In this document: positions 1 to 64,000 of the stretch, one piece after another
How the letters are laid out: each line of letters opens with the position of its first letter
How positions within the stretch are numbered: position 1 is the stretch's first letter
Assembly: GCA_965153355.1 (NCBI GenBank)
Contig: OZ231126.1
Coordinates: 9,610,001 to 9,674,000 of the forward strand
DNA from: Flaccisagitta enflata
Lineage: Eukaryota
DNA: 64,000 bases
Reading direction: 5' to 3'
Made by a program: the position numbers and the translations under genes
Notes under the pieces: generated by a model
The model's input: the letters and a program-made list of their open reading frames with translations, nothing else
What the model was told of the DNA's origin: nothing
Databases searched by the model: none

Positions 1-13739: not shown

Positions 13740-14353
13740 ATCCAAAGGGCCGATGTCCTGTAGGACACAGGGGTGAATTTCCATACGTACGTACGTACGT
13801 CCGTCCGTCCGTCCCCCCCCCCGAAGCTTCTCAAGCCTCTCAAATCCAGCCTCTCAGGCCTCAAATCCAGCCTCTCAGGCCTCAAATTTGGCCTCTCAGG
13901 CCTCAAATCCAGCCTCTCAGGCCTCAAATCCAGTCTCCCAGGCCTCAAATCCAGCCTCTCAGGCCTCAAATCCAGCCTCTCAGGCCTCAAATTCTGCCTC
14001 TCAGGCCTCAAATTCTGTCTCTCGGGCCTCAAATCCGGCCTCGTGGGCCTCAAATCCAGCCTCTCAGGCCTCAAATCCAGCCTCTTTGGTCTCTAATCCA
14101 GCATCTTGGGCCTTATATCCAGCCTCTCAGACCTCAAGTTCCCATTGAATAACATGGAAAATTGACAAAAAATTGAAAAAAATGCAAAATTCCTAAATGT
14201 GCCCTCTCAGGACGTATGGAAATTTACCCCTGTGTCCTACAGGACATCGGCCCTTTGGGGCCGCTGCCCTGCTCTCACTCCACTTCTTTAGCTAATCACT
14301 CCAAGCAGGGCATCGGGTACCGCTGACCATGTGCGATCCTTGGATGACTTGTT
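13740..14353 (+). mobile_element. Non-autonomous element with about 44-bp subterminal inverted repeats and an internal 21-bp array (CTCTCAGGCCTCAAATCCAGC)n
   Basis: Inverted repeat AAGGGCCGATGTCCTGTAGGACACAGGGG (about 13746) versus CCCCTGTGTCCTACAGGACATCGGCCCTT (about 14227). Relatives at about 4620-5015, 8298-8610, 10200-10815, 36973-37545, 51520-51810. Confidence 0.7.
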
Positions 14354-14461
14354 ACAAATTCTACGCCTTTATCTTGTGACCCGCTGCCTCAGCCAATGAC
14401 AGGACTGAGCCTTTTCTGTCACGACCACAGACAACCTCAAGCTTTCCGCACGTAACTGAAG

Positions 14462-26000
<11,539 letters not shown>

Positions 26001-26354
26001 ACGAGGGCACACTAGAGGGATGCGTATAAGTCATGGGGAACATGAAATCATGATATCAACCATACAGAAGGATTCATGGCATTTAATGTAAAACTACTGA
26101 ATCATGCAGGTGGTAACATTCTTTTAACGATGGTTTTCAATGAATAGAATCAATTCTGGAATTTTCCATTCTGTATTTTGTTCCACTCCTTATAACATTC
26201 CATCTTCCCCATCACTGCAGTAAATACTTGTAGATTCATTATATGGCCCCTTGTTTTCTTACTTAAACTCAAATGAAACTGTAGCGCCACACTTATAATA
26301 GTTGCTATTATGTCTTTTATTCTAATATGAAAATGCCAGCAAGAGTTCTGTGCA

Positions 26355-26455
<101 letters not shown>

Positions 26456-26759
26456 AAGAGGATCATGACGCTTCCCCATCCAATCGGGATAAAGGCCTCA
26501 ACATCTAGCTAGCTTGTTTTGTTCTCTTCTGATGTCAGTCGAGGGACAGAGTCTCGATGAGAAAAAAAGTCTCAAAATTATAATTTTGATTTTCTTCCTA
26601 CGCAAAAACGAGCCGATGACACTCCAAATTTTTTCGACATTTTGAAAAATCAAACTTTCTTTTTACGATTTTCGTCGAAAAAACTACAACTAACGCCCAA
26701 AAAAGGGGCGTAATCCGACCATTTTTGTAACCCCTACATACAAAGCAGTAACTCAATCA

Positions 26760-26880
26760 AGGGTCCAATAAAGTGACGACGCGAAGCTTCTTGGAAGCGC
26801 CCAATCTGGAGGCTGATTGGCCGATAGAATTTGGCGAATCAGCGGCGGTTGCTTCTCAATCATCGACGTCAATACATAAA
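26760..26880 (+). promoter_or_regulatory. Possible HEXIM promoter (clustered CCAAT/ATTGG boxes, GACGTCA)
   Basis: CCAAT at about 26765 and 26801, ATTGG at about 26816, CRE-like GACGTCA at about 26865, about 500 bp upstream of the ATG. Motif-level evidence only. Confidence 0.35.
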
Positions 26881-27326
26881 ACACCCAAAAGTTTTAATTT
26901 GCATTGTAGCTCCATTCCCGGGGATCGAGAATTGGGTTATAGAGAGAAAAGAGAGACTTCGAAGTTCGAAACTTATAGATAAGTGAGACCCAAGATAGAA
27001 AGAGGAAAATAACCAATTGATCGAAAAACGGATTTACAGACATATAAATCACCAGGAAGACGAGAGTAAGAGAGAGAGAGAATAAGTTTTGCGTGAGGAC
27101 AAGAAGAAAAGGAGAGAAAACACTCAGAAATAAATCAAGGTGAAGAGAAAAGAATAAACACCCTTTACTGGGTGCAGGCCTGTTCAGCAATTTACAAGCC
27201 AAAACTTGGCAGGAAGGAAACCTCTCTCTCTCTCTCTCTCCTCAATCGGAGAAAAAGAGTTGAAGGAGAGAAGTTGCGCAAAACTCGCAGTCGACTGAAG
27301 AGTTCTTTTAGAAATAGAGAGCGGAA

Positions 27327-28053
27327 ATGGAAGTTATTCCAGAAAGCGATTCAGTCCCAGTTGCTGCAGAGAGCAGACAGATGGAAGTTGCTACAAAGAG
27401 TAACGAGAAAATGGAAGTTGCAACAGAGAGAAACGAAAAGATAGAAGTTGCGGTAGGAAATCGACACGGACGGACGGAGGTCACAGCATGCAGCAAACCG
27501 ATGGAAATTGCCGCAGACAGCTTACAAATAGACGGTATGACAGAGAGCAGACCGACAAACATCGCGACTGAAGGAAACAAAGCAGGCAATCATAAAGTGG
27601 TTGAGTTTGGCGTTGACGAAGAAGAAATGCCCTCGAGGCCTCCTAAAGAGAGGAAGCTTCAGAACGGAGGTGGTAGAGGAGGAGGAAGGGGTGGGAAAGG
27701 AGGAAGATCTAGAAGACGAAGAAGAAGCATGAGCAGCGCGGATAAGGCGCATGTAGGAAATGGCGCAGATGGCGGAGATGCCGCAGCGCAGTCAAGTGGC
27801 GGACCGTCATCCAACGCTCCGTCGACCAGCGCCGGCCCTAAGGGCAAGCCAGAAGACGAACAAAGCAGCAGCGGAGGAGGAGGAGGAGCGGCGGCGGCAG
27901 CAGGGAAGAAGAAAAAACCAAGAAGACGTCAACGTCATAAACGAGGAGGAAGACATTCACATCAACAAAACCATAAATGGAAACCTTATGATAAGCTCAC
28001 CTGGGCAGAAAGGAGGGCACTTGAGGTGGGTGGATGTGTACGTTTGCGTGTGC

Positions 28054-28112
<59 letters not shown>

Positions 28113-30579
28113 GCAAGGGTATGCAACTAGATCCAAAACGTATACTACTATACATGTATATCAGGAACGGGAAACTCGTCGTGCGTTACGCGTGCGTCAA
28201 GAGCGGTTCGCCATCGGACTTCCGGTGGCCCCTTACAACACGACGCAATTCCTCATGGAAGACCACAACAACGACGGAGGAGAACCCAAACTCACTCCTC
28301 CGCATCTCATACCCAAAAAGAAAGGCGAGTTTAGACACACAGACAGACGAGAGTTTCAAGTTTCAGCTTTTGTTTCATTTAATGAAATAATTTCTTTCGA
28401 CCCAGGGGTGTATATAGTTGAGCGGCTTTTGATTTTATTCCCCCCCCCTGCCTTTGATTTTCTTCCCCGCGACGCATCGCGTTGCATTACAAAATCTTTG
28501 ATTTTCTTCCCCTCAAAGCAATAAAACAGTATATTTTAGGTTCAAATAGTGTTAAATTGTATTGTAGTAATTGCATTTTACCTTTTAGTACTACCAAAAG
28601 TTTTCTTTTTTCTTTTTTTCAAACTTTTGATTTTCTTCCCCATCTCCAAACTAGGGATGTGGAAGCGATTGACCGCTTCCATTTTGGAGGGTGGGATAGC
28701 TACTAGTATTTGAACTACAAAATGGAAGCGGAAGCGGAAGCGGTGGAAGCGGCACTTAAATCGACCGCTTCCACATCCCTACTCCAAACCCTTTGATTTT
28801 ATTCCCCCCCCCACCGGGGGGGGGGAGGAATACTCAACTTTATACACCCCTGTTTCGACCCAAAACGGAGATATACTATCTAAAAAATAGAAATGTTCCC
28901 GCACGTTTTGATGCATAGATCCTAAACGATTTAAATAATTTTGAAAAAATCGGTGATCAAATTAAAGCCCTTCAAATTTCCAAGCGAATTGTGCAAACCG
29001 CGTGTCTCTATCTCAATGGGCTTAAAAGTTATTTCACTTTGAATGAAATTGTTCCTTTTGAAAGTTTCTTTAAAACATGTGCCGCGGATTATTAAGTTAA
29101 GAATTAAAAGCAAGAAAAACATACTTCTGGTTGGCCGATCATGATAAAATTTTTACTGTAGTAGGACAAAGGTTTGGAAACTCTCCACTTCAAATTTTAG
29201 CACACCAGGCCGACAAGAAGTATGCTTTTCATACTTTTTTTTGTGTGTGTGTGTTTTCCGCCAAAATTTGGCGCATCTGTCTGGAGGCCTGGTATGTCAT
29301 CACTTCAAACTTTACAAATCGCTTCCCTGACCAATGGCGGCCATAATTTAGCTAGAAGGAACCCACACTATTAATTGATAGATTTGTGATTGACTGGTAT
29401 TTGTTAACAAGTCAATAAATTGATTGAATTCAGAGGTGGGAACATTTCCATTTTTTAGATAGTATGTGGTCTCTACATTCTACGCCTCAATGAACGAAGA
29501 CATTTCTCTCTTTACATTTAATCCAGTCTCACATAAAATTGAGTCAAAATCTGGAAATCAATCTCGTAATTGACTAGTTTGCTATTCCTTCAGGCCCCCG
29601 CGAGCGTCGTTGCTCCGCGCCTGGTGGCAGCGGCGATGAGGTGGTTGATGGATCGGCTCCCGCTTGTCCCGGTGGAGACCAATGCCAATGTCCGGAAGCG
29701 TCCGAGTCGAGTGAATATGAATACGACGACGACTACGTCGACTCGGCATTCCTAGCAAAGGAAGAGGAGGAATTCTCGCAGGTGTCATTTTGGTTATGAA
29801 TTTCATGCATACATAATCACAAATATACATAGACACAAACATACATACGTATTACAAACATACACAGATACATACAATCCAGTATTTATAAAACCGAATC
29901 TCGATTCGCCGAGCTCAAAGCCTGGTAACAACCTTTCCTTTCCCACCCCCCCCCCCACCCCCCACGGAATTCTCCACTCAGGTTTATGATAAAATTCACG
30001 CGGAGAGCTTACACAACATGTCGAAGAATCAACTGGTCATCGAATACATGGAACTCGAGGCCAAGTTGGAGGAAATGACCAAGAACATACGCAGAGGTGA
30101 GAATTATGATATGATGATATTGCGATTTATTCAAAACGCATTTCATGCATGGTACAGATTCACTGCTTGCTAATAACGTCCCATTGCAGAGGATTCTCCT
30201 TGGCCGATTGGACAAAGGGCGTACCATGGAGGGAATGGTGATGGAGGACCAGTCTTCAACTACAACACACCGCCACCCGTCAGAAGCGCCACCACCACCA
30301 CTACATCCAGTAAGACCCGATATTTTTAAAAATCGGCTCACTGTTAATTGCAATCGCAATTCTCTGGACGACCCATCTTTACTTTTTGTTTCGTTTCCCA
30401 ATACAGCCGAAGAAGAATTGACCACCTTGCGGGAAAAAGTAGAAATGTTGGAGAAGGAAAACAAAAGAATGAAAGAAGAAATGCGTCGTCTTTGCAGCCT
30501 CAGCGTCGCGGCTGCCATCGCGTCAGACGTGACCACCGATCTAGATGACGGAGGAGGAGGAGGAGGAGACGAACTGTAA
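27327..30579 (+). CDS. HEXIM: HEXIM (7SK snRNP P-TEFb inhibitor), about 484 aa
   Basis: Exons 27327-28025, 28165-28324 (GC donor), 29594-29781, 29982-30096, 30190-30309, 30407-30579. Basic region KKKKPRRRQRHKR, WKPYDKLTW, PVAPYNTTQFLMEDH (PYNT motif), acidic region, and coiled coil YDKIHAESLHNMSKNQLVIEYMELE matching the cyclin T-binding region of HEXIM proteins. Confidence 0.93.
28403..28852. mobile_element. hAT-like MITE with 8-bp TSD TTTCGACC
   Basis: TIRs CAGGGGTGTATATAGTTGAG / CTCAACTTTATACACCCCTG; TSD at 28395-28402 and 28853-28860. Relatives at about 360-512 and 38248-38515. Confidence 0.8.
28652..28781. mobile_element. 130-bp hAT-like MITE nested in the previous MITE, 8-bp TSD CTCCAAAC
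   Basis: TIRs TAGGGATGTGGAAGCG / CGCTTCCACATCCCTA. Relatives at about 3000-3147 and 58917-59000. Confidence 0.8.
28873..29465. mobile_element. TIR element (MITE) in HEXIM intron 2
   Basis: ATACTATCTAAAAAATAGAAATGTTCCC versus GGGAACATTTCCATTTTTTAGATAGTAT; internal similarity to about 33765-34355. Confidence 0.65.
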
Positions 30580-31607
30580 GAGTAACGCCAAAGATCAATG
30601 TTAAATTCAAGAACCACATTCTCTTGTTTTATTGTTTAATACTTGCCCTTGTTTATCATGTATTCACCCAAGAAGGAGTAACCCACGGAAAAAAACAAAA
30701 TTCCATTGAAATAAACGGACCATGAATGATAATCAGCGCTATTTATTTTTCTTTTTTTATAACGCCTAAAAAGAGAGATGTTGGCAATTTAAATTAGACA
30801 AGCCATTCATTAGCAGTGACACATAAAGTGACGCTGGGTCACAGCATAGTTTTCTCTGGACAGGGGCGTCCTACCCCCATCCACATCCAATACCACAACC
30901 TCACATTCACAAAAACTATCTTAAACGTCTGTTTTCCCACTTTTGTATTCAAAGTCACAGACCAACGAACGGTCCTGTGGACGTGGAGACAAAACCTTTT
31001 AAAAGAGTTGCGTATCCGCGACTATTAAACGCTTTGGAAGGCCTTAAGCAACTGATATGATGGAATGATCGAGACAGCGACTGATGGAATCGTGTGAAGC
31101 AAGTTATGAATGAAAGATTAGCAATTTCAAAACGAATGTGCCAAGGCATGAATGTAGGAAGGTGGTTGGACTGAGGAAGTCGGGATTAGCCGTATAGCCC
31201 AGCATTAACGTTGGCGTGACTAACGGACGGACAGACGAGATCTCTTTTAGACGTGAGAGGCTGCACTTAGAAAAAAGGTTTCATGAGAGCAACGTTGCAT
31301 GCACGGGTTGGAACTTACAATCGACACATAACTAATGAAGCGGGGTTGACATTATTGTTCTGGACTGGTGGGCAGGGGCATCCAACCCCCATCCACACCC
31401 CATGCACCAACACAAACACCCATAAAAAAAACATCTTAAACGCTTGTTTTTCCACTTTCCAACTCGTGCGTTACGGGCAGACCGACGGACAAAGCCTCTT
31501 ATAGAGTTGCGTGTCCGCAACTAAAAAATGACAATGAGGCAAAGGAATAAACAAAAGTCTCCCCGGTTTCTTAAGGACCTCAAAATCACAAACAATAAAA
31601 ATATCCA

Positions 31608-33170
31608 CAACTACATAACTTCATACTACATACTTAACATACTACACACTTACTACATACTTACATACTACATACTTACATACTTACCTAATTACATACT
31701 TACATATTTACATACTTGCATACATACATACTAACATATTCACTACATACTTACATACATACTACATACTTACATACTTACATACTTACATACATACTTC
31801 ATACATACATACTTACATACATACATACATACTTACATACCTACATACTTATTACATACATACATACTTACATACATACTCACATACTTACATACTTGCC
31901 TACATACCTACTTACATACATACTTTCATACATGCCCACATCCATACTTACCTACATACTCCTACATACATTACATACTTACATACATACTCACATACCC
32001 ATGCCACACATACCCATATGTTCCCACATACCCCATACTTACATACTTACCTACATACTACATACTTACATACTTACATGCCTACTTACATCTTACATAC
32101 ATACCATGTAATACTTACATACTCACCCATACTCACATGCTTACATACATACTTACATACCCATACTTACATACTTACATGCCTACATACATACTTACCA
32201 CATACTTACATACATACTACATACTTACATACTTCCATCCTACTTACATACTTACATACATACCCACCTACATGCCCACATACTTACACGCACATACTTA
32301 CATATTTACATACATACTTACCTACATACTTACATACTTACATACTTACATACACATACTTACATACATACCCACACATGTATACTTACCTACATACATA
32401 TACATACTCACATACTTACATGCTACTGCCACATATACATACCACATGCCACATACTTACATGCCACATACCCACATACACCTACATACTCATGTACATA
32501 CAACTTACATACTTACTTACATACTTACTTACATACTTACTTACATACTTACATACTTACATACTCACATACCTACATACTTACATACTTACTTACATAC
32601 TTACATACTTACATACTTACCTACATACTCACATACTCACATACTCACATACTTACAAACTTACATACTTACATACATACTTACATACTTACATACTTAC
32701 ATACTTACATACTTACATACATACTTACATACTTACATACTTACATACTTACATACTTACATACTTACATACTTACATATTTACATACTTACATACTTAC
32801 ATACTTACATACTTACATACTTACATACTTACCTACATACTCACATGCTTACCTACATACTTATATACTTACATACTTACATGCTGCCATACTTACACAC
32901 CTACATACTCATACTACCTACTCACATACTTACATACTTACATACTTACATACTTACATACTTACGTACTTACATACTTACGTACTTACATACTTACTTA
33001 CATACTTACATACTTACCTACATACTCACATACTTACATACTTACGTACTTACATACTTGCATACATACTTACTTACATACTTACATACTTACCTACATA
33101 CTCACATACTTACATACTATCTCTGAAAGTTACATACTACAACCTTATACTACATAACTTCATACTACAA
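31608..33170. repeat. (ACATACTT)n / (ACAT)n satellite, about 1.55 kb
   Basis: Degenerate 4- and 8-bp tandem array, most homogeneous at about 32500-33110. Confidence 0.95.
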
Positions 33171-33720
33171 CTTCATACTTCATAACGTCTGTCCCAAAAA
33201 AAGTTAGATTCTGAACCAATAACGAGTGTCCAATAAAAAGTTGACAAAATACCCAAAATTCTCAAAAATACCCAAAAAGTTAACAAAATACCCAAAATAC
33301 CCAAAATACCTAAGTTTTCCCAAAAATACCCAAAAATACCCAAAGGTTCCCCAAAATTCCCCAAAATACCCAAAAATAATCAAAAATACCCACAAGAACC
33401 CAAAAATATCTTAAAATATCCTAAAGTACCTTAAGTACTTAGAATAACTTGAGTACCTTAAAGTACCCTGAAGTACCCTAAAGTCCCCTGAAATACCCTA
33501 GAGTACCTTAAATTACCTTAAAATACCTTAAAAAGTCATAATTTTAACAATGTGACGGACCGACGGACGGACGGACGGACGGACAGACCGACCTACCGAC
33601 CGACACGGCAAGGTGTAGAGTCGCGTGCACGCGACTAAAAATGACAATGAGGCAAAGGAATAAACAAAAGTCTCCCCGGTTTCTTAAGGACCTCAAAATC
33701 ACAAACAATAAAAATATCCA

Positions 33721-35013
33721 GGATCATGTAACAATTGTGGGATTTTACCATCCACTTCGTACTACTATATTGGAAAAAAAAATCTTCTGCCCTGTAATAA
33801 AAACATAAACGTCGGCATGAAAAATTATATAAATCAGTTACAAATCTCTGAATAATTAATGTTAGCTCCCTTTGACTGAATCAGGGTCACCATTTGTCAG
33901 GGAAAGGATTTGTGGAGCTTCTTGATGTTTTTTGGAGTTATTGGTCACCCAATCATTCTCACAAATTTTTTTAATTTCTTCGCCCCCTACTTATGCACTC
34001 ATAGCCACCAGAAGACACATCAAATTGTGAAAAAATCAGTGACTTAGATGAAGCCCTTCAAATTTGCAAGCTGTCTATGCAAACCGCATCTGTCTAGCTC
34101 ATTACGTGTAGAAGAGATTTAAAAAACAGTAATGTGATCTCATTTAAAGTTTGTATAGAAATGGCACAAGCGAAGTTGAAGTATTTCAATCAAAGTTGAA
34201 TAACTTTTATATGCATCCAGCTAGAGGGATGTGGTTTGTGTAAATCTCTTGCACGTTTCTTGGGCTTTAATCAACTCACCAATTTTTCATGATTGGTCGA
34301 TTTTAATCAGATATACAAGTAAACGTGCCGGAAGATTTTTTTTTCCAAGATAGTAGATCAATTTTGACCCCAGGACTCCGAATCTGCAGTCAAAATGGTC
34401 TCAGGTCAATATCTGATGATCTACCGCTTCATATCTCAGGTTAAACCACTACATAAGGTCAAATTTTCAAAATTGGAAATTCGTCCATCGAATTGCAGAT
34501 TCAAAGTCCCTGCAAAAAGCCCTAATGTCTTTCTTTTTTTGAAATTTTGATTGGAATACAATCAAAATTAGTGTAACATCAACAAGGCCGGATACACGGC
34601 AATTCAGTCGCGAACGATTGGGCAGGAAGAGCAATGCGAAAACCGCTCGGAATTCAAAAATGTGACCTACCGACCAACCGACCTACCGACTGACCAACCT
34701 ACCGACCAACACGGCAAGATGTAGAGTCGCGTGTCCGCGACTAAAAACAGAGTAAAATTGTTCACATGTCTAAAATCGGCCTTACTTTGATTGATAGTCA
34801 AAATTGACTATGTTCCAATCAAAATTTGAAAAACTCTTTAATTTGAAAGTTTTTTGAGAATTTAACCTTATATACTATTTTGAACTGAGAAATGTAGCAG
34901 TAGCCTTTCAAAATCCTGACCTGAGACCATTTTTGGCTTCGGATTCGGATTTCTGGGGTCAAAATTGGTTCAGTAGGGATGGATGTTAAAATCCCACAAT
35001 TGTTACATGATCC
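33721..35013. mobile_element. TIR DNA element with 33-bp TIRs and nested insertions
   Basis: GGATCATGTAACAATTGTGGGATTTTACCATCC (33721-33753) and its reverse complement with one mismatch (34981-35013). Contains another TIR element and a DINE-like copy. Confidence 0.7.
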
Positions 35014-38000
35014 CGAATGTTTTAATCACGAACATGGCCAAGTAGGATGGACAGAGCCTCTTGAAGAACGTGCGTTGGCGCATGTAAAAAGATTTTGGAC
35101 AAAGTCAAAGTACCGAAACAACCGGCAGCTTAAGTGACTGGTAGAGCGCGACCCAAATATCTTTCGGCGGTTTTAAGGCTGAGTTTTGGGTTTGAGAATA
35201 CAGTTGAACCCCGCTCTGACGGACCCGCTTCTAACGGAATTCCGCTTATAAAAGATACCTACTATTGTCCCTTCAATCTGTTACCTATTATCTTTTATTT
35301 TGGCTGTAACAGAATTCCACCTATAACAGATAAACAGTCAGTGGACAAAACGACAGTTGTGTATATTGCTTTAGCATGTCATAATTCTGTAGTAAGGTAA
35401 TTTTAACACAATGATATTGCTGAGAATAAAAATGTTTTTCATCATTTAAATGTTCTGATGTTTGAAATATTCCCAAGAGTAAAAATGACCGTATCAAAAT
35501 TGAGGATTTATTAAATATTAAAAAGGTTAAAAAGTTACTTGATAAAAAGCGTATTAAAACTTAATGATATATTACTGTAATTATTCGAAGCTAATTTAAG
35601 ACCTTTTTTAAATGCTACAAGACATTCATCTTTCTGAAAATTTCACCCTTGGTCAGTTTGTGGCCTACCCAAATTTTGAGGTGTAACCAATGCGGCAATA
35701 TGCTACTCCCGCTAGATTTTCACTCCCGGCTATCTCTCCAACCACTTCTGGCTTCCAACTCCTTTCTTCCCGGCACTTAGTCCATTCCTCTCCACTTATC
35801 TCCTCCAACTTCTCTCTTGCCCCTCCCCAGACTCCTCTTCTGTAATTCCCGCCTCTTCCCTCTCCCACTCTCTAACTCTCCCGCCAATCCTGCTCTCCCC
35901 TCCTGCTGCTACTCCTACCCTCCCGCTATTCCGCCCATCCGGCTATTCCGCCAATCCCGCTCCTCTCGCTCCTCCCGCTCCCGCAACTCCCGCTCCTCCC
36001 CCAGTAACTCCCGCTCCTTCCGCTTCCGCAACTCCCGCTCCTCCCGCTTCCGCAACTTCCGCTCCTCTCGCTTCCGCAACTCCCGCTCCTTCCGCAACTC
36101 CCGCTCCTCCCGCTTCCGCAACTCCCGCTTCCGCAACTCCCGCTTCCGCAACTCCCGCTTCTCCCGCTTCCGCTCCACTCGCACCCGCAACTCCCGCTCC
36201 CGCATTTCCCGCTTTCCAAACTTTTGTAAAATCAAAAAAGAGAGAGAAAAAAAAAGAAGAAAATGAGAAACGACGAAAAAAAAGAGAAAAAAGACAAAGA
36301 AACAAACAGAGAGAACAAAGAAAATAGGAGGAGAGAGAAAAGGATTAGGTGAAGGACGAAAGATGGAAATGATGAAAGAAAGAAACCAATGGAAAGAAAA
36401 AAAGAGAGAAAGGAAGACATAAAAAAAAGAAGGGAAACGGGAAAAAAACTAGGAAGTAGAAATGGAAAGCAGAAAGAAGGAAAGAAAGAGAAAAAGAAAA
36501 AAAAAAGAAAAAAAGAAAAAAAGAAAAATAAAAAAGAAACGAACAAACAAACAAACAGATAGTCGCGTGCTACGCAAATCTACTACCAGAATTTAAAAAA
36601 ACGCAACTTTTTGATAAAAGAGCTTGAATTGGACTCAATTTTTCTTCTGAGTAGCTTTTTGCGAGCTGGTTTGGTTTATTGGAGTTTCTGTGCATCATAT
36701 CAATGAGTTTTAGCCATCAGAATCAAGTTGACGTAGAGAAACAGCCATGCTAAAGTGACATGTACTCAACTTATTTTCGCCTTTGATTTTGAGTTCAATC
36801 CATAACGATCTTAAAGGTTTTATCACATTAAATTATAGTCGGTGCTTCATTTTTCATCATAGACATTGAGGAACTCAAATATAGGAACTATAAAAGCAGA
36901 CAGCTTGGGTAGAACAATGCTCGATTGCTCATGGCAGTGCAATAACTCTATCATCTTCACCTCAAAACATCCTTTTTGGGCAGCGGCCCCGAAGGGGTCG
37001 ATGACCTATGCTTTCACACATATGGGGGATTTTCTCCTTCTTCTCCTCCTTCTTCTAAGTCTCCCCCCCCCTCAAATCCCAGCTCCGAGGACTAAATTCC
37101 AGTCTCGAGGCTCAAATCCCAGTTTTGAGGCCCACATCCCAGCGTCAAGGCCTAAATCCTTACCTCAAGGCCTAAATCCTAGCCTAGAGGCCCAGATTTC
37201 AGTCTTGAGGCCCAAATCTCAGCCTCAATGTCAAAATCACAGCCAAGAGGCCCAGATCCTGGCCTTGAGGCCCAAGACTCAGCCTCCAGGCTAGTATTTG
37301 GGCCTTGAGGCTAGCATTTGGGCCTTGAGCCTGGGATGTAGGCCTCAAGACTGGGATTTGAGCCTCGAGACTGGTAGGAGACAGATTTGAGGGGGATGGA
37401 GGAGGAGGAAGGAGAAGGAAAATCTCCCATAAGTGTACATGGCATGGGTCATCAATTTTTCAGGGCCGCTATGCTCCTCCAGCTTCGCCACTCTTTTAGG
37501 CAAGGCACGAGTACCGCTGACCATCTAACGCTTTTGCGACTATTTTTCCTCTTTTTGCATTTTGAAATTTTGACTCATGCACCTTCATTTGAGTGTAACT
37601 TCTAAACGAATAAAGCTACAGATGTGGGATTGCGCTCAAAAGAAAGCCCTCGAAAAAAGCTTCAATTTGGTCACCAATAAGTCATGTCCCAAGTGAACCA
37701 AAGGCGCAAAAATTACCTATAGAAAAACTTGCGTTTTTTAGGTGCGACAAAGCACATCTATAACTGGCTGTGTCCGTTGGTCTGTCTGTCTGTCTGTGGG
37801 GTAACGCATTCATTCGACGATCCACACGTCGCACCTTATTGGCCTACTTGGCCTTGTTTTAATTCGCGTAGTACACCCCGCTTTGTCCATTGGTCGATCA
37901 GAGTCTGTAAGTCTGTCGTTCACATTTTACTTTTTCATGAATCTTGTAATATGACCTCACTGCCCCTACCCAAATGGCCTCGTGGCCTCAAATATGGCTC

Positions 38001-39128
38001 CTGCCCACCCGCACACAACTGGAGTAGCGATGTATCCGGCCTTGTTTGTTTCAGAAATGATTTGGTTTGAGTGAAGACATGGTCAATTTGAGTTTCGCAA
38101 TTGCTATGTAACAAGTGACGCGGGTTCACAATATCGTTGCAGATGGGTAAGCAGGGGCATCCAACCCTCATTCTCACTCCAAACCCAACTCCATAAACAA
38201 ACATGCTCAAAAAGTATCCAGAATGCTCACTTTTTTACTTTTCAACCTAGGGGTGTATAAAATTGAGTCGCTTTTGATTCCCCTCCCCCTTTGATTTTCT
38301 TCCCCGTGAAGCATCGCATCATTTTTCAAAGTCTATAATTTTCTTCCCCATACGGCAGTGAAACAGTGTAGTTAAGGTTTGAATATTGGTAAATTGTGTT
38401 TTGATAATCAGTATTTATGATTTAGTACTGCCACAAGTTATATTTTCCCCCAATTTTCTTTTTTTCTCTTTTTCCTTCCCCATCTCCAAACTTACCAGAG
38501 GGGGGGGACTCAATTATATGCAGGTCTGTAGTTTGACTCGATCACCTCTACGGACCAATGAACAGACATACCCAAGGATAGACAAACGGACAAAGCCTCT
38601 TATAGAGATGCATGTCGGCAACTAAAGACTGAAACATTTTAGGGGCAATATAGTGCTTCTCTTTGCACTCTTTCTCTTCTAAACCGTATGAGATACAGAC
38701 CAAGGATTGATCTAGATTGAAAGATTTTAAAAAAATCTTTTAAATTGTCTCTTGTAAAAAAAAAGTTATCTTCTATATCCGTTATCAATTAAATGGGTGT
38801 CTTTTATTTGCCAAGTGATACATAAAGGATAGTTGTGGGCAATCCGGAGTAAACACCATTGAAAGCTTGCAAGGCTTTCATCCTTTGTAAATTGGAGAAT
38901 TCTGGCCTTCTTTTGTAAGGGCAATGTTGTTTCAACTTTCATAAAGATGCGTCAAGTTTTCAATATGACAAGAGAAATACGGACAAACTGAAAAACAAAC
39001 CGCTCTTTCCCAGATAAAGCAGTCAAAGCAGCCTCATAAAACATGTTTTTCTCATTCATTACAGTAAAAGATCTCGCCGTGGCCGAAGAATGATGCGAGA
39101 GACACAATTTGTGTGTGTGTGTGTTTGT

Positions 39129-39181
<53 letters not shown>

Positions 39182-39194
39182 TGTGTCTGTGTCT

Positions 39195-39246
<52 letters not shown>

Positions 39247-39479
39247 ATGTGTGTGTGTGTGTGTGTTTGATAAATGAATTTGGAAATTGACAAATAATAA
39301 TCGATTTATTTTGTTGGTCTTTTTTTTCTTTTTTTTTTTTTTTTGTCGGAAAAAATTTGTGGATATGATTATCAACTCTGCCCTGAAATACGTAGTTGTT
39401 GGCGAGTTGGTGTAAATTCCAAAAGGCAATCGTCTAAATAGTGCGAAAAAGCCCACGATGAGATGGTAGTCCCGGTTGG

Positions 39480-40380
39480 AGTGGGGGAAGTTGAGGTAGA
39501 GGAAGTGGGGGGCGGAAGTTGCGGAAGCAGGAGTTGGGGGTGGCTAAAGCGGAGGTAGCGGGAGTTGCGGGATTTGGAGGAGCGGGAGTGGAAGATACCG
39601 GAGCAGGAATTTCTGGAGTAGGAGGAGCGGGAGCGGGAGGAGCGGGAAGTACCAGAGCAAGAGGAGCAGGAGGAGCGGGAGTTGCGGGAGCGGGAGTTGC
39701 GGGAGCGGGAGTTGCTGGAGCGGGAGTTGCTGGAGTGGGTGCGGGAGGAGCGGTAGCGGGAGGAGCGGGAGAGGGAGGAGTAGGAGTAGGAGTTGCAGGA
39801 GCGGGAGGAGCGGGAGCGGGAGGAGCAGAAAGTGAAGGAGCTAGAGGAGGAGCAGGAGCCTGAGTTGCGGGAGCGGGAGTTGCGGGAGCGGGAGTTGCTG
39901 GAGTGGGTGCGGGAGGAGCGGGAGCGGGAGGAGCGGGAGAGGGAGGAGTAGGAGTAGGAGTTGCAGGACCGGGAGCGGGAGGAGCAGAAGGTAAAGGAGC
40001 TAGAGGAGGAGCAGGAGCGGGAGTTGCGGGTGCGGGAGGAGCAGGAGCAGGAGTTGCGGGAGCGGGAGATACTGGAGCAGGAGGAGCGGGAGCGGGAGGA
40101 GCGGGAGATACTGGAGCAGGAAGAACGGGAGCGGGAGTTACGGAAGCGGGAGTTGCGACTGCGGGAGTTGCGAGTGCATGAGGGGCGGGAGCGGGGGCAG
40201 GAGCGGAGGCGGGCATTGCAGGAGCCGGAGTTGATGAAGCGGGAGTTGCTGGAGCGAGAGCTACTGAAACGAGAGCTGCAGGAGCAGGAGCAGCGGGAGA
40301 GGAATTAGTGGGAGCAGCAGTAAGGGAATAAGCTAAGCAGGAGCCGCGGGAGAGGAACTAGCGGGAGCTGGAGTAGTGCT
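39480..40380. repeat. G-rich low-complexity tandem repeat (GGAGCGGGA/GTTGCGGGA units)
   Basis: Short degenerate units with one larger internal duplication; similar units occur in reverse orientation at about 35890-36215. Confidence 0.85.
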
Positions 40381-41702
40381 GAAGCAGATAAAAGGTTCTT
40401 GGCTGGATTTGGGCTGGATTTGGGCTGGCCACAGGCTGTCCATACCTTGAAAATTTAGCTTGATCATTCCTACCCATAGGAATATTTCTTACTGCAGAAA
40501 TTTTATAAATCAAAAATATTCTTACCACTAAAAATATCATGGTCTGTTAAAATTACCTGACCACAGAATCATATCTTGCTTGAGGTGATATATTTGATCA
40601 GGCGGAAGTGTGCATTTAAGGACGTCATCAGCAATAATTATACAGATTTACTCATCGTTGGGCCATCTTGCACATTAAAATGAACAAACCCGGTCTTGTT
40701 TAGAATTTCAGAGCCATACTTGGTCTCATGTAAAATTTTTTTTTCATTTGACCCAATATTCTTAGACCTAAAATTGGTTAAAAAAGGCGTGATTTTTGCG
40801 TGATGTGGACAATTTGTCAAAAATTTCCCATTTTCACCAGAAATTATATTTTTCTATGGTTCTGGTCTTTTGCCCTGAGAGTCCTAATAATAATTGCCGC
40901 AAAAACGATACCAACAGGTCGAATAAAATAATGGAAACATCTTTTCATTCAATCGCTTACAAGTCTGCTTTTTTTGCCCTTTTTTCTTCCCACCGTAAAA
41001 AACGCTCATTTGAACCCCAAAAAGCTACACCGTCATGGCAGATTGACCCCATTTCATGTTTCAAAACACACTAGTCAAAAGTATCAAAGAAATTGGGGTG
41101 ATACGATGTTATGAAGTGTGACCAAAGTCGTAAGAAGCAAGAGGAAGAGTTTCTGGTTTTAAGACGTTTAATTGTCCCAACCTCTGTCCCACCCACTTGC
41201 TCGACCTAAGCTTTTAAAAATGTATGCCCAATTAAGCTTCAATTGTTTTCCTGCGATCTTTAGTGGTTCCTACACTATGATAAACAATATCGTCCTTGAA
41301 ACTTAATTAAATCAGCGGAAAATAAGGAAAACTAGAATTTACAGTGTTTCTGGTTTTAAGACGCCAGCCAGAAATTCCAGACAGAAAAAAAAATGTTAAA
41401 TTTCTGTAAAAAAAAGTTGTTTTGACACAATGTTATTTAGACGTTTCAGACAATTTGGAATCGAAAGAGCTATACATTTTTGATCATTTTTTTTACACCC
41501 TTACCACCCCACCCTACCGAGTTCAACCTGGGACTCTAAAATTTTTTGCCAGTTTACGAAAAAAATGGATTTTTTGGAAATTTCATATCTGGACGTTTCA
41601 GAAAATTTGCAACAATATGAGCCTATCTTAATTTTTGGCAAAAAAATTGCCCCCAGGGGTTCTTACCCCTGCCCCTGCCCACCCCCAGCCCATTAAGGGG
41701 TG

Positions 41703-42192
41703 TGTGAATTTACGGCATAGTTTCTTGCCGTCGGTTCACGCTTTTAACGATTCACATGTCTATTTAGCTGAGCGTGAACATGTCCTTATTTTGTCTAATT
41801 TGCATATTGAGGTGTGGATGAAATGTAAAGCCCGTTGTAATTCTACATAGCCGCCGATATGTCTATTTTTGTGGAGTAAAATCTATTAACGGACAGTTTG
41901 CCACCACACCTCTCAAAAAAGACTCTAAATGGAACAAAAAAAGGGAAAAAATTAGTACACAAATCGAGATAAAACGAGACTAAAACGATAAAACGAGACT
42001 AAAACGATAAAATGACGCGATAACGATAAAAATGCAAGGCAAAAAAGATAAAAAACGCGCACACGTCCCCAGCAGCAAAATGCGATAAAAATTAAAAAAT
42101 CTCAAGCAACTCTATAAATCTACAGAGGCGACAAAAGAGCAATGCCACAAAAAATGGAATCGTTGAAGCCAACAAAAAACACATTTTTCACA
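41703..42192 (-). repeat. 3' LTR (490 bp)
   Basis: Direct repeat of 46795-47283 with TG...CA ends. Confidence 0.95.
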
Positions 42193-44484
42193 TTCCCCCT
42201 GGGTTTTTTTTATTTAAAAAAACAAATTCCTAAAAAGTTTCGAGAGGGGGGGGCAAAATCTAAGGGTAACATAAAAAGATACAAAGGGGGGGGGGATCGG
42301 ATAAGGATGGGGACACATAAACGAACACAGCACACACCACCCATGCACTCCCCCCCTGGGGACGAAGGGTGCTACTGCTCCGCAGCTGGCTCAATGTACA
42401 AACACCCCCTTCCCGTCCCCTTACCCGACCATGCTACCCAAAGGACAAAATCGGCGACAAAACTACAGCTAATTCAAGTGGCAAATTCAAATAACAATTC
42501 AGATAATATATTAATGAAACGCACCCCTACCCCCATCAAGACCCACCACCCACCGTCTACAGGGCCGGCACCCGATCACCGACCAAGGTGGCGCCGCTGC
42601 CTTAGGCACAGTTCCAGCTTATGTCATTATCAACGTTACCATCGACGATGAACCAACAGCTTCACGGCGGCCTTGGGGCCTTGCTGCGCAACTACCAGGA
42701 CAGTGAAAGAAAAAAGACAGGAACCAACCCTCACCCTTAGTGGACAGACCCAAGGGATATAACCAACGACTAACGACCAAAGAAGGCCTGAAACATACCC
42801 ACTAAAGGCACCATCCACGGGGAAAAATATGGAAACCTGCCCTAGGGGCCCGCCCAACAAGACAGGAAGGGGAGGGACTCAATAAAGGGGCAATTCAACG
42901 CAGACCTCCCTCTATCTCTCCCTTGAAAATCTCCCCCCCCACTCAACAATATGTAACTACCCCAACCACGCCGCTGTCCGGGAGTATAATCACTCGCGAA
43001 TGGATGAGGCTTCTTTTGTTGAGTTATGGGGATCATCGAAGACAAGGGCCGCCGCCAAATTGTCCATTGACTTAAACGCCCGCACGAAAGAGTCAATTTC
43101 ACCCTGGCTGCCAAGACGAGACACGAGAGAGTCGGCGTTGAGGCGCATTTACCTAGGTAAAAATGGGTGTGGGATAGGGAAGGGGGGTTTGGGGCCTTGT
43201 GGTATTTCCAGACACGGGAAAATGGCCAGAAATACATAAGGGATTAGAATATGGCAATGACAGGAAATACTACACCTAAAATAAATAATTAAGATCAAAA
43301 CAAACGTGCAGATGACACGTTAATAAACAGTCACGAAGATAAAAACGCAAACGAAAACGATAACTGCACAATAAAAACGCGAAGCGCAAAACGACAACGA
43401 AAATCAATAAAAACGACCGATCAATAACAAAATTAACACACATGAGATAACCCCCCCAAAAACGCAAGGCGCAAAACAAAAAAGAGAACAGAAACGGAAG
43501 GAAAGAGAAACCAAAAGAAACAAAAGAGAAGCGAGAGAGACCGAGAGAGAGAACGAGAGAGAGAGAAAGAAAAAGAAGGGAGAAAGAGAAAAACAAAGAA
43601 AGGGAAAAAGAGAAAGAAAACAAAACAAAGAACCGGGAGAGGGACAAGAAATGGAAAGTACATGCATCCCTCCCCATCGTGATAAAACAAAAACGAAACA
43701 CAAACAAAACAAAAATTATGCAAATCCCCCAGTCCCCATCACCTAACGACGACGAAGGAAGAGGCGCGGAAATCGAAGTTCGGAAAATCTTTTTCTCATC
43801 CTCTTCTTTACCCCCATCGAACGTTGAGAGACGTAGCCAGTGGAGGAGGAGGAGGAGAAGACGGAGGAAGGGAGAATGATCGGCGCCATCTTGAAACGAG
43901 CCGAGAGGAAAAGCGCCGCCGTCTTTCTTCCCCCATCGAACGTCGAGAGACGTAGCCAGTGGAGGAGGAGGAGGAGGAGAAGACGGAGGAAGGGAGATAG
44001 ATCGGCGCCATCTTGGAAACGAATCGAGACGACGAGCGCCGCCATCTTTCTTCCTGCGTGGGCCGGAAGTGATCACGCCCGCGCTCAAGCAATTGATAAA
44101 AACGTCCGGAAGCTACTGTAGGGTGAATATAAAGAAAACACACAAACAGAGGACGAAAAAACGTTATCAAAACACAAAACAGATAAGGGGCGGGAAAAGA
44201 AAGGGATATGCATTGAAGCGAATTGACACAGTATAATCATAGTCAAGCAATCATCAATGCCAATCACTCTTTCAATTAAACTTATCCGTTTTAGAAGTGT
44301 TGATATGGAATTCCATCGCATTCCATCGCCAAATCCAGCTGTCTAGGGCTACTCCACCGGACAAATGAAGGACCACCTAGCGGCTGGGGACGCGTCTGTT
44401 CGCAATCACGCGACTTGAAGGACATGGAGGGCGCATGAGCGGAAATGAGGCAAAGAAGAGGATAGAATGGATGGTAGGAGTGAA

Positions 44485-46356
44485 TCATTGATTAAAATTA
44501 CGGCCGTGGAGGATTGTTGCATGGACTCGGCCGCACATTTGACACGTAGGTTTGTTGTTGCAGTTTTTGGCAGTGTGTCCCTTCTCTAGGCAATGGTAAC
44601 AAAGTTCGCGCTTTGATAAAATGTCCACCCTTGAATCGACAGAGACGTCCATTAAAATGGGGCATTGAAACGTCGCATGGGGATGGCTACAAATCTCGCA
44701 GAGTCCATTTGGCTGATGTTGATCGTGTTTGGTGGAATCTTCTTCGGGCGGCGCCTGATATCTTTTGATAATTGCCCATCGTGACACCAACTCTACCAAA
44801 TTATGGTAGTTATAATCTCCCCAGCCATCTTGTTTTGATTCAAAGTCCTCCGTCCAAAATTTGTCAGCGAGATGAGGGATCCGGTTGTTGAGAATGTCAC
44901 GAATTCTGTTTTCTCTATGACACATCTCTTCCTCTCCACACACCCTCGCAATCTTCTCAGCCTTCAACAATTCCGCATATAGGAGAAAATGGGCCTTGTA
45001 ATCATGTGTTGCGATTGGAGGAGCGGATGCGATTCCATCAAGCAGGGCGCCCACCATGCTTAACTCCCCTTGGAATATCATATCCATCCGTTCAAAACAC
45101 TTCTCCAACTCAACGGCGGCAGTCTCTGCTGTCACACCGATCGTCGCCGTCATGATGACATCAGCTACAGGGCCACTAAACCAATGTGGTAACTCCAAGA
45201 GCATGTCCATTTCCGTAATTCCCTTATTATTTGCCGCCTCCAAAAATCTCCGTTTCAGAATAATGTAATCTGTGGGCGTCAATGATGTATGCGGTGTTCT
45301 AGGCCGTGCCTTTTCCAAATTCTTGTAGCCAATTTCTCTCCATCGAATGAAATTATCCGCATGGGAGGCTGCAAGGAATTTCTCAAAAGCGCCATCTGAC
45401 AAGGATTGATGGGCTAAGCCCTGTCGAGCTGCTTGAGCACCCGTTTGACGCCGCGTTAAAGGAGATGGAGGAGGAGGAGGAGGAGAAGGATTGAGATGAT
45501 GGCGATGGATTTGTGTCATCTGAGGTTCGCGGTAATCTGTGTCTGTCGGGCGTTCCTGGGGTGGTTGCTGATGTCGATGACCACCGCCGACTCCTTCCGA
45601 CTGCTCATGATCTCCATTCACCTGCCTGACAATCTCACCATCACCATTCGCAGCTCTAGCTATCCAATCACCTTTGACCTGACATCGCTGTTGATGATGT
45701 TGTTGACGAGCCTGTTGAGACGCTGGTGGTTGCTGATGGCGCTGCTGGAGCTGCTCGTGTACCGGCTCCTGCGTCGTTCCATCCATGGAGGAATGCTGCG
45801 TTGGCCTAACATCCCGCTGCTCTAATGCGCCACCTAATCCACCTCGATTCAGGGCATTCAAATTCATGCGCTGCGATGTCTTGTCAACCGCTTCCGCACC
45901 CACCCCCAGCTTATGAGGGGCACGTTGGCGATATTTAAGGATCTCCTCCGTTGTCGGGAAATTGTCGGAATACAAGTCTGTTGCGAAAAATTTCATCTTA
46001 GCCCATTTGTTGCGCACAGTTTTCAGGCTATTTGCAGAGTAAGTCCACAAGTCATATGCACCATCAAGCTCGCCCGATTTCGAAATGTCGTTGGTTTTAG
46101 CGAGGTAGCGATATACAATTGCTTGAAGACTATCACGCGCAAAGTCTGAATCTGCGGCCGCCATTTCGTCGTCTGGGTTGGTTACCACGTCGTTAAAGGC
46201 CATTTGAGCCTCGTTGAGGGCAACCACCACATTTGCACGCATCTCACGCAGCTCGACGATGAGTTCATGCTGGCAACCCGCAAAATATGATGCCAAGGAT
46301 GAAATTGAGGTGTCATGCACACCTCCGCCATCCATCGTTGCCGATGGAGCAGACAT
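44485..46356 (-). CDS. gag: BEL/Pao-type Gag (about 623 aa from the first ATG)
   Basis: Triple zinc knuckle CEICSHPHATFQC / CYHCLEKGHTAKNC / CQMCGRVHATILH characteristic of BEL/Pao Gag; central region resembles DUF1759. The ORF stops 6 codons after the last knuckle; no protease, RT or integrase motifs seen downstream. Confidence 0.88.
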   Translation of the reverse strand: MSAPSATMDGGGVHDTSISSLASYFAGCQHELIVELREMRANVVVALNEAQMAFNDVVTNPDDEMAAADSDFARDSLQAIVYRYLAKTNDISKSGELDGAYDLWTYSANSLKTVRNKWAKMKFFATDLYSDNFPTTEEILKYRQRAPHKLGVGAEAVDKTSQRMNLNALNRGGLGGALEQRDVRPTQHSSMDGTTQEPVHEQLQQRHQQPPASQQARQQHHQQRCQVKGDWIARAANGDGEIVRQVNGDHEQSEGVGGGHRHQQPPQERPTDTDYREPQMTQIHRHHLNPSPPPPPPSPLTRRQTGAQAARQGLAHQSLSDGAFEKFLAASHADNFIRWREIGYKNLEKARPRTPHTSLTPTDYIILKRRFLEAANNKGITEMDMLLELPHWFSGPVADVIMTATIGVTAETAAVELEKCFERMDMIFQGELSMVGALLDGIASAPPIATHDYKAHFLLYAELLKAEKIARVCGEEEMCHRENRIRDILNNRIPHLADKFWTEDFESKQDGWGDYNYHNLVELVSRWAIIKRYQAPPEEDSTKHDQHQPNGLCEICSHPHATFQCPILMDVSVDSRVDILSKRELCYHCLEKGHTAKNCNNKPTCQMCGRVHATILHGRNFNQ

Positions 46357-46780
46357 TTTAGCGTCCAATGGAAACTGGCGCGATAACGTTTTTAGAGTCC
46401 ATTTTGCTTGGACGTAATCACTTGCTTAATTCACGTCGAAATTCAGAGTCAGTCAAGCATCACCCGACGGTTTTTAGCACGCAGAAAATGGACCAGGTTC
46501 GCTACCACCGACCATGTCAAAGTTCAGCGTCAGTTAAGCATCACCCGTCGGTATTTCGCGTGCAAGATCAGGGTCGCCACCACCGACGCCAATGCACGTG
46601 GGGAAAGGCGCAAATACATTTCGACGATAAAAGGACGATTCATCAGCAATTTATCAACGCGTGTTTCTCTCATTGACATCACGTCCCGGCGCCCCGGCGC
46701 CTGGGTCCGTCACTTAGCATGACAGCAGCCTTGGGTCAGGGCAGGAGACACGAATAGACGAGTGAAGACGGCGTCGATTT

Positions 46781-46794
46781 TTAATAGATTTTAC
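46781..46794 (-). promoter_or_regulatory. Putative self-priming primer-binding site GTAAAATCTATTAA
   Basis: Occupies the PBS position, does not begin with TGG, and is perfectly complementary to LTR positions 46968-46981. Confidence 0.65.
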
Positions 46795-47283
46795 TGTGAA
46801 TTTACGGCATAGTTTCTTGCCGTCGGTTCACGCTTTTAACGATTCACATGTCTATTTAGCTGAGCGTGAACATGTCCTTATTTTGTCTAATTTGCATATT
46901 GAGGTGTGGATGAAATGTAAAGCCCGTCGTAATTCTACATAGCCGCCGATATGTCTATTTTTGTGGAGTAAAATCTATTAACGGACAGTTTGCCACCACA
47001 CCTCTCAAAAAAGACTCTAAATGGAACAAAAAAGGGAAAAAATTAGTACACAAATCGAGATAAAACGAGACTAAAACGATAAAACGAGACTAAAACGATA
47101 AAATGACGCGATAACGATAAAAATGCAAGGCAAAAAAGATAAAAAACGCGCACACGTCCCCAGCAGCAAAATGCGATAAAAATTAAAAAATCTCAAGCAA
47201 CTCTATAAATCTACAGAGGCGACAAAAGAGCAATGCCACAAAAAATGGAATCGTTGAAGCCAACAAAAAACACATTTTTCACA
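46795..47283 (-). repeat. 5' LTR (489 bp)
   Basis: Direct repeat of 41703-42192, upstream of gag on the minus strand. Confidence 0.95.
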
Positions 47284-49206
47284 GGGTGCAAACCCGCAAA
47301 ATGCACAGCCAGTTAGTTGGACTACCTGCTCAAGCGAAAAAAATGAGATATTTTGTCGTTTGAAAATTGACTATTTTTTCTTTTTCACTTCCCCCTGATG
47401 AAATAAATCACCTTGAGCAATATACACAACTGTCACTTTGTTCACAGACTGTAAAATTTGTTAGTTAAACTGTATTCTCTTCTCAAGGACTGATCAAGCT
47501 GAGAAACACTGAACTGAGAACCCCGCAATAACGGAGGTCAAGAAACAGATTCTATTTGTTATATTGGATTTTCCGCTTTTGCCACCATAAGAAATAGAAA
47601 GAAATGACATGATGGAACGAATATTTCATGATCGTTTTATGCGGATTTCCATGACTAGTGCACGATACGTTACAGACTTAGAGTAGTGTGTAACCATAGA
47701 AGAATCTTCATTTGAATGACTTATTCCTATCTTAATAGACTGCTCCTTACATCTTTTTCTCAAAAGCGATCTGGAACACTAGCAAATATTGCAAGCGAAC
47801 TAAACTAGGTTACTGTTAGGCCTACATAGTCATTGAAAAAATAACTCACTTCAAATATGGAGTTTATTCTTCCATCATCAACAATACATGATTCAAAATT
47901 CTTTATCAGATCGGGAAGGTGAGAAACTAAATGATTTCATGGCATGAAAGGACTTATATTATGAATTATGGATATAGTCTTTTAATGTTTAGCATCATGC
48001 GTTTTTGCATTTTCTTTAGTAATGGTGCATAAAAAATCATCAGGGAATTGAATGACGAATCTGAGTGTGTATATAAACATCTTTAAATGATTGAAAACAC
48101 TCCCCAAATCGCGTCTCTGAGCCCATAATAAATACGTTCAGCTCCAATGTTTTATATCATGGGCTCCAGACAAAATTGTCAAGAATGTCAAGCACAAGCC
48201 GTGGATCTCCCCTCATTGATAATAACTAGGGTTATAAAATGCTGGCCAATTCCCTCATTTCAATTTTTGTTAGCTTTCACAAAATTTCAAATGTGTTGCA
48301 ATATTCTAACCCTTCTCCCATGAATATATATATCCATAACTATGTACACCAGTCATAATTAGCATGCACAATATGAAACTTGACATTTGCATCGATAAAC
48401 GCTGAAAAAATCGCGACAAAATTAGCTCAAAAAGATTTTTGATAGATCATCAAATATTTTTTAACTTCGTGGTTAATTCTCTGCGAGGTGTATTGCGAAT
48501 TGTCTTGAATTCACTATCAGAGACCTGCTCTGTAAAAAAATTGAGCTAGAGCAAAAAACCGCATTCAAATCGGTGGACGCTGACCGACGCTAGAGCCTCG
48601 CACGTGTTAAAAAAATTTATTCGGTAAAAAATCATCAAGGTTGTTGTCTTCGTTTAGGCGCCGCGAAGTTGCGGTTGTTATAAAGACGGATCAGAGGAAG
48701 ATTTTTTCTTCCTGCACCATTTTTATAGATAATTACCGATAATGTATATGTTTCAGCATATCAATCGAATCCTCTTTTCATGAAGAATATGAAAATGATG
48801 GTTCCTCGTTGACAATCCCACTCATAGAGGCCTCCAACCTCTCGTCAACTGCTTCCTCAACAACTCCAGCAACTGTCTGTAGACAAAAACCACCATCACG
48901 GAGAAACCACTTGACCAATCTTCATCAATCTTTGTAGGAACCTACCATCATTTTGCGGGTACACGCTGTATGCATCTATGACACACTCGAGCACCTGCAA
49001 TGGCTGGTCGACTGCTTCATCCATATCCATGCATCTGCAACTTTAAGCAGTCATAACTCAAAAAATACCTGGCCAAATTTTATAGAATTTTTCGTGCAGT
49101 TATATCTAGTTAGCGTCTACACTTTCGAAAAAATTTAGGGCCCTTGAACATCATATTCGCCAAGTTGGTCGTCAACAGCATCTACTGTAGGCGCTATCAG
49201 CTTTAC

Positions 49207-64000: not shown

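Follow-up and report, generated by a model that had tools for sequence, protein, structure and literature searches.

A BEL/Pao-type LTR retrotransposon with a primer site complementary to its own LTR: a candidate for Tf1-like self-priming

Introduction

The locus described here raises the question of how an LTR retrotransposon primes its reverse transcription when the site directly behind its 5' LTR offers nothing to the CCA end of a tRNA and is an exact complement of a stretch inside the LTR itself. The element lies on the minus strand of the window, by which the whole analysed stretch of 64,000 nucleotides is meant, and its gag relates it to the BEL/Pao superfamily. Members of this superfamily are generally described as tRNA-primed, in the original prediction as well as in the ICTV profile of the Belpaoviridae; according to the profile, the primer site of the family measures 18 nt and binds the 3' end of tRNA-Arg or tRNA-Gly, while replication is called poorly understood (PMC8742986). 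The paper of de la Chaux and Wagner (2011) makes no mention of a primer-binding site or a tRNA (PMC3118150).

Priming by the element's own RNA is known from elsewhere. It is established for Tf1 and Tf2 in the Tf1/sushi group and has been proposed for Tj1 (PMC5341516, PMC4600332). It has also been predicted, from sequence alone, for the plant Tcn1 clade of Ty3/gypsy and for the TAR lineage of Ty1/copia (PMC6317226), and these predictions imply that self-priming is not confined to one superfamily. The original prediction knew of no such case in BEL/Pao, and a literature search with most subscription journals outside its scope found no report of one either.

Structure of the element

The element has a total length of 5,581 bp and is the sole copy in the window, as established by a direct-repeat search and alignment. 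Its parts, in the order of the sense strand, are as follows.

47284-47288, minus strand: target-site duplication CACCC, upstream copy (the flank reads GCACCC directly before TGTG in the alignment)
46795-47283, minus strand: 5' LTR, 489 bp, with TGTG...CACA ends (direct-repeat search and alignment)
44485-46356, minus strand: intact gag open reading frame of 623 aa, with its ATG at 46356 and three C-terminal zinc knuckles
42201-44484, minus strand: internal region without pol, 2.3 kb, low-complexity, repeat-rich and non-coding (sequence reading and tblastn)
42193-42200, minus strand: polypurine tract AGGGGGAA, adjoining the 3' LTR (sequence reading)
41703-42192, minus strand: 3' LTR, 490 bp (direct-repeat search and alignment)
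41698-41702, minus strand: target-site duplication CACCC, downstream copy (TTCACA directly before CACCC in the alignment)

The two LTRs are 99.6 % identical in the alignment and differ only by one indel in a T-run and one substitution. With just these two differences, an intact target-site duplication and a polypurine tract, the copy transposed recently, and for this it needed some primer. The length of the LTRs, the length of the element and the polypurine tract before the 3' LTR all lie within the description of the Belpaoviridae, which gives LTRs of 0.2-1.2 kb, a genome of 4.2-10 kb and a polypurine tract in this position (PMC8742986).

Several smaller repeats are embedded in the element. 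The first part of the LTR sense strand contains a 19-bp tandem in which TCGTTTTAGTCTCGTTTTA occurs twice, the leader carries a tandem duplication of 75-81 bp (46432-46587), and the region behind gag has another of ~130 bp (43804-44054). Contigs of three sequencing runs (X1, X3 and X19) end loosely at 46464-46465, so that copies vary in the leader repeat. A variant of the junction between polypurine tract and LTR is seen where an RNA-run contig ends loosely at 47283.

The gag gene and superfamily assignment

Gag is the only gene of the element. A word-indexed protein search returned four clusters of relatives with 77-98 % identity and 34 members, all of them unnamed; those aligned at full length measure 610-655 aa and share the same stop position, relatives at 77-78 % represent sister subfamilies, and one homologue is encoded on a contig of 9,925 bp. 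A fused gag-pol relative was absent from the 1,287 longer candidates, which counts as weak evidence. Pfam reported nothing significant on gag itself, and when gag was scanned together with its 11 closer relatives DUF1759 was not found, the only matches being to zinc knuckles of three families, each in one of the 12 members.

The superfamily emerges from more distant relatives. An exhaustive HMMER search with gag gave 2,219 matches at E<=1e-3, seven of which were scanned with Pfam. All five long ones (1,226-2,170 aa) contain DUF1759 and Peptidase_A17, the Pao protease, and three of these polyproteins also contain DUF5641; the remaining two are gag-sized relatives in which Pfam recognised no family. 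When a profile of gag and the 11 relatives was compared by hhalign with the gag parts of the five polyproteins, the result reached a probability of 99.9 % with an E-value of 8e-32 over 260 columns, and the alignment spans the DUF1759-type region as well as the whole three-knuckle block. The BEL/Pao identity put forward in the original prediction is thus upheld by the homology of gag to the gag part of polyproteins that bear Peptidase_A17, and the sequence of its gag supports classing the element as a BEL/Pao derivative.

Pol was sought as Peptidase_A17, RT, RNase H and integrase and was not found in the element, the sequence behind gag being of low complexity. A tblastn search with the five BEL/Pao polyproteins gave no match in the window except at 44476-45276, inside gag. 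A copy without pol is non-autonomous, a point on which the original prediction laid no stress, and since it encodes neither RT nor RNase H its priming would have to rely on the enzymes of an autonomous partner, no example of which was seen. Taken with the abundance described below, the copy represents a recent insertion from a highly repeated BEL/Pao family, in which it is a non-autonomous member carrying gag alone.

A wide clade of gag-only proteins (P0025, P0029, P0031 and others) was also encountered. These are 600-930 aa long and 22-35 % identical to gag, and Pfam recognises no family in them; their N-terminal parts are long and variable, and coiled or of low complexity. The clade suggests that many stand-alone BEL/Pao-type gag genes exist across public assemblies.

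Complementarity between the primer site and the LTR

The pairing at the centre of this report involves three short segments.

46781-46794, minus strand: primer-binding-site position GTAAAATCTATTAA, directly 3' of the 5' LTR (15 bp when base 46795 is included)
46967-46981, minus strand: candidate self-primer TTAATAGATTTTAC(T) in the 5' LTR, at LTR positions 303-317 (duplex energy -14.4 kcal/mol)
41875-41889, minus strand: identical oligomer in the 3' LTR (alignment and script search)

Read along the minus strand, the 5' LTR ends with AAATTCACA (...TTCACA) at 46795 and is followed directly by GTAAAATCTATTAA from 46794 to 46781. The exact complement of these 14 nt, TTAATAGATTTTAC, lies at 46981 to 46968, and the pairing continues with T 46967 and the final LTR base, A 46795, to give 15 bp, beyond which it ends on both sides. 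In a script search of the window the plus-strand 14-mer occurs at 41876 and 46968 only, while the complement has no occurrence other than the primer-site position. No open reading frame covers both the primer site and the oligomer. The oligomer begins at position 303 of the 489 bp of the LTR and stands 173 nt before the LTR end, close to the distance of about 170 nt that had been predicted.

When the LTR was shuffled 20,000 times with its dinucleotides preserved, a complement of at least 14 nt that lay 0-3 nt from the LTR end arose three times; for offset 0 an analytic calculation gives an expectation of 1.8e-5. The complementarity that had been predicted is exact to the base and begins precisely where the LTR ends, and chance is an unlikely explanation for it. 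The further claim, that the site does not start with TGG and so could not pair with the CCA end of a tRNA, also stands: TGG is absent for 203 nt past the 5' LTR and first appears at 46591, which leaves no primer site for such an end. The 14-mer is rich in A+T (11 of 14 positions). Among the 40 substitutions listed out of 505 in the run contigs described below, none falls within 46781-46794 or 46967-46981, the nearest being at 46966, although this does not amount to proof of conservation.

Probable start of the transcript

If the oligomer is to act as a primer in the manner of Tf1, it should lie at or near the 5' end of the RNA. Two features of the LTR bear on the position of this end.

46991-46994, minus strand: change point in the base composition of the LTR, at LTR position 290-293 (likelihood gain 25.8, a gain reached by 0 of 300 shuffles)
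47015-47022, minus strand: weak TATA-like motif ATTTAGAG, 31 nt upstream of A 46991 (the motif call is a judgement)

Folding of RNAs with different starts gave a marked dependence on the 5' end. An RNA that begins at 46981 is predicted to form the 15-bp duplex in both the MFE and the centroid structure, with a z-score of -2.27 and three of 200 shuffles folding as well. Averaged over the 15 bp, the pair probability comes to 0.97 with a start at 46981, 0.71 with one at 46991 and 0.77 with one at 47000; with a start at 47020 or further upstream it is 0.000 and the duplex is missing from the MFE structure (z -0.77).

The composition of the LTR sense strand switches very sharply, from ~50 % T upstream of the change point to ~25 % T and 35-40 % A downstream of it, 10-13 nt before the oligomer, and this switch could possibly mark the border between U3 and R. 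The folding, the change point and the TATA-like motif agree with one another and would, indirectly, fit a transcript start near 46981-47000, the original prediction having placed it at about 46981; the oligomer would then coincide with the probable start of R or follow it by a few bases. Against such a start, neither TATAAA nor AATAAA is present in the LTR, and the sole initiator-like match to TCA[GT]T[CT] within it is TCATTT at 47106, 125 nt upstream of 46981.

RNA structure around the primer site

Two further segments are predicted to take part in structures close to the primer site.

46827-46871, minus strand: 9-bp hairpin GTTCACGCT...AGCGTGAAC in the putative U5 (MFE and centroid fold)
46745-46773, minus strand: leader directly past the primer site, with several short colinear complements to the putative R-U5

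In the fold that starts at 46981, a second small hairpin is predicted just before the LTR end. The duplex between the leader and R-U5 has a calculated energy of -27.9 kcal/mol, compared with -19.1 +/- 3.2 kcal/mol for the shuffled leader, and six of 500 shuffles are as good. Such complementarity, as modelled, resembles a U5-leader stem; in retroviruses, too, stems of this kind flank the primer site. Taken together, the predicted U5 hairpin and leader-U5 pairing, both predicted from a single sequence, would be compatible with, and are loosely like, the multi-duplex structure of Tf1. The latter needs a 'pretzel' of three duplexes, the central one of which is formed by the self-primer and the PBS (PMC10085805).

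Abundance and occurrence in RNA runs

Parts of the stretch are contained in 20 of the 24 rows listed from one organism's runs and from marine metagenomes, with 10 studies and four RNA rows represented. The number of contigs that match 44300-47340 at 80 % likeness is 1,580 in a DNA run (X1), 231 in X3, 64 in one RNA run (X17) and 21 in another (X19); all four runs were available as Logan contigs, from which the starts, ends, strand and level of RNAs are not readable. A table of positions at which many molecules begin or end was accordingly empty, and since contig depth is flat, depth along the LTR was left out of account. The family is highly repeated and diverse, and it is probably abundant in the DNA run of one organism as well as in marine plankton metagenomes and metatranscriptomes. 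Contigs 98-99 % like the present copy occur in RNA libraries, for example as records 13-15 of X17. Record 15 (depth 116) spans 46778-47068, followed by 29 unlike letters, and hence crosses 46981 and reaches at least 87 nt further upstream; it could stem from the U3 of 3' LTRs or from a start that lies further upstream.

Searches of other contig collections returned no relatives. An alignment of gag gave 197 pattern matches in metagenome contigs, 36 in viral contigs and 51 in genome contigs, none of them related, and a wider alignment of the gag clade gave 52 matches in viral contigs, again none related. A 20-mer comprising the LTR end and the primer site had 0 matches in viral contigs. In two metagenome contigs (L001:711-734 and L002:4840-4863) exactly 20 nt of the string of LTR end and primer site were found (24 nt at 96 %), and these loci were rejected as a chance match rather than the element, since only the 24 nt are shared, within an unrelated sequence that is identical in both.

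A model of self-priming and its alternatives

Tf1-like self-priming is probably the best explanation of the pairing between primer site and LTR. According to this model the genomic RNA would fold back so that its 5' portion pairs with the primer site, whereupon the RNase H of a partner element's RT would cut after the oligomer, at about 46968/46967. From the 3' end thus freed, minus-strand strong-stop DNA would be made across U5 and R, and synthesis would go on after the first strand transfer. By the general scheme of reverse transcription the RNA primer would later be copied into the plus strand, and the primer site would be rewritten in each cycle, which would explain the perfect match in a young copy. 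The autonomous partner on which the copy presumably depends would share the same priming system. On balance, if only by a little, it seems that an abundant BEL/Pao lineage, gag-only copies included, has exchanged tRNA priming for self-priming of the Tf1 type.

Other readings of the same pairing have to be considered. The pairing might be a structural or regulatory long-range stem of the RNA, serving the occlusion or presentation of the primer site, packaging or dimerisation, while the real primer is another molecule such as an internal tRNA fragment. The flanking complementarity around the primer site would suit such a stem, and half-molecule tRNA primers are known in Ty1/copia lineages (PMC6317226). 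However, a primer must pair exactly at the LTR end, and this site is taken, base for base, by the complement of the LTR; a separate primer identical to the LTR oligomer would amount to a second coincidence. A typical nuclear tRNA is unlike a 14-mer with 11 A+T positions, which also counts against a tRNA fragment. An Rfam search of the LTR yielded nothing tRNA-like and three chance-level matches only. In the 64-kb window as a whole nothing attained the Rfam gathering score, and a tRNA search found no tRNA to set against the site, so that a fragment of a nuclear or mitochondrial host tRNA is still conceivable as the primer. A stem with a different primer is unlikely, although it is the most credible of the alternatives.

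Somewhat less likely again is self-priming that does not proceed from the 5' end, with the oligomer situated in U3 or deep in R. It would then come from U3 in the 3' LTR, either of the RNA being copied or of another one packaged with it, or be cut out internally. Each genomic RNA does carry the oligomer a second time in its 3' LTR, the initiator-like TCATTT lies well upstream, and the RNA-run contig extends past 46981 by its 87 nt or more; but contigs of this kind cannot tell U3 of a 3' LTR from a 5' end, the predicted duplex is lost in the folds once upstream sequence is included, and the composition change point sits only just before the oligomer. The least likely reading is that the complementarity is accidental and that the copy was primed in a way unrelated to it. 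The case was selected out of a scan of very large size, in which a coincidence of the order of 1e-4, as implied by the three shuffles that attained 14 nt, is possible. Against this improbable reading stand the offset of 0 from the LTR end, the lack of any visible alternative primer site over the 203 nt without TGG, and the agreement between two independent indications of one and the same place, the folding and the composition boundary.

Relation to known priming systems

Compared with canonical Belpaoviridae (Semotivirus), the element is alike in the DUF1759-type region of its gag, its three knuckles, the sizes of its LTRs and of the whole, and its polypurine tract, but differs in having neither a TGG primer site nor pol. 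With Tf1, Tf2 and Tj1, which are Ty3/gypsy chromoviruses, it shares the absence of a tRNA-type primer site, a PBS complementary to its own LTR and, as far as the predicted structures go, further duplexes around that site. Unlike Tf1 and Tf2 it has a BEL/Pao gag and is without pol, and its duplex measures 14-15 bp, compared with the 11 bp of the Tf1 self-primer. The gag, being of BEL/Pao and not of Ty3/gypsy chromovirus type, speaks against descent from Tf1/sushi, so that the element may work like Tf1 while standing outside that group by descent. The Tcn1 and TAR elements differ from it in belonging to plants and to the other two superfamilies. In the Ty1/copia elements primed by half tRNAs (1/2 tRNA-Met and 1/2 tRNA-Ile) the primer site likewise does not begin with TGG, but it matches an internal segment of a tRNA, whereas the exact match here is in the element's own LTR (PMC6317226).

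Self-priming would be new for BEL/Pao; of the mechanism as such, Ty3/gypsy provides known cases and Ty1/copia predicted ones. A self-priming member of this superfamily would carry a mechanism that is proven only in Ty3/gypsy elements of fission yeast to a third superfamily and to animals. If the model is correct, self-priming would occur in all three superfamilies of LTR retrotransposons, either through repeated convergent invention or because an ancestral state of hairpin priming has resurfaced. Tools that annotate primer-binding sites by seeking tRNA matches alone would then miss whole lineages. Self-priming would also make an element independent of the identity of host tRNAs, which bears on the spread of such families, and the present family would offer a natural, abundant and expressed system with very many copies for comparing the primer with its binding site.

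Other features of the window

The window is very repeat-rich. A 654-aa open frame at 21667-23631 on the minus strand matches RVT_1 (E 1.6e-22) and, weakly, the endonuclease/exonuclease/phosphatase family; this is a fragment of a LINE-type non-LTR retrotransposon. A long tandem array with a unit of 21 bp occupies 49059-50710, its copies being 90-98 % alike and open in several frames. Further large tandem or low-complexity arrays are located at 57072-58669, 31619-33185, 39076-39295 and 39372-40357, with units listed as ~17-18 bp, 8-12 bp, (TG)n and 15 bp, and they are the source of spurious ORFs of great length in every frame.

Direct repeats of 250-350 bp with 85-88 % identity pair 5679-6028 with 15908-16257, 2321-2568 with 15367-15615, and 10939-11238 with 25711-26010; these dispersed sequences may belong to older repeat families or be LTRs of older elements. 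An inverted repeat of ~298 bp with 91 % identity is formed by 55909-56205 and 56287-56583, the arms of which are ~80 bp apart, and the whole (55909-56583) could be a hairpin-forming or MITE-like element.
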